Positions 1 through 64,000 are shown, numbered from the stretch's first letter. The stretch: DNA of 64,000 nt from Candidatus Hydrogenedentota bacterium (GCA_045863335.1 BTVY01000035.1:1-64000); one strand, 5' to 3'. Notes: generated from the sequence alone by a model not told the origin. Numbers and translations are program-made.

Positions 1-187
1 TACGAATTATGCGCTGATGTAAATTATCAAATCGACAAGATTGTGTACGATCTAGGGTAACTCTTGGCAAAATATGCCGGACACGGGGTACAAAGTAACT
101 GGCCCGGTTTGGAACATTCTCACTGCTGATCGGTATAAGAGTCATAGTGACAAAAGTTTAACCCCAAGCTCCCACTCGGAAAGGGAT

Positions 188-203
188 TGGCACGAGCTAT
201 GCT
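188..203 (+). promoter_or_regulatory. sigma54 (-24/-12) promoter
   Basis: TGGCACGAGCTATGCT: GG-N10-GC spacing, close to the TGGCACG-N4-TTGC(A/T) consensus, about 50 bp upstream of ATG 254. Confidence 0.75.
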
Positions 204-253
204 CTCCCCAGACAGTGATACTCGGTGATGGTAACCGACAGGAAGAACACGTA

Positions 254-451
254 ATGATTGTCCAGTGTTGCGTATGCAAAAAGACTCGCGAAAACGGCAA
301 GTGGTCGTATCCGAACGCGCCTATCGCCGATGAACATAGCGTCAGCCATGGGTATTGTCCGGAATGTGCCGCGCAGGCCTTTGCCCAATTGGCCGCATCC
401 ACGCCCAGGGCGGCGCGAAAAACTTCAAGGAAGTCGTCGAACGCGGCCTGA
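254..451 (+). CDS. small CxxC...SHGxCPxC putative zinc-binding protein (65 aa)
   Basis: MIVQCCVCKKTRENGKW...VSHGYCPEC matches the CxxCKK.R...W...SHGxCPxC domain seen at the C-terminus of some response regulators and PAS proteins; purine-rich RBS upstream, terminator downstream. Confidence 0.7.
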   Translation: MIVQCCVCKKTRENGKWSYPNAPIADEHSVSHGYCPECAAQAFAQLAASTPRAARKTSRKSSNAA

Positions 452-472
452 CGCGACACCGGTGTAAATACG

Positions 473-515
473 CTCCGCCCGTCCAGAGTTGCTGGACGGG
501 CGGAGTTTTTTGTTT
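473..515 (+). terminator. intrinsic terminator between the small gene and groEL (possibly bidirectional)
   Basis: 14-bp perfect stem CTCCGCCCGTCCAG/CTGGACGGGCGGAG followed by TTTTTTGTTT. Confidence 0.85.
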
Positions 516-548
516 CATCGCACCGGAACCGGTCCGGGATACGGAACC

Positions 549-2255
<1,707 letters not shown>

Positions 2256-2259
2256 TCAA

Positions 2260-2547
2260 TTACTCGATAACGGCCAACACATCGTCTTCACGCATGATGA
2301 TGTGCTCGTCGCCGTCAATCTTGACTTCGGTGCCGGAGTATTTGCCCATCAGGATCCGGTCGCCTTTCTTGACTTCCAGCGGGATACGCTTTCCGTCGTC
2401 ATCGAGACGGCCCGGCCCTACGGCCACAACTTTGCCCTCCTGGGGCTTTTCCTTGGCCGAGTCGGGGATGATGATCCCGCCCCGGACGGTGTCGCTGGGT
2501 TCTTCGCGCTTCACGAGAATCCGGTCGGCAAGCGGACGTACTTTCAT
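2260..2547 (-). CDS. groES: co-chaperonin GroES
   Basis: [36 protein letters not shown]; AGGAG RBS. Confidence 0.99.
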
Positions 2548-2692
2548 TCTGAAATCTCCTTCTTGTGGAATTGATTGGACTGGCAACCATAGCGCAAAAC
2601 GGGTATGGCCGTCAAGTCCGCCATTTTGACAATTTATGTATCAAACATGAGGTGCAGTCTGATCGCACCAAATTTGACTCCGTATTGAAGAG

Positions 2693-2708
2693 AGCAAGGC
2701 CCATGCCA
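2693..2708 (-). promoter_or_regulatory. sigma54 promoter of groES-groEL
   Basis: Minus strand TGGCATGGGCCTTGCT (GG-N10-GC) about 145 bp upstream of groES, with an AT-rich tract directly upstream. Confidence 0.75.
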
Positions 2709-2798
2709 CCACTTAACGAAGAATATACAATATATTGAAAATGAATATCTTACAAAACAAAAGCTTGATCTGAAGCGTGTTTTGCACGGTCACGACTT

Positions 2799-2904
2799 TG
2801 CCCATTTGGCAAGCCAACCCCAGGAAGGCCCGCAATTTGAGGTGTTCATTATTGCCAAAATGGCAAAGAATTAGCCAATTATTCTGTCGAGTGCCAATTT
2901 GACT
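2799..2904. promoter_or_regulatory. cluster of TGCCA-N3-TGGCA palindromes (candidate enhancer-binding-protein sites)
   Basis: TGCCCATTTGGCA (2799-2811), TTGCCAAAATGGCAA (2852-2866) and TGCCAATTTGACT (2892-2904), upstream of the sigma54 promoter. Confidence 0.55.
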
Positions 2905-3152
2905 GTGGCTGCGCAAACATGGGCGGGGCATGCAACGCAACACCCCGCTTCGGGTATTCTCATGAGGTGGCCCGCTGTCATCGGGAATGAAACCCGGGCC
3001 GGTGACCCAAGGTCGAAGAGGCAGAACCTTTCCCGATAGGGAAGTGGAGTATTGGAAGTGAATGGTGCTATGATAAGGGGCGTCTGGTATCTCTGAGAAG
3101 TACCGGGGCCACCTTGGCCCAACTTCTAATCGCGGGCAGGGAACTTCGGACA

Positions 3153-3389
3153 ATGAGACAACTCAAACACATTCGATACGCTTCACAGCGCTACACCATG
3201 TCCCAGGAAGAGTCGGCGCTATGGGACCGTGCGGACGACACCGAGCGGCGGGAATTGCTTGGATTGCTCGCGGAACGGCTCACGGAAACATCCGGCGAAG
3301 ATGAAGGCTGTCGTTGTCTTTTCTACCATTCCAATGGCACGCTGGTCGCCAAGAGCGTCCATCACGAACCCCTCTTCGAAAACACCTGA
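3153..3389 (+). CDS. hypothetical protein (78 aa)
   Basis: ATG-initiated ORF in the intergenic space with helical, charged composition; no recognisable family. Confidence 0.45.
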   Translation: MRQLKHIRYASQRYTMSQEESALWDRADDTERRELLGLLAERLTETSGEDEGCRCLFYHSNGTLVAKSVHHEPLFENT

Positions 3390-3420
3390 TCCACAATCCA
3401 GCCCCTACGACCGCTAGCGT

Positions 3421-4482
3421 TCATCGCGCTGGTGGTGTGAAGTGCAGTGATCTGCCCACATTCCAAAGGGTGTGCAGCAGGCCGATGAAGGTCAAACCCC
3501 AGGCAGCGACGGCGACGTAGACGAAGTATTCTGGAATCCAACGGAGGAACGGGGCCTCCACCGCTACCGACAGGCGATACGTACAGGCCGTGTACATGCC
3601 CAGCGGGAAGACCGCCCCCCAGTACAAGGGATCGTACCGGAGGGGGAAACCCCGATAGCCGTGCCGCCACGCCCCCAGCGTCACCAGCATGGGGATCCAC
3701 CACGTTGCCGTCGCCCAAGACAGCAGGGTCATGCCTTTCAGAAAGGGCAACAAGCTCAATAGAAGCGGCGAATGCTCGGCGTTGCCGATGAGAAAAGTCC
3801 CGGCCAGGGTCGAGATGGCAACGGCGCCCATGTTGATCCAGTAAGGCGGCGCGAGTTCCGACGGCTGCATCGTATAGAAGGTGTACCGGAAGAAAATGAG
3901 GGAGATGATCCAGATATAGAGCATGCCGGCGCCCAACCACATGACGAGACTGAAGAAGCTGAGCGGTTCAGAGTATTGGCCTGCCATCGTGGCGAGTTGG
4001 CTGCCTAGAATCGACACCGACTGGGCGGCAACCACCGCGACCAGCCACCCGCCGTTGATACCCTTGGCCAGCTCCGGTTTGTCGGCGCGGACGGTCAACA
4101 GCGTGAAGATGGTGTACGTAAGGACGGCCCAGAGCAAGACGCCCAAACACCAGAGTATCAGGGCTGCGCGATATGCTTGAAAGAGCACGAGGAATTGGCT
4201 GCCCAGGACGCAGGTAGCGGCAACGGTCGTGAAGAACCCGACGCCGCGGGCGTGGTCCATAAGATCGGCGCTGAAGTTTCGCCAATGCCGGACGATGCGC
4301 GCGATCGACAACATCCACAACACGAGGTAGGCCGGCACATTGACGTAGAAGAGCGCGCGGGCCAGGCCTCCCCACCCTTTCAATTCGCACGCAATGGATA
4401 CGATACCGGTCGCCATCACCAGAGCGAAGTAGGCAGGGTGCATTTGACGCAAGCCGGAATTCGGCGGAGGCATTGCGTTCAT
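3421..4482 (-). CDS. TDT/SLAC1-family (tellurite resistance/C4-dicarboxylate) anion channel
   Basis: About 10 TM segments; PAYFALVMATGIVS, GGWLVAVVAAQS, PPYWINMGA and WGAVFPLGMY motifs. Confidence 0.9.
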   Translation of the reverse strand: MNAMPPPNSGLRQMHPAYFALVMATGIVSIACELKGWGGLARALFYVNVPAYLVLWMLSIARIVRHWRNFSADLMDHARGVGFFTTVAATCVLGSQFLVLFQAYRAALILWCLGVLLWAVLTYTIFTLLTVRADKPELAKGINGGWLVAVVAAQSVSILGSQLATMAGQYSEPLSFFSLVMWLGAGMLYIWIISLIFFRYTFYTMQPSELAPPYWINMGAVAISTLAGTFLIGNAEHSPLLLSLLPFLKGMTLLSWATATWWIPMLVTLGAWRHGYRGFPLRYDPLYWGAVFPLGMYTACTYRLSVAVEAPFLRWIPEYFVYVAVAAWGLTFIGLLHTLWNVGRSLHFTPPAR

Positions 4483-4709
4483 GGACGCTCCGAGGTGTGA
4501 AGATACCAGAGCAGACCAAGGTTGAGGCTAAAACATGCGAGACTCGCGATCGCGGCGGGCCATACAATCGATGAATCCCCGCCCAGGAAGGCGTTCATGG
4601 TGGCGGTCAACAGCCACAATTGCAGAATCACCAGCAGCAGGACAAAACAGAGAATTCCGTAGACGATTGTAACGCGTTGCGATCGGTGGAGGGACGGTTT
4701 GGCGTTCAT
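4479..4709 (-). CDS. small two-TM membrane protein (DUF6755-like)
   Basis: 76 aa, two hydrophobic helices with LQLWLL motif; 4-bp overlaps with both neighbours. Confidence 0.75.
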   Translation of the reverse strand: MNAKPSLHRSQRVTIVYGILCFVLLLVILQLWLLTATMNAFLGGDSSIVWPAAIASLACFSLNLGLLWYLHTSERP

Positions 4710-5248
4710 GTGCGCAACTCCACGCCAGTGGCGTACACCGCGCCGTCGCGCACCTCTAGCGTGATCTTTGCCAGCGGCCGGCGGGGCGGTCCCGCGGTCG
4801 GCCGGCCCGTCGCCATGTCGAAGGCGCCATGGTGACAGGGACAAATGAATGCGCCGCGTTCCACGTCGGGCAGGACGGCGCAGGACAGATGGGTGCAATG
4901 CTGGGCGTAGGCGAGCAACGTTTCCTCGTCCATGCGGACAAGCACGCAGCGGTCGTGTTCGCCGGGGTAGTTGAAGGAGAGCGCTTCACCCACGGGAACC
5001 GCAGCCAACTCCGCAATCTGTTTCGGTTGCGGGTTTCCGCGCGATCGCCGGATCAGTGACTGCACCCCGATCCAGACCTGGCCCACAACAAACGCGGCGC
5101 TGGTCAGCACGAGAAACTTCACGAAGTCCCGGCGCGCCACATACTCGTCGCGCGCGGTGTCGATGGGAAAATCCTGCCGCCACTTCGGCTGCGCCTCGAT
5201 GGGGTTTCCATCCGGCGCGCGATGGGCGGGATTGCGGGTGGGGGCCAT
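4706..5248 (-). CDS. Rieske [2Fe-2S] protein with Tat-like anchor
   Basis: CTHLSC and CPCHHG boxes, GPPRRPL; ARRDFVK followed by a TM helix. Confidence 0.92.
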   Translation of the reverse strand: MAPTRNPAHRAPDGNPIEAQPKWRQDFPIDTARDEYVARRDFVKFLVLTSAAFVVGQVWIGVQSLIRRSRGNPQPKQIAELAAVPVGEALSFNYPGEHDRCVLVRMDEETLLAYAQHCTHLSCAVLPDVERGAFICPCHHGAFDMATGRPTAGPPRRPLAKITLEVRDGAVYATGVELRT

Positions 5249-5250
5249 CG

Positions 5251-5904
5251 CTACTCCTCCGCGGCTGGGCCGCTGTATACGGCGGTTGCGAGCACGTCCA
5301 GGCTCATCGTTTTTCCGCTGGGCGTGGCATCCATGGCTTCGGTCACATCCACGTACTCCCGCTCGTAGTGCATTGGCGCCATCATGTTCACCTTCGTCGT
5401 AACTTCCTGATTGCCGAACCGAAACCGATTGACTGGCGCTGTGCGCGTGCGGAGTGCTTCCACCTGTTCACGCGTGCCGAAGTAGAGCGCCTGGCTCGGG
5501 CATACCGTCGCGCACATGGGCTTCTTGCCCACGCTGGTCCGGTCGTAGCACATGTCGCATTTCATCATGAGATCGAATTCGACTTGCATCTTGGGCACCC
5601 CGAAGGGGCAGGCCAGCACGCAGTTGTTGCACGCAATACAACGGGGCTTGCGGGCGGACTGCACGACGCCGTCCTCGGTCTTCTTGATGGCGTCGGCGGG
5701 ACATACCTCCGCGCAGGTCGGCGTGTCGCAGTGCATGCAGACCATCGGCACGGTTTGCGTGGACTGCGACCGGTCCAAATAGTCCAGATGGATCATCGAC
5801 ACACCCCGATGCGTATCGCACTCGCTGCACGCCTGCACGCAGGCTTGACACCCTATGCAACGATTGGGGTCAACGAAAAACTCGTGTTGTTCGGGGACCG
5901 GCAT
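5251..5904 (-). CDS. 4Fe-4S electron-transfer subunit (DmsB/NrfC-like)
   Basis: [41 protein letters not shown]...CATVCP. Confidence 0.93.
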
Positions 5905-5916
5905 GCCCTTCCTCGA

Positions 5917-8181
5917 TTATTGTTGGGGTTCCAGTTTCGCGTGCTCCGGCGGCCCTTCGGCCTTACAAACGCGCACGGCGCAGACCTTGTACTCCGGGAT
6001 CTTGGAAATCGGATCCTGCGCGGATACCGTCAATTGGTTCGCACTCTTCCGCCCCGGCCAATGGTACGGAATGAAGATCGTGTCCGGCCGAATCGTCGTA
6101 ACTACCATCGCGCGCAACGTCGTGTTGCCGCGGCGGCTCTCCGCAGTTACCCAGTCGCCGTCAGCCACGCCCAACTGTTCCGCCAGTTGCGGGTGCATTT
6201 CGATGCGGGGTTCCGGGTATTGGTCGACGAGCGGCCCAATCCGGCGGGTTTGCGTTCCCGACAAGAACTGGCTGATCACGCGTCCGGTGGTCAGGATGAT
6301 GGGATACTCCTCGTCCACGTCCTCCGCCGGCGGCGTATAGGGCGCGACATTAAACCGCGCTTTGCCGTCGGGAAAGTAGAACGGTCCCGCGCCCTTCGCG
6401 ACGGGGTTCCAGGAACCGGGTTCAAAGAGGCGCGGCGTGCCCGGGTGGTCGACTGGGGCGCCGTCCGGGCCTTCGCTCGGGCAGGGCCAGAACACGCCGT
6501 GCTGGGACTCCACTTTCTCCCAGGTGATGCCGGAATAGTCCGCAACGCCGCCTTTGCTGGCGCGGCGCAGCTCGTCAAAAATCTCGCGCGGCGACGAAAA
6601 GGTCAGACCATGCGTACGGCCCAGCGCGGCGGCGATATCTTGAATGATCCGCCAATCCTGATTGGCGTCGCCCGGGGGATCCACCGCCTTGTTGATCTTG
6701 ATGACGCGTCCTTCGATCTGCGCGACCACGCCTTCGTCTTCTTCATGCAGCGAACCGGGCAACACGATATCCGCATGGCGCGCGGTTTCGCTGAGAAAGA
6801 AATCGATGGCGCAGAAAAACTCCAGCTTCTCCAGCGCCTCGCGTACGTAGCGATTGTCGGGAAGCGATACGAGGGGATTGAAGCAGATCGAAAGCATCCC
6901 TTTGATCTCGCCCGCGTGGATCTTCCGCATGATCTCGTAGGCGTCGACGCCTTTGCCCGGCAGCTCGTCGGCGTTCACACCCCACACCGAGGCGATATGG
7001 GCGCGATGATCGGGATTATCGATGTCCCGGCCGCCGGGAAGCTGGTCGCATTTCTGCCCGTGCTCGCGGCCTCCCTGGCCGTTGCCCTGTCCGGTGATCG
7101 TGGCGTACCCGCAACCTTCGCGGCCGATACGCCCCGAGGCGAGGACGATATTAATCGCGCCGAGGACGTTCTGCACGCCGTGGCTGTGGTGCTCGATCCC
7201 GCGCGCGTGCAACAGGAAACTCGACTTCGCGGTGCCCCACAGTTCCGCGGCCTCGCGGATCGCGCGTTCGGCAATCCCGGTGACTTCCGCGGTCCGTTGC
7301 GGCGTCCATTGCTGCACGTGCTCAGCCAGGGCATCGAAACCCGTGGTGTGGTTTTCGATGAACGCGTGGTCCAGCCAATCGTGCTGAATCATGAGATGCA
7401 GAATTCCATTGAACAAAGCGATGTCGCGACCCGGCTTCACCGGAAGAAACACGTTGCAGGTTCGCGCAATGGCCGTGATTCGAGGATCGACCACGACAAT
7501 CTTCGCGCCGTTTTCGCGGGCCTGCCAGACGTAATCGGTCGTAATGGGCGCGCACTCCGCCACATTCGCGCCGCTGATCCAGACCACCTCGGCCTTCGGA
7601 ATGTCCGACCAGGGGTTCGCGGCCCGGTCGATCCCGAAGGATTTCTTGTTGCCCGCCGCGGCGCTGACCATGCAAAGGCGGCCGTTGTAATCGATGTTGG
7701 CGGTCTTCAGACACACGCGGGCGAATTTGCCCATGAGATAGGTCTTCTCGGTGGTAAGACTCGCGCCGGAAAGAATGGCAAAGGCATCGTTCCCGTATTC
7801 GCGTTGAATGCGTTTGATGGCGCTTGCGGTGCGGCGAATCGCCTCGTCGTAGGCGAGGGACTGAAAACCGCCCGGCGCCTCGGCGGTGCGCTCCAACGCC
7901 GTCGTCAACCGGTCCGGATGGGACCCCTGCAAGTACCGCTTCACCCCTTTTGGGCAGAGCATGCCTCGATTGAAAGGAAACTCCTCCCAGGGTTCAAAGC
8001 CGATGACTTCGTTGTCTTTGACCTTGAGTTGGATGCCGCATTGCTGACCGCAGAAACAGCAATGGGTTTGGACGATTCGATCCGGCTCCACGCCGGGATC
8101 CAGCCGGGCGTGTTGCATATAGGATCGATGCGGTCCGAACCGTTCGATCGCCGCAAGCGCGTCAGCGGGCGCCGTCGACAT
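5917..8181 (-). CDS. molybdopterin oxidoreductase catalytic subunit, NasA/NarB nitrate-reductase type
   Basis: [10 protein letters not shown]...CPKG Fe-S motif; GRLCMVSA (Cys-Met as in Nap/Nas, unlike Cys-His of FDH); [11 protein letters not shown]; [10 protein letters not shown]; no Tat signal. Confidence 0.88.
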
Positions 8182-9256
8182 GGGAAGACTCCTTTCTCAG
8201 ATACGGGTACCAGTCCTGCGAGGTCCGGTACATTCCCGCCTGGGCCATGGCGAACATGGCACGCCGGCACGCGGGGCAAATGCGCTGGTAATGCTCCGCG
8301 GGACTTTCGGGCATGTCGTACTGGTAACCCAAACGCCGCTCGACCTCGATAAGATCCTCGACGTGCATCTGCGACGCGTAAGCCGTCCCGCAACGGCGGC
8401 ACTGCGCCTGCGGACCCGACGTGCCGAGATCTTTGTAAAACGCCACGCCAAGTTGGGCCGGACGCTGGAAGATGTGGAAGAACTTGCCGAAAGGCAGCCA
8501 CAACAAGGTGAAAATCACCGTGACGGCGTGCAACAGCGCGAGGAAGTCATAGCCGTAGCCGTGCATCCAGCGGTAACTGACCCACAGAAGAATTCCAGTG
8601 ATGGAGACGGCAAACAATAGGAGCAAGGGCAGCACATCCTCGCCGAACCGTTGCGTGGCGGCGGCGTCGTGTCCCCGCATGCGCCGCCGCATGGCGAGCA
8701 TGACGCCCGGAATCACGAGCAACGAGGACCACACCAGCCCGTGAAAGATAAACATGGCGAGCCAGCCTTCCGCAGCGATGGTAATCGTGGGCAGACCAAA
8801 GACGAAGATCGTGTAATGCTCGAAATCGTTCGGCGGCGTCTCAAAATGGATCCAGCCGAATACCAGAGGAAAGGTAATCGCCACTGCGAGGATGCAACCC
8901 CACATGATCAGCCAATGGGCGCCGCCCCGCGCCACGTCGCGCCGCCAGATAAACGCGTTCAGCGCGAATCCGGAGACCAGCCGGCGAACCCAGGTAGCGA
9001 GGTTTCGCGCGAGCGCGTCCGGCTTGAGAAAAGCCTGCCAGCCCCGTTTGAAATACAGCCACGTGGGGGGCCGCTGGAGCCACATGGTATAGCGGTAGAC
9101 GATGCCAAAGAGGGCGAACAGGGTGGCAAAGGTGTAGGCCACGAGGGCGGCATCAAAATGGGAGAGGTTTCGAGAGCCGAGAACGATGAGGATGCTCAGA
9201 AACGCGGTTGCGAGCAGACCGGTCAGTAGCGCCAGTAATGTCTCTCGCTTTAGCAT
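8162..9256 (-). CDS. NarI/DsrM-like membrane protein with C-terminal CxxC...CxxC
   Basis: About 6 TM helices with His in [14 protein letters not shown] and LPFGKFFH; CRRC and CPAC at the C-terminus; first gene of the operon. Confidence 0.75.
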
Positions 9257-9297
9257 GACGTTTCCCTAAGCTGTGTCGTTCCCCCGACGAGCGTTTT

Positions 9298-9320
9298 AAT
9301 ATGTATATCAAATGCATCTT
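9298..9320. promoter_or_regulatory. NsrR (Rrf2-family) operator
   Basis: AATATGTATATCAAATGCATCTT matches the 11-1-11 NsrR consensus AAGATGYATTTnAAATRCATCTT with 2 mismatches; 42 bp upstream of the operon start. Confidence 0.7.
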
Positions 9321-9365
9321 ATCCATTCAATCACAACCGCTTCTACGAAACCGAGAGGCTCTTCA

Positions 9366-10067
9366 CTAGGTAGTAGTTTTTGCGGACAGTGCGGCGAGAA
9401 ATGTCCGAATACGGCGCGCGTTCACGCCCAGATCGCTCTTGCCGTCGCGGGATTTCGACCGGATGTCCACTCGTATAGATTCCCCTGTGCCAGAGATGCG
9501 GATGGAAACATAATCCCGAAATCGAAACAACGAAGACTCTACGACGGCCTCGATTTCCTTCGTTTCCCGGTCAGCTCGAAGAACGTTCCACCCGGCATGT
9601 TCTTGCGCCACCGTAACCGCGGCATCAAACAAGCGGTCCGTAGCCATACGATCCTTGGGCCAAGTACCCGGCGAAAGGTCCGGGTAGGCGTCGCGCACGA
9701 CAGGCGCAAAGGACTCAGGGTACGACAGGTCACGCCCTTCGTTTTCCGGTAATGCGGCGATCGCCGTGAACCTGGGGGGATTCTCCAGGTCCGTGCTCAC
9801 GTCGTTGATTCGGGGAAAGCGGAAGGCGTCACGCCCGGCGAAGACAATAAGCGCGCCCGGTAGCACCGCAAGGAGGCACACGACTACCCCGTAAGAAATC
9901 GGGGTGCCGCGAATCCAGAACCAAAGCGCCGCGACAACGACAGCGAGACCCGCCGGAATCGACACGAGGACGACAGTGAACCCGCCAAGCGGCGGCAGGA
10001 CCCGCCAATGGGCAAGGCCTGCTCCGCAAATGAACAGCAACCATGGAATCAAGAAAAGGAACTTCAT
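9366..10067 (-). CDS. DUF1499 domain membrane protein
   Basis: Three N-terminal TMs, PRINDVSTD..PP.F, FRFRDYVSIR, DIRSKSRDGKSDLGVNARRI. Confidence 0.85.
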   Translation of the reverse strand: MKFLFLIPWLLFICGAGLAHWRVLPPLGGFTVVLVSIPAGLAVVVAALWFWIRGTPISYGVVVCLLAVLPGALIVFAGRDAFRFPRINDVSTDLENPPRFTAIAALPENEGRDLSYPESFAPVVRDAYPDLSPGTWPKDRMATDRLFDAAVTVAQEHAGWNVLRADRETKEIEAVVESSLFRFRDYVSIRISGTGESIRVDIRSKSRDGKSDLGVNARRIRTFLAALSAKTTT

Positions 10068-10329
10068 AGTGCCACCTGTCCTCGAAATATCCCGATCTTG
10101 CAGTGTCAAGATACCGCAGGCGTAACAACATGGCAACAAGAAGTTTAGAGGGAACGCGAATCTGCTATTAATGCCCTAGCGGAAAAAGAAATTTACAAAA
10201 TATCCTTAGTCCGCTACCCTGCCTATGTTCATCGCGACTCTGAACGGCCGTGCAAACCGTTCAGGAGTTGTGACTTCAAATGATGCTGGAAATCTGTCCG
10301 CAATACACACTTGTGGGGGTTCATCCATC

Positions 10330-11280
10330 GTGCAGAATCGTTCACAGACCGTAACTCGCCTCATTATTGCCACGTCCTTCGCACTACTAGCGCCGATGGC
10401 GGCCTTCACGGAAACGGTTATCTACCTCGCCCCTCATGGCGGCGAACCAGTTCTTGTGGACTCCGAATACCCTGGAGAGTACGGAAAGCTTCCCGGACCA
10501 CCCCATGCCGTAGCCACCGGCACGGACAGCACCAAGGCCGGCAATCTCACCTTCAACCTGACCTTTGCCGATGTGACCAATACGACAGGGTTCGGGTTCG
10601 ACGACCCCACCCACGGCGCAACGCGCAGAGCCACGGCGCTGGCCGTCGCGAATTACCTGAACGACGTGCTCAACGAAAGCACTGGAGCGACCATCGACAT
10701 TGACTTCCAGCTTTCCGTCAACGTGGGCGGCGCAGCACTCGCGGAAGGCGGGACCTTCTACCCGACCGGGCCGGACCAATACCACGCGGGGCGCTGTCAC
10801 GAGCACATCACGACGGGAACAGACCCTGCCCTGGCGTTCCCGGATATCCGGTGCACGGTGGACTTCGGGCACACGTGGAACAACGGCCTCGGCGCACCGG
10901 CGGGCGGCGAGTACGACTTGGCCTCGACCCTTCTGCACGAGTTCACGCATGCCCTGGGCTTCGCCGCGCTGGCCGACGCCAGCGGCGACAGCACGTCCAG
11001 CTTGACCAACCCCGGCGTTTACACGACGTTTGAAGATGACCTGCTGCGCGGAACCGGGTCGATCGACTTGTGGAACGGATCCTTCAGCTTCATCGGAACG
11101 GCCGCCGACCTGATCTCGGACGACGTCTACTACACGGGAGCGAATTCGACCGCGGCAGGCGTCACGACAAGACAGTATTCCGCGGTCGATATCGGCGGGC
11201 TGCAGGATATCGGCTACTCCAGCGCGGCCGATCCGGGAGTGCCGGTGCCAGTCGAGATTAGCGGTTTCACGACCGAGTAG
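10330..11280 (+). CDS. secreted zinc metalloprotease-like protein (HExxH) with C-terminal PVPVEISGFTTE tag
   Basis: Signal-peptide-like N-terminus, LLHEFTHALGF, DIGGLQDIGY; start uncertain (ORF open from 10225, GTG 10330 chosen). Confidence 0.75.
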   Translation: MQNRSQTVTRLIIATSFALLAPMAAFTETVIYLAPHGGEPVLVDSEYPGEYGKLPGPPHAVATGTDSTKAGNLTFNLTFADVTNTTGFGFDDPTHGATRRATALAVANYLNDVLNESTGATIDIDFQLSVNVGGAALAEGGTFYPTGPDQYHAGRCHEHITTGTDPALAFPDIRCTVDFGHTWNNGLGAPAGGEYDLASTLLHEFTHALGFAALADASGDSTSSLTNPGVYTTFEDDLLRGTGSIDLWNGSFSFIGTAADLISDDVYYTGANSTAAGVTTRQYSAVDIGGLQDIGYSSAADPGVPVPVEISGFTTE

Positions 11281-11321
11281 GACCGAGTTATTCGAGAGCA
11301 TTGCGTTCTGGACATGCGGGG

Positions 11322-11355
11322 AGGCGTCCGCGGGAATCGCGGGCGCCTGCTTCTT
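11322..11355 (+). terminator. hairpin, possible terminator
   Basis: AGGCGTCCGCG/CGCGGGCGCCT stem with G-U pairs and a weak U tract. Confidence 0.4.
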
Positions 11356-11503
11356 CATGGGCGGCAAAATAATTCTTGACAACACGGCGCATACCAAACA
11401 AGGCCAAAATTTCGATTGCTCGTTTCCCGTTTGCGCAGTATAGTGGAGGAGCCTTCAGATCCATGGGGGAACTCGAAGGGGATCGAATGCGGGGAACAAC
11501 TGT

Positions 11504-13516
11504 ATGAAACGTGGAAGTCTCGTTTACTGTGCCGCTGCAGCAGTACTCCTGGGCGCAACGGGGGCGTGGGCGGGTCCGGCGGCCCCGGTAACCATCACCT
11601 TGACGCAAGACGATAGCACGACGTTCCAGGCGCGTCCGCAAGGCGACGAATTCCGGAATTGGCTCGAAACGATGGACGGCTACACCGTCGTGCAGGAAGG
11701 GGGCGCGTGGTTCTACGCGGAACAAGCGGCCGACGGCCAACTCACGGCATCTTCCATTAAGGTCACTGATGCGGCCAAGTCGTTGCCCGGCGTTCCAAAA
11801 CATTTGATGCCGCCTTCGGATAAATCCAGGATGCTGGTGCGCACGCCGCGCAGCCTGGCACCATCCGCCACGAAGGCACTGGTTCACACGCAAAACGTGG
11901 TGGTCATCCTCGTCGAATACAACGACATTTCGTTCAACTATACCGATGCGAGTTTCCAGAGCCTGATCTTCGGCGCGGCGAGCAGCGTGAAGGACTATTA
12001 TCTGGAATGCACGTATAACAACTTCACGATTACGCCTGCGGCGGAAACACAAGGCACATCAAACGACGGCATCGTCCATATTTCGCGCGGCGTCAATCAT
12101 CCGAACATTGGCAGCGGCGATTCGCGCACGGAGGCAGCCGCGATCATGACGGCGGCCAACGGCAGCATTGACTATTCTGCCTTTGACACGTCGGGTGACG
12201 GGACCGTGACGGCCGATGAATTGTCCATCGTCATGATCCTCGCCGGGTATGAACGGTCCTACGACACGTCAACGCCCAACGTGTGGGGGCACGCGTGGGA
12301 ACTATCCAGCGCGCTTACGCTTGACGGTGTTGCGCTCCAACCGTTCACCATGTTTGGCGAACGGCACGCCACGCATCAGGCGACGATCGGAATCATGTGC
12401 CATGAACTGGGGCACCTGATGCTCGGGCTTCCGGACCTGTACGATACCGACGGCACTTCGGAAGGCATCGGCAGATGGGGGCTGATGGGAAGCGGAAGCT
12501 GGAATTATACGGGAGCGAACCAAGGGGATAGTCCGGCCCATCTGTGCGCGTGGTCGAAGGCGATCCTCGATATTACAACCCCGACGGAGATTACATCCGC
12601 ATCGACCGGGTCAACCATCGCCAGTGCCGACGCCAACGCCGACATTAAGCGGTTCTGGATCGACAAGTACAAGGTCCGGGAATCCTTCCTCGTCGAAAAC
12701 CGGCAATTGTCGGGCTACGACGCGGGCCTGCCGGGCGCCGGCCTGATGATTTACCATATCGACGATTCGAAGACGACGAACGCGGACGAATCGCACAAAC
12801 TTTGCGATGTGGAAGCCGCCGATGGATTGACGCACCTTGACACGAAGGTGAACCGGGGCGATACGGGCGATCCGTTCCCCGGGTCTTCGAGCAACACGAC
12901 CTTCAACGATTCCAGCACGCCAAACTCGAAGGATTACTCCGGCGCCGCGACCAACGTGGCGGTGACGAACATCTCCGCATCGATGGCGACGATGACTGCG
13001 GACTTTACCCCCGCCACCGGGGGGACCGGCGATCACGTGCGGTATGATGAACTTGGATACTCGGGGTATTACTACTACTTTGGGGGCAGTACAACGCTCT
13101 GGACGGCCTTGCGCGTCACCAACGGCACCTCCATGGTCACATTGGACGGCGTGGAGCTCTACACAGACGGAGCGGCAACGGTAAACATTTACATTTACGC
13201 GAGCATGGTGGCCAACACGCCGACCACGCTGCTGTATTCGGAAACCGGACATTCGGTTAGCGGAGGATGGGACAGGGTCCTCCTTGCCGCCCCGTTAACG
13301 TTCCCGGCAGCGTCGGAACGTACCATTGTACTGAGGATAAACCAGGCATCAGAAGCGCACGGCTACATCGACCCAGATGGCCCCAACAGTGGCCGCTCGT
13401 GGATGGACTACGACGGCGCGGGGGCGTTCAGTCCGCTACCCGGAGATCTGAACCAAATCGCGCTCCTGAGCAGCACACCGGTGCCGGTGGAGGTCAGCGG
13501 GTTCAAAACCGATTAG
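11504..13516 (+). CDS. M6 family (immune inhibitor A-like) secreted metalloprotease with C-terminal PVPVEVSGFKTD tag
   Basis: Signal peptide, GDEF..W.ET.DGY prodomain, CHELGHLMLGLPDLYD, WGLMGSGSW, FLVENRQ..GYD..LPG.GL.IYHID. Confidence 0.93.
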   Translation: MKRGSLVYCAAAAVLLGATGAWAGPAAPVTITLTQDDSTTFQARPQGDEFRNWLETMDGYTVVQEGGAWFYAEQAADGQLTASSIKVTDAAKSLPGVPKHLMPPSDKSRMLVRTPRSLAPSATKALVHTQNVVVILVEYNDISFNYTDASFQSLIFGAASSVKDYYLECTYNNFTITPAAETQGTSNDGIVHISRGVNHPNIGSGDSRTEAAAIMTAANGSIDYSAFDTSGDGTVTADELSIVMILAGYERSYDTSTPNVWGHAWELSSALTLDGVALQPFTMFGERHATHQATIGIMCHELGHLMLGLPDLYDTDGTSEGIGRWGLMGSGSWNYTGANQGDSPAHLCAWSKAILDITTPTEITSASTGSTIASADANADIKRFWIDKYKVRESFLVENRQLSGYDAGLPGAGLMIYHIDDSKTTNADESHKLCDVEAADGLTHLDTKVNRGDTGDPFPGSSSNTTFNDSSTPNSKDYSGAATNVAVTNISASMATMTADFTPATGGTGDHVRYDELGYSGYYYYFGGSTTLWTALRVTNGTSMVTLDGVELYTDGAATVNIYIYASMVANTPTTLLYSETGHSVSGGWDRVLLAAPLTFPAASERTIVLRINQASEAHGYIDPDGPNSGRSWMDYDGAGAFSPLPGDLNQIALLSSTPVPVEVSGFKTD

Positions 13517-13539
13517 GCTGCATCCCTTCCGTAGCTTCC

Positions 13540-13573
13540 AGCCGGCCCGTCTCTGACGGGCCGGTTTCATTCT
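13540..13573 (+). terminator. intrinsic terminator
   Basis: CCGGCCCGTC-TCT-GACGGGCCGG followed by TTTCATTCTT. Confidence 0.65.
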
Positions 13574-13722
13574 TCCCGCTCGCGTTTGCGTGTTATGCGG
13601 GGCTTTCGATAGGCTGTTCAGAACGCAGAAGTGGGGGTACCAGGCGTGAGCGTTCACAAGACGAACCCGGTATGCATTGCAGCTTCCGTTGACGAGACGC
13701 GATGGTCCCGAAAGTTCCGCCG

Positions 13723-15741
13723 ATGATGAAGACGCGTCTCGCAATACCGATCGTGACGTCGCTGCTCCTGAGCGGGGCGTTATCCGCTATGGCCCAAGTT
13801 AGCCTTGATTCACTCCTGAATGAGATGACGAGTCTCGACGTGCTAACCCGCATGCCGGACCCGGCATACACGGTGAAGCAATACTCCAGTTACGACCGGC
13901 TCTCGCAGGGCGCGCCGCAAGGCAGCGAGGACTGGTTTGCTAACGAGGATCGCGGGAACTTCCTGCGCAGTGAGGAACGCGAGGGCGCGACCGAATGGGT
14001 CATGATGGACGCCGCGGGTCCGGGCGCTATCGTCCGCATCTGGTCGGCGAATCCGGTGGACGCGGGGATCGTGCGGGTCTATCTCGACCACGAGACGACG
14101 CCCACCATCGAAATGCCCTTTGCCGAGCTGCTCAGCGGACAAGCGGCTCCGTTTATCGAGCCGATTGCGGGGGTCCGGTCCGCAGGATGGAACAGCTATT
14201 TTCCGATCCCGTACGCCGAACACTGCAAGGTAACGGCAAGCAAGCCGGAGTTCTTCTATCACATCAACTACCGTACCTATGACGGGGCGGTTGAAGTCGC
14301 GAGTTTCCCGCGAGAGATTCCCGCTGAGGCTCTGAATCGTATTCGCGCCGTCGCGGAACGGCTCTCGAGCCCAATGGGGGCTCCGGCATCGCCAGCGCGG
14401 AGCGAAACGCGTTCCCTCACGTACCGGGTGGAACCGGGCGCGGAGCGCGCTGAGATTCTCTCGCACGACGGTTCCGCAATTTGCGCTATGGAAGTCCGCG
14501 TCACTGCCGACGACGTCGCGACGGCGTTGCGAAAATGCGTCCTGACGATTTCGTTCGACGATGCGGCGCACCCGCAGGTATGCGCGCCACTCGGCGATTT
14601 CTTCGGCACGGCGCCCGGAGCCAACGCGTATGCTTCCCTGCCACTGGCCGTGCGCGACGACGGCACCTTGACGAGCGCGTGGATCATGCCGTTCCAGCGG
14701 TCCGCGCGGATTGCAATACGAAACACCAGCGATGCGCCGGTTCAAATCGATTTGGAGATGGGGATCGACGAGTACGAGTGGACCGACCGGTCCATGTACT
14801 TTCACGCGAACTGGCGCGGCGAGCATCCGGTGCCCACGCGGCCGCGCCGCGACTGGACGCTAATCGACATCGAGGGCGCGGGCCGGTTCGTGGGAACCAT
14901 GATGCACGTGGTGAACCCGGTGCTGTTGTGGTGGGGCGAAGGCGACGAGAAGATCTACGTCGACCACGAAGCCTTCCCCAGCCACTTCGGGACCGGAACG
15001 GAAGACTATTTTGGCTACGCGTGGTGCAGTCCCGTGCCGTTCACGCACGCCTACCACAATCAACCCCGCTGCGATGGCCCGCAAAACTACGGGCACACCT
15101 GCGTGAGCCGGTTCCATATACTGGACAACATCCCTTTTACTGAGGCGTTCCGCTTCGACATGGAGATCTGGCACGCGTGGACCTGCGATATCGCGCTCGC
15201 CGCGACCACCTACTGGTACGCGCTGCCGGGTGCAACGTCGAAGCCCGAGGGAATCGACGACGCGGAACTCGTAATCGTGACCCCTCCCCCGCCGCCGTCG
15301 CCGCGATCCGTCGAAGGCGCTTTGGAAGCCGAGTCCCTGGAGATATTGGAGCAGAGCGGTGGAAAGCTCGTCGTCGAGGACAACGAGAAATACCATTGGA
15401 GCGCCGGCAAGCAAGTGCGATGGTCGGGCGGCGCGCCTGGCGATTCAGTGACGTTCGGCTTTCCAGTGGAAAAGGGCGGCCAATACGAAGTACGCGCGGC
15501 ATTCACGAAAACAAAACGTTGCGGAATCGTGCAGCTTCATATCAACGGGGAGCCCGCGGACGGCGAACTCGACCTGTACGACCCCACCATTGAACCCAGC
15601 GGCGAGATTTCGTTGGGAGTCTACGAATTGACGGAAGGTCAGAACATCTTGACCGCGCGGATCATCGGCAAGAACCCGCGAGCGGTCGGCGACACCTACG
15701 CCTTTGGATTGGATTACCTGATGCTGCAACCAGCGCCCTGA
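13723..15741 (+). CDS. DUF2961/GH172 family glycoside hydrolase, paralog 1
   Basis: SSYDR, GPGAIVRIWSAN, PLGDFFG, WWGEGDEKIYVD, GTGTEDYFGYAW; signal peptide; C-terminal CBM-like beta domain. Confidence 0.88.
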   Translation: MMKTRLAIPIVTSLLLSGALSAMAQVSLDSLLNEMTSLDVLTRMPDPAYTVKQYSSYDRLSQGAPQGSEDWFANEDRGNFLRSEEREGATEWVMMDAAGPGAIVRIWSANPVDAGIVRVYLDHETTPTIEMPFAELLSGQAAPFIEPIAGVRSAGWNSYFPIPYAEHCKVTASKPEFFYHINYRTYDGAVEVASFPREIPAEALNRIRAVAERLSSPMGAPASPARSETRSLTYRVEPGAERAEILSHDGSAICAMEVRVTADDVATALRKCVLTISFDDAAHPQVCAPLGDFFGTAPGANAYASLPLAVRDDGTLTSAWIMPFQRSARIAIRNTSDAPVQIDLEMGIDEYEWTDRSMYFHANWRGEHPVPTRPRRDWTLIDIEGAGRFVGTMMHVVNPVLLWWGEGDEKIYVDHEAFPSHFGTGTEDYFGYAWCSPVPFTHAYHNQPRCDGPQNYGHTCVSRFHILDNIPFTEAFRFDMEIWHAWTCDIALAATTYWYALPGATSKPEGIDDAELVIVTPPPPPSPRSVEGALEAESLEILEQSGGKLVVEDNEKYHWSAGKQVRWSGGAPGDSVTFGFPVEKGGQYEVRAAFTKTKRCGIVQLHINGEPADGELDLYDPTIEPSGEISLGVYELTEGQNILTARIIGKNPRAVGDTYAFGLDYLMLQPAP

Positions 15742-15789
15742 TTGGACCATGCACGGTGAGGACCGCGGGCGGACGAAGGAGTTGTTACG

Positions 15790-17802
15790 ATGCGTTATGC
15801 CGGTCGTGTTTTGATGTTCGCGTTGGGGGCGGCGGTCGCCATTGGCGCGCAGGGGCAAGTGACGATGGAATCGCTTCTCGGCGAGATGACTGATCTGACG
15901 GCTCTGACGCGGTTCCCGGATCCGGCGTATACCGTGAAGCAGTTCTCGAGCTACGACCGGAGATCCTTGGATCCCGCCGTGTTGACGGACGAGAACTGGT
16001 TTGCCAACGGCGACCGGGGTCAGCACCTGCGCCAGGAAGAGCGCGACGGCGCGACCGAGTGGGTGCTGATGGATGCGGACGGCCCGGGAGCAATCGTGCG
16101 GTTCTGGTCGGCGAATCCTGCCGACGCCGGGATCGTGCGAATCTACGTGGACGGCAACGCCGAACCCGCCATTGAAATGCCCCTCACAGATATGCTCGGC
16201 GGGACGGCCGCTCCCTTCGTGAAACCGATCGCTGGCGAACGGTCGCAGGGGTGGAACAGCTACTTGCCGATTCCCTATGCACAACACTGCAAAGTCACAA
16301 CGAGCCAACCCGACTTCTACTACCAGATCAACTACCGGACGTATGCGGACGGCACGCGTGTGCGGAGCTATTCGGAACGGGAGTCGGAACGGGCGGCTGC
16401 TTTGGTTGAATCGGCTGCGGCAAAGCTTGCTTCACCGGCGGACCTCAACCTGCCGGATTTGCCGAAGCAAGTGGCCAAGCGCTTTGAACATGCGCTCGAG
16501 CCCGGCGCGTCCGGCACGGAGCCGGTGCAAGCGCCCGGCGCCTTGTACGCCCTCGACCTGCGGGTCGAGGCGGACGATCTCGAAGCGGCGCTTCGCGGAT
16601 GCCTGTTTGAGATCTCCTTCGATGGCCTACCCGATGCTTCGGTGGTTTGTCCCCTGGGCGATTTCTTTGGCACCGCGCCGGGGCCGAATCCTTACGCCTC
16701 GTTGCCACTAGGCGTGAACGAGGACGGCACGCTTTATTGCCGGTGGGTGATGCCTTTCCAGCGCGGCGCGGAACTCCGCTTCACCAACACCACCCATGCG
16801 CCCCTGTCGATCTCCGGGACCTACGTGCTGGGCTCCTACGAGTGGACGGACGCGTCCATGTATTTCCATGCGACCTGGCGAAGCGAGTACCCGGTGGCGA
16901 CGCAGCCCCGGCAGGACTGGACGTATGTGGATATCGACGGGCAAGGCCGCTTTGTGGGCGACATGCTTCACATCACGAATCCGGTGAAGGCCTGGTGGGG
17001 CGAAGGCGACGAGAAGATTTACGTGGACAATGAGGATTTCCCCAGCCACTTCGGGACGGGCACGGAGGACTACTACGGGTACGCGTGGTGCAGCAACATT
17101 CCGTTCACGCACGCGTACCACAATCAACCGCGCTGCGATGGCCCCGCCAACCATGGGCAAACCTGCGTGAGCCGCTTTCACATTATCGACAATATTCCGT
17201 TCACGAAGGCGTTCAAATTCGACATGGAGGTATGGCACTGGGAGGAATGCGAGATCGCCATGGCCGCCACGTCGTATTGGTACGCGATGCCGGGCGCGAC
17301 CCACTCCGGTCCGCCGATCGACACCGCGGCCTTGAAGATCGTCACGCCACCGCCAGCGCCCGCACCCAAGGTCGTCGAAGGCGCGTTAGAGGGCGAGAGC
17401 CTGAAAGTAGTCGAGCACACGGGAGGAAATGCGGTCGTTCAGTCCAGCGACGCTTGGGAATGGAGCCGCGAACAACAATTGTGGTGGCGCGACGGCAAAC
17501 CCGGCGACCGTCTAACCGTGGAATTCCCTGTGGAGAAGGCAGGGCGCTACGACGTGCGCGCCGTCTTCACGAAAGCCGTCGACTACGGCATCATGCGCCT
17601 GCTCATCAATGGCGAAGAAGTGAACCCGGCACGGGACTTCTACAACAACGGCGTCATCGCCACGCCGGAAGAATCATTCGGCACGTTTGAACTGAAGGCC
17701 GGCGCAAACACATTCACCGCGGAAATCGTCGGCGCTAACGCCGAGGCGATCCCTGGGCACATGTTTGGGCTGGACTACCTGCTCTTGGTACCCGCGGAAT
17801 AG
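15790..17802 (+). CDS. DUF2961/GH172 family glycoside hydrolase, paralog 2
   Basis: Same motifs, collinear with paralog 1; AAGGAG RBS. Confidence 0.88.
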   Translation: MRYAGRVLMFALGAAVAIGAQGQVTMESLLGEMTDLTALTRFPDPAYTVKQFSSYDRRSLDPAVLTDENWFANGDRGQHLRQEERDGATEWVLMDADGPGAIVRFWSANPADAGIVRIYVDGNAEPAIEMPLTDMLGGTAAPFVKPIAGERSQGWNSYLPIPYAQHCKVTTSQPDFYYQINYRTYADGTRVRSYSERESERAAALVESAAAKLASPADLNLPDLPKQVAKRFEHALEPGASGTEPVQAPGALYALDLRVEADDLEAALRGCLFEISFDGLPDASVVCPLGDFFGTAPGPNPYASLPLGVNEDGTLYCRWVMPFQRGAELRFTNTTHAPLSISGTYVLGSYEWTDASMYFHATWRSEYPVATQPRQDWTYVDIDGQGRFVGDMLHITNPVKAWWGEGDEKIYVDNEDFPSHFGTGTEDYYGYAWCSNIPFTHAYHNQPRCDGPANHGQTCVSRFHIIDNIPFTKAFKFDMEVWHWEECEIAMAATSYWYAMPGATHSGPPIDTAALKIVTPPPAPAPKVVEGALEGESLKVVEHTGGNAVVQSSDAWEWSREQQLWWRDGKPGDRLTVEFPVEKAGRYDVRAVFTKAVDYGIMRLLINGEEVNPARDFYNNGVIATPEESFGTFELKAGANTFTAEIVGANAEAIPGHMFGLDYLLLVPAE

Positions 17803-17808
17803 TAGAGG

Positions 17809-18022
17809 AAATTCGAAATCCAAATCTCGAAATCCGAAACAAATTCGAATGACCAAAACTCGAAACGAGATTACGCAGTAAACGGAGTGATATTCGACGA
17901 CCGATTCCTCACGGAATCGGAGTACATGTCTTTATTGGCACATAGACCCCGAACCGCATGCCAACATTTTGAGTTTCGGATTTGGGATTTGTTTCGGATT
18001 TCGAGATTCGAATTTCGGATTT
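17809..18022. repeat. about 56-bp imperfect inverted repeat built from AAAT(C/T)CG heptamers, flanking about 100 bp
   Basis: Left arm 17809-17865 and right arm 17967-18022 are reverse complements sharing AATCTCGAAATCCGAAACAAAT. Confidence 0.8.
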
Positions 18023-18026
18023 GATC

Positions 18027-18527
18027 CTACGGCATTGGCGGCATGCCGAAGGCGGACCACTCCTCTTTCGCGGGACCGTACACACCGTTCGGTTGGAGTC
18101 CGGCCTGGCGCATGAGCACGGTCATCTGACCGCGATGGTGCGCGTGATGCAGTTCCAGGCAGAGAAGGGTGACCCCGCGGGTCCATTGTTCCCCGTACAT
18201 GTCGTCCTCTTGGAGGAGCGTCTCGTCGGTCCAGTTCGCACGCAATTGCCCGACAAGACTGTCCGAGGCCGTGATAAACGCCGACACAATCTCCGACGCG
18301 GATGCCGGAACCGGCGCATCCTCGGCCGGGGCGTCGACTGTAAGACCCGTGCGGGCCGGCATTTCGCCCAGAGTTTGCACGAGGTGCCAGGCGATGAACC
18401 CGAGTGAGCGCCCGTCGGCGGTGACGGACTGGGAGAGCGAAGCGTCAGTTAACCGCTCGAAGAGTTTGACGGTCGATTCGTGCTCGTGCTTCCAGCTCGC
18501 ATAAAAGTCTTCCAGTTTTCGGAACAT
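18027..18527 (-). CDS. DinB family protein
   Basis: RSLGFIAWHL, HHAHHRGQMTVLMRQAGL...YGP. Confidence 0.9.
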   Translation of the reverse strand: MFRKLEDFYASWKHEHESTVKLFERLTDASLSQSVTADGRSLGFIAWHLVQTLGEMPARTGLTVDAPAEDAPVPASASEIVSAFITASDSLVGQLRANWTDETLLQEDDMYGEQWTRGVTLLCLELHHAHHRGQMTVLMRQAGLQPNGVYGPAKEEWSAFGMPPMP

Positions 18528-18558
18528 TCTCGATCTCCCTTGGTCAATGGGCCTACGC

Positions 18559-18999
18559 TCAGCCTTCGACGACTTTCCGGCAGACTTCGTTCAGGAGTTT
18601 TCCGTCGGCTTGCTCGCCGAGTTCCTTCTTCATAGCCCCGGTCAGTTTGCCCGCATGGTTCATTTCGGGATGCTCGGCAAGATACGCGCGCACGCGCGCC
18701 TCGATTTGATCGGCGGTCAACTGGGTTGGCAGGAACTCCGTGATCACGGCAATCTCCGCCTCCGTCGCCTCCGCCTCGTTCTGTTTGCCCAATTCGCGGA
18801 AAATCTCAAGCGATTGCTGCCGCTTCTTGACCTCCCCACGGACCGCCGCGAGGGCGGATTCCTCGGTGAGCCCGGAGGAGGACTCCTTTTCCTTTAACAG
18901 CAAAGCTGCCTTGACCATACGCAGGCACTCGAGCCGTACGTGGTCCCGGTTTTTCATGGCGAACTTGATTTCTTCCTGGACCCGTTCCTTGATACCCAT
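18559..18999 (-). CDS. GatB/YqeY domain protein
   Basis: AMK..D..RL..LRMVKAA, EVKKRQQS, EIAVITEFLPTQL, ADGK. Confidence 0.9.
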   Translation of the reverse strand: MGIKERVQEEIKFAMKNRDHVRLECLRMVKAALLLKEKESSSGLTEESALAAVRGEVKKRQQSLEIFRELGKQNEAEATEAEIAVITEFLPTQLTADQIEARVRAYLAEHPEMNHAGKLTGAMKKELGEQADGKLLNEVCRKVVEG

Positions 19000-19218
19000 T
19001 TCGTGCTCCTTTCGTGGAGCACTAATCTATGCGTAGGGCCAGGACAAAAGCAATAGCGGCGTCCGTGGACAGACGATCAAGTTATTCCACGCGAGAAGCA
19101 GAATTTGTCACAAGAGAGCAAATCGAGGCCAAAGGACGGCCTCGCGTAGGACGCCCCCCTTGGAGGGGGTTACTGTAAGTATCTCATTAGTGGAGCGTTA
19201 CGATAAATTACCGAACGT

Positions 19219-19234
19219 TGGCGCGAAATTTGCA
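19219..19234 (+). promoter_or_regulatory. sigma54 promoter
   Basis: TGGCGCGAAATTTGCA (GG-N10-GC), about 75 bp upstream of ATG 19310. Confidence 0.7.
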
Positions 19235-19309
19235 CTTTGCGGCTTATCCGGGCTAACGCCCCGGTGGATTCATTGGGTTCATTCTGATTGGGACTGAAGG
19301 AAGTTCTAG

Positions 19310-19564
19310 ATGTTCTACGGGGGAATATATGGTGAAGAGCGCGAGGACGCGTTTTTCGTGCTTCAGGAATTGAGCACGGTGCTCAAGTACCTGGCGAGCG
19401 AGATCGACTCCGCCCTTGAGCACAACGGCGAAGTCGACACGGACCGACTTGCCCGGATCGCCCAAGCGTTGAACGCCAGCCATCATACCCTGCTGACCCT
19501 TTCGAACGCGAAGGACGGCGGACGAATCGCCGTGGGTAAGGTCTTCGATCAAATGCTGGACTGA
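19310..19564 (+). CDS. hypothetical helical protein (84 aa)
   Basis: ATG with GAAGGAAG RBS, downstream of a sigma54 promoter; amphipathic helices. Confidence 0.6.
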   Translation: MFYGGIYGEEREDAFFVLQELSTVLKYLASEIDSALEHNGEVDTDRLARIAQALNASHHTLLTLSNAKDGGRIAVGKVFDQMLD

Positions 19565-19790
19565 CCCGGTGTCCACCCGGCTCCACCTGGTATAGCCAAT
19601 CCCTTGAATGACTTGGCACTGGCCCGATGCTTTCCCTGCGCCCTTCTGACGCCATCCAATTCGTGGGCTTACGTCCAAATCACCCGAATTGCACCCGATC
19701 CGCGAAGGAGTATTTCCGCCTCTTGCACCTACCTTGGGCTGAGAAGCCGATGGGAGCGATCCGCTCCGAACACCAAGGAGGATTTAAGCG

Positions 19791-20222
19791 ATGCGGGATA
19801 ACACACGCGCCGGCCGCAATGCCGTCTACATGGGACCAGAGGCGCTGCACCTGTTCGACTACGAGCAGGGCGCCTGGTATGAGACGCCGGAAGAAGTCCA
19901 GGCCGGGCTCGAATGGGGTAGGCGCAAGGCGCTGTTGCTGGCCTGGGTGCGGCGCAGAATGAAGAAACGCCTGACGCCCCGGGAACGGCGCTGCACGGAA
20001 CTCTACTTTTTCGAGGGGCACACCTACCGGGAAATCGGACGGCTCACGGGAACCAATGCCAGCTCGGCTTACCGGGCCGTCCTGCGGTCGTTGCGCAAAC
20101 TGAAAGCGGACGCCGAGAACGAAGGAGATTCCTTGTCGTCCCTGTACTGGGATAGACCGCCTAAGGCGACAAATCCTGAGGAAGTGGACTCAGCGCCCGG
20201 GCAAACCGGACCAGCGTCGTGA
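19791..20222 (+). CDS. sigma70 region-4-like HTH protein
   Basis: LTPRERRCTELYFFEGHTYREIGRLTG...RSLRKLK; AAGGAGG RBS; no region 2 visible. Confidence 0.75.
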   Translation: MRDNTRAGRNAVYMGPEALHLFDYEQGAWYETPEEVQAGLEWGRRKALLLAWVRRRMKKRLTPRERRCTELYFFEGHTYREIGRLTGTNASSAYRAVLRSLRKLKADAENEGDSLSSLYWDRPPKATNPEEVDSAPGQTGPAS

Positions 20223-20706
20223 CGACCTCTTCCAGGCGTTCCCGGGTTCGGGCGTCAACGATTTGCTCGCCCATGACGTCGTCCTCGTTGGCATAGACGA
20301 AGCGCGGCACGACGACGCTGCGAAAATCGAGCATCATGCTGCTGGCAAGCCCCATGATGGACATAAAACTGGTCTGGCCGCCGGCGGCGCAGAGGAAAGC
20401 GACGACTTTCTCTTTCCATGCGTCGCCGGTGAGTTCGATCAGATTCTTGGCGGCGGAATTGACGTCAAAATTATAGACGGGCACCGCAATGATGGCCCCT
20501 TCGCATTCCGCGACGCGCCGTTTCAAGTCGATTACATCCGGGTGCTGGTAGCTGGACCGGCCATCGCAAAAAGGGAGCGCCAAGGTCTGCAGATCGATAA
20601 ACTCGGCATCGACACCGAGGGACTCAAGACGGTTCAGGGCGCCATGAGCCAGGACACGGCTCCGGCTTCCCGGATTCAAACTACAACTAAATACCAGAAA
20701 TGCCAT
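20161..20706 (-). CDS. NAD(P)H-dependent FMN reductase
   Basis: SCSLNPGSRS, PVYNFDVNSAAKNLIE, FLCAAGG flavodoxin-like fold. Confidence 0.88.
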   Translation of the reverse strand: MAFLVFSCSLNPGSRSRVLAHGALNRLESLGVDAEFIDLQTLALPFCDGRSSYQHPDVIDLKRRVAECEGAIIAVPVYNFDVNSAAKNLIELTGDAWKEKVVAFLCAAGGQTSFMSIMGLASSMMLDFRSVVVPRFVYANEDDVMGEQIVDARTRERLEEVVTTLVRFARALSPLPQDLSP

Positions 20707-20767
20707 GATTTACGATCACTCCAACGATACCCCGTTTGGGAACGATTGGGCAGGGCGAAATGTTCCC

Positions 20768-22210
20768 TCACCGATGCGAAGACCCCCCATCGCGAACGAC
20801 CATAAGCCGGATCTCCGTCATTTCTTCCATGGAGAAACGGAGGCCTTCGCGCCCCAGCCCGCTGGCTTTGACCCCGCCATAGGGCATGTGATCGACGCGC
20901 CACGAGGGCACGTCGCCGATCATCACGCCGCCGACGTCGAGGACGTTCCAGGCGCGGTGGGCTTTGTAGATGTCCCGAGTAAACACGCCGGCCTGGAGAC
21001 CATACTCGCTGTCGTTGGTTTCGGCCAGCGCCGCTTCAAAGTCGCTGAATCGCGACAGTATGGCGACCGGGCCGAACACTTCCTGGAACGACAGGGGCTC
21101 ATCGCGGGGAACGTTTTCGAGAAGTGTCGGTTGCACCATGAGCCCCTCGCGGCCGCCGCCGCAGAGAACCTTCGCCCCCTTGGATACGGCGGACTGAACC
21201 CAGTCCACGATGCGGGACGCCGCCTTTTCGTCGATTACGGGACCTATAAAGGTATCTTCGTCGTGGGGATTACCCACCTTGAGACCCTTCGCCGCTCCGA
21301 CGAGCCGCGTCTTGAAGTCGTCGTACACGGCTTCGTGGACAAGGATGCGTTGCACGCTGATACAGCTTTGCCCGGATTGGTAAAAGGCACCGGTGCTGAT
21401 GCGATCCACGGCATCGTCGAGATCGGCGTCTTCATCGACGATACACGCCGCATTGCCGCCCAGTTCGAGGATGACCTTCTTCCGTCCCGCGCGGGCTTTC
21501 AGATCCCAGCCCACGTCGGGAGAACCGGTAAAACTGAGGAGCTTCAGCCGATCGTCCGTAGTGAACAGGTCAGCCCCGTCGCGCGGGCAGGGGAGGATTG
21601 AGAACGCGCCCGCAGGCAACCCCGTTTCGGCCAGGACTTCGCCGATCAGCAACGCGCCGATAGGCGTGCGGCTGGCGGGCTTCAACACGAAGGGGCACCC
21701 GACCGCCAGGGCCGGCGCGATTTTGTGGGCCGCAAGATTGAGTGGAAAATTGAACGGCGAAATGAACGAGCACGGCCCGATGGGTACGCGCTTCCACATG
21801 CCGGAGTAGTTCCGTGCGCGCGGCGAGATGTCCAGCGGCAAGACCTCGCCCAGAATGCGCACCGACTCTTCGGCGGCCGTGCGGAAGGTATCGACAAGCC
21901 GGGCGACCTCGCCGCGGCTATCTTTAATGGGTTTTCCCGCCTCGACGCAGAGCGCATGGGCGAGTTCCTCGCGCCGCTCCTCGAACCGGCGGACACAGTG
22001 CGTCAGGACATCGCGCCGCTCGTACGCGGCCAGCTCGCGCATCGGCTCGGCGGCAGCAGCCGCCGCGGCAATGGCCCGCTCGATGGCGTCCGGATTCGCG
22101 ACAGCGACACGCGACGCGACCTCGCCGGAGTACTTGTCGCGAACCTCGAGATCGTGATTAGGAGATTCCGGACGGTTCGCCAGATAGTAGGGATAGGTCG
22201 ATTGCAGCAT
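20768..22210 (-). CDS. aldehyde dehydrogenase
   Basis: PFNFP, FTGS, LELGGNA, GQSCIS, EVFGP, PYGGVKASG.GREG. Confidence 0.95.
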   Translation of the reverse strand: MLQSTYPYYLANRPESPNHDLEVRDKYSGEVASRVAVANPDAIERAIAAAAAAAEPMRELAAYERRDVLTHCVRRFEERREELAHALCVEAGKPIKDSRGEVARLVDTFRTAAEESVRILGEVLPLDISPRARNYSGMWKRVPIGPCSFISPFNFPLNLAAHKIAPALAVGCPFVLKPASRTPIGALLIGEVLAETGLPAGAFSILPCPRDGADLFTTDDRLKLLSFTGSPDVGWDLKARAGRKKVILELGGNAACIVDEDADLDDAVDRISTGAFYQSGQSCISVQRILVHEAVYDDFKTRLVGAAKGLKVGNPHDEDTFIGPVIDEKAASRIVDWVQSAVSKGAKVLCGGGREGLMVQPTLLENVPRDEPLSFQEVFGPVAILSRFSDFEAALAETNDSEYGLQAGVFTRDIYKAHRAWNVLDVGGVMIGDVPSWRVDHMPYGGVKASGLGREGLRFSMEEMTEIRLMVVRDGGSSHR

Positions 22211-22242
22211 ACCTATGAGTATACCCCGCAATCGCAGAGAAT

Positions 22243-22281
22243 AGAAAAGAGGCCGGATTCCGCATGACGGAAATCCGGCCT
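22243..22281 (-). terminator. terminator at the end of the EPS operon
   Basis: AGGCCGGATT..CG/CG..AATCCGGCCT hairpin followed on the minus strand by CTTTTCT. Confidence 0.65.
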
Positions 22282-22302
22282 TCCATGCTTTTAATCCATG
22301 TT

Positions 22303-24288
22303 CTAGATGCGCTTATACACCGCGCTCGGGATGATCTGCTTCCGGTCGGTCAGGACGGCGCCCAGGACGCGGCCTTTACCGTCGGCGAGCTGCTCCATGG
22401 CGCGCATGACCACTTCGCGGCGGGTGCTGTCGAACTTGACGACCATGACGATTCCGTCGGAGTGGCGCGCCAGATTGACGGCATCGCCCGAATGGAGCAC
22501 GGGCGGCATGAGGAAGATGATCCGGGAGAACCGGCCTTTCAGTTCGCTGAGCAGCGACTGCATCCGCTCGGACTTCCAGATGTACGTCGGGATATCGCGC
22601 TGGGCGCCCCGGCCCATGAGATAAAGCTGACCGGAGGTGGTCACGCAATCTTCCACGGAACCGCCGTCCATGACGAGGTCGATGAGGCCGCGGCCACTGG
22701 GCGCTTCCCGAATGCCGTCTCCGGATACGTCGACCAACAGGGTCGGCCCGGCAGGGTCGTCGGCGGTCGCGTCGGCCAGTGCCTTCGCGACGCGATTGGC
22801 GCCTTCGCCGGGCACGGAACTTACCACCTGGACAATTTGCAGGGCGTTTTCGCTGTGGGCGGCATCGAGTATGGCGCTGAGCCGTTGTGCCTCCTTCGGG
22901 TCGAGCTTTTCGCCGGACCCCCGCAGGAAGGAAGCCAGGGGAGGCACGCCCAGATAGTGCTCCAAGTCCTCGGGCGTCTTAAGCCCGTGGTCCAGATAGT
23001 CGAAGAAGAATGCGAGCGCGATTCCGCCGACGACGCCGGCGATGAGGCCGAGCACGAGGTTGAACAGCTTGCGCGGACGAATGGGCGAGTTCGGCAGGCT
23101 GGGATCGGATACGACCACGATATTGTTGATTCCCGCGTCCGACAACACCGTGTTGACGCGCGCTTCCTGAACGCGTTCGGCGAAAAACACGTAGGCGTCC
23201 TGTTTGATCTTTGCTTCTTCCACGAGCGCGTCGTGTTCGTCGATGACGTTGTTCAGGTGCCGGAGCCGCTCTTCCAACTGCCGGATCTGCTCGTTCGTGG
23301 ACTGGGCCGAGATGTCGATGGCGTTGTTCAGGCGATCGAGCGCCTGCTTGACCTGATTGTTGATGCTGATGGTTTCAGGATGGTTTGGCCCCTTGGATTG
23401 AACGATCTCATTGCGGCGCAGCATGAGTTCGAGCAGGCGCAGACGGAGTTCGGTAATGACGGTACTTTGCGTCTCGCGCGCCAGGGCGGACATGATGGTG
23501 TCGTCGGCCGAGGCATCCGCATCGGCGCCCTCCGCGAGAGACTCCAGTTGCTCGAGTTCGAGGGCGAGCTTTTTGGCGATCGTGTATTGCTCGAGCAGGA
23601 GGTCGCGCTCCTCTTCGAGGCCGTAAACATTGTTGGTTTCGCGGAACTGCTGTAGAGCCTGCTGCGCGGCGGTCCACTCACCGCGGATCTCCTCCGTCTT
23701 GCTCGAGAATACCTCGTCCGCTTCGACCGGCGTAGAGAATACCTCGTTATGCTTCAACTTGTACTCCTCGATCACGGCGGTGAGGATCGCCTGTGCCCCT
23801 TCCGGATTAGGCCACCGGCAGAACAACTCCATGGTGTACGAATCTTTGACCTGGCGGACCGAGATTGCGCCGCGCAACACTTCCACCTGGCGATTCTGGG
23901 CGTCCTCTTCCGAAGACATGGTCAGGACATTGACGACCGTGTTGCGTAGTTGGCCCACCGGGCCGGGTTGCGCCTCGACCGCTTCGCGCGCGGCCACAGC
24001 ACTGAGAACGTCGTCGCTCAGGATCATCTGGATTTCCGAGTTGACGTCCTCCTTGGTCATGGAAATAAGAGGCGTCGACACGGAGTCCGTCAACGGTGTG
24101 GTTGGTTGCAGCGTTTCGCGCCCGCGCAGCAACTGCACCTTCGCGGAGGACTCGTAGGTCGGCGGCCATACCATATTGCCGACGAAGACCCCCGCCAAGA
24201 CCAGCACAATGAAGAGTACGATCAGTACCTTCCGCTTGAACAAAACGGTCAAGATATCTCGAAGGAAAAGTTGCCGTTGTTGGTCCAT
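22303..24288 (-). CDS. polysaccharide co-polymerase (Wzc/GumC-like) with degenerate BY-kinase domain
   Basis: N-terminal TM and Y.S.A motif, coiled coil, P..PIRPRK..NL plus TM, LDHGLKTPEDLE..LGVP; C-terminal P-loop-like domain. Confidence 0.88.
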   Translation of the reverse strand: MDQQRQLFLRDILTVLFKRKVLIVLFIVLVLAGVFVGNMVWPPTYESSAKVQLLRGRETLQPTTPLTDSVSTPLISMTKEDVNSEIQMILSDDVLSAVAAREAVEAQPGPVGQLRNTVVNVLTMSSEEDAQNRQVEVLRGAISVRQVKDSYTMELFCRWPNPEGAQAILTAVIEEYKLKHNEVFSTPVEADEVFSSKTEEIRGEWTAAQQALQQFRETNNVYGLEEERDLLLEQYTIAKKLALELEQLESLAEGADADASADDTIMSALARETQSTVITELRLRLLELMLRRNEIVQSKGPNHPETISINNQVKQALDRLNNAIDISAQSTNEQIRQLEERLRHLNNVIDEHDALVEEAKIKQDAYVFFAERVQEARVNTVLSDAGINNIVVVSDPSLPNSPIRPRKLFNLVLGLIAGVVGGIALAFFFDYLDHGLKTPEDLEHYLGVPPLASFLRGSGEKLDPKEAQRLSAILDAAHSENALQIVQVVSSVPGEGANRVAKALADATADDPAGPTLLVDVSGDGIREAPSGRGLIDLVMDGGSVEDCVTTSGQLYLMGRGAQRDIPTYIWKSERMQSLLSELKGRFSRIIFLMPPVLHSGDAVNLARHSDGIVMVVKFDSTRREVVMRAMEQLADGKGRVLGAVLTDRKQIIPSAVYKRI

Positions 24289-24395
24289 TTTAGTGTCCTC
24301 TCTCCCGCAGCGATTCGCCGTCGCAGCGCATCCGCTTCCCGGCCCTTCGGGCTGAGTTATTGTTCTTTATTTTCATATCACTAAAACCACTGGGG

Positions 24396-25781
24396 TTACG
24401 GGTTGATCACGCCGCCGATGGGGATATTCGCGCCGCCCGACGGGAGCAAGGTAACGCCGGAGTTGAAGCTCTTGCTCTTACCCTTCGTGTTGATGTTCTG
24501 TTCGTTCATGTAATACGTGCCCGTAACGCCCAGGCTGTTGTCGAAGGGAACGATCTCCTCGATGTACTGTTCGACGAAGAGATTGGCCTTGGAAATGATC
24601 TTCTTCGGCACATAAACCACGTCGAAAGCGCGGAGGGGAATATCATTTTCCATGTGCCCCTGGAGCGCCTTGGCGAGATTCGTCTTGAACACGTACGGTT
24701 TGCCGTTCGGATTGCGGCGGATAACCAGCACGCTGTTCAGGCGCGAGTTGTTGTTCGGGCCCGCGGCCATCATGATGGCCTGGAGCGCGGTGGGCGCGCC
24801 GTCAAGCGGGTATACGCCGTTGACGCCGACTTCGCCGCCCACGTAGATGCGCGACCCGGTGGCGCTCGCCAGATCGACAGAGGTCTCGACCTTATTGAAG
24901 ATCACCTCTGACGCCATGTCGTTGAGATCCTTGCGAATCTCTTCGACGCTGTACCCGGCCACCTGGACGTCACCCAGTTTCGGGACCGAGATCCGCCCGT
25001 CCGGGCGCACTGTATAGAGGCCATTCATGCCGGTCAGCGCGTTGTTGATAAAGGGGAACACGACCAGGGCTACTTCGGGTTCGTTACGAAGCACGGCGGC
25101 CGCCTGCTGCTGAATGGCCTTGGAGGCTTCGTCAACGGTCAGCCCTGCGATCAACACGTCATCCTTGAGGCCAGGGATACGGATCGCGCCGTCAGGGCGG
25201 ACCACCACGTCGCGGCTCATGTTTTCGAGCCGGTCCGGGTTGGCGAAGTCGACGTTAACGGTAATGCGGGGCTCGCCTTCGATGATGCCGGTCTTGCTGT
25301 AGAGGCTCGTGAGCTTCTGGTTCAACTCATTGGCCGTCAGTCCGGCGGCCTTAACGTCCCCGACTTCGGGCATCGTGATAAAGCCGTCCGGCCGGACCGT
25401 GCGATTCGAGTTCAGCGGCCAGTTGTTCAGGAAGCTGATACCGATGAGGTCGCCCACGTCGATCTTGTAGTCCATCGTATCGCCCATGGGCGCAGTGAGA
25501 CGGACTTCCATCTGGTCCCCGACTTCGATGCGGTAGTCCCAGGGCACGTCGCCTTCGCGGTAGTTCTGAACGGCAAAGACAATGTTCAGCTTGTCCCCGA
25601 CCTGTGTCAGGTAGGCCATCTCGGTGCCGCTCAACTCGGCAATGTCTTCCTGGGTGACCTCCTCGTCCTCGCCGCGGGGATCGAGGAGTACGGTGCTCTC
25701 GGTGGTCGCGCAGCCTGCTAAAAGCAGGGTCAGCGCCGCGCAGACGACCCACATGTGGTTTCTCATTCCTTTCGCATTCAT
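24396..25781 (-). CDS. polysaccharide export lipoprotein (Wza/OPX family)
   Basis: LLLAGC lipobox, three VRPDG motifs, SLBB region (IYVGGEV...DIPLRAFDVVYVP); start uncertain (25766-25817). Confidence 0.88.
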   Translation of the reverse strand: MNAKGMRNHMWVVCAALTLLLAGCATTESTVLLDPRGEDEEVTQEDIAELSGTEMAYLTQVGDKLNIVFAVQNYREGDVPWDYRIEVGDQMEVRLTAPMGDTMDYKIDVGDLIGISFLNNWPLNSNRTVRPDGFITMPEVGDVKAAGLTANELNQKLTSLYSKTGIIEGEPRITVNVDFANPDRLENMSRDVVVRPDGAIRIPGLKDDVLIAGLTVDEASKAIQQQAAAVLRNEPEVALVVFPFINNALTGMNGLYTVRPDGRISVPKLGDVQVAGYSVEEIRKDLNDMASEVIFNKVETSVDLASATGSRIYVGGEVGVNGVYPLDGAPTALQAIMMAAGPNNNSRLNSVLVIRRNPNGKPYVFKTNLAKALQGHMENDIPLRAFDVVYVPKKIISKANLFVEQYIEEIVPFDNSLGVTGTYYMNEQNINTKGKSKSFNSGVTLLPSGGANIPIGGVINP

Positions 25782-25901
25782 CTCCATTGGCCTCCTCGTC
25801 CGCTTGGCTTTCGCCACCAGAACGATCCCGCTGTACGTCCGGACATACCGGTTTTCACGTTACCTGATCCCAAACCGGCGCTCGCCTGAGCGGCGCCGCA
25901 C

Positions 25902-26726
25902 TCATTCCCCTGCGCTTGTATACTCCCCTTCCTCGATATCGGCGTTCGTCGGCTGGACCCGCGGTCGCGCAATTCGCCGATCCGGTTCGGGTCCGGCAAT
26001 TTCTCCCGGGCGAACCGCATCTTCAGGAAGCTCTTCTCGTTCGCGCATCCGAACCGTCGCCCCCAGTTCCGGGCGTTTCACGTCGAGATCCGGCGCAAAG
26101 GTCTGAGCCGGGTCAATCTGACGGCGCTGACGTGTTCTGGGTGTGATTCGGTAAGCGCCCGTGCGGCTTTCGAGTACGCTCGTGTAGATTTCCGCCGGGA
26201 GCCGCTGCGCTTCTTTGAAGATTTCCGTGACGAGAGGCGCCGCGGCTTCGAGCGCTTCACGGTTGATGCCTGACGATTGCATGGCAAGTTGCTGAAAAAT
26301 GTAGTAGACGGCGTCCCGCGCCTTCGATGCGGGCACTTCCATCTTGCCAGCGTATTCGGGGTCCAAGTCGAGGGTCTCAAAGGTAATCCGGTACCACTCG
26401 CCCGGATTCTGGAGGTAGTTGGGCGCGGACGATTTCAGTACCGAAGCCCGCACCATGACTAGAAATGTCGGTTCGGTGGTCACACGCGGGGACACGCCAG
26501 GCGCTTGGGGCGCCACATCGACCAGATCCTGCCCGGCGCTTCGGCTACGTTCTATATAGCCAACGCGACATGTGCCATAGGTTTCCTCGATGAGCAGCCG
26601 CCGGCTCTCGTCAAGGGGAAGACCGTGATAGCGGACCTCTTCCCCCCGTGCGAGCGGTGCAAGCCCCGCCAGAAGTGACAGGCAGATTAGGCGAACACCA
26701 AGTGGCCCGGCGCTAGGCGTTGCCAT
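25902..26726 (-). CDS. hypothetical secreted protein in the EPS operon
   Basis: Signal-peptide-like N-terminus; overlaps the upstream gene; no family recognised. Confidence 0.65.
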   Translation of the reverse strand: MATPSAGPLGVRLICLSLLAGLAPLARGEEVRYHGLPLDESRRLLIEETYGTCRVGYIERSRSAGQDLVDVAPQAPGVSPRVTTEPTFLVMVRASVLKSSAPNYLQNPGEWYRITFETLDLDPEYAGKMEVPASKARDAVYYIFQQLAMQSSGINREALEAAAPLVTEIFKEAQRLPAEIYTSVLESRTGAYRITPRTRQRRQIDPAQTFAPDLDVKRPELGATVRMREREELPEDAVRPGEIAGPEPDRRIARPRVQPTNADIEEGEYTSAGE

Positions 26727-27690
26727 GGCTGCTCTCCTGAATCAACCCGGGCGCGCCGGTTCTGCGGTGAGGCAGGGCCAGGACGGTATCCGCGTAATGT
26801 TGGCCATCTTCGAGCGTGACGCCGGACAGAACGACGCAGCGTTCGAGTGTGGCGGGGGTGCGGATCGTCACGCGATCGCCCACGACGGTGTCTCGCAGGT
26901 CAACACCTTCCACGATGTTGCATTCCTCCCCAACAATGGATGACACATTCAGCTTTCGCAACTGGTGCAGGCAGCAGCTAATGAGATCGTGAGTGTACGT
27001 GAGATTGATGTCCCAAGTCACGACCGGCGCGACCCGCACCGGGTACTCATAGTCAATCAATATCTGAATCGAGTCCGTTAACTCGTATTCGTCCCGCATG
27101 GCCGTGCGTGGAGTGCGGCGAATGGCGTCGAATATGGGTAGATCAAACAAGTATAGCCCACACCCCTTCAGCATGTTCGCCACATGGCGCGGCTTTTCGA
27201 TCACCCGCTTGACCGTGCCGTCTTCGTGAAGCATCACGGAGAAATTCCGCTTCACGGCGTCAACGTCGGTCTCTTCCTTCACCGCGAGGACGGCGGCAGC
27301 GCCGTGGCCTTCCATCTCCTCTATCATACGCTGAATGTCGTCGATCTCAAAAAAAATATCGCCTAGCATGAGGAGAAAAGGGCGGTCGACACGCGACTCG
27401 AGCTGTCCTACCGCGTGGGCAATGCCGAGGCGCTGGTGCTGTTCGACGTACTCGATCCGCACGCCAAAAGCCGACCCGTCGCCGAGCACCTGAGTAATCC
27501 GGTATCCCAAATGCCCAATTACGACAAAGACATCTTCGATCCCGGCCTGCCGCATGTAGTCCAGTTGGTAGGCCAAAAGCGGCCGATTGCAGATCGGCAC
27601 GATCGGCTTGGGAAGTTCCGCCCCAAAGGGGCCCATTCGGGCGCCATGACCGGCGGCAAGGATTACGCCCTGATACCTCGGCTCGCTCAT
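26713..27690 (-). CDS. sugar-phosphate nucleotidyltransferase (RmlA long-form-like)
   Basis: GVILAAGHGARM..PKP, LGIAHAV, IEKP, EYELTDSIQ. Confidence 0.9.
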   Translation of the reverse strand: MSEPRYQGVILAAGHGARMGPFGAELPKPIVPICNRPLLAYQLDYMRQAGIEDVFVVIGHLGYRITQVLGDGSAFGVRIEYVEQHQRLGIAHAVGQLESRVDRPFLLMLGDIFFEIDDIQRMIEEMEGHGAAAVLAVKEETDVDAVKRNFSVMLHEDGTVKRVIEKPRHVANMLKGCGLYLFDLPIFDAIRRTPRTAMRDEYELTDSIQILIDYEYPVRVAPVVTWDINLTYTHDLISCCLHQLRKLNVSSIVGEECNIVEGVDLRDTVVGDRVTIRTPATLERCVVLSGVTLEDGQHYADTVLALPHRRTGAPGLIQESSHGNA

Positions 27691-27714
27691 GGCGTCGCGG
27701 CTCCGTGTCGCCGA

Positions 27715-28701
27715 TCAGTGCTGGGCGTGGACATCGCTGTACCCTCCTGAGGCGATCCAGTCGATGGTGCGCTGCAGACCTTCCTCCAGATCCGTTTCCG
27801 CCTCCCAGCCCAGCAAGGTCTTGGCTTTTGTGCTGTCGGCGAGAACGCGCTGTATCTCGCTTTGTTTCGGACGCAGCCGGCTTGTGTCGGACACGATGGA
27901 GACGTCTTTCCCCATTAAGTCGGCGATCAATTGGGCCAACTCACCGATGGTGATTGCCCGTGTGGATCCGAAGTTTACCACCTCGCCCACCACGGCGTCC
28001 TCTTCCGCCATGCGGATGAAGGCGGTGACGATATCATCGACATAGGTGAAGTTCCGCGTGGGCGTCAAATCCCCCAGGCGAAGTTCGCGGCCGCGCATCA
28101 GTTGCACGATGATGGTCGGTATCACCAGAAAACGGCCGATGCGAGGCCCGTAGATATTGAAGATCCGGCACGTGGTCACCGGAAGATCGTAGGAGAGGTG
28201 GAAGCTCTCCACCGTGAAGTCCGCCGCCAGTTTCGAAGCGGTATACGGGTTGTGGGCGGCCAGCGGGTGGGTTTCGGATATGGGTTCGCCCGCCTTCGAC
28301 GCACCGTAGACGCCGGCTGAGGAGGTATGCACCAAGCGGCGGACATGTTCGTGCCGGGCTGCGGTACACACGTTCAAGGTGCCAAAAACGTTGGTAATCA
28401 TGGTTTCTTCGGGATTGGCGTAGGAGTAGGCGACGCTCGTAATTGCGCCAAGATGAAAGATCGTATCCACGCCCACGGCCGCTTCGCGGACAAAGGCGCC
28501 GTCGCGCAGGTTACCTCCGCAGATCTCGAGCTTGTGGGCGTGCTTCGGGTCAAGGTTGCCGAGGTATCCCACGCTGCCCCGCATATTGCCGTGTACGATT
28601 CCGCGCACTTCGGCGCCGAGAGACAGGAGCCGCTCGCACAAGTGGCTGCCGATGAATCCGCCCGCGCCGGTGACCAGCGCTTTGCATCCTGTCCAATCCA
28701 T
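27715..28701 (-). CDS. NAD-dependent NDP-sugar epimerase/dehydratase
   Basis: TGAGGFIGSH, YTASK, FNIYGP, LGDLTPTRNFTYVDD. Confidence 0.92.
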   Translation of the reverse strand: MDWTGCKALVTGAGGFIGSHLCERLLSLGAEVRGIVHGNMRGSVGYLGNLDPKHAHKLEICGGNLRDGAFVREAAVGVDTIFHLGAITSVAYSYANPEETMITNVFGTLNVCTAARHEHVRRLVHTSSAGVYGASKAGEPISETHPLAAHNPYTASKLAADFTVESFHLSYDLPVTTCRIFNIYGPRIGRFLVIPTIIVQLMRGRELRLGDLTPTRNFTYVDDIVTAFIRMAEEDAVVGEVVNFGSTRAITIGELAQLIADLMGKDVSIVSDTSRLRPKQSEIQRVLADSTKAKTLLGWEAETDLEEGLQRTIDWIASGGYSDVHAQH

Positions 28702-28702
28702 G

Positions 28703-29446
28703 TCACGCACACTCCACGGGATAAGGTTTCCGCCAGATTCCCATCATTTGCGTCGCGCAAGTGCGCAGTCCCGGAACGCGGAGTTGGGCGCGTTCGCAGG
28801 CGCGCACGAAGTGGGCCAGCGGCGCGCTGAAAATGAAGAAGGCCCACATGCCGGCGAGCATCTGGAAGCGCTCGATGTCAAAGCCCGCATCCCGCATCTG
28901 CGCCCGCAACGCGCGCGGCGTATTGGCCCGGTACCGCGTCGGAAACGTGTCTTCGTCGTGGCCGCCGAAGAGGTACTTCTTGAAGGCCTGCTTCGCCCGA
29001 AAGGGGATGAGGAACGAAATCAGCGCGAAGGGACTGTTTCGGTTCGGCGTGAGAATGGCCACGATGCCGCCCGGTTTGAGTACGCGAAAGAATTCCTGGA
29101 ATACGCGGAGCGGCGCGCTCAAATGTTCCACCACGAATTTGCACACCACGACATCGAAGGAACCCGCGCGAAACGGCAAGGCATCCAGAGGCGCCATCAC
29201 CCGGCCGTCCACGTATTCGTTAGCTCTCAGCCCCAGCACGTCCATGTCGCAGCCCACCACACAGCGGGCGTGGTCCATGGAAGGCAGGTCGGGGTCTCCC
29301 CGGCTGCATCCCGCGTCGAGCAACAGCGTCTCGTCGTGGACGTGGGCGCCGATCGCCTCGTCGTACACGCCGTTCACGTCGCGCACCCAAAGCTTGATGA
29401 GCCGGTACCGGGTTTGCCCGATGCGTTCAACGACGCCAGGGTCCAT
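28703..29446 (-). CDS. class I SAM-dependent methyltransferase
   Basis: LLDAGC, LPFRAGSFDVV...VEHL..P...RVLKPGG; start uncertain. Confidence 0.85.
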   Translation of the reverse strand: MDPGVVERIGQTRYRLIKLWVRDVNGVYDEAIGAHVHDETLLLDAGCSRGDPDLPSMDHARCVVGCDMDVLGLRANEYVDGRVMAPLDALPFRAGSFDVVVCKFVVEHLSAPLRVFQEFFRVLKPGGIVAILTPNRNSPFALISFLIPFRAKQAFKKYLFGGHDEDTFPTRYRANTPRALRAQMRDAGFDIERFQMLAGMWAFFIFSAPLAHFVRACERAQLRVPGLRTCATQMMGIWRKPYPVECA

Positions 29447-29462
29447 GGCGAGGGAGCGCTTT

Positions 29463-30560
29463 TCACGTGAGGACTTCATGGAAGATCCGTTCATAGTCGT
29501 CGGTGATCCGGTCCCAGTCATATTCGGCTTTCACGCGCTCGACGGCCACGTGCCGGAGCCGCAGGACTTCTTCGGGATGATCCACGAGGAATTGGAGCTT
29601 GTCGCGCAGATCGTCCACGTCCCGGCTACGGAAGGGAACGCCCGCGTCCGCCACGGCTTCGACGTTGTAGGAGATGTCGCTGACCAGCACGCAGTTGCCC
29701 GCCCCCATGGCTTCGAGAATAGCGGGGTGGGTCCCCCCCACTTCCATGGCGTTGACGTAGGCGTAGGCGTTGGCCTGCAACGCGCGGTACGTGTCGCCGT
29801 AGAGCGCACCCGGAAATTGGATGCGCGGATCACGGGTGGACTTCAGCTCGCGGATGTAGTCGTCGGCGAACGGCGCGCTTCCGACCACCAGAAGGGTCTT
29901 GTCGGTTTCTACGCCCTCGAACGCCTTGACCAGCAAGTGGGCGTTGTTTTCGGGTTCGAGACGGCTCACGAAAAGGAAATAGCTGTCGGGTTCGACGCCA
30001 ATTTGTTCGAGCAAGTCCTGGCGGTAGCCGCGCTCGACGATATCGGCGCCGTACGCCACAAAGGTCGTATCCACGCCGAAGCGGCGTTTGTAGTAGTCCT
30101 TGATGACGCGGGAATCGGCCACGAGTACGTTGGAAAACCGTGCGGCCATCCACTCCGCGATCTTGAAGTAAACTTTGGCCAACCGGTTCCACTTGGCCCG
30201 TTCCCATTCCAACCCGTCGGTGTTCAGAATGACCTTCACGCCGAACAGCCGCGCGAGCCAGATGAAGGTGCTGTTACCGGAACTGCAATAACAGCTTACG
30301 TCCGCGCCGTCGAAGATCATGTGCATCGTCGACAGGAAGGAATGCGAGATGGAGTCCAGGTGCTTCGTGTGGATGGTGGGCAGATGGACGAGACGGACCC
30401 CGCGATAGGCCTCCGGATGCTCGTCGTAGTGCGAGCTACGGCAATAGACGGTGACGTGATGCCCCCGTTCCGCGAGTCTCACCGCTACATCCTCCACGAA
30501 GGTCTCGAAGCCGCCGTAGTTCGCTGGAATCCCACGGGTACCCAGGAAGGCAATTCTCAT
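29463..30560 (-). CDS. GT4 glycosyltransferase with DUF1972 domain (WchF-like)
   Basis: GTRGIPANYGGFET, DGLEWERAKW, RLEPENN, GGTHPAILEAM. Confidence 0.9.
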   Translation of the reverse strand: MRIAFLGTRGIPANYGGFETFVEDVAVRLAERGHHVTVYCRSSHYDEHPEAYRGVRLVHLPTIHTKHLDSISHSFLSTMHMIFDGADVSCYCSSGNSTFIWLARLFGVKVILNTDGLEWERAKWNRLAKVYFKIAEWMAARFSNVLVADSRVIKDYYKRRFGVDTTFVAYGADIVERGYRQDLLEQIGVEPDSYFLFVSRLEPENNAHLLVKAFEGVETDKTLLVVGSAPFADDYIRELKSTRDPRIQFPGALYGDTYRALQANAYAYVNAMEVGGTHPAILEAMGAGNCVLVSDISYNVEAVADAGVPFRSRDVDDLRDKLQFLVDHPEEVLRLRHVAVERVKAEYDWDRITDDYERIFHEVLT

Positions 30561-30943
30561 CCGCAGGCTCTCAAGTCCGGGTACGGTTCGGCCCGGCTGG
30601 TGTGCTTGAGTCTGTTTCGGAGCAACGAATCTGTCGCCGCGAACGACACACCAACATGGCCCATTCTCAGCACCCCAATATACAACATATTGTGTCTCTC
30701 GTAAAGCACAGCAAACCCGACAAGTAAATTATAGACAAGAATCAAATTATTCTCAACCAAACTCCAACAACCGTTTCCAAATAGGAAGTTAAGCCGGACC
30801 ACTTTTCACGATGCACGAAGGACTCGATTCGGGGTTTAGGCGGATATCTCCTCGAAAGGCGACCGAAAGGTGGCGGATGACTGACACAAGCGACGCAGGG
30901 CGAAACGTAAGCGATCAAGATGTTGGGGGCATGAAGGCTGCGA

Positions 30944-32047
30944 TCAGTGGCCGCGCAATGCTTCCCGATAGCCCTGAACCGCAGCGGCGGCCATGGATGC
31001 TCTCGTGAATCTGGCGGCCTGCGTGGGACCGGCGCGGTGGAGACGCTGTCTCAGAGGGTCATCCGTCAGCGCGGAAACGAGGGCGCGTTCCATATCGTCC
31101 AAGTCGAGCGGATCGCAGGAGATGGCGGCGCCTCCGCAGACCTCGGCGATGGCGGGGTCGTTCGAGACGACGCAGGGGACGCCCGAGGCGAGGGCTTCCA
31201 GCGCGGGCAATCCGAACCCCTCGTACAACGAGACATACGCAAATGCGTCCGCGGCGCGGATGAGCGTTGGCAAGTCCTCGGCATCCACGTAGCCGGTAAA
31301 CCTCAACCTGTCCCGCAACTGGAGTGATTCGATGGCTTCCAACATGCCGGAATGAAGCCAGGCGCGTTTTCCTGTGAGCACGAGGGCGTGGGGGAGTCCG
31401 TGGTCCCGCAATTGCGCGAAGGCAGTCGCGAGCCGGGCGAGATTCTTGCGTGGTTGAAGCGCGCCAACATAGAGAACGAACGCTTCGGGAAGATCGTACC
31501 TGGCCCGAATTCTCTGCATGTCCTCCGCGCTTGCTTCAGCGAAGAACCGGGGATCGACCGAGGGCGCAACCACGTCCATGCGCTCCTCGGCTACCTCATA
31601 GACATCGGCAATCTCACGCTTGATCGCATCGGTCAACACGAAAATCCGCGCCGCCCTCCGCAGCGTCCCGGGCGTCAGCAGTGCAAGCCGGCTACGCAGC
31701 AGCGGAGGGAAGAGTTCCGGAAAACGAACCCACCCGATATCGTGGACGCTTACCACCGTCGGGCACGGACACCAGGGCGGCGCCGCGTACTGCGTGTGAA
31801 GCAGGTCGAACCGGTGTTTACGCGCCAGCCAGGGCAGGACGATGGGCACGCGAATTGCCGAAGGCGTTTGCGGCAAAGGCTGAGCGGCAACGCGCCCGCC
31901 CGGACTCCACGTCTCGCTGGGATTGATTAGCCCCACCCACTCGATATCTTCGTTGGACTCGGCGAGAGCGGCGAGCAGTTCGCGCATGTAGGTCTCGTTC
32001 CCGCCGGCCCGCGAGCCGATGGCGTGGGCATCGATTCCGACCTTCAT
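30944..32047 (-). CDS. GT4 glycosyltransferase (MtfB/WbpY-like)
   Basis: VGALQPRKNL, SLYEGFGLPALEALASG. Confidence 0.92.
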   Translation of the reverse strand: MKVGIDAHAIGSRAGGNETYMRELLAALAESNEDIEWVGLINPSETWSPGGRVAAQPLPQTPSAIRVPIVLPWLARKHRFDLLHTQYAAPPWCPCPTVVSVHDIGWVRFPELFPPLLRSRLALLTPGTLRRAARIFVLTDAIKREIADVYEVAEERMDVVAPSVDPRFFAEASAEDMQRIRARYDLPEAFVLYVGALQPRKNLARLATAFAQLRDHGLPHALVLTGKRAWLHSGMLEAIESLQLRDRLRFTGYVDAEDLPTLIRAADAFAYVSLYEGFGLPALEALASGVPCVVSNDPAIAEVCGGAAISCDPLDLDDMERALVSALTDDPLRQRLHRAGPTQAARFTRASMAAAAVQGYREALRGH

Positions 32048-32089
32048 GGGTGAGATTCCGCAAGGCCCGGGATCAAATGCGGACCAAAC

Positions 32090-33247
32090 CTAGCGCTGCG
32101 CATACTCGGCCAGAGCCTCTTCGTAGGTGGCCGCGACCTGCGCGATCATGTCCTCGAGCGTGAAGTTTTCCGCGATCCACGTTCGCGCGGCTGCGCCCAT
32201 TTCGCGACGGCGGTCCGCATCTTCCAGCAATTCGAGTATCGCGTGCGCGATAGATTGCGGATCCCGTGGTTTGGTTAGTAGCCCAGTTTCCCCGGGCCGC
32301 AGTGTCTCGACGGAGCCGCCGATATCCGAAGCCACCACCGGCACCCCGGCGAGTTGCGCTTCGACGAGCGATGTGGGGAATCCTTCCTGCTCGACAGACG
32401 GTTGCACGAAGATATCGAAGGCGGGCAAGGCCTCGGCGATGGAATCGACGAATCCGGTGAAGATTACACGATCCTTGAGCCCAAGCCGTTCGCACTGCGC
32501 CTCGAGGTCAAGCCGGGCCGGTCCGTCGCCACAGATTGCGAGATAGGCGTTGGGACTGGTCCGGCATACTTCGGTCATGGCATCGAGGAGATAGCAGTGC
32601 CCCTTCTCCACGGATACACGGCTGATGGTTCCGAGGACCACTGCGTCGCCGGGAATGCCGAATCGCGAACGGAATCCGGTCCCGTCACCCCCCTGGAACA
32701 ACGCGGCAGAATCGATCCCGGTATGGATAACGCGTACGCGCGATTCCGTCGTAGGGCCTTTAAGAATGCGCCCCTTCATGTGTTGCGACACCGTGATCAC
32801 GCGCTCGAAATTGCGCAGGGCGAACTCCCGTTCGATCCACTGGTAAACGGTGCGGCGAATGGGAAAGGGTCCGTCCCACCAACCATAGGCGCTGGCGACG
32901 CAGGCGCAAGGCCACGCGCCGCGGCCGATGCCGATCATCGTGTTCGAGTGAGGGTCATGGGTGTGAATGAGATCGATGTCGTACTTGCGAACCAGATCGC
33001 TCACGGCCTGCCGCGCCCGGAACCAGTTCGACCGGGATTTCCAGGGAATGCGCTCCTTCGCGAGCGTGAGGCCGCGTTTAAGCACTTGCGAAATAAACAA
33101 TTCGTCGAGCCCCGAGAACGTATCGTAAGGCACGCAAATCACGTTGAACCGGTCCTTGGGCAGATGTTGCATGAGATGCAGCACGATCGTGTGGGAACCG
33201 CCAAAGGCCCAACTGCGGATCAGGAACAGGACGTTACGTTGGGTCAT
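32090..33247 (-). CDS. GT4 glycosyltransferase
   Basis: SRVSVEKGH, EGFPTSLVEAQLAG.PVVASDIGG. Confidence 0.92.
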   Translation of the reverse strand: MTQRNVLFLIRSWAFGGSHTIVLHLMQHLPKDRFNVICVPYDTFSGLDELFISQVLKRGLTLAKERIPWKSRSNWFRARQAVSDLVRKYDIDLIHTHDPHSNTMIGIGRGAWPCACVASAYGWWDGPFPIRRTVYQWIEREFALRNFERVITVSQHMKGRILKGPTTESRVRVIHTGIDSAALFQGGDGTGFRSRFGIPGDAVVLGTISRVSVEKGHCYLLDAMTEVCRTSPNAYLAICGDGPARLDLEAQCERLGLKDRVIFTGFVDSIAEALPAFDIFVQPSVEQEGFPTSLVEAQLAGVPVVASDIGGSVETLRPGETGLLTKPRDPQSIAHAILELLEDADRRREMGAAARTWIAENFTLEDMIAQVAATYEEALAEYAQR

Positions 33248-35370
33248 GGCTGAACTCCCAACGCGACGTCGACAGATACCGATTCCCGCTCCCGAATGTG
33301 CACCGACGATTCGTGCGCAACGCCATCGGCCCCGTCGATGCGAACGAGATAGTCACCACCGTATCCGGACAAGGTGACTTGGCCGTCGCCATTCGTCTCG
33401 CCGGTCGCGTGGTGACGCGTCCATTCGCTCAGCAGCGAAGAAAGCCGATCAAACGCGGGTTTCGGCGATCCGTCGGCGCGCAAGAGTCCCCCGGAGATGA
33501 CGGACGACTTGGTGTCCAGGATGTCCCACCAGGAAATCGATTGCACCGCCGGGTGCGCGAATGCGAGCGTGAAAATCATCTCGGCGTAGTCGGCCTGGGT
33601 GGTTTCGGTCCACGGCTCGCGCCAGTATCCCGAGGTCCAGGAGGATTCGTAGGTCGAGGGAAGCGAAAACTCGGTAACGTGGACCGTGCGCTCGAACGCG
33701 GCATACCGCTCGATCAGGTCGTAGAACCAGGACGGCGTGGTGGCCGGCCCCTGCAATCCGCCGAAGGACTCGTTGAAGTGAAAGCCGGGGTAATACTGAA
33801 GACCGATGATATCGACCTGCTTCGTGCCGCCCACGAAGGCGGCCTCTTCAAGAAACGTGGAGTACGTGACATTCCAGTCGTTCGCCGGAGTTCCATCGGA
33901 ATCGAACAGCGCGTATTTACGGCCGTAGTCGCCTTCGTGTGCGCCGTTCACGAGAGCAAGTCCGGCACCGGCGATCCGGCCGGAGGACTTGCCGAGCAAC
34001 TCGTGCACCATGGGACGCGGCAAGCCAACCACATTGGTGACATTCGGCTCGTTCATGGCTTCCCAAACCGCGATGTCGCCGCCGAGGGTTTCGATTAACG
34101 AAGACTCGTGCGCGAGCATGGCGCCGGTCAAATCAGCATGCGACAGGGAGCGCGCCCGGTCCGGCAGGATGCCGTAATTTTGCAGCCAGACAACGCCGTG
34201 AGCCTTCACCGCGTAACCAAGTTTCCCAAGCGCCGCGACGCCAAAGGTTTGTTCGATGGCGTCGCGCGGCGCGCCGTCGGTCCAGCCCCAACCGAGCAGC
34301 ACCGTGGCAAGATTGAAGCCCGCCTCGCGCGCTTTGGCGAAGGCCTTGGAGTTGTAAGGACTCCCCTCGAACACACCGAAAAGAAAATCGCTGCTCTGCT
34401 GTTCAATCGTTACCGCGGTGCCGGCCACCGGCTTGCCTTGCGCGTCCGTGACACGGATCGTAGCCTCACCCATCCGGACCGATGGGATGGACTCGCGCGC
34501 CGATTCGACAAGATACGTATCGCGAAAACGTAGGGCATCGGCGAGAATGGCGTCCGCGGCGGCTGCGCGTTCGGCGGCGGAACCGGCGGACTCCGCATCC
34601 TTGAGTTGTGAACGCAATTGCTCTGCGTCAGGGCTGCCCGACTCGGCCAACTGGTGAACCGCCGTGCGCGCCAGCTCGACGTTCAATTCAAGCACGCACG
34701 CGTCCCCCGCCTCTGCGATGGCAAATCCGGCGCCGCCGTTGTCCGCGCGGAGCAAGAAACGTCCGTAGTCGGAAACATCCCAGAAGAGCACCTGGGGCAC
34801 ATACCCAGATCCCGGTTTCACGACGAGCGCGGGGATGCCGAGGTCGCGAGGCTGGCCCTGGGCGCGGGCCTCCTCATCGAAGACGGGCCACGACACGGCG
34901 GGGAGGGCCTGGTCGTCCAATGTAGTGAGATACATGAACTGATCGCCGAAGGTACCCTGCGCGCGAAAATCCTTCCAGCGCATCAGCTCGCCCTTCCCAT
35001 TGTAGGCGTTGAGCACAATGCATCCCACGGAAGGAAGTTGGAGGTCAAGGTTTTTCTCGCCCGTGTACCGGATGAGGCGCGGCTGGACCGCATAGATTCC
35101 GAGTCCCTGGGCATTCTCCTGAGGGGGTGGTTGAAACACGAGATAGCCGTCACTGACAGGTTGCGCGAGTTCGATGGAGTACCTGCCGTTCGCGTCGGAC
35201 GAAGCCTGTCCGGCCACGTCAAAGGTACTCGTAAGGAGGGCGACGTATGCGAAGCGAATCGGCTCGCCCGTCCCTTCAACACGGAGCGTGCCGCCGACGC
35301 TCGGTGGAGGCTGAGCGGTTGCCAGTCCCCAGAGGGTGAGGACCGCCGCGACTGCGACACGTCGCGCCAT
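33244..35370 (-). CDS. secreted GH10-like (clan GH-A) glycoside hydrolase with N-terminal beta-sandwich
   Basis: KAHGVVW, WEAMNEP (acid/base), IGLQYY, VHVTEF (nucleophile), QADY, AHPAVQSISWW, PKPAF. Confidence 0.8.
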   Translation of the reverse strand: MARRVAVAAVLTLWGLATAQPPPSVGGTLRVEGTGEPIRFAYVALLTSTFDVAGQASSDANGRYSIELAQPVSDGYLVFQPPPQENAQGLGIYAVQPRLIRYTGEKNLDLQLPSVGCIVLNAYNGKGELMRWKDFRAQGTFGDQFMYLTTLDDQALPAVSWPVFDEEARAQGQPRDLGIPALVVKPGSGYVPQVLFWDVSDYGRFLLRADNGGAGFAIAEAGDACVLELNVELARTAVHQLAESGSPDAEQLRSQLKDAESAGSAAERAAAADAILADALRFRDTYLVESARESIPSVRMGEATIRVTDAQGKPVAGTAVTIEQQSSDFLFGVFEGSPYNSKAFAKAREAGFNLATVLLGWGWTDGAPRDAIEQTFGVAALGKLGYAVKAHGVVWLQNYGILPDRARSLSHADLTGAMLAHESSLIETLGGDIAVWEAMNEPNVTNVVGLPRPMVHELLGKSSGRIAGAGLALVNGAHEGDYGRKYALFDSDGTPANDWNVTYSTFLEEAAFVGGTKQVDIIGLQYYPGFHFNESFGGLQGPATTPSWFYDLIERYAAFERTVHVTEFSLPSTYESSWTSGYWREPWTETTQADYAEMIFTLAFAHPAVQSISWWDILDTKSSVISGGLLRADGSPKPAFDRLSSLLSEWTRHHATGETNGDGQVTLSGYGGDYLVRIDGADGVAHESSVHIRERESVSVDVALGVQP

Positions 35371-36899
35371 CACGGAGAAGGGGTTGCGGCAACGCCGTTG
35401 GTTCCGTTGACCCCGTTCTTACCAGTTGCCGCCATACGCGCCGCGCAGAAATAGGATGCAACGGCAACGGCGAATACCATCCACCAAACCTTCTGCTGCA
35501 GTGCATGGAGGAACACGGCGCAGAGGAGAAAGGCCAATACGCTGACGGACACGGCGCCCGCAAGTGTCGCCATCTGCCCTTCACCGAGGAGCCGGAACTT
35601 GCGTTCGGCACGAAGCGCATGCAAAAGCGCCATCAGGAAAAACAACAGCATAAGGATCAATCCCACGGTGCCGCTTTCCGAACCAAGTTGCAGGTACATA
35701 TTGTGCGGTCCGTAGTACAAGGGATTGAAGCCCAGTTCGTCGTTCATCCAACGCAACATGGCGGCGTACGGCGAATTCTCCTCATAGAAATGCAAACCAA
35801 ACCCGCCCAGCCCTACGCCCACAACCGGGAAGTCCTGCATGTACTCCCACGCATAGGCCTGCAAATCGACGCGGGCCGCAGTCGACTCGCTTTCGGAGTA
35901 GCTCGAGAAATCGAGGACGCGCTCCTTGTACGCGGTGGGCACGAAGAACCAGGCAACGACAAGCGCCGCGGCCAACGCGGATATCCGGTACGGATTGAGG
36001 CGAACAAGACTCCGCGCCACGAGGATGAGTGCGACCACGAATCCGACGACCAGGCTGACGCGGGTAAACGTCAACACCAGCGCGGCCAGTTCGACACCGA
36101 CGGCCGCCAGGACAAGCAGCTTCCCGCGCCGGCTTTTCATGGTGGTAGACCAGTAGACGTTGAGCGGCAGCAACAAGAGCAGCATGAACGCAAGCCAGTT
36201 GGAGTGTCCGGTACCGCCCGTGACGCGGACCGCCGCTCCGGTCACCGTGCCCTCCGGATCGATGAAGGCCATGTCCGCGCCGCCGGCGATGCTCTCGATA
36301 CCGGCGACGCCAGCGAGCTGAAATCGCGGAATAAAGTATTGCGCGATCGCGTATAGCGACATGGCAAAGGCGCAACTCAACACAACGACCACGAATCGAT
36401 GCAGCTTCTGCGGCGTATCCAGAAGATGGATCGCGAGGATGAAATAGATGACGACCGAAATCAGGCGATTCCACTCGGGCAGTTGAACCCGCCACGTCAA
36501 GGAGAAGGCGATGCCCACGAGCGCCCAGCCCGCGAACGCCAGCGGCAGAAATACCTCGCGCCCGAACCGGAACCGCTTCTCCGTGGTGAGAACGTTCAGA
36601 ACCCACGCCGCGATGGTGGCCGCGCCGCAGGCCTTGGCCGCGGTGCTGGGAACACCATAGGGAACGATTCCCAGTCCGCCCAGCATGCCGGAGAGGAGCA
36701 GCAACGCGGTAGTCAGATAAAGCCCGAGCACCGGCCTCTTCACGAAGAAAAAGACAAGGACGAGACCGATAACGGCGACGACGGCTTTCTCTTCCACAGC
36801 CAGGATGGCGATGGCCACGGCGAGTCCAAAAACGACGACAAGCGCGAGACTGATGGCGTTGATTCCGCCACGGGATGAACTGCTGGTAATCGCGGCCAT
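35370..36899 (-). CDS. O-antigen ligase/polymerase (Wzy_C) family membrane protein
   Basis: Multiple TMs, RVTG..GHSN, LTFTR, PVVGVGLGGF, PHNMYLQLGSE.G..G. Confidence 0.88.
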   Translation of the reverse strand: MAAITSSSSRGGINAISLALVVVFGLAVAIAILAVEEKAVVAVIGLVLVFFFVKRPVLGLYLTTALLLLSGMLGGLGIVPYGVPSTAAKACGAATIAAWVLNVLTTEKRFRFGREVFLPLAFAGWALVGIAFSLTWRVQLPEWNRLISVVIYFILAIHLLDTPQKLHRFVVVVLSCAFAMSLYAIAQYFIPRFQLAGVAGIESIAGGADMAFIDPEGTVTGAAVRVTGGTGHSNWLAFMLLLLLPLNVYWSTTMKSRRGKLLVLAAVGVELAALVLTFTRVSLVVGFVVALILVARSLVRLNPYRISALAAALVVAWFFVPTAYKERVLDFSSYSESESTAARVDLQAYAWEYMQDFPVVGVGLGGFGLHFYEENSPYAAMLRWMNDELGFNPLYYGPHNMYLQLGSESGTVGLILMLLFFLMALLHALRAERKFRLLGEGQMATLAGAVSVSVLAFLLCAVFLHALQQKVWWMVFAVAVASYFCAARMAATGKNGVNGTNGVAATPSP

Positions 36900-37017
36900 A
36901 GAACTTCCGCCTCCTGACCTTCACGCCTACTAGACTGAATCGAGTGCAATCGATCCCACATTATATATAGCGGATTCGCGGACAAAAGTCTATGGAAGCG
37001 AGGGCGCTGGTTAAATT

Positions 37018-37046
37018 CACACGGACGTTCACGGACACACACGGAC
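37018..37046. repeat. three CACGGAC units at a 10-bp period
   Basis: CACACGGACGTTCACGGACACACACGGAC. Confidence 0.55.
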
Positions 37047-37077
37047 GAAAAAGGTGGCCGAATCCCACCGTCTTTTG

Positions 37078-37150
37078 GTGGTGCAGGCTTCCGGCCTGCA
37101 TCCCCAAAGTAACGCGTCCAAGAACCGCGCAGGCTGGAAGCCCGCACCAC
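37078..37150. repeat. REP doublet (REPIN-like)
   Basis: GTGGTGCAGGCTTCCGGCCTGCA and the inverted copy GCAGGCTGGAAGCCCGCACCAC; GTGG foot plus internal palindrome. Confidence 0.75.
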
Positions 37151-37184
37151 AAGGCCAGTCCCATCTCACGTTCCAGGTACCATC

Positions 37185-38501
37185 TCAGTGATCGTGCTCA
37201 AAGCGATCCTGCCGAGTCGCGTAGAGTGCCACGGCGTATGTGATAACGCCAATGACCCCTTTCGTGGCCGCAACGGCCCACGCCATACCGAACAGTCCGT
37301 AGGTGTCGATGAAGACGAGACCGCCCAGAACGATCGCGATGAGCTTCAAACCTTCGAGGAGCGCAATGAGCGAAGTGCGGCCCATCCCATAGAGCGCGGC
37401 GCCTGCAGGCGCGCAACCGAGCGCGAAGGCGGATCCCAGCACGAGAACGGCGAAAAGACCGCCCGCGCGGATGTATTCGGGGCCGAAGGCGAGGACAGCG
37501 ATCCACCGGGAAACGAGGAGAAATGGAAGGAGCGCAACAAACATCAGAAGTGCCGGAACGCGAAATTGGTGGAGGAAGGCGCGCAACTCTTCCGAGCTTT
37601 TCAAGGTGCTCGCCTTGGGCAGGAGCACGTTAAACAGCGTAAGGATGACCAGGTCGCCGATAAGGGTCAGTTGAAGCGCGGCGCCATAGTCGCCGATGGA
37701 TTCCGAGGGGAGTTGAAATCCCGTAAGCAAGAAGATGTCCGCGCGTTGCGCCAGGCTGGTGAACGCGCAGGCAAGCAGGACCCACTTGGCGAAACCAGCG
37801 ATCTCACGCAGAACCGAGTGGCCGCTTTCGCCGCGCGCGAACAAGCCTTTGGGTACACCGCGCCAGGCGATGAGTGCCGCGACCGTCGGCGCGGCTACGT
37901 AGGCCCCCAGCACGGGCATCACGCGATGAACGCCAGCCCCGAGCAACGTCGCAACGAGAAACAATCGAACCAGGGAACAGACGAGTTCGACGGCAGCGTA
38001 GCGCGCGAATTGTTGGCGGGCCTGCAGGGAGGCTTGCGCGAAGGCCCAGAGCACGGTGGATGCCGCGCCGGCGAAGGCCAGAATAACGGCCGCCGGCCCC
38101 ACCTGGATCCCCGCTGCGGGATCGCTTAGGAGCCGGTCTAAAGGCCATGCCAACGCGCATCCAAGAACCAGTAGCGCCCCCGCCAGGATCAGTTTCAAGC
38201 GGAAGACTGTTCGGACGTAGTCGAAACTGCGGTTGGTCGAATCGCCTGAATGGCGCGCGGCAAATCGAACAAGCGTGGTATCCAGCGCGGGACCCACCAA
38301 CTCCGCCGCGACTTTCATGATCGACAGCAGGACGATGAGTTCGCCGTAGGCTCCCCGGCCCAGCATGCGGGCCGCAAGGATCACCGTCACGAATGTCGCA
38401 CCGGTAGAGAGGATTCGGGCGAAGAAAACGGAACCGAAGGCGCCCGCCCAGTCTTCGGCGGGCGGCGAGACAGGTCCGCCTCCCCCGCCTTCGGCGCTCA
38501 C
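37185..38501 (-). CDS. Wzx-type oligosaccharide flippase
   Basis: About 12 TM; AARMLG...YG, IGDYGAA, LLPKAS, FGPEY MOP-family motifs. Confidence 0.88.
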   Translation of the reverse strand: MSAEGGGGGPVSPPAEDWAGAFGSVFFARILSTGATFVTVILAARMLGRGAYGELIVLLSIMKVAAELVGPALDTTLVRFAARHSGDSTNRSFDYVRTVFRLKLILAGALLVLGCALAWPLDRLLSDPAAGIQVGPAAVILAFAGAASTVLWAFAQASLQARQQFARYAAVELVCSLVRLFLVATLLGAGVHRVMPVLGAYVAAPTVAALIAWRGVPKGLFARGESGHSVLREIAGFAKWVLLACAFTSLAQRADIFLLTGFQLPSESIGDYGAALQLTLIGDLVILTLFNVLLPKASTLKSSEELRAFLHQFRVPALLMFVALLPFLLVSRWIAVLAFGPEYIRAGGLFAVLVLGSAFALGCAPAGAALYGMGRTSLIALLEGLKLIAIVLGGLVFIDTYGLFGMAWAVAATKGVIGVITYAVALYATRQDRFEHDH

Positions 38502-39922
38502 GCCGCGCCCTTGGCTTGCAGGACGACCTGGAAGGTGCGGAAGAGGATGCGGATGTCTTCCATGAGGGACCAGTTGTCGATGTAGGCGAGATCAAGCTCC
38601 ACCCAATCGCTGAAGTCCACGTCGCTGCGGCCGCTCACTTGTTGAAGTCCGGTGATTCCCGGCCGCACGCTGAGCCGGCGCCTCTGGTCCCACGTGTACT
38701 TCTCCACTTCCGCGGGCACGGGCGGGCGCGGCCCGACCAGGCTCATGTCGCCGAGAAACACGTTGATGATCTGGGGCATCTCATCGATACTGAACTTGCG
38801 AATCCAACGTCCCACGCGGGTCATGCGAGGGTCGCGCCGAATTTTGAATACAGGGCCGTCGGCCTCGTTCATCGCGGCGAGTTTCGCTTTAAGTTCTTCG
38901 GCGTTGACCACCATGGACCGGAACTTGATGCATTTGAACCGGCGCTGGTTCAAGCCGACGCGATCTTGCAGGAAGAACACGGGGCCCTTGGAATCGAGTT
39001 TGATGATGAGGGCGATGAAGGGAAACAACCACCACGCAATGGTGATGAGGAAGACTCCAGAAACAATCATGTCGATGGCCCGTTTCAACGCAAGCTGCGC
39101 GAAGGCCTCGGGAATCGTGGACAAGGACAGCACCGGAATGTCTTCCAACTGGTGGATCTGACGTGTCGCCACCCGAAGCGGAATCAGATCGGCTATCATG
39201 CGGACGGATACGCCGACCCCTTCGCACAGATGCGCCACGCTCGTGATTTCCGAGTAGAACTTGCGCACGGGCAGGCAAATGTAGACTTCATCCACAACCT
39301 GCTTGAGGAGCACATTCTCGAGTTCCCGCACCGGTCCCAGATACGGGATGTTGTGTTTCTCCAGATGGGCCGCCCGCTCCGGTTCATCGTCCAGAAGCCC
39401 CGCGAGGTGATACCCGTACTGGGAGTGGTTCTCCATCACGTCAACCAAATGTTCGGCGCGCGGATTACCGCCGATGATGAGGATCTGGCGAAAGTTGTAT
39501 CCGCGGCGACGAATACTCCACAGGAAAAAGCGCAGGGATACGCGCACCACCAGAATGATGGACGCGGCGGATACGGCAAAGTAGATGAGAAATGCCCGGT
39601 CGACGCCCTGGCGGCTGATGAACATCATGAGCACCGTCGTCACAGCGAGCGACACGACCAGTGCCTTGACGATGCTGAGAATCTGGACGCCCAGTCCATC
39701 GCTGCGATGAGACGCGAACAGCCGCTGATCGCCGGCCGCGAGATACCACACGATGATGAATGCCAGGAAATACAGTCTATGCCCCGAGAACGCGTCCCAA
39801 AGTGATCGGGTCCCGTCGGCGGGTAACGTAAAATGGGAAGCGACGGTGCCCGCGGCAAGCACGCACAGGCCGTCAACGACGACCATCACGAAGGTCAAGT
39901 AACTAGCGTTTTTCTTCAGCAT
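38498..39922 (-). CDS. initiating undecaprenyl-phosphate sugar phosphotransferase (WcaJ/CpsE-like)
   Basis: KRAIDM, KFRSM, DPRMTRVGRWIRKFSIDEMPQ, MSLVGPRP, PGITGLQQVSGR, DLAYI. Confidence 0.95.
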   Translation of the reverse strand: MLKKNASYLTFVMVVVDGLCVLAAGTVASHFTLPADGTRSLWDAFSGHRLYFLAFIIVWYLAAGDQRLFASHRSDGLGVQILSIVKALVVSLAVTTVLMMFISRQGVDRAFLIYFAVSAASIILVVRVSLRFFLWSIRRRGYNFRQILIIGGNPRAEHLVDVMENHSQYGYHLAGLLDDEPERAAHLEKHNIPYLGPVRELENVLLKQVVDEVYICLPVRKFYSEITSVAHLCEGVGVSVRMIADLIPLRVATRQIHQLEDIPVLSLSTIPEAFAQLALKRAIDMIVSGVFLITIAWWLFPFIALIIKLDSKGPVFFLQDRVGLNQRRFKCIKFRSMVVNAEELKAKLAAMNEADGPVFKIRRDPRMTRVGRWIRKFSIDEMPQIINVFLGDMSLVGPRPPVPAEVEKYTWDQRRRLSVRPGITGLQQVSGRSDVDFSDWVELDLAYIDNWSLMEDIRILFRTFQVVLQAKGAA

Positions 39923-40188
39923 CCGTATAAACCACCCGCAGGGGACAAGCGCCCAGCGGTGCGGGTTGCAGTGTTAGGTCGGCAATCGGCGAGGCCCGCG
40001 TCTGCGGCACCGATGGCTGCGCGATTGGGGCGGAGAAACACGATTGAAACGTTCCGGCTTCCGGGCGACAGTATCCCGGCAATCCATCGAGCTTCCGGCG
40101 GCTTCGGCGGACCCATCCACCAGCCACGCTGGAGAGTATCCCATCCCGCGCAGTCAGTCAAGAAATCGGCGATCCGCACCGAGGTTTC

Positions 40189-42696
40189 TCACAGCTCGCG
40201 CCATTGAAGAACGGTCAGCGAATGACGCGGCAGTTCCAGGTTGGCGAGAGTGTCCAACGCATCTCGCGATAGTGGTTCAATACGGACCTGCTCCGAATCT
40301 TCGTTGTCGTCGCTCAAAGTCGATGGGGCAATCCGATGGCCTTCGAATTCGCTCGCACTTTCGGGAAGCTGCAGGCTTACCTCGATCGCGTTTTCCAGGT
40401 CCAGGTTGAACAGGACGACACCGCCGGCCTCTCCGTCGCGGAACGCAAAGGACTGAACCAGCGGGACCGGGGTCTCCTCTTCGACCCCGTTGATCGGCCG
40501 CTGCACGCGCACGGGTATCCCGCCTTGGCGGGTCTCGAGGAGGTCTCCCCCCACCACTCGATTGACCAGTTCCAGTCCCAGCCAGGTGGGGCGCTTACGG
40601 CCCGTCGCCGCAATATCGCGCAACAACCCCCAAAGACGAACGTAGTTCTTGCCGCCCATGTCGAACGAGTATTGGAGTGTCGTGAACGCACATTGATCGC
40701 GCGCGGCAAAATCCCGCAAGTACACCAGCATGTACAGTGGCAGCGCGAGAGCCCCATCCGCGCCGGACACAAAATCGTTGCGCACGTCAGAAGGGATATC
40801 GCCTCCAGTCGTATGGAAATTGATTTCGTATATGGCCATCGCGGTGTCGCGGCCACCGGCACGCAAGTAGCCCATGGACTCTTTCAACTTGCCCGGAGAC
40901 AAGGGCCGGGCGAAAAGCGGCCCGTAGCGATCGATCGCGGAACCGTATTCACCCAGTTCCCCAAAGTAGGGTGCCAAGGCCACGGAATGGTGCGCGTTGC
41001 TGGTGCGCTGAATCTCCTGCTGCCGGCCGGGAAAGTAGTATTGGCCGCCGATAATAAGGTCGAATGTACCATGCGCGAAGTCCGGACTCTTCTGCATCGC
41101 CGCAAAGCGGTCCCCTGCGATGGTTCCCAACCGATCACCGCCCAACGCCGACGCGCCGAAAAAGGGATCGCCCCCCGAAGCGGCCCCCCACATTTCGTTG
41201 CCGAACTCGAGATGGATCTCGTTGAAGACCTCCCCCCACGGCTCTTCCTGTCCAAGGGCGCGGCGCCGATCCGCATAAGGATGGGCGCCATCGGCGGGCG
41301 CAGCGAGATACTCGATGAGTCCCAGGCAATCCTCCTCCGAAAAGGTCGGTGGGATCACATACCACGGCTCCGCATCGACGAGCGCACACAATTCAAGAAA
41401 CTCGTGCAGAGAAAAACAAAAGGTATTCGGCGCCCGGAACCGCGGACTGAACCCGACCTCCTTGCGCGCCCAGGGTTCGGCGAGTTGGTTGTCCAGCGTA
41501 TCGCCAAGTTGTGTACTCCAGTTACGAAGGACGCCTGGACGCAATTCTTTGTAAGCATCCACCAGGGCATCTGCGAATACCGTAGGGTTCGTGCCATCAG
41601 TCCGATGCAGCGACGCGTCGTCAACCCACGCGCCGCCCTCTTCCACGGCGATCCCCAGCGTGAGAATCGGATGCGAAGCCCTCTCGGGATAGGGGCCGGA
41701 CGTGTCTTGCCCCGCGGCGTCGAAGGAAAACGTGTACTCCTTCCACTCCGTACTCAGCGGAACGGCTTCGTCAATGAAGACGGCTTCCCCATCCCGCTGG
41801 AAACGCACGCGAAGCCTGCTGCCGCTCGCCTCGCCCTTTGCCCAGAAGGAGAGCCTCCAGGGCCCCTCGATAAGCAAAAGCTTGCCCGCACTCGTATCGC
41901 CGTCGCGCCAGTAACTATCCAGGTAAAGGTGCCAGCGGCCGGAGGAATCGAGACGCAACGACTGCGTACCCGGACTCCCGGGCCGCACCTCGCCCACGTC
42001 CACCGTCGACGTATTCATGAACGAGCCGGTAGCGACGCCGGGCAATTCCTGGCGCACAATGAATGCGTCGTACTCCTGCGGCGCGGTACCCGATTCTTCG
42101 AGGTAGAAGACGTTCTTGCCCTCTTCGTGGGTGAATCGTTTCACGGTGCCGGACCGTCCCTTCGCGGGGCCGAAGACAATCTCGTAGTCCGCGCGGTTCC
42201 AAAAGCCTTCGGGCTGCCCGATGCCATACTCCTCGTGATTCCACGCGACATCCCAGAATGCTTGCGGCAGCCGGTCTCCGGTCGCGCCTTTTTCCACGTG
42301 CAGCATGCTGCCGTACAGTCCCGGCTCAAAACCGGGGTTCGGGATGATGTTCTTGATGATCTGCGCGGCGCCGTACTGCGTGCGGCCGCCGAGATTGATC
42401 CCGAAGCGTTTGACGCCCGGGACGAGCACCTTATCCGTCACGATTACCGTTGGCGGACCGTCGCCGGGCGTGATTGTGGCCGATTCCTGAGCCGCGGCTT
42501 CACGTCGCGGCTCGGGTGCATCGGATACCGGTGATTCGGCGGCCAGCGGGGTGGGCTGAACCAAAGGTGCTTCGACTGCGGCAACGAGCGCGTCTTTCGC
42601 CGGTGAATCGCCGCGGCCGTAGATCAACGCGAATCCGCCTGCAAGTACAAGGGAACCCGCGAAACAGATAACGACGACCATTCGTTCTGTGGTCAT
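40189..42696 (-). CDS. membrane-anchored clan GH-A hydrolase (GH51-like) with CBM-like domain
   Basis: N-terminal TM, NPGFE, LHEFLELC, LEFGNEMWG, IYEIN; C-terminal beta-sandwich (LPRHSLTVL). Confidence 0.7.
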   Translation of the reverse strand: MTTERMVVVICFAGSLVLAGGFALIYGRGDSPAKDALVAAVEAPLVQPTPLAAESPVSDAPEPRREAAAQESATITPGDGPPTVIVTDKVLVPGVKRFGINLGGRTQYGAAQIIKNIIPNPGFEPGLYGSMLHVEKGATGDRLPQAFWDVAWNHEEYGIGQPEGFWNRADYEIVFGPAKGRSGTVKRFTHEEGKNVFYLEESGTAPQEYDAFIVRQELPGVATGSFMNTSTVDVGEVRPGSPGTQSLRLDSSGRWHLYLDSYWRDGDTSAGKLLLIEGPWRLSFWAKGEASGSRLRVRFQRDGEAVFIDEAVPLSTEWKEYTFSFDAAGQDTSGPYPERASHPILTLGIAVEEGGAWVDDASLHRTDGTNPTVFADALVDAYKELRPGVLRNWSTQLGDTLDNQLAEPWARKEVGFSPRFRAPNTFCFSLHEFLELCALVDAEPWYVIPPTFSEEDCLGLIEYLAAPADGAHPYADRRRALGQEEPWGEVFNEIHLEFGNEMWGAASGGDPFFGASALGGDRLGTIAGDRFAAMQKSPDFAHGTFDLIIGGQYYFPGRQQEIQRTSNAHHSVALAPYFGELGEYGSAIDRYGPLFARPLSPGKLKESMGYLRAGGRDTAMAIYEINFHTTGGDIPSDVRNDFVSGADGALALPLYMLVYLRDFAARDQCAFTTLQYSFDMGGKNYVRLWGLLRDIAATGRKRPTWLGLELVNRVVGGDLLETRQGGIPVRVQRPINGVEEETPVPLVQSFAFRDGEAGGVVLFNLDLENAIEVSLQLPESASEFEGHRIAPSTLSDDNEDSEQVRIEPLSRDALDTLANLELPRHSLTVLQWREL

Positions 42697-42832
42697 ATTC
42701 AAGCCAGCCTTCCGTATTACCGAGCGGCCAGTATATCACTGACCGATGCAATCCGATATCGCGCAATGACATGGATCTCCGTATAATCTCCCGAACGACG
42801 GGAGGCGAAATGAAACAGGGCAGACGAATGCC

Positions 42833-43516
42833 ATGAAGCTGTCGGTAGTCATTCCGGTTTACAACGAAGCGGACACGATAACCGAAGTGATCCGGCGCGT
42901 GCGCGACACCCCCTACGACGTCGAGGTTATCGTCGTGGACGACGGCTCAACCGACGGAACACCGGATCGGTTGCTGGCTTTAGCGGACGCAGACGACCTA
43001 TGCCTTCTACGCCACGATACGAACCTGGGTAAAGGGGCCGCGCTGCGGACGGGGTTCGCGCGCGTGACGGGCGACGTCGTCGTCATTCAGGATGCGGACC
43101 TGGAGTACGATCCACGGGATTACGGAAAGCTCCTGGAGCCTATCCTCGACGGGCGGGCAGACGTGGTCTACGGGTCCCGGTTCCTCGGGGGGCCGCACCG
43201 GGTGTTGTTCTTTTGGCACTCCGTCGGGAACAAGTTTCTCACCTTGATTTCAAATGCGGTGACGAATCTGAACCTCACGGATATGGAGACGTGCTACAAG
43301 GCTTTTCGCGCGGACGTGCTCAAGGACGTTCAGATCCGATCGAACCGGTTTGGAGTCGAGCCGGAATTCACGGCGAAGGTGGCGAAGCGCGGCCTGCGCA
43401 TTTACGAGGTGCCCATCAGCTATAGCGGCCGGAACTACGCCGAGGGGAAAAAGATCACGTGGCGCGACGGAGTGGCGGCATTATTTACGATTCTGCGCTT
43501 TCGTCTATTCGAATAA
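42833..43516 (+). CDS. GT2 glycosyltransferase (polyprenol-phosphate glycosyltransferase-like)
   Basis: [46 protein letters not shown]. Confidence 0.93.
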
Positions 43517-43668
43517 TTGGGCGTTTCACAGACAAGCGCGGACCGATACGGACACACGCTGCAATCTGCGGACGATATGGTCAAAGGCCGCTGCAGTTGT
43601 GCTAGAATGAGCGGGTGCGGGTGATTCTGTGCCCTGGATGACATGCAACGCATCGAGCAGGGATCGTG

Positions 43669-44724
43669 ATGGACATCGAAAGCTCCGAGAATAGCAGCAC
43701 CTCGCCAAGTTCCGCGAGCGCCCCGCAATCCTTCGACAAGGAAGCGCTCAAGAAAGTTACGGCCGGATTTAAGCCGGGCGAGGTCATTGCCGAACGCTAC
43801 GAAGTCCAAAAGTTGCTCGGCCGGGGCGGCATGGGCATGGTTTACCTATGTTGGGACCGGGAGATGGAACAGCCGGTCGCGCTGAAGACCCTCCTTCCCC
43901 AATACCTCTCCAGCAGCCACGCCGTGAAGCGTTTCGTGCGCGAAGTCAAGGCCGCGCGCCAGCTCAACCACCCCTGTATCGTCAAGGTCTACGATGCGCG
44001 CCAAATCGGGCCGCTCCTCTTCTACACCATGGAATATGTGGACGGGATCAGCCTCTTCAAGTGGATCCGCAAAAAAGGGAAGTTGGGGCTTGGTTCGACC
44101 GTGCGCATTCTCAGTTTGCTGTGTCACGCGCTGGAGCACGCCCATCAATTCACTGTCCACCGCGACATCAGCCCCGACAATGTGATGGTGCTGAAGAACG
44201 GACAGGTGAAACTGTTGGACTTCGGGCTCGCGAAACTGACGAACGTGCAGTCCGCGTTCACGATGATCGGCGTGAGCTTGGGTAAACAGGATTACATGGC
44301 GCCGGAGCAGCGGCTGAGCGCCGCGGGTGTCGATCACCGGGCGGACATCTATTCCTTGGGTGTGATGTTCTACCAGTTGATCACGGGAGAACTCCCGCGC
44401 GCGGGGACTACGCTGACCCGCCTGTGCCCGGATCTTCCGCGGGAAGCCGATGAGTTTGTAGAGAAAGCCATGGCCCAATCGGCCGATGAACGCTTTCAGA
44501 GCGCGAAAGAATACCGGCTGGCTCTGGCGCACCTGTACAAGGTCTGCACAGGCGTCGTCATCCCGGGCACGGACGACGGCGACATCACGAAGATTCAGTT
44601 CGCGGAGGACACCCCGCCGCCGGTCGACACCGACCACTCCGGCACCGCCCAAGCAACTTCCGGTTCCTTCCTGGCGCGGATACGAACGACGTTGGGAAAG
44701 TTCTTGCCGTTCCTGAAGCCGTAG
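43669..44724 (+). CDS. Hanks-type Ser/Thr protein kinase (no TM)
   Basis: LGRGGMG, VALK, HRDISPDN, DFGLA, YMAPEQ, DIYSLG. Confidence 0.93.
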   Translation: MDIESSENSSTSPSSASAPQSFDKEALKKVTAGFKPGEVIAERYEVQKLLGRGGMGMVYLCWDREMEQPVALKTLLPQYLSSSHAVKRFVREVKAARQLNHPCIVKVYDARQIGPLLFYTMEYVDGISLFKWIRKKGKLGLGSTVRILSLLCHALEHAHQFTVHRDISPDNVMVLKNGQVKLLDFGLAKLTNVQSAFTMIGVSLGKQDYMAPEQRLSAAGVDHRADIYSLGVMFYQLITGELPRAGTTLTRLCPDLPREADEFVEKAMAQSADERFQSAKEYRLALAHLYKVCTGVVIPGTDDGDITKIQFAEDTPPPVDTDHSGTAQATSGSFLARIRTTLGKFLPFLKP

Positions 44725-44726
44725 CC

Positions 44727-45482
44727 CTAACTGCCTTCCAAATAACGGGTCCCTTGCCGCGTTCTCTCCTTCGGCATGCGTTTCTTCTCCGGAGCCTTCT
44801 CCGTCTCGACCGCCACCGACAAATCATCGAACGCCGCGGTCGTGTCCGCAGCCGTCCAGAATCCAACGCCGCCTTCGCGGCTGATCGTGTCGTCCTTCAC
44901 GGAGAGCAGTTCTTTACCGTTCAACGCGCACGTGATGCGTTCGCCGGACTGCTGCACCGTCAACGCGTGCCACGTTTCGGGTTCGATCGCAACAGTCGTC
45001 GAAGCCAACTCCTTCGCACGGCCGTCGCTGACGACCCAAACGCGCAGACTCCGAACGGCAGGGTGCAGGTAACAAACGTAGTAGTCATTCCGATCCTGAA
45101 TCCGCCACGCCACTCCCGCACCCGGGTCGAGCGTCCCACCGGTGATCTTGAATCGCGTCGAGGCCGTGCCATCGAAGTAGTTCGCGGCCGGGGTCCAGCA
45201 TAGATTGAATGTCGATGCCGACTGGTGGTTGGACGCCGTCAGCGCAAGCGCGTTGGCGCCCGAAGGCGCTCCCGGTTCCCCTGTGACTGCCCACGTCGCG
45301 AACGGACCCTCCTGCGCGGTGCCGTCGATGCGCCATCCCGAAGGGAGTTCGCCTGACGCCGCCGAATCGAAGTGCCACGTGGGCCCTTCGTCGTCATTGG
45401 CCGTTTCCGCGAATCCATGATCCCCCGCGAGCAGCATGAAACTCACGCCCACCGCGAGGACACACCACCTGATCGCTGTCAT
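44727..45482 (-). CDS. secreted ConA/LamG-like beta-sandwich protein (3-keto-disaccharide hydrolase-like)
   Basis: Signal peptide MTAIRWCVLAVG, GVAWRIQD..DYY, WH.L.V, GGVGFWT...AFDD. Confidence 0.7.
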   Translation of the reverse strand: MTAIRWCVLAVGVSFMLLAGDHGFAETANDDEGPTWHFDSAASGELPSGWRIDGTAQEGPFATWAVTGEPGAPSGANALALTASNHQSASTFNLCWTPAANYFDGTASTRFKITGGTLDPGAGVAWRIQDRNDYYVCYLHPAVRSLRVWVVSDGRAKELASTTVAIEPETWHALTVQQSGERITCALNGKELLSVKDDTISREGGVGFWTAADTTAAFDDLSVAVETEKAPEKKRMPKERTRQGTRYLEGS

Positions 45483-45538
45483 CAAAAACCTCCAGAACCT
45501 TCTTGCAAAGGATGGGTAGACCGTGCCCCATCTTCGCA

Positions 45539-46753
45539 TCAAAGCGACTGTATCCACAACCAGGCCGCGGCAACGGCCAGCGTAGCCACGGTAACCGGGA
45601 GCCCCGTGCGGGCGTGCTCGACCCAGGTGATGCGGATACCGAGGCGTTGCGCCTGGTCGACCACGATGATGTTGGCAATGCTGCCGACGATAAACAGATT
45701 GCCCGCCAAGGTGCTCGACAGTGCGAGAATTGCGCCCGCGCTGGGATGGGTTGCCGACGGAATCAGCAGCATCGTGGCGGGTACGTTCGATACGAGATTG
45801 GACAGCACGGTCGAAACGATGAAGAGCGTTACGGGCTGTTCGGCATCGATGTGAATTCGGCGAAGCCCTTCCATGACCTGGCCGAGGACGCCGGAGGTGT
45901 CCAGCACGTGATTCACGATGAACAGTCCACCGAAGAGCACCAAAAGATGCCAATCCACAAGGCCGAGAATCTCGCGGGATTCCATGCGCCGGCTCATCAG
46001 CAAGATACCGGCGGCGCTAAGGGCGGCCACTTCCCGCGGGATGCCGGTGAACAGAAAGACGACCATGAGCACGGCAATCACGACTATGCCTTTGCTGCTT
46101 TGCCAGACATTGAGTTGCGGCGCGTCAATATGGGGTACGCTGTGGTCGCCCGTCCACCGTGTGCGGTAGAGAATGCAAATCACAACCCAAACAACTGCCA
46201 GCCCGATCACGCTTGGAACCGATGCATCGATCAGGTAGCCCGTGAAGGACAGGTCCAGTGCCTGGCCGATGAGCATGTTCTGCGGGTTGCCGATCAGGGT
46301 TGCCGCGGAACCGACATTGGCCGCGCAGGCCAGCGCGAGCAGAAAGGGGACCGGGTTGAGCCGCCGCCGGGCGCAGCCTTCCACGAGCACGGGCGCCATG
46401 GCCAAACAGACGATGTCGTTGGCGAGCACGGCCGAGAGAACGCCGCTTACCGCAATGAGGAGCGCAAGCAAGACGCCAGGCGACACGTCGGCATTAGCAA
46501 GTTTGCGTGTTACAAAGGAGTAGAACCCGCCCAGGCGGAACTGGGCCGAAACCACCATGAGTCCAAGCAGAAGCAGTATCGTCGGTTCGTCGACGGCGTC
46601 CCAAGCCTCCTGTGGTCCGATCTTCCCCAGCACGAGAAAAGCGATCGCGCCAAGCAATGCAATGCCGGTACGGTCGAGCGCAAGGCCGGGATAGCGGCCA
46701 AAGACCATACCCAGGTAAACAAGAATGAAGATGACGAGTACGGCGGTGTCCAT
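45539..46753 (-). CDS. ArsB/NhaD-superfamily anion transporter (YbiR-like)
   Basis: DRTGIALLGA, LANDIVCL, ANVGSAATLIGNPQN, SNLVSNVPA, STLAGN...GSIANIIV. Confidence 0.9.
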   Translation of the reverse strand: MDTAVLVIFILVYLGMVFGRYPGLALDRTGIALLGAIAFLVLGKIGPQEAWDAVDEPTILLLLGLMVVSAQFRLGGFYSFVTRKLANADVSPGVLLALLIAVSGVLSAVLANDIVCLAMAPVLVEGCARRRLNPVPFLLALACAANVGSAATLIGNPQNMLIGQALDLSFTGYLIDASVPSVIGLAVVWVVICILYRTRWTGDHSVPHIDAPQLNVWQSSKGIVVIAVLMVVFLFTGIPREVAALSAAGILLMSRRMESREILGLVDWHLLVLFGGLFIVNHVLDTSGVLGQVMEGLRRIHIDAEQPVTLFIVSTVLSNLVSNVPATMLLIPSATHPSAGAILALSSTLAGNLFIVGSIANIIVVDQAQRLGIRITWVEHARTGLPVTVATLAVAAAWLWIQSL

Positions 46754-46798
46754 GGCGCGCAAGTATACGCCCGCGCGCCATGGACATCACAGATGACG

Positions 46799-48709
46799 TT
46801 AGCGCAGGAACGGTCCAACCTGCTCATTGAAGTCGGAGATCGTCATTCGCTCCACGTGCCCGTCGAGAAAGAGCACGTTTCGCGTGGCCGGTTTGCCTCC
46901 GACTGCGGGGATGTCCTCGATGTTGTACATGAGCGGCACCATCGATTGGGCGCGTGCCCGCAGCGCCGGGTCGTTGAAATCCACTTCTCCTTGCGTTGCG
47001 AGATAGTCCACGGCCATGGCCTCGATATCTTCCTCGGTCATGGCTGGGAACAGGATTTCATAGGAGAGCATGCCGGCTTCGTGCCAGGGCGAGGTTAACA
47101 CGTTCGTATCGCTGAGGTACTCTGGATAGACCGTGCAGAATCCGGGCATCGTATATTCGCAATTCTCGTTTGCGAACATCTTGTTGACGAGGCCAAGCTG
47201 CTTGAGATTGTTCTGGTCGGAGGCGATCATTGCGGACCACTGCGCCGCGACGGCGGTCGCGTCAGTCGCCAGGACCTCGAATTCAGCCATCATGGACCGG
47301 CTGCCGGTATCGCCTTGCGCGCTCAACGTGACGATCTGATCGGGATCACGGTACGCAACTTCGATGAGATTGGGCACAAAGGGCGCGGGACCGCCCCATA
47401 ATTGTTGTAGTTCGGCCTCGTGCGCGAGCAAGGCCTGCCCCGGATCGGGCGAGTTCCTGCAACCTGGAATCCCGGGGAATGACCTAGTTTGCGGAAGGGC
47501 TTGGCCGGAGACGTAGGTAACCACGCGGTTGTCCCGGCTTGCGTACAAATCCGTGGACGCGGTGTAGTCCGGGATCAACAGCGAAAGGGCACTCGGGAAC
47601 TGGCCGTCGTGCGCCTCGGCGTAGGCTCGAAGCGGTCCATACATGGCGCTGACTTCATCAAGGCGCGCCTGCAACAGCGCGCGCGGATCCTGATTGGGAG
47701 AATTCTCGTCGATCCGGCTGAGCTTGACGGCGTAGGAATGGTTCTCGGGGTCCGGCAGGGTCATGTCGCTCGCGAGCGAAGCGGACAATTCCGGCGAGGT
47801 CAACACGACCTCGGTGAACGCGTTGTTGAAGGTCCCGCGTAGGGACCCCAGTTCCTCGCCGCTCGCTATCCGCGTGACGATCAGCGTGTTGCCGTCAAGA
47901 CGCGCTTCGCCAAAATCTTCCATATCGCCATCGGTGACTTGGACGACACCGCCGGTTTCCTCAAACGTCAACGTGTCGCCGTAATCCACCACCTTGTCGT
48001 CGACAAGCACCGCCAGTTGCCAACGGCCGTCGAGCCGCGGACGCGAGGCGATGACGCCGGGGCCTTTAGTGAGGACCTCAAGGTTGCCCCGATTGCTCAA
48101 GATGATCCGCGTTTGCTGCACGTCCTGCAGGATAACCTCGTCGAAGACGCTATCGCCCGGGCGATAGATATGCTGCTCGCCGGTATCGTTGTTCTTGAGA
48201 ACCGCCTGCGGGTCCCCCCCTAGCAGCGTGCCGGTGAGCGTCAGCGGAAGCGACGTTTCCGGGAGCGCGGCCGGCGGCGCCGCTACCGGGGTTCCGTCCA
48301 GCGTGGTGTCGTTCTGCGCGATGACTGTTTGGTCGAGGCCCTGGGAGTTGTCGCGATCGATGGCGACGATGGGCGCTTGGGACTCCGGCGGCCCGCTCAT
48401 CGGCGCGTTGAAATGGCGGAATGCTGCATACCCGGCAATGGCGGCCACCGCGATCATCGCGACCGCGATGGCGTAAGTTCGGAACTTTTGCGATGGTGTG
48501 CTTTCTGCTTCGCGAATGCGATCGATGACGGGACCGTGCAGTCCCATGGGGATGGCCTGTGTTAACAACATGGTTCGCACCCTTTCCAGGTCTTTCAACG
48601 TGGCGGCACAGTCCGGACACGCTCGCAGATGGGCCTCGACCGCGCGCCGTTCAGCGGCGGGAAGCTCCTGGTCCAGGTAGGCCGACAAGTTGGCGTCGTT
48701 ACAGTTCAT
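46799..48709 (-). CDS. zf-HC2 anti-sigma factor fused to GspC-like and pilin/DUF1559-like extracytoplasmic domains
   Basis: LSAYLDQEL...HLRACPDC, TM, LTLTGT...IYRPGD...ILSNRG.LEVL, QNNLKQLGL, NVLFLDGHVE; overlaps the ECF sigma stop. Confidence 0.8.
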   Translation of the reverse strand: MNCNDANLSAYLDQELPAAERRAVEAHLRACPDCAATLKDLERVRTMLLTQAIPMGLHGPVIDRIREAESTPSQKFRTYAIAVAMIAVAAIAGYAAFRHFNAPMSGPPESQAPIVAIDRDNSQGLDQTVIAQNDTTLDGTPVAAPPAALPETSLPLTLTGTLLGGDPQAVLKNNDTGEQHIYRPGDSVFDEVILQDVQQTRIILSNRGNLEVLTKGPGVIASRPRLDGRWQLAVLVDDKVVDYGDTLTFEETGGVVQVTDGDMEDFGEARLDGNTLIVTRIASGEELGSLRGTFNNAFTEVVLTSPELSASLASDMTLPDPENHSYAVKLSRIDENSPNQDPRALLQARLDEVSAMYGPLRAYAEAHDGQFPSALSLLIPDYTASTDLYASRDNRVVTYVSGQALPQTRSFPGIPGCRNSPDPGQALLAHEAELQQLWGGPAPFVPNLIEVAYRDPDQIVTLSAQGDTGSRSMMAEFEVLATDATAVAAQWSAMIASDQNNLKQLGLVNKMFANENCEYTMPGFCTVYPEYLSDTNVLTSPWHEAGMLSYEILFPAMTEEDIEAMAVDYLATQGEVDFNDPALRARAQSMVPLMYNIEDIPAVGGKPATRNVLFLDGHVERMTISDFNEQVGPFLR

Positions 48710-49280
48710 GTACGTTCTTTCCCAAATACTGTCCATCCCGATCGAGGAGGGTGGCGAGGCGTTTGCGGCCCCGGTGAATCCACACCTTGACCTCGTCCAG
48801 GGATGCGCCGAGCGTTTCGGCGATTTCGGCATACCGGAGATCGCCGAACTCGCGCAGCATCAGCGCGGAACGATGGTTGGCGGGCAAGTCCGCCAGCGCG
48901 CGATTCAACTGTTCGCGCAGCAGCGACGACTCGGTTGCGCCGTTGTGCTGTGCCAGGAACGAGTCTTCCAAGGGCACGGATGGCCTGGCGCGCCGGCGGT
49001 TGTCCGCAGCCAGGTTGTGGGCGATCGCAAACAGAAATGATCGCGTCGACCCGCCGGGGCGGAGCTTTCGGGCACGCATGGCCTGGTACAAGCGGAACAA
49101 CGACTCCTGCACGATGTCCTCGGCCTCATGGGAGTTCCGGACCATCCCATAGGCATACCCGTAGAGCGGCCCTTCCAGACGGGTGCACAGGAGTTCGAAC
49201 GCGTTCACGTCCCCGCTGCACACACGCTTGATAAGACCCGCCTCATCCAGACTCGTTGGCGACCCACCGTGCATGTTCAT
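48699..49280 (-). CDS. ECF sigma factor
   Basis: GD..AFE, AEDIVQE, FAIAHN, LP...R..L.LRE...L.Y.EIAE.LG....VK..IHRGR. Confidence 0.93.
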   Translation of the reverse strand: MNMHGGSPTSLDEAGLIKRVCSGDVNAFELLCTRLEGPLYGYAYGMVRNSHEAEDIVQESLFRLYQAMRARKLRPGGSTRSFLFAIAHNLAADNRRRARPSVPLEDSFLAQHNGATESSLLREQLNRALADLPANHRSALMLREFGDLRYAEIAETLGASLDEVKVWIHRGRKRLATLLDRDGQYLGKNVHEL

Positions 49281-49293
49281 CGTTCCGTCATTG

Positions 49294-49321
49294 TATACGC
49301 GGAATCGAATGAGAAGTTACA
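49294..49321 (-). promoter_or_regulatory. ECF-type autoregulatory promoter
   Basis: Minus strand TGTAAC-N16-CGTATA just upstream of the ECF gene (AAC/CGT motif as in SigW/SigX promoters). Confidence 0.75.
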
Positions 49322-49433
49322 GTGCGTGATGACCGTGCCGGAAGTTTGCGATCAGAAGCATAGCGGGCGTACGCATGCCGGACCCGAGGTCAGGTCGCGT
49401 TGCAGCGATTGGGATCATGTCAGGCATACGGCT

Positions 49434-50825
49434 TCAATGGATACCTTCTTCCACCCACTGCATGGCTGCTTCGGTCATGGCGCGGGGAGCGCTCGCCTGG
49501 AGGCGCGCTGTGGCCTGTTCGTATCCGCCGGTATGCACAGCGCGAGGTGTGACCAGATATCCGAGATAATCATTCGCAAAACCCACGACCATCAGGGGCC
49601 GGTCCTTGGATTGACGCACGCGCTGCTTAATTTCGAGACCGTATTCGACGAAAAGCTCGCCCGGGATTCCGACCAGCACGAGTGGGCCAATCTGCATTAC
49701 GTGGACTGGTGCCCGATCGACGAGCGGCAGTGCGCCGGGACGTTCCTGCGTCAGCGTGGCGATTCGCACCCCCCACTCCGCGGAGTCCAGTTCTTTTTCC
49801 AGCCGGAGGATCGCCGCCGCATTGGTCCCGCGCTGTTTCGCATCAGCCAGTTGGTTCTTCAAGTCATCTCGATTGAGTTCTGCCTCTTTCCGTTCGGGAA
49901 ATACGCGCGGTTCGACTTCCACATCCTCCAGTCGGCTGTACAGAACTTCCATTTCGGACCGGGGTGCCGTTTCCGCCGTCTTGATGACTTCCGCGCCGAG
50001 GACACGGCCCAGCCGCTCGACCTCGAGGTACGGGTCACCGCTCCGATGGACGGTGACATCGCCGCAGGCGCCCTGCGTGAACAGGGCAACGCCTCCAATC
50101 GCATCTTCGACGAACTGTTCGGCGGCGCCGGGGTACTCTCCACAAATGAGCAAGTTTCCGGAACCCAAAACTACCGGGTGGCCAGTGAAATTGAACAGTG
50201 TGGCAATAACGATGCGCGAATCCGCCTCGGCGATTTTCAACACCCCGACTTCGGGATCGACAACCGTATCGTTGTTCTGCTGCCGGTTGCGGGAAAAGTG
50301 CTCGAGCAAACCCGCGCCATAGGAAAGCTGCGCCGGGCGAAGCTCAGCATAAGCCTCGACAATCGCATCCGTTAGCGCGTCTCGCATGAACGCGAACAGC
50401 TCCGGATTGTGGGGGCCGCCAAACAGGGACTGCTCGGAGAACCCCGCGGGAGCGGAATGGTTGTGCGCGGCGGACAAGAGAATATGGTCCGGTTTCAGGG
50501 TTGTACGCGAAGCCGCTGTTTCCCGAACGGCATCCGCCAGATTGCGAGGCATCCAAAGCAGGTCCGTCGTGACGACAGCCACGGCATCGTCCTCCGTCGC
50601 GCACACGAGCGCCCGCGCAAACACCGGCGACTTCACTCCGGTGAACGTATCGGTGCGGTCGAAGAATCCTCCCATGCGAGTCGGGAACGGCGGGACGATA
50701 CTCACTTTTCCTGCGCTAGCCCGCAAGCTGGCGCCGGTCTGCTCGACGGACGTTTCCTGGGCCAGTGAAAAGAAGGTAGCGCCAAAGAGGGCAAGACCGA
50801 AGATGGTGAGCCGGGTGATTGGCAT
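49434..50825 (-). CDS. neutral/alkaline ceramidase-like secreted hydrolase
   Basis: ARALV, SAAHNHSAP, NFTGHP, QGACGD, IPGELF, FANDYLGYL...GGYE. Confidence 0.82.
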   Translation of the reverse strand: MPITRLTIFGLALFGATFFSLAQETSVEQTGASLRASAGKVSIVPPFPTRMGGFFDRTDTFTGVKSPVFARALVCATEDDAVAVVTTDLLWMPRNLADAVRETAASRTTLKPDHILLSAAHNHSAPAGFSEQSLFGGPHNPELFAFMRDALTDAIVEAYAELRPAQLSYGAGLLEHFSRNRQQNNDTVVDPEVGVLKIAEADSRIVIATLFNFTGHPVVLGSGNLLICGEYPGAAEQFVEDAIGGVALFTQGACGDVTVHRSGDPYLEVERLGRVLGAEVIKTAETAPRSEMEVLYSRLEDVEVEPRVFPERKEAELNRDDLKNQLADAKQRGTNAAAILRLEKELDSAEWGVRIATLTQERPGALPLVDRAPVHVMQIGPLVLVGIPGELFVEYGLEIKQRVRQSKDRPLMVVGFANDYLGYLVTPRAVHTGGYEQATARLQASAPRAMTEAAMQWVEEGIH

Positions 50826-50956
50826 GATCGTTCACTCCTATTGCGGCGGGCCACGTTGCAACTCTACGCCGGGAGCGTGCATTCATCAAGTCCTTTCGCT
50901 CCGGTAGACGAACGCCTTGAACGAACGGGGCGGGATTGGGGAAGCGGGAGTCGCTC

Positions 50957-50985
50957 TTGACTAAATCATTCGTTTAATCTATTTT
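50957..50985 (+). promoter_or_regulatory. sigma70 promoter with overlapping TetR-type operator; leaderless transcript likely
   Basis: TTGACT-N17-TATTTT with the ATG 7 nt downstream; imperfect palindrome TAAATCATTCGTTTA between the boxes. Confidence 0.65.
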
Positions 50986-50991
50986 AGTCGT

Positions 50992-51708
50992 ATGAATAAA
51001 CCATTGGAGCGCAAAAGACCCGGCGAGGCTACCCGGTCTCGCATTCTCGATGCGGCGGAACTCCTGTTCACGACGCACGGCTACGATGGCACGTCCACCA
51101 GGGCCATTGCCGATGCGGCACCGGCGAACATCGGCCTCCTTGCTTACTATTTTGGTTCCAAGGAAGGCCTATTCCGAGCCGTAGTCGCCCGCTGGGTCGA
51201 GAAGACCATGGATTATTTTAATCAATCGATCAATAAGAATACCGATACCGCGCAATCCCTTGGCGATCTCTTGAAATGTTTGGCCCAGATTTCCCAGCCC
51301 GTCATGGCGTTGGCCGTCCGGGAATCGCTCGTCTGCGCCCACACACCGGTGTCCCAAGCCGTGACGTCGCTTCTGGAGGCTCCTCGGCTGCATATTCAGG
51401 AGCTTATCGCTGCGGGAATCCAACAGGGGCGATTCAAACCCGTTGACAGCGGTGCGTTCTATCGCGCAGCCATGGGCGCGTTGGCGACCGCCAGCACAGC
51501 GTCAACCCCGACGGGGGGGCTCGTTCAGAACAGCGCGATAGATTTTGCGGTTGAACTCCTCGTCGCGGGGATTCGACTCGATGCGACGGGCCCGCTAACG
51601 GCCACCCCAGCGGCGGATGGTGGGCGATCAGGGTCTGGGAGCGGACATTCAACGGCGACATCGCCGGAGGAGGACGAAGACCCCTTCGAAATCGGGATGA
51701 TAGATTGA
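50992..51708 (+). CDS. TetR/AcrR family transcriptional regulator
   Basis: TRSRILDAAELLF...GYDGTS.RAIA......LAYYFGSKEGL. Confidence 0.92.
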   Translation: MNKPLERKRPGEATRSRILDAAELLFTTHGYDGTSTRAIADAAPANIGLLAYYFGSKEGLFRAVVARWVEKTMDYFNQSINKNTDTAQSLGDLLKCLAQISQPVMALAVRESLVCAHTPVSQAVTSLLEAPRLHIQELIAAGIQQGRFKPVDSGAFYRAAMGALATASTASTPTGGLVQNSAIDFAVELLVAGIRLDATGPLTATPAADGGRSGSGSGHSTATSPEEDEDPFEIGMID

Positions 51709-52014
51709 TTGGACGAGGCACCCTGCAGTTGGCGGCCATGCGCTTTCGCGCAGTCGCAACAGATTTCGCTTGTGCGGTGATGTTGTGACCGGCATGGCAT
51801 AGCTCCCCTGGCGAGGCACCTCGCGGGGCACCTCGCGGGGCAGGAGGAAAAAATTTCCCCATACGTCTTGCGTGAACGGGGTCAACATGGTACGATAACA
51901 CAAGTTATGATAACCAACCCAACCTGAGCCCTACATATTGTGGATGTGCTTCCACAACGCCGGCGAATGAGGGGTAAGGATCCGGTTCCATTTCTTGCGG
52001 AGTGTGCAGCGGCG

Positions 52015-55000
52015 ATGTCAGATGATCGACCGGATAACCCGGAACAGACGTTCCCCACGCGCGACACTGATCCGCTCATCGGTCAGGACGAATTGGACCG
52101 CGCCATCGCTGCGGCGCGCGAGGCTGCTCGAAAACACCGCGCTGAGATCAGATCACCCGAACCTGCTGACATGCAGGAAGTGGTATCTCCCCCCACGATT
52201 TCAGAGCCGCTGCCGCCGGACCGAGGAATTCTCAACCAGGAGGAATTGAACGACGCCATTCGGCGGCATAGTCACGCACAATCGGCCGCCGCTACGCCTC
52301 CAGCGGCGATCGACCTGGAGACGCAGGAACTGGATGCGGCTGGGGTGATCGACCCCCCGGAAGCGGTGGGCCAGGATGAGATCGATCGGATGCTCGCGGC
52401 CATCGGCAACAGCGAGCTTCTGGGCGGGGCACAGGATACGCGCGAACCCGCGGGTGTGGATCGATTCGATTCGGCAACTGGCGAAGCGCCGGATGTGCCC
52501 GCCGATCGTGGCAGAACCATGGTCACCCAGGACGAGTTGGACCGCGCGCTCGCGGCGAGTCGGGATGCCGTTGCAGAAGCGCGCGCCGAAGCCCAATCCG
52601 TCCCGAAGGAACCGGCAAGGTTCGCAACCGCGCCACCGCCCGAAGTTCCAGCGAGGCCGCTTCCGGCCGACCTTGGCCCGATCAGTCAGGTGGAGCTGGA
52701 TCACGCAGTCGCCGCGCACGACAAAAGCAAAACTCCCGTGGTGGATTCCACCCCCAAGCTGAAGGAAGACGGGACGGCGGAAACTAATTCCGTGACCCAG
52801 GACGAAAGCGACCGAATACTTCGCGCAGCACAGGAGCAGGAACCCCTGGAATCGCCGGTGGACTCGTCCGGAGTGGGGTCCATTAGTCAGGCGGAGATTG
52901 ACGAGGTACTCAAGGCCGACGCCGGGAATGAGGTTGAGGTTGCTCCGCCGGAAAACGGACCCGACGACTTCGGTCAAGTGGATCAGGACGCGATTGACCG
53001 GCTGATTCGGCAGGCGACCGGCGAGGTCACCGCGAAACACGAAGCGCAATCTCCGCCGTTGAAGCCGGCGCAGGAGACCGGGCCGGACGAATCGCCGCAA
53101 GAGCCCCAGAAGCCCGCGGATTCCCATGAGGATGTGCCGGCAACGGAGAATCGCGCGGAAGCGGTAGAGCCGGATCGAGAATCCGAAGCCGGAAGCGCAG
53201 ACAAAGGCACGTTGGGACAGGACGACATCGACAGTCTCCTGGCTGCGATGTCCGGCTCCGCTCCGGCCGTGAAAGGGCCTGCCGAAGAGGATGAGCCGCC
53301 GGTCGACGAATCGGTGGAACTCGATGCCGGCACTTCTCCGGCGCCGGAGGTGGAGGCCGAAGACGAGGAGCAACTCGGGCAGGCGGAGCTTGATGAACTG
53401 CTCGCGGCCTTCTCAACCGAAGATACGCTCGTGAATCAGGGCCTGGACGATCGCCTTACCGAAAGCGATGCTGCCGATACTGGCGACATGGATGCGGAGG
53501 CCGCGCCGCCGCCCGAGCCGCTCGATGAGACGGCTGTGGAAGCGGAACCGGACGTCGAGGATCCGGTCGCCCGGGCAGAGCGCGGCGCGGCGGAGTCGCA
53601 GGTGGGATCGGAGAACCTGGCGGCTGCAGTCCCGGAAGCGGACGATTTGATCGAGTCCATTATCGGTGGCACGGGAGCAAAAGCCGCACCAAGTGTTTCC
53701 GAAAAGCAGGATGACGCGGTTGACCTCGCGATCCCGTCCACCGAAGAACTTGACGCGACTATCGCAGAGGGCGCGCCTGTTGCGCCATCAAGCCGTGACG
53801 ACATGGTGGTGCAACTCGGCGACGAAGAACTGAACGAGGTTGACGTACAGTCCCGCGGCCCGGAGACGGGCGACTACGAAGCTACGCCGCCGCGGAAGGA
53901 TTTCCGCCGATCGATTCTGAAAGACCTTCGCTCACGGTTGGGCAAGGGCGCCGATTCGGGGTCGCTCAAAACGTGGAGTTCCCTTGCCGCGGGAATTCTG
54001 TGCGCCATAGGAACCTTCCTGTTTCTCCAGGCAAACCAGCACCGGTTGCCCGACCTGAGCCTCTTGCCTGCGGAGCAGTACAGCGATCTCTCCGCGGTGT
54101 TACGCAACGCCCGGCAGTTGATCGACATGGAGGAGTATCAGGAAGCGGAATCGTTGCTCGAGCCGATCGTGAAGAGCCGCGCGCCAAGTCCGCAACTTGC
54201 CGAGCTTCAGTATCTCTACATCGAGGCGCAGTACCGCCAGTTGCCCACCCACATCACGGATCGCGAGGCGGAGTCGATGCACCGCGCCATTGACGAACTC
54301 ATCGCCCTGGCGCCAACGTTCCAGGGCAACCCGGACCTGTTGCGCTGGAAGGCGGGGCTCTACGAGCGGAGCGGCGCCTTGGCCGCGGCGCTCAGCACCT
54401 ACCGCGGTCTCATGACCGAATACCTCGATCAGCAACGCGGCGACGAGACGCTGATCCGCGCCGCACGGCTCGCCGGCGAGATGAAGCGCCCTGAAGAATC
54501 TCAGGAGTTTCTGGTGCGGCTGCTGCAACGCTTCCCAGCGTCAGCCTACGCGCCGGAAGCGAAGCTCCTGCTGGGCGATGCGCAGCGCGACGCCGGCAAG
54601 GTGGAGGATGCGCGAAAACTGTACACGCAGGTGGCGCTGAGTCAGGACTTCAGCCCGGTCGGCGCGGAAGCCACGGCCCGGCTCGCGCAACTGGAGATCG
54701 ATCAGGGCCAGCATGCGCAAGCCATCGAGGGTCTCGAACGGCGGCTGGAAACCGCAACGACGGTCGAAGGAAACGATGCCATCTATCTCTTGCTGGCGAA
54801 GGCATACCGGGCAAGTGGCGATCCGGCAAAGGCCGAAACCATTCTGCGCGAACTCATCAGTTTTTTCCCGGAGTCGCCCCATACCGCGGAAGCGTTCGTC
54901 GAACTGAGCCAAACACTGGACGACATCGGCAATCGCCGCGAAGCGTTGCGGATCGCGTCGCATGCCTCGCAACGGTTTCCCGAGAATTCGGCCGTGCTCA

Positions 55001-56049
55001 TCAACGAGGGCGAACTGCAACAGCGGGAAGGCAACGATGCCGGCGCAGCGCAAATCTTCTTGGACGCGGTGGAAGCGGGAAGCGGTAGTCCCGCCACGCT
55101 GCTCGCCGCCGGGCACGCCTTCGCACGGGTGAACGAACTCGCGAAAGCGCGGAAGACGTTCGACCGTTTGATAACCGAGTTTCCGACGACGCCGGAAGCG
55201 TTCGATGGCAGCATCGCGCTGGCTCAAGTGTTGCAGAAGCAGGGCCAGTCGCAAGCCGCGCTGGAACGTCTGACGAACCTGGCCGAGGCGTCCGCGGGAC
55301 GGCCGCAACAGATCGCGCTGCTTCAAGCCTTGGGCGATCTCTACAGTGAACTCGGGTTTCGCGATCGCGCCGCCGAACAGTACGAGGCCGTCGCGGCGAT
55401 TACAAACGACGACACGGCGCTCGCGAAATCGGCAACGGCATTGATTGACGCCGGAGAAGCCGGACCGGGAATGGCGGTCGCGCGCCGCGTCGACGCGTCG
55501 GCGTTGGCGCCGGATACGGCCTACGATTTCCTGACCAGTTACGCAAAGGTGCTGCTCCAGATGGATACCGCGCTCGCGCTCGAAAAAATGGAACAGGCTT
55601 ACAACGCGTACCCCGATCAACGCACGGAAGAAGGCGACCGCGATTTGCTCAACGCCTATCTCGTAACGGGACAGACCGCGCGCGCGAGGGCGTTGGTCAT
55701 GGATCTGTCGGGGTACGCGCGCGAGAATCCTGGAACAGGTCCGCGCCTTCAGCGCACCGCCATTCAGTGGGCGGATGCGCTCTACTCACGAGGCGACTTT
55801 ACAGCGTCCGTCGAGGGCTACGCCCTTGCCGTCGAAGCCGACCCCGATGGAGCGGATGCTGCGTGGGCACGCTTCCAACAGGCGAACGCGTTGATGGAAC
55901 TCAACGAGTACGGCACGAGCCTTGAGCTTCTGGATGCTGTCGCGGAAAGCTCCGCGCCGTACGCGGAAGACGCGCGACTGAAAGCCGAGTACGCGCGACT
56001 GGAGCAACGCTTGCGCGGAGAACGGCCGCAGCCGCAGTTGGGAGGATAG
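52015..56049 (+). CDS. large single-TM TPR protein with an acidic N-terminal arm carrying about 10 QxE(I/L)D repeats
   Basis: About 650-aa acidic, Pro-rich region with repeated helical motifs; TM at about 53974-54030; about 650 aa of TPRs (FPESP, FPAS, YPD turns); GCGGAG RBS before ATG 52015. Confidence 0.85.
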   Translation: MSDDRPDNPEQTFPTRDTDPLIGQDELDRAIAAAREAARKHRAEIRSPEPADMQEVVSPPTISEPLPPDRGILNQEELNDAIRRHSHAQSAAATPPAAIDLETQELDAAGVIDPPEAVGQDEIDRMLAAIGNSELLGGAQDTREPAGVDRFDSATGEAPDVPADRGRTMVTQDELDRALAASRDAVAEARAEAQSVPKEPARFATAPPPEVPARPLPADLGPISQVELDHAVAAHDKSKTPVVDSTPKLKEDGTAETNSVTQDESDRILRAAQEQEPLESPVDSSGVGSISQAEIDEVLKADAGNEVEVAPPENGPDDFGQVDQDAIDRLIRQATGEVTAKHEAQSPPLKPAQETGPDESPQEPQKPADSHEDVPATENRAEAVEPDRESEAGSADKGTLGQDDIDSLLAAMSGSAPAVKGPAEEDEPPVDESVELDAGTSPAPEVEAEDEEQLGQAELDELLAAFSTEDTLVNQGLDDRLTESDAADTGDMDAEAAPPPEPLDETAVEAEPDVEDPVARAERGAAESQVGSENLAAAVPEADDLIESIIGGTGAKAAPSVSEKQDDAVDLAIPSTEELDATIAEGAPVAPSSRDDMVVQLGDEELNEVDVQSRGPETGDYEATPPRKDFRRSILKDLRSRLGKGADSGSLKTWSSLAAGILCAIGTFLFLQANQHRLPDLSLLPAEQYSDLSAVLRNARQLIDMEEYQEAESLLEPIVKSRAPSPQLAELQYLYIEAQYRQLPTHITDREAESMHRAIDELIALAPTFQGNPDLLRWKAGLYERSGALAAALSTYRGLMTEYLDQQRGDETLIRAARLAGEMKRPEESQEFLVRLLQRFPASAYAPEAKLLLGDAQRDAGKVEDARKLYTQVALSQDFSPVGAEATARLAQLEIDQGQHAQAIEGLERRLETATTVEGNDAIYLLLAKAYRASGDPAKAETILRELISFFPESPHTAEAFVELSQTLDDIGNRREALRIASHASQRFPENSAVLINEGELQQREGNDAGAAQIFLDAVEAGSGSPATLLAAGHAFARVNELAKARKTFDRLITEFPTTPEAFDGSIALAQVLQKQGQSQAALERLTNLAEASAGRPQQIALLQALGDLYSELGFRDRAAEQYEAVAAITNDDTALAKSATALIDAGEAGPGMAVARRVDASALAPDTAYDFLTSYAKVLLQMDTALALEKMEQAYNAYPDQRTEEGDRDLLNAYLVTGQTARARALVMDLSGYARENPGTGPRLQRTAIQWADALYSRGDFTASVEGYALAVEADPDGADAAWARFQQANALMELNEYGTSLELLDAVAESSAPYAEDARLKAEYARLEQRLRGERPQPQLGG

Positions 56050-56055
56050 ATCCCG

Positions 56056-56496
56056 TTGGCGCGCGAGGACAATATCGTGGATCGGCTGGTCAATTTCTTC
56101 GATCGGCAGATCGCCTTGTATGAGGAAATGCTCAAGGCTGGCGATACCCGGGCGACGGACATCGAGGCCGATGACTTGAACGCGCTGGCGGTACAACAGG
56201 AAGCATTCAGCCGCCGCGCTAAACAGCTTGAAGAAGAACTTGGGATTCTGTCGCGCGAGTGGGAGCGCGCCGAAGGCGTCACCGATGCGGAGCGACAGCA
56301 TGTCGGTGGATTGGCGCGTCACGCCGAAGCGATGGCAAAGCGGTTGGAAGCGATCGCAAACAATGCCGCAGCACAAGCCCAAACGCGAATGCATACCATC
56401 AAGCGTGAATTGGACGGGCTCCGGCGAGGCCAGCAATCCTTAACGAAATACCGTAGCGGAGACGACGACTCCGGCTATCTCGACACGAAGGCGTAA
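56056..56496 (+). CDS. FlgN/FliT-like flagellar export chaperone
   Basis: Helical bundle, Q..LY.E.L, D...L, C-terminal KY...YLDTKA tail typical of FlgN-like proteins; lies upstream of a FleS/FleR-like pair. Confidence 0.55.
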   Translation: MAREDNIVDRLVNFFDRQIALYEEMLKAGDTRATDIEADDLNALAVQQEAFSRRAKQLEEELGILSREWERAEGVTDAERQHVGGLARHAEAMAKRLEAIANNAAAQAQTRMHTIKRELDGLRRGQQSLTKYRSGDDDSGYLDTKA

Positions 56497-56503
56497 ACCA
56501 GTC

Positions 56504-57664
56504 ATGGCGGATGCAATGCCCAACCAGGACATGGACATCAAGGCGCTGGCCGAGGCGTTTGAAGCGTTCAACCGTACGACGCAGACGATGGAGGAGTCGT
56601 ACCGGCGCTTGGAAACGCGTCTTCAGGAATTGGACCGGGAACTGGAAACGCGCAACCGCGAACTCGCGCTGACCAGCGATTACCTCAATTCGATCATGGA
56701 AAGTATGTCGGACGGCGTGATTGCCGTCGATACCGGCGAACGCATCACGACCTTTAACGGGGCGGCGAGCCAGGTGTTGGGGTTTCAGGCGGGCGATGTG
56801 GTCGGCAGCTATTTCCGCGACGTGTTCGGACGGGAGTTCTCCGCCACCGACGGCCGCGCGCTGCTCGAGTTGCGGGCCCAGGACGGGCACACGGTGCAAG
56901 TCATCGAGCGGGATTCTCCGCTCTTCGGCCGGAATGGCGCGCGAATCGGCGCGGTCAAGGTCTTCCAGGATCAAACCGAACTTGAAGCCCTTCGTTCGAA
57001 GATGCGGCAACAGGATCGGCTCGCGGCCATCGGCGAGATGGCCGCAACGGTGGCGCATGAAATCCGCAATCCGTTGGGCGGCATTCGCGGTTTTGCCTCG
57101 CTGTTGGCGCGCGATCTCGATGAGGAGGATCCCCGGCGGCGGCTGGTGGACAAGATTCAAATCGGCGCGCGGGAACTGGAGCGCGTCGTAAGCGAGTTGC
57201 TCGAATACACGCGGCCGCTTCAACTGCAGTTGCGCACGGTATCCTGCGCCGAACTCGTCGATGGCACGCTCGGCTATGTGGAACTGGGGAATCGCCCGGT
57301 GCAGATCAAGAACGGCATCGCCAAAAACCTGCAAGCCTCAGTCGACCCGGAGAAAATCCGGCAAGTCTTTCTCAACATCATTCTGAACGCGGTACAAAGC
57401 ATCGACGGTGCTGGAGAAGTGCACATCACCGCCGAGTCCAGAGATGCCCTGATCGCCGTCGCGTTCAAAGATACGGGATGCGGCATGTCACCGGAGCAAT
57501 TGACACAGGTGTTCTCGCCCTTCTTCACGACCAAGGAAAAAGGTACGGGGCTCGGTCTGGCGGTCGCCTCAAAGATCGTGGAAGCACACAACGGTTTCAT
57601 CAACGTAGAGAGCAATCCGGGAGAAGGGTCGACGTTCTACGTGCACCTTCCCCGCGCGGAGTAA
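56504..57664 (+). CDS. cytoplasmic PAS histidine kinase (FleS/FlgS-like)
   Basis: N-terminal L.EAF..FN.....E.SY..L coiled coil typical of FleS, PAS domain, AHEIRNPLGG, N box, FFTTKEKGTGLGL. Confidence 0.88.
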   Translation: MADAMPNQDMDIKALAEAFEAFNRTTQTMEESYRRLETRLQELDRELETRNRELALTSDYLNSIMESMSDGVIAVDTGERITTFNGAASQVLGFQAGDVVGSYFRDVFGREFSATDGRALLELRAQDGHTVQVIERDSPLFGRNGARIGAVKVFQDQTELEALRSKMRQQDRLAAIGEMAATVAHEIRNPLGGIRGFASLLARDLDEEDPRRRLVDKIQIGARELERVVSELLEYTRPLQLQLRTVSCAELVDGTLGYVELGNRPVQIKNGIAKNLQASVDPEKIRQVFLNIILNAVQSIDGAGEVHITAESRDALIAVAFKDTGCGMSPEQLTQVFSPFFTTKEKGTGLGLAVASKIVEAHNGFINVESNPGEGSTFYVHLPRAE

Positions 57665-57666
57665 GT

Positions 57667-59019
57667 ATGGCGAGAGCACATGTCCTCGTGATTGACGACG
57701 AAAACCTCATGCGTGAATACGTGGAGGAAGCTTTGACGCGCGCCGGCCACGAAGTCAAAGGCGCCGGCAGCGGACGCGAAGGCATCGAACTGCTCGAGAA
57801 GAACGTGTTTGATGTGGTCGTGTCGGATCTGAAGATGGCGCCCGTCGATGGCTTCGAAGTGCTTCGTCAAGTTCGCGCCCATAGCCCCGGGACGCCCTGC
57901 ATCATCATGACGGCGTACGCCACGGTGGAAACCGCCATCGAGGCGTTGCGCGAAGGCGCCTACGACTACATCATGAAGCCCTTCTCACCGGATGAGCTGG
58001 AGTTGGCAGTCAATCGCGCCATTGAACGTGAACGCATGGCCCTCGAGAACCGCTACCTGCGCGATGAACTCAATCAACGCTACGATTTCGCGTCCATGGT
58101 CGGCGAGAGCAAGGCCATGCGCGAGGTCTACGAGCAGATCAAGAAGGTGGCGGACAGCCGGGCTACGGTGCTCATCCGCGGCGAGAGCGGAACCGGGAAG
58201 GAACTCGTCGCGCGGGCGATTCACTACTCGGGCGTTCGCAAAGACCAGCCTTTCATCAAGGTGAACTGCGCGGCCCTCTCCGCAGGGCTGCTCGAAAGCG
58301 AGTTGTTCGGCCACGAGAAGGGCTCCTTCACCGGCGCGCACGACCGCAAGATCGGGCGATTCGAACTTGCCGACACGGGCACCCTGCTCCTCGACGAAGT
58401 CAGCGAAATCAGTATGGAGCTGCAACCGAAGCTGCTCCGGGCACTGCAGGAGCGGGAGTTCGAACGCGTCGGCGGCACGCATCCCATCCAGGTGGACACG
58501 CGGATCATCTGCACCTCGAACCGCAACCTGGAAGAAGCCGTCGAGAAAGGAGAGATTCGCGAAGACCTCTTCTTCCGGCTGAACGTCATCCCCGTGATCC
58601 TGCCGCCCTTGCGGGATCGAAAAGAAGACATCCCCGCGCTGATGGATTATTTCCTGGAGCGCTTCGTGAAGGAAAACGCGCGTTCCATCAACGGGTTCAG
58701 CGAAGCGGCGCGAGCGTTGTTTATGGAATACCCGTGGCCGGGCAACGTGCGCGAACTGCAGAACGCCATCGAGCGGGCTGTCGTGTTGTCCTCGGACCGC
58801 ACGCTTGAACCCAAGCATTTCAATCTCCATCAAGCCATCGGTGCGAAAACCGGGGGCAACGGCGCGGGGCTGCGTCCCGGAAAGACCGTCGCCGAAATGG
58901 AAAAGGAACTCATCCTCCAAACCCTCGAACACTGCAATCAAAACCGCACCCACGCCGCCGACATGCTCGGCATCAGCGTCAGGACCCTTCGGAACAAACT
59001 AAAGGAGTATTTCGGCTAG
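57667..59019 (+). CDS. sigma54-dependent NtrC-family response regulator (FleR/FlgR-like)
   Basis: Receiver domain, GESGTGKE, ESELFGHEKGSFTGA, LLLDE, WPGNVREL, NRTHAADMLGISVRTLRNKL. Confidence 0.92.
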   Translation: MARAHVLVIDDENLMREYVEEALTRAGHEVKGAGSGREGIELLEKNVFDVVVSDLKMAPVDGFEVLRQVRAHSPGTPCIIMTAYATVETAIEALREGAYDYIMKPFSPDELELAVNRAIERERMALENRYLRDELNQRYDFASMVGESKAMREVYEQIKKVADSRATVLIRGESGTGKELVARAIHYSGVRKDQPFIKVNCAALSAGLLESELFGHEKGSFTGAHDRKIGRFELADTGTLLLDEVSEISMELQPKLLRALQEREFERVGGTHPIQVDTRIICTSNRNLEEAVEKGEIREDLFFRLNVIPVILPPLRDRKEDIPALMDYFLERFVKENARSINGFSEAARALFMEYPWPGNVRELQNAIERAVVLSSDRTLEPKHFNLHQAIGAKTGGNGAGLRPGKTVAEMEKELILQTLEHCNQNRTHAADMLGISVRTLRNKLKEYFG

Positions 59020-59233
59020 GGCCTGGAATGAATGGCTGCGCCCCTCCGTGCTATACTCTTGTTCCCGGCGTTTCTGAGGCGAAACCTTGCACGCCCGAAC
59101 GAAGTACTTCCTGAAGCGCCGGTAACGATCGCAAGGTCAACCGCGCACCTGCGCTTATACGATTACGGACGTGACCGCCAGCGGGATGAATCTACTCTCC
59201 GCTGCTATCCCCGTCGACAGGTACTGACGAGCC

Positions 59234-60901
59234 ATGGTTTGGTTCACCGAATTGTTTCAGGGCGAATCCGTCGCCAGCTCGGTGTTAATCCTTGCACTGG
59301 TGGCGGCCTTGGGTTTGGCCCTGGGTAGTCTCAAAATCAAGGGCATCGGGCTGGGCATTGCCGGGGTGCTCTTTTCGGGACTCTTGTTCGGCCACTTCAA
59401 GTTTGCCATCAACCACGAAGTCATGGAGTTCGCCCGCGAATTCGGCCTCATCCTTTTCGTCTACACCATCGGACTTCAGGTCGGCCCCGGATTCCTCGCC
59501 TCGTTGCGGAAAGAAGGGCTGCCCCTCAACATCATGGCGGCGAGCATCGTCGTGCTTGGCGCGGTGACCGCGGTGGTGATCGGTTACGCGGCGGGCATCG
59601 AGATCCCCGTCGTCGTCGGATTGCTGTCGGGCGCCACCACCAACACCCCCAGCCTCGCCGCCGCGCAGCAGGCCCTCATGGACTCGGGCGTCACCGGTCC
59701 GGAGGTGACGAAGATGCCGGGCCTCGGCTACGCCGTCGCCTACCCCTTCGGCATCATGGGCATCATCCTGACGATGCTGTTGATCCGGGCAGTCTTTCGC
59801 GTCAATACGGTCCAGGAATCCGACGAACTCCGCCAGCATCGCGAGCGCGCGATCGAACCGCTGGAGCGCGTCAACCTCATCGTCGAAAACCCCAACCTGG
59901 AAGGCATGGCGCTGGGCGAGATTTCACTGTTCGAGGAGTCCGGCGTCGTCATCTCGCGGGTCCGGCATGGCGAGGACCAGTTCATTGCGCAGGCAGACAC
60001 GGTGCTCCATCTCGGAGATATTGTCCTTGCCGTCGGCCCCCGGCCAAAACTGCACGCCCTACGGTTGCTCGTCGGCAAGAAGACCGATGTGGACCTCTCC
60101 TCAGTGCCAAGCAACATCACGAGTCAGACGCTCATCGTCACGCAGAAGGGCGTGCTCGGGAAGTCAGCGCCGGAGCTTGGATTGCGTTCAAAGTACGACG
60201 TGCAGATCACGCGCGTGCGACGGTCGGGTGTCGAGTTGCCGGTCAGCCCTTCACTCCGGTTTCAGTACGGCGACCGGCTGGTGGCGGTTGGTGAAAAGCA
60301 GCGCATCGAGCAGGTCGCCGCGCTCTTCGGCAACTCCGAGAAGCGCCTGAACCATCCGGAGATCATCCCCATTTTCGTAGGCGTCGTCCTGGGCGTCATC
60401 CTGGGAAGTTGGCCTTTCGAGATCCCCGGCGTGCCGGCGCCGGTCAAACTCGGGCTCGCGGGCGGACCGCTTCTCGTCGCCATCGTGCTCAGCCGGATCG
60501 GCCGCATCGGACCCTTGGTCTGGTACCTGCCCAGCAGCGCCAACTTCATCCTGCGCGAAGTCGGGATCGTCCTGTTCCTCGCCTGCGTCGGGCTCAAGTC
60601 CGGCGACCGGTTTGTCGAGACCCTCGTCCAAGGCGACGGTCTGAAATGGATGGCGCTCGCCTCGTTGATTACGCTCGTGCCGCTGGTCACCGTGGGCATC
60701 ATTGGCCGGCTCTTCTTGAAGACCAACTACCTCACCATCTGCGGCCTCCTCGCCGGCAGTATGACCGACCCCCCAGCCCTCGCCTTCGCCGGCAGCGTCA
60801 CCAACTCCGACGAACCCACCGTGTCCTACGCCGCCGTCTACCCCCTGACGATGATCCTGCGCGTGCTCCTGGCTCAACTCGCCGTCCTGCTGTTTTTGTA
60901 A
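59234..60901 (+). CDS. YidE/AspT family transporter with TrkA-C domains
   Basis: GLILFVYTIGLQVGP, SGATTNTPSL, YAVAYPFG, KLGLAGGPL, AGSMTDPPAL, YAAVYP. Confidence 0.93.
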   Translation: MVWFTELFQGESVASSVLILALVAALGLALGSLKIKGIGLGIAGVLFSGLLFGHFKFAINHEVMEFAREFGLILFVYTIGLQVGPGFLASLRKEGLPLNIMAASIVVLGAVTAVVIGYAAGIEIPVVVGLLSGATTNTPSLAAAQQALMDSGVTGPEVTKMPGLGYAVAYPFGIMGIILTMLLIRAVFRVNTVQESDELRQHRERAIEPLERVNLIVENPNLEGMALGEISLFEESGVVISRVRHGEDQFIAQADTVLHLGDIVLAVGPRPKLHALRLLVGKKTDVDLSSVPSNITSQTLIVTQKGVLGKSAPELGLRSKYDVQITRVRRSGVELPVSPSLRFQYGDRLVAVGEKQRIEQVAALFGNSEKRLNHPEIIPIFVGVVLGVILGSWPFEIPGVPAPVKLGLAGGPLLVAIVLSRIGRIGPLVWYLPSSANFILREVGIVLFLACVGLKSGDRFVETLVQGDGLKWMALASLITLVPLVTVGIIGRLFLKTNYLTICGLLAGSMTDPPALAFAGSVTNSDEPTVSYAAVYPLTMILRVLLAQLAVLLFL

Positions 60902-61051
60902 CTTTCTTTAAATTCATTGACTACATAAAGAAGTCGAAATAATCTATATTTACGCTATACGTACTCGAAAATCTTGATCTAATAACCGCAAAATTTTCAT
61001 GTAAATGCAATCTTTGACTAATAGATGAAGTCAAACAAAGCCAAAAACAAA

Positions 61052-64000
61052 TTATCCGACCTCCAAGCGGAGTTCCCCGACTGGCGATAACTTCACTGAA
61101 TCTGAAAAACGCACTTCGCAACGCTTCCCATCGAAGCGGGCAGTTGCCCGAACCGGTTCGCCCTTGAGGGTTACGCGCACGCGATTGCCGCTCAAGTTGT
61201 CCGGGCATTCAACCGTCACCGTCGATAATTGCACTTCACCATAGCGGATATCGATGCTGTTTCGCTGGCTGCGTCCGGTCCTCCGTTGCGCGACCGTTCC
61301 CCATCCGGCGCCACCGGCGAAGAAACCTTTGTAGTTCTCCGGCGTGACCCGGGGCGCGAAGGACAGCGCGCCGGACGCGGCGTCGTACACGAGCCCGGCT
61401 GCGGCAGTCATCAGCGAATATGAGGACATGGCGCGTGCGTAGTGTCCGCCGCATTCGATCTCCGACCAGGGGTTGCGCTGGCTGCCGGAATACCGCTCCC
61501 GCGCACCGCGGACGATCTGGAGTCCCTCCTCCACCATGCCTTCGTGGATGAGGCTCGCGGCGACGTGATACTCGAGGCCGGTCCAGACTTCGTCGCAGTA
61601 AAGGATCGGCCGCTCGGGCCGCCCGCCGTTCGGCCACGTGCAGGTGAGCAACCCTTTCTCCGTCCCTTCCGCAAAGACGCGTTGGTGGTGCACGTGATCG
61701 GACAAATCGGCGCGCCAGCAATTCTGGTGAATCGCTTTCAAAGCCTGCTTCACATGCTCCTCCGGCAGCACGTACCCCAGATCAAGTATGAAGGCCCACC
61801 ACTGCCCGAGCAGTTGATCGGTGTGGCAACCCGGCCCGTAGCAGTTGCCGTTGTTGTACGTGGCACCATCCGCGCCGGGAGCATCGAAAATATTTTCGTA
61901 GTACTCGCCGTTCCAGCACGTCTTGTCGTAGCCGTCGCGGCCCAACTCGAAGCGCGCGCGGAACTCCTGCGCCGTGTCAGCTTCGTTCATGACCTTGGCC
62001 ATTTCCTCCGCGGCGCGGAGTGCGGCGAGGTACAGGGTGCCGATGAAGGTGTTGCTGCCGTACAAATGCGTGTCGTAGGTGTTGGGCTGCTCGCCGCGAA
62101 TCACGCCCGTGCCCTCGGGGTCGTGATACTTCATGATGTATCGCATCAAGGTCTTCGTGCGATCCCATACGGACGCCAACCACGCCCGATCGCCCTGTTG
62201 CCGGTATTCGCGGTACGATTTCAGCACCGTCCCGAGTTCGCCGTCCAGCGCGGGATGGTGTGGACCGCCAATCTCAAAACCGAGACGCGGCAGCGACAGG
62301 GGCAGCACGGTGCGGTGCGGGATGTAGTGCTCCTCGGGATGCATCTGGACCAGCAAATCCGTCTCCCGCACGTTGCGCTCCAGCGCGGGCAAGAGGAACG
62401 CGGTGGACATGGCGTAGTTGTAGACGTGCGTGCAGTTCATGGGGCAGCAGCGGTCGGACCCTTCAAAACCGCCGACGGTGCCGTCCTCGAGCCAGATGGA
62501 TATGGGCGACCGCATGATGGACGCGTTGGCAGTGACGCAGTCGAGGTAATAGCGCGGCAGCGTGCTGTTGTAGAACGTCGTGTGGAAAGTGCGTGTCTCC
62601 TCGGTCAGACGCTGCAGGTTGGCGGCGACGTAATCGATCACCTCGTTCGCGTTTCCGAACCAGTTGTTGTACTGGTTGCCGAGCCGGTGGTCGTACTGGT
62701 AGCGCGGCGGACCCCAGCCGTAGTTCTCGTCGCGGGTGCGGTTGGGGAAATGCCACGCTAAGGCGATTGTCACCATCTTCTCTTCACCGGGTTGCAGCGT
62801 GTGCGTCGTAGCGATGACGCCGTTACAGGAACTGCCAGGCGAACCGGGACCTTCCATTGCAGACGCGATGGTGCCGTTCGCGAACGCTTCCCACAGCGAA
62901 CCGAAATCCGACCATTGCGGGCACGCGCTCATTTCGCCATCGTCGCCGAGCAACGCAAGCGCCATCGATCCGTACAGGATCGCGTCAGGCGAATACCCCG
63001 TCATGGGTTGGTACGCATTGCCCATGGCGAGAGCGGCAAGGTTCCCAAGTATCGCTTTGCGATCGGAACCGTCCACCCATCGATCGGGCAGCCCGTTGCA
63101 GACGATCAACGTTCCGTTGCCGTAACTGCCTGAGATGACCAGCGGTGTCCCATCCTCGGTTTCCAGCAGCCGCTCCGCGCCGCGCTTCAACCAGTCCAAT
63201 CGGAAATTCAAGAATCCTTCCGCTTTGACGCTGGCCGTTTGAACGCCGTTTACGATAGGCCCTTCCATACGGACTGGCTGCGGCGAATCCGCCGGACGCA
63301 CGCGAAGGAACCGGAACGGTAGCGCCTCGCGGAATCGTTTGGCCAGCGCTTTGTCCATGGAATCGGAGCGGGCGGAATCGCTGAAGACGATGCGGTCGAC
63401 CAAAATATGGCCCCAACCGCCGGTGTGCCGATCGACGATCTCGATTTGCGCCTGCTTGCCCGCGTGCGCCTCCACGTCCCAGGTAACCTGCCGCAGCTTC
63501 TCCGTGTTTTCGCCCGTCGCAGTCTCGACGACCGCGCCATCAACCACCAGATTGACGCAGGTTTCGCCGGGATGGTTGCCGCCGCCTACGAGGAGATGAA
63601 TGAAGCGCCGTTCGATGGTGAACGCCCCTGAAGTGGCTTTCCCTTGCGTGCCATCCGTGCCGTTGAACGTATTGACGAAATACGTGCCCTGCCAACCGCT
63701 CACCGTTTGCTGATTGGGCTGCGTTCCGGTGACGGGCGCATCGCCGAAGCAATCGCCTTCGATGGTCCAGTCGCCGTAGGTGCCCGATTCCCAGTCCTCG
63801 AACACCTCAATCGTGTCGTCTCCTTCGTTGCGGCCAAGATGGGCGAGCAGCGACTGGTCATCGTTCGTCAGCACGAGCGCTGCGCCCGCCTCGACACGAT
63901 CGAGAAGATTCGACAATGCCGTCGGGGACAACGATCCGCGACGGTCCACCACGAAAAGCACGTCGTCGGGCGCGGTCTCCTTCGGCAACGGAGCGGGTTC
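61052..64000 (-). CDS. GH116 (GBA2-like) glycoside hydrolase, 5' end outside the window
   Basis: FEG...CCPMNCTHV.NY, QPNTYD, WNGEYY, DQLLGQWW, EVWTGLEY, RNPWSEIECG.HYARAMSS; inserted levanase-type beta module (GWGHILVDRI). Confidence 0.88.
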   Translation of the reverse strand, partial: EPAPLPKETAPDDVLFVVDRRGSLSPTALSNLLDRVEAGAALVLTNDDQSLLAHLGRNEGDDTIEVFEDWESGTYGDWTIEGDCFGDAPVTGTQPNQQTVSGWQGTYFVNTFNGTDGTQGKATSGAFTIERRFIHLLVGGGNHPGETCVNLVVDGAVVETATGENTEKLRQVTWDVEAHAGKQAQIEIVDRHTGGWGHILVDRIVFSDSARSDSMDKALAKRFREALPFRFLRVRPADSPQPVRMEGPIVNGVQTASVKAEGFLNFRLDWLKRGAERLLETEDGTPLVISGSYGNGTLIVCNGLPDRWVDGSDRKAILGNLAALAMGNAYQPMTGYSPDAILYGSMALALLGDDGEMSACPQWSDFGSLWEAFANGTIASAMEGPGSPGSSCNGVIATTHTLQPGEEKMVTIALAWHFPNRTRDENYGWGPPRYQYDHRLGNQYNNWFGNANEVIDYVAANLQRLTEETRTFHTTFYNSTLPRYYLDCVTANASIMRSPISIWLEDGTVGGFEGSDRCCPMNCTHVYNYAMSTAFLLPALERNVRETDLLVQMHPEEHYIPHRTVLPLSLPRLGFEIGGPHHPALDGELGTVLKSYREYRQQGDRAWLASVWDRTKTLMRYIMKYHDPEGTGVIRGEQPNTYDTHLYGSNTFIGTLYLAALRAAEEMAKVMNEADTAQEFRARFELGRDGYDKTCWNGEYYENIFDAPGADGATYNNGNCYGPGCHTDQLLGQWWAFILDLGYVLPEEHVKQALKAIHQNCWRADLSDHVHHQRVFAEGTEKGLLTCTWPNGGRPERPILYCDEVWTGLEYHVAASLIHEGMVEEGLQIVRGARERYSGSQRNPWSEIECGGHYARAMSSYSLMTAAAGLVYDAASGALSFAPRVTPENYKGFFAGGAGWGTVAQRRTGRSQRNSIDIRYGEVQLSTVTVECPDNLSGNRVRVTLKGEPVRATARFDGKRCEVRFSDSVKLSPVGELRLEVG

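Follow-up and report, generated by a model that had tools for sequence, protein, structure and literature searches.

A flagellum-linked membrane scaffold of Hydrogenedentota with an array of FliM-N-type peptides, candidate docking sites for phospho-CheY

In textbook accounts, bacterial chemotaxis ends at the FliM-N peptide; FliM and FliY each have a single copy of this EIDAL peptide. PodJ of Caulobacter is a bitopic polar scaffold with a cytoplasmic N-terminus, a partly disordered cytoplasmic region and periplasmic TPRs; it uses coiled coils, and to our knowledge it contains no EIDAL array, nor do we know of a cytoplasmic peptide array in PflA/PflB of the Campylobacter motor. Passages of published work describe the EIDAL motif of FliM as the high-affinity site for phospho-CheY (CheY-P), and passages of other accounts report that FliM-N is also bound by FlhG in polar flagellates, the same motif of FliM-N or FliY-N being recognized in Shewanella and Bacillus. 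Excerpts on HubP/FimV describe a cytoplasmic region that brings in factors for the flagellum and for chemotaxis, FlhG and FlhF among them; they add that HubP assists FlhG at the pole and that FlrA/FleQ is modulated by FlhG. The kinases of flagellum-associated two-component systems (TCSs) are portrayed, in the portions of the literature consulted, as cytoplasmic proteins with PAS or coiled-coil domains that depend on the fT3SS, the MS-ring and rotor formation. No membrane protein with 10-22 FliM-N-type copies was described in the literature searched.

The window considered here, a 64,000-nt stretch of a Candidatus Hydrogenedentota genome, encodes such a protein, P0001, which databases label only 'tetratricopeptide repeat protein' (Table 1). 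Its ATG is preceded by GGAG, and the same start is found in an NCBI orthologue. A sequence-only reading had proposed an acidic, Pro-rich arm followed by a TM helix and approximately 650 aa of TPR, and this three-part build is confirmed by composition, hydrophobicity, Pfam and AF2: the arm comprises 23.8% D+E and 9.8% P (net charge about -101), the best hydrophobic window begins at residue 653, residues 696-1134 match Pfam TPR families, and AF2 models residues 641-1344 as a solenoid made entirely of helices (pLDDT 88.6). The basic residues N-terminal of the TM helix predict an N-in, C-out topology, and the cytoplasmic N-terminus proposed earlier is likewise supported, as a prediction, by a positive-inside bias in which K+R are more numerous on the N-terminal than the C-terminal side in 33/39 orthologues (mean 4.4 versus 1.8). 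The single TM helix with this bias, the TPR matches and the solenoid model together describe a membrane anchor joined to a large TPR domain, in a predicted topology.

Table 1. Coordinates of P0001, its motifs and its conserved downstream neighbours in the window.
Feature	Position	Strand	Basis
P0001 gene, 1344-aa bitopic protein	52015..56049	+	ORF read; Hydrogenedentota genome
Acidic, Pro-rich arm, residues 1-652, predicted cytoplasmic	52015..53970	+	composition; substitution rates
Motif copy 1, LIGQDELDRAI	52075..52107	+	pattern and matrix
Motif copy 2, ILNQEELNDAI	52228..52260	+	pattern and matrix
Motif copy 3, AVGQDEIDRML	52363..52395	+	pattern and matrix
Motif copy 4, MVTQDELDRAL	52519..52551	+	pattern and matrix
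Motif copy 5, PISQVELDHAV	52678..52710	+	pattern and matrix
Motif copy 6, SVTQDESDRIL, weakest (S replaces I/L)	52789..52821	+	pattern and matrix
Motif copy 7, SISQAEIDEVL	52879..52911	+	pattern and matrix
Motif copy 8, QVDQDAIDRLI	52975..53007	+	pattern and matrix
Motif copy 9, TLGQDDIDSLL; copy modelled with CheY	53209..53241	+	pattern; complex fold
Motif copy 10, QLGQAELDELL	53371..53403	+	pattern and matrix
Second conserved arm motif, VGSENLAAAVP	53602..53634	+	orthologue alignment
EADDLIESII, degenerate remnant of ancient motif copy	53635..53664	+	orthologue comparison
Single TM helix, about residues 653-673	53971..54033	+	hydrophobicity; basic residues on N-terminal side
Predicted periplasmic TPR solenoid, about 650 aa, 36 helices in model	54082..56019	+	Pfam; AF2 model; fold and profile searches
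146-aa three-helix protein, conserved neighbour	56056..56496	+	domain search; locus comparison
Soluble PAS-HisKA-HATPase histidine kinase, conserved partner	56504..57664	+	domain search; locus comparison
NtrC-type sigma54-dependent response regulator (REC-AAA+-HTH_8); likely start MARAHVLVIDD	57667..59019	+	domain search

Several described TPR proteins and scaffolds resemble parts of P0001. PodJ, as generally described, is alike in being N-in and bitopic with a disordered cytoplasmic segment and periplasmic TPRs. HubP/FimV is bitopic too, and its cytoplasmic region is likewise strongly acidic and rich in repeats, but it has the opposite topology and unrelated repeats, whereas the predicted periplasmic part of P0001 is a 650-aa TPR solenoid; membership of that family was rejected, there being no LysM match and only 26.5 bits to the FimV C-terminal model TIGR03504 (cut-off 30.65), on a TPR. 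P0001 shares with PflA/PflB an extended TPR solenoid (periplasmic by prediction in P0001) and a polarly flagellated host. A fold search with the TPR model ranked a Campylobacter scaffold chain, 9hmf_K, fifth (E 3.3e-12), although with a TM of only 0.26-0.28, like that of eukaryotic TPR proteins, so that the match is generic and binding of the TPRs to the periplasmic motor, as suggested in the sequence-only reading, is conjectural; in a profile search of PDB sequences, the best 60 of 111 matches were all generic TPR proteins. The score for CpoB/YbgF of the Tol-Pal system (TIGR02795) sums to 94.3 bits over three TPR stretches (cut-off 90.1), but this identity was rejected given the 1344-aa length, the TM helix and arm, and no Tol-Pal family among the window neighbours examined. 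Also rejected were PrsT, the TPR lipoprotein of the PEP-CTERM system partnered by PrsK/PrsR (TIGR02917, 49.5 bits against a cut-off of 312.2), and a PrsR-type reading of the downstream regulator (401.6 on TIGR02915, below 502.6).

The arm carries ten copies of the peptide h-h-x-Q-[DE]-E-[IL]-D-x-h-h, all of which had been picked out in the sequence-only reading; of the 'weaker copies' that it added, those at 53731 and 53812 fit a looser pattern but fall below the matrix threshold, and that at ~53428 fits neither. The search pattern Q.[DEA][ILVMS][DN].[ALIVM][ILVM] matches 10 times in residues 1-640 and not at all in the C-terminal half, while 2000 shuffles of the arm gave a mean of 0.019 copies and a maximum of 1. 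Across the genome, the pattern is contained in 87 stop-to-stop ORFs (at least 80 aa; 7,299,168 aa), only this one of which exceeds two copies. The suggested likeness to FliM-N proved objective, since a matrix derived from 105 unique instances of the repeat and run over all genome ORFs (6.2 million aa) ranks the genome's own FliM N-terminus, ILSQDEVDLLLSA, as the top match outside the protein (21.7 versus 19.2 for the next outside match). FliM-N reads MADILSQ[DE]EVDLLL in 19/20 sampled genomes of the phylum, where one EIDAL copy per FliM is again seen, and the repeats differ from it at three positions, with D-R-A-I/L in the window's clade versus D-L-L-L. As in FliM/FliY and the C-terminal peptide of CheZ, the consensus h-h-S/G/T-Q-x-E-I/L/V-D-x-h-h is borne on a flexible acidic tether, the repeats conforming to the EIDAL-type form hh[SGT]QxE[ILV]DxLL on a flexible segment, and the first copy lies near the N-terminus in both FliM and P0001. 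In contrast to the single copy of FliM/FliY, P0001 has 10 and its family 0-22, and they are carried by a membrane protein in which Pfam identifies no FliM, FliN or CheC domain. We infer from this likeness that the peptides may bind what FliM-N binds.

Purifying selection acts on the motif, not on the linkers. Between orthologues of 59-63% overall identity, 66% of motif positions are identical versus 34% of the other arm positions; at 47% overall identity the figures are 45% and 20%. Arm residues outside the motifs evolve at about double the rate of those within them. The 96 orthologue arms carry between 0 and 22 copies, and tandem amplification has been repeated and independent, reaching up to 22 copies: 20 arms with at least nine copies are spread over six families with differing repeat units, and the large arrays are tandem repeats at the DNA level (78-90 nt in locus L035, 84 nt in L034), none of which occur in the window.

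The family is restricted to Hydrogenedentota and represents a real, previously undescribed flagellum-linked scaffold with a candidate ligand. In a scan of 135 genomes of the phylum, in which MAG incompleteness blurs gene absences, the protein and FliM were found together in 100 genomes and neither in 26; the nine discordant genomes comprise two with the protein but not FliM, both FliG-positive, and seven with FliM but not the protein. Joint loss with flagella is seen in at least four families. The flagellar association proposed at the outset is well supported by co-occurrence with FliM, FliG and FlhG, together with collinearity with flgC-fliFGHI in 14 genomes. The sequence-only reading had also stated that homologues lacking the repeats, or occurring in genomes without cheY and flagellar genes, would speak against the proposal, and this is partly the case: 12/96 arms are zero-copy, the two deepest lineages among them, and 24 genomes with the protein have no CheW match and in most cases no CheY orthologue match either. 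Within such CheW-less genomes, 15/20 complete arms keep 1-12 copies (for example 12 in G066 and 7 in G036). No genome of the scan has the protein while being without both FliM and FliG.

The ancestral gene order is the protein, the small helical protein, the PAS kinase, the sigma54 regulator, flgC, fliF, fliG, fliH and fliI. The cluster is situated directly upstream of flgC-fliFGHI in those 14 genomes. Of 18 genomes in which one contig bears both the gene for the protein and that for FliG, 14 have FliG on the gene's strand, 6.6-10.3 kb downstream, and collinearity through fliI was evident in 5/5 loci checked, the two deepest families among them; the genome of the window itself has FliG on a different contig. 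The gene is co-operonic with early flagellar and regulatory genes rather than with che genes; this conserved operon with a sigma54 TCS did not feature in the sequence-only reading. The 146-aa neighbour, with invariant residues R10, R17, E61, E68, W69, R124, G125 and Y132, weakly resembles FlgN/FliT.

Receiver domains share the CheY fold, and it might be proposed that the protein is an accessory sensor of the co-operonic TCS, its periplasmic TPR reporting the assembly state of the basal body or envelope and gating later flagellar genes, with the peptides or GSENLAAA binding one of the neighbouring gene products (the PAS kinase, the small helical protein or the sigma54 regulator through its receiver domain). 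Such a checkpoint, like that of FlgSR, FlrBC and FleSR, is favoured by position, the kinase lying directly downstream in 21/24 loci and the regulator in 17/24 (gaps of 2-8 nt in the window), and by a layout of TCS then fliF-fliG that resembles flagellum-associated TCSs; the loci of relatives have the cytoplasmic kinase and sigma54 NtrC-type regulator beside early flagellar genes. FlrBC, FleSR and FlgSR likewise pair a soluble PAS or coiled-coil kinase with an NtrC-type sigma54 regulator beside fliE/F/G where FlhF and FlhG are present, but no upstream TPR or peptide-array gene appears in the portions of their published accounts examined. The proposal is nevertheless judged quite unlikely. A checkpoint needs one site, not 10-22, and copy number ranges over 0-22 while the kinase and regulator stay 55-98% identical across loci; moreover, G063 has the protein and small gene without an adjacent TCS, and the regulator is non-adjacent in L019, L022 and L024. 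All NCBIfam flagellar TCS models score below cut-off (FlgS 94.8 versus 600, FlgR 340 versus 750, FlbD 403 versus 750), and in this genome no flagellar gene follows any of the 20 top-scoring sigma54-promoter-like sites that have an ORF behind them.

The surroundings also bear on whether the FliM-N likeness is coincidental, the peptides being generic acidic amphipathic helices (for self-association, membrane contact or a condensate) in a protein with an envelope or polysaccharide role. An exopolysaccharide (EPS) cluster lies 9-30 kb upstream of the gene in the window, a Wzy_C gene is divergently upstream in family f10 loci, and the summed TPR score exceeds the YbgF/CpoB cut-off as noted above. 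These Wzy_C and EPS contexts are, however, lineage-specific, and co-loss with flagella, an ancestral site adjoining flgC-fliFGHI and the first rank of FliM-N among outside matches of the repeat matrix make coincidence very improbable.

CheY-P is the most likely candidate ligand and FlhG the main rival. The genome encodes a canonical CheY (DWNMPNM...YIIKPF), and copy number increases with the number of CheW-domain matches (Spearman 0.54, n=82; 0.45 given genome size, with which copy number itself correlates at 0.58; 0.60 pooled within families), values that are uncorrected for phylogeny; 19/20 large arrays belong to CheW-positive genomes. Folding of CheY with the copy-9 peptide, for which docking on the alpha4-beta5-alpha5 face would be expected, scored 0.39, 0.41 and 0.39 (best of three controls 0.01), graded 'weak support' by the tool, the runs sharing at least 97% of contacts with a partner pLDDT of at least 56. 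The mark is reached by 116/157 solved complexes and 2/215 mismatches, and scores of at most 0.60 are found for 18/157 solved complexes and for both passing mismatches. Because solved structures of CheY-FliM peptide complexes exist, the pass may reflect memory or likeness only. Also counting against CheY-P are the copies kept in CheW-less genomes, the zero-copy arms, the operon with early flagellar rather than che genes, the three positions at which the repeats depart from the phylum's FliM-N, and the binding of the same motif by FlhG in other bacteria.

Alternatively, the peptides may bind the MinD-like ATPase FlhG, a ligand that the sequence-only reading did not consider. The protein would then capture or titrate FlhG at the pole or elsewhere on the membrane, in the manner of HubP in Vibrio, and so control how many flagella are made, assembly of the C-ring and, by way of FlhG, transcription that depends on sigma54. 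Binding of the same motif is reported in passages on other bacteria, the genome has flhB-flhA-flhF-flhG, and the gene is grouped with early flagellar genes and a sigma54 regulator. FlhG, present in 109/135 genomes, tracks flagella with the same family-level pattern as the protein, CheW-less genomes included, and as ligand it would account for the copies retained in che-less genomes. Zero-copy orthologues nevertheless occur in genomes having FlhG (G093, G001, G002), and because FlhG is single-copy it offers no obvious reason for 10-22 sites or for their rise with CheW-domain genes, so that this alternative is considered rather unlikely.

The best explanation, given a probability of roughly 0.45, is a Hydrogenedentota-specific, flagellum-linked bitopic scaffold with a FliM-N-type array for which phospho-CheY is the likeliest candidate ligand. 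In the proposed mechanism, the periplasmic TPR solenoid and TM helix would anchor the protein in the inner membrane, and the long, acidic, disordered cytoplasmic arm would display FliM-N-type ('EIDAL') peptides as short helical docking sites. Tethered to the membrane next to the motor, the arm would act as a multivalent reservoir, sink or 'antenna' for CheY-P, with the number of copies setting its capacity. Where a lineage has no chemotaxis genes, the one to four basal copies that it keeps may be for FlhG instead. A more specific form of this proposal, advanced tentatively and open to doubt, is that the arm acts as a motor- or pole-anchored, evolvable CheY-P antenna or sink, retuned by tandem amplification, and hence a new signal-processing layer outside the C-ring. 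Each motor would then have dozens to hundreds of tethered peptides mimicking FliM, which would determine how concentrated the switching signal is locally and how long it lasts. As the chemosensory network expands, simple tandem amplification of a unit of 26-30 residues would retune the capacity. The array would be encoded together with the sigma54 checkpoint system for flagellar assembly, on which it might also feed back.

The array suggests an undescribed means of holding or buffering motility regulators beside the motor. Were CheY-P the ligand, the switching signal would be buffered, concentrated or drained by a new route; were it FlhG, the protein would be the equivalent, outside the Proteobacteria, of HubP as a landmark; and with either, a periplasmic TPR anchor would be tied to a flagellar sigma54 checkpoint system. 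The peptides and CheY are small and easily made, so that direct in vitro testing is feasible even though the phylum is uncultured.

The second conserved arm motif is found in 26/39 arms, with E533, N534, A537, A538 and P540 invariant or nearly so. In most orthologues GSENLAAA is followed by the ancient motif copy, such as LSQDxLDALL, at the place of the remnant listed in Table 1.

The TPR protein of the window (1344 aa) has a build common to all its orthologues, in which an acidic arm is followed by a transmembrane (TM) helix and a TPR domain. Asp and Glu make up 23.8% and Pro 9.8% of arm residues 1–640, which carry a net charge of −101, and only one hydrophobic helix is found, starting at residue 653 with a basic stretch before it. 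Lys and Arg are more numerous on the N-terminal than on the C-terminal side of this helix in 33 of 39 non-redundant orthologues (means 4.4 versus 1.8), and the N-terminus of the arm is therefore predicted to be cytoplasmic, in agreement with the single TM helix after basic residues and the topology proposed in the sequence-only reading. The C-terminal TPR repeats noted there are matched by Pfam TPR families (residues 696–1134) and by an AF2 model of residues 641–1344, a 36-helix solenoid (pLDDT 88.6). This topology would place a disordered arm in the cytoplasm and the TPR domain in the periplasm. Fold and PDB sequence searches with the TPR domain gave, among the matches listed, generic long TPR solenoids only; 9hmf_K, a chain from the periplasmic scaffold of the Campylobacter motor, ranked fifth (TM 0.26–0.28), a match no better than those to eukaryotic TPR proteins. 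The protein falls below the cut-off of the FimV model, and although its summed TPR score exceeds that of the YbgF/CpoB model (94.3 versus 90.1 bits), its build and context differ from those of YbgF/CpoB.

The pattern Q.[DEA][ILVMS][DN].[ALIVM][ILVM] matches residues 1–640 ten times, each match coinciding exactly in position with one of the ten FliM-N-like copies previously reported, and the C-terminal half not once. Among 2000 shufflings of the arm it occurred on average 0.019 times and never more than once, and while 87 of the genome's ORFs of at least 80 aa (7.3 million aa) hold one match or more, the TPR protein alone holds more than two. The genome has a single fliM gene, the product of which begins with MADILSQDEVDLLLSAV; of 20 genomes sampled across the phylum, 19 have a FliM that starts with MADILSQ[DE]EVDLLL. 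A 13-column matrix was built from 105 unique repeat instances in the 39 orthologues (threshold, 99th percentile of the best scores in shuffled arms) and run against all ORFs of the genome (6.2 million aa), where its top match outside the TPR protein was the N-terminal peptide of FliM (21.7, runner-up 19.2). The likeness to FliM is therefore objective, and the earlier identification of the motif holds. Copies in the window's clade read E-L-D-R-A-I/L where FliM has E-V-D-L-L-L, and more distant orthologues show the form LSQD[DE]LDALL/I. That the likeness is mere coincidence is very improbable. A second arm motif, VGSENLAAA, occurs in 26 of the 39 arms some 110 residues N-terminal to the TM helix and is followed in most orthologues by another FliM-like copy, which in the window has decayed to EADDLIESII.

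The array is under purifying selection and has been amplified recurrently. Against orthologues of 59–63% overall identity, motif positions of the window's protein are 66% and the remaining arm 34% identical, and against those of 47% overall identity the values are 45% and 20%, the pattern typical of short linear motifs within disordered protein sequence. Matrix counts across 96 arms of the phylum range from 0 to 22 copies per arm, and the expectation that homologues share the repeats held for most arms and failed for 12, the two deepest families among them. Nine or more copies are present in 20 arms belonging to six families with differing repeat units, so amplification arose independently more than once. 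At locus L035 the array consists of DLSQDDLDALIAQ x16 spaced 26–30 residues apart, with DNA-level tandem repeats of 78–90 nt (70–94% matches), and at locus L034 of PMSQAELDALLAG spaced 28–30 residues apart, with an 84-nt DNA repeat (90% matches). The window's array shows no such tandem repeat in its DNA and is therefore ancient, preserved at the motif alone.

The TPR protein is a phylum-specific, flagellum-linked bitopic protein. Its sequence relatives are labelled Candidatus Hydrogenedentes or Hydrogenedentota and annotated merely as 'tetratricopeptide repeat protein'; seventeen orthologues were found at E <= 3.4e-95, followed by generic TPR proteins at E >= 9e-17. A query with residues 1–560 of the arm, aimed at relatives beyond the phylum but limited in sensitivity by low complexity, recovered four close orthologues and no more. 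Across 135 genomes of the phylum the TPR protein was detected in 102, FliM in 107, FliG in 106 and FlhG in 109, and the flagellar link proposed from sequence is borne out by the joint presence of the TPR protein and FliM in 100 genomes and their joint absence from 26. The TPR protein occurs without FliM in two genomes (G098 and G126), both with FliG, and FliM without the TPR protein in seven, four of them 66–89% complete (G106, G091, G114, G131), one 84% (G038) and two 92–95% (G041, G043). Genomes that lack both belong to four families: f3, where both are missing from 21 of 23 genomes and the only two with FliM are the only two with the TPR protein; f8 (two genomes); f13 (one); and f1 (two, one of them 100% complete). 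Since related genomes are not independent, events rather than genomes were counted, and the TPR protein and FliM have been lost together at least four times.

At 24 related loci the TPR gene is followed by genes for a 146-aa helical protein, a soluble PAS-HisKA-HATPase kinase and a REC-AAA+-HTH sigma54 regulator, which in the window are separated by gaps of 2–8 nt. The small protein was matched by tblastn at 13 of these loci, and ORFs of matching size and position at others were also aligned; the kinase lies immediately downstream at 21, two of the remaining three stopping at a contig edge, and the regulator is adjacent at 17. FliG lies 6.6–10.3 kb downstream on the same strand in 14 of the 18 genomes with both genes on one contig, 16–26 kb away in three and 215 kb in one. 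The order TPR gene, (small gene), kinase, regulator, flgC, fliF, fliG, fliH, fliI was confirmed by tblastn at five of five loci from families f1, f7, f14 and f15, with Pfam applied to locus L012, so the synteny with flagellar genes that had been looked for is present. The last two families are the deepest branches, and the gene's ancestral place is thus at the start of the early flagellar cluster, where it shares an operon with a sigma54 two-component system. The window's genus has lost this adjacency: in the window's genome FliG is on another contig (C24), and beyond the regulator come a transporter and a GH116 enzyme. At one locus (L030, genome G063) the TPR and small helical genes are followed by an opposite-strand 869-aa ORF instead of the kinase and regulator.

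The flagellum-associated two-component systems of polar flagellates, as described in PMC7064773, co-occur with FlhF/FlhG, have the kinase and regulator ahead of fliF-fliG in the same layout as here, and employ cytoplasmic kinases that respond as the export gate, MS ring and rotor are formed. The window's genome contains flhB-flhA-flhF-flhG, with flhG at C9:49580-50455. Curated flagellar two-component models did not reach cut-off with the kinase or regulator, so the assignment rests on context. On this arrangement the TPR protein might serve the neighbouring kinase and regulator as an accessory, an improbable reading. A promoter scan of the genome gave 83 sigma54-like sites with at most one mismatch, and the ORFs behind the 20 sites tested include amtB, Hsp20, ClpB, a PilZ protein, two PEP-CTERM proteins and two prepilin-type N_methyl proteins and none that is flagellar. 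A PrsT/PrsK/PrsR (PEP-CTERM) identity, suggested by the upstream exopolysaccharide cluster, was rejected because the three models scored far below their cut-offs and the flagellar context is ancestral. A gene for a Wzy_C (O-antigen ligase-like) membrane protein lies divergently just 5′ of the TPR gene at loci L016, L030, L032/L033 and L034 (family f10 and kin).

Coordinates of features in the window and elsewhere in its genome (G000; C, contig)
Feature	Location	Strand	Remarks
TPR protein gene	window 52015-56049	+	ORF, 1344 aa
Sigma54-like site TGGCTCAAGTGTTGCA	window 55220-55235		1 mismatch; within TPR gene, ~800 nt ahead of stop; probably chance
Exopolysaccharide cluster, large	window 20768-43516		Wza-like Poly_export, Wzz/GNVR chain-length protein, Wzy_C ligase/polymerase, Polysacc_synt flippase, Bac_transf priming transferase, several GT1/GT2/GT4 glycosyltransferases, sugar-nucleotide enzymes
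Ser/Thr kinase	window 43666-44724		
677-aa protein	window 46799-48832	-	anti-sigma zf-HC2 fused to type II secretion GspC-like domain
Near-consensus sigma54-like sites (examples)	C47:8708, C21:26920, C28:29263, C43:17950, C48:19970		own genome
1600-aa protein	C9:44288-49090 (L038 288-5090)	-	DUF4011, AAA_11/12 helicase, REase_MTES_1575, DUF3320; adjoins flhG

The peptides would be expected to dock the partners of FliM-N. Two ligands of its 'EIDAL' motif are named in a preprint and a review (bioRxiv 10.1101/2022.04.21.489128; PMC12826062), namely phospho-CheY, which binds with high affinity, and FlhG, a MinD-like ATPase for which the motif is 'necessary and sufficient' in Shewanella. Phospho-CheY could be the ligand of the expanded array, which would act as a tethered reservoir, sink or antenna (probability about 0.45). 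A canonical CheY of 122 aa, encoded at C1:131429-131797, adjoins cheA/cheW in the window's genome. It was folded from a 28-row alignment together with copy 9 (residues 390–425), the latter aligned with the nine other copies. Three runs scored 0.39, 0.41 and 0.39 (best of three controls, 0.01), sharing at least 97% of contacts with a partner pLDDT of at least 56. Of 157 solved complexes, 116 reach the pass mark, as do 2 of 215 mismatches; scores of 0.60 or less came from just 18 of those 157 and from both mismatches. The predicted docking of CheY thus stood out from its controls with a grade of 'weak support', and the pass may show likeness only, as CheY–FliM peptide complexes have already been solved.

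In the phyletic scan 33 of up to 146 CheY candidates were scored per genome, which makes absences unreliable, and CheW domains, found in 82 of 135 genomes, were used instead. Without correction for phylogeny, copy number in the 82 arms whose 5′ end is complete rises with the number of CheW-domain matches (Spearman 0.54; 0.45 with genome size removed; 0.60 pooled within families), and it also tracks genome size (0.58). Of the 20 arrays with nine or more copies, 19 are in CheW-positive genomes. Evidence against CheY as sole ligand is that 15 of the 20 complete arms from genomes with no CheW match keep 1–12 copies (median 2; 12 in G066, 7 in G036). Many Hydrogenedentota have FliM, FliG and FlhG with no CheW match and are apparently flagellated yet lacking chemotaxis; 24 of them encode the TPR protein (e.g., G063, G066, G001, G002 and G093), some in good assemblies (G093, 97% complete in 10 contigs). 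Capture of FlhG by the peptides, which would make the protein a HubP-like landmark, could explain the basal copies in CheW-less genomes, FlhG being found wherever flagella are, but it gives no obvious account of 10–22 sites and is considered unlikely, if less so than a role as kinase accessory. A small remainder of probability falls to readings other than phospho-CheY, FlhG, the kinase and regulator, or coincidence.

Literature searches on EIDAL (with or without FlhG), CheY-binding or FliM-like peptides and the names of the phylum yielded no description of such a protein, and the main text of a genomic survey of the phylum treats motility in general terms only. The neighbouring 146-aa protein is modelled as three helices (pLDDT 79.8) with invariant residues R10, R17, E61, E68, W69, R124, G125 and Y132. 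Among 14 members just three match Pfam FlgN, the best at E 0.0048, and Foldseek gave no match at E <= 0.001, FliT ranking fourth and FlgN 49th. The nearest ESM Atlas clusters are mostly unnamed, a few carrying FlgN or FliT on 13–27% of members (scores 0.88–0.91), a weak likeness to these flagellar chaperones that serves as a lead only. The 1600-aa protein encoded beside flhG probably acts in defence or repair, as a helicase-nuclease with no link to flagella.
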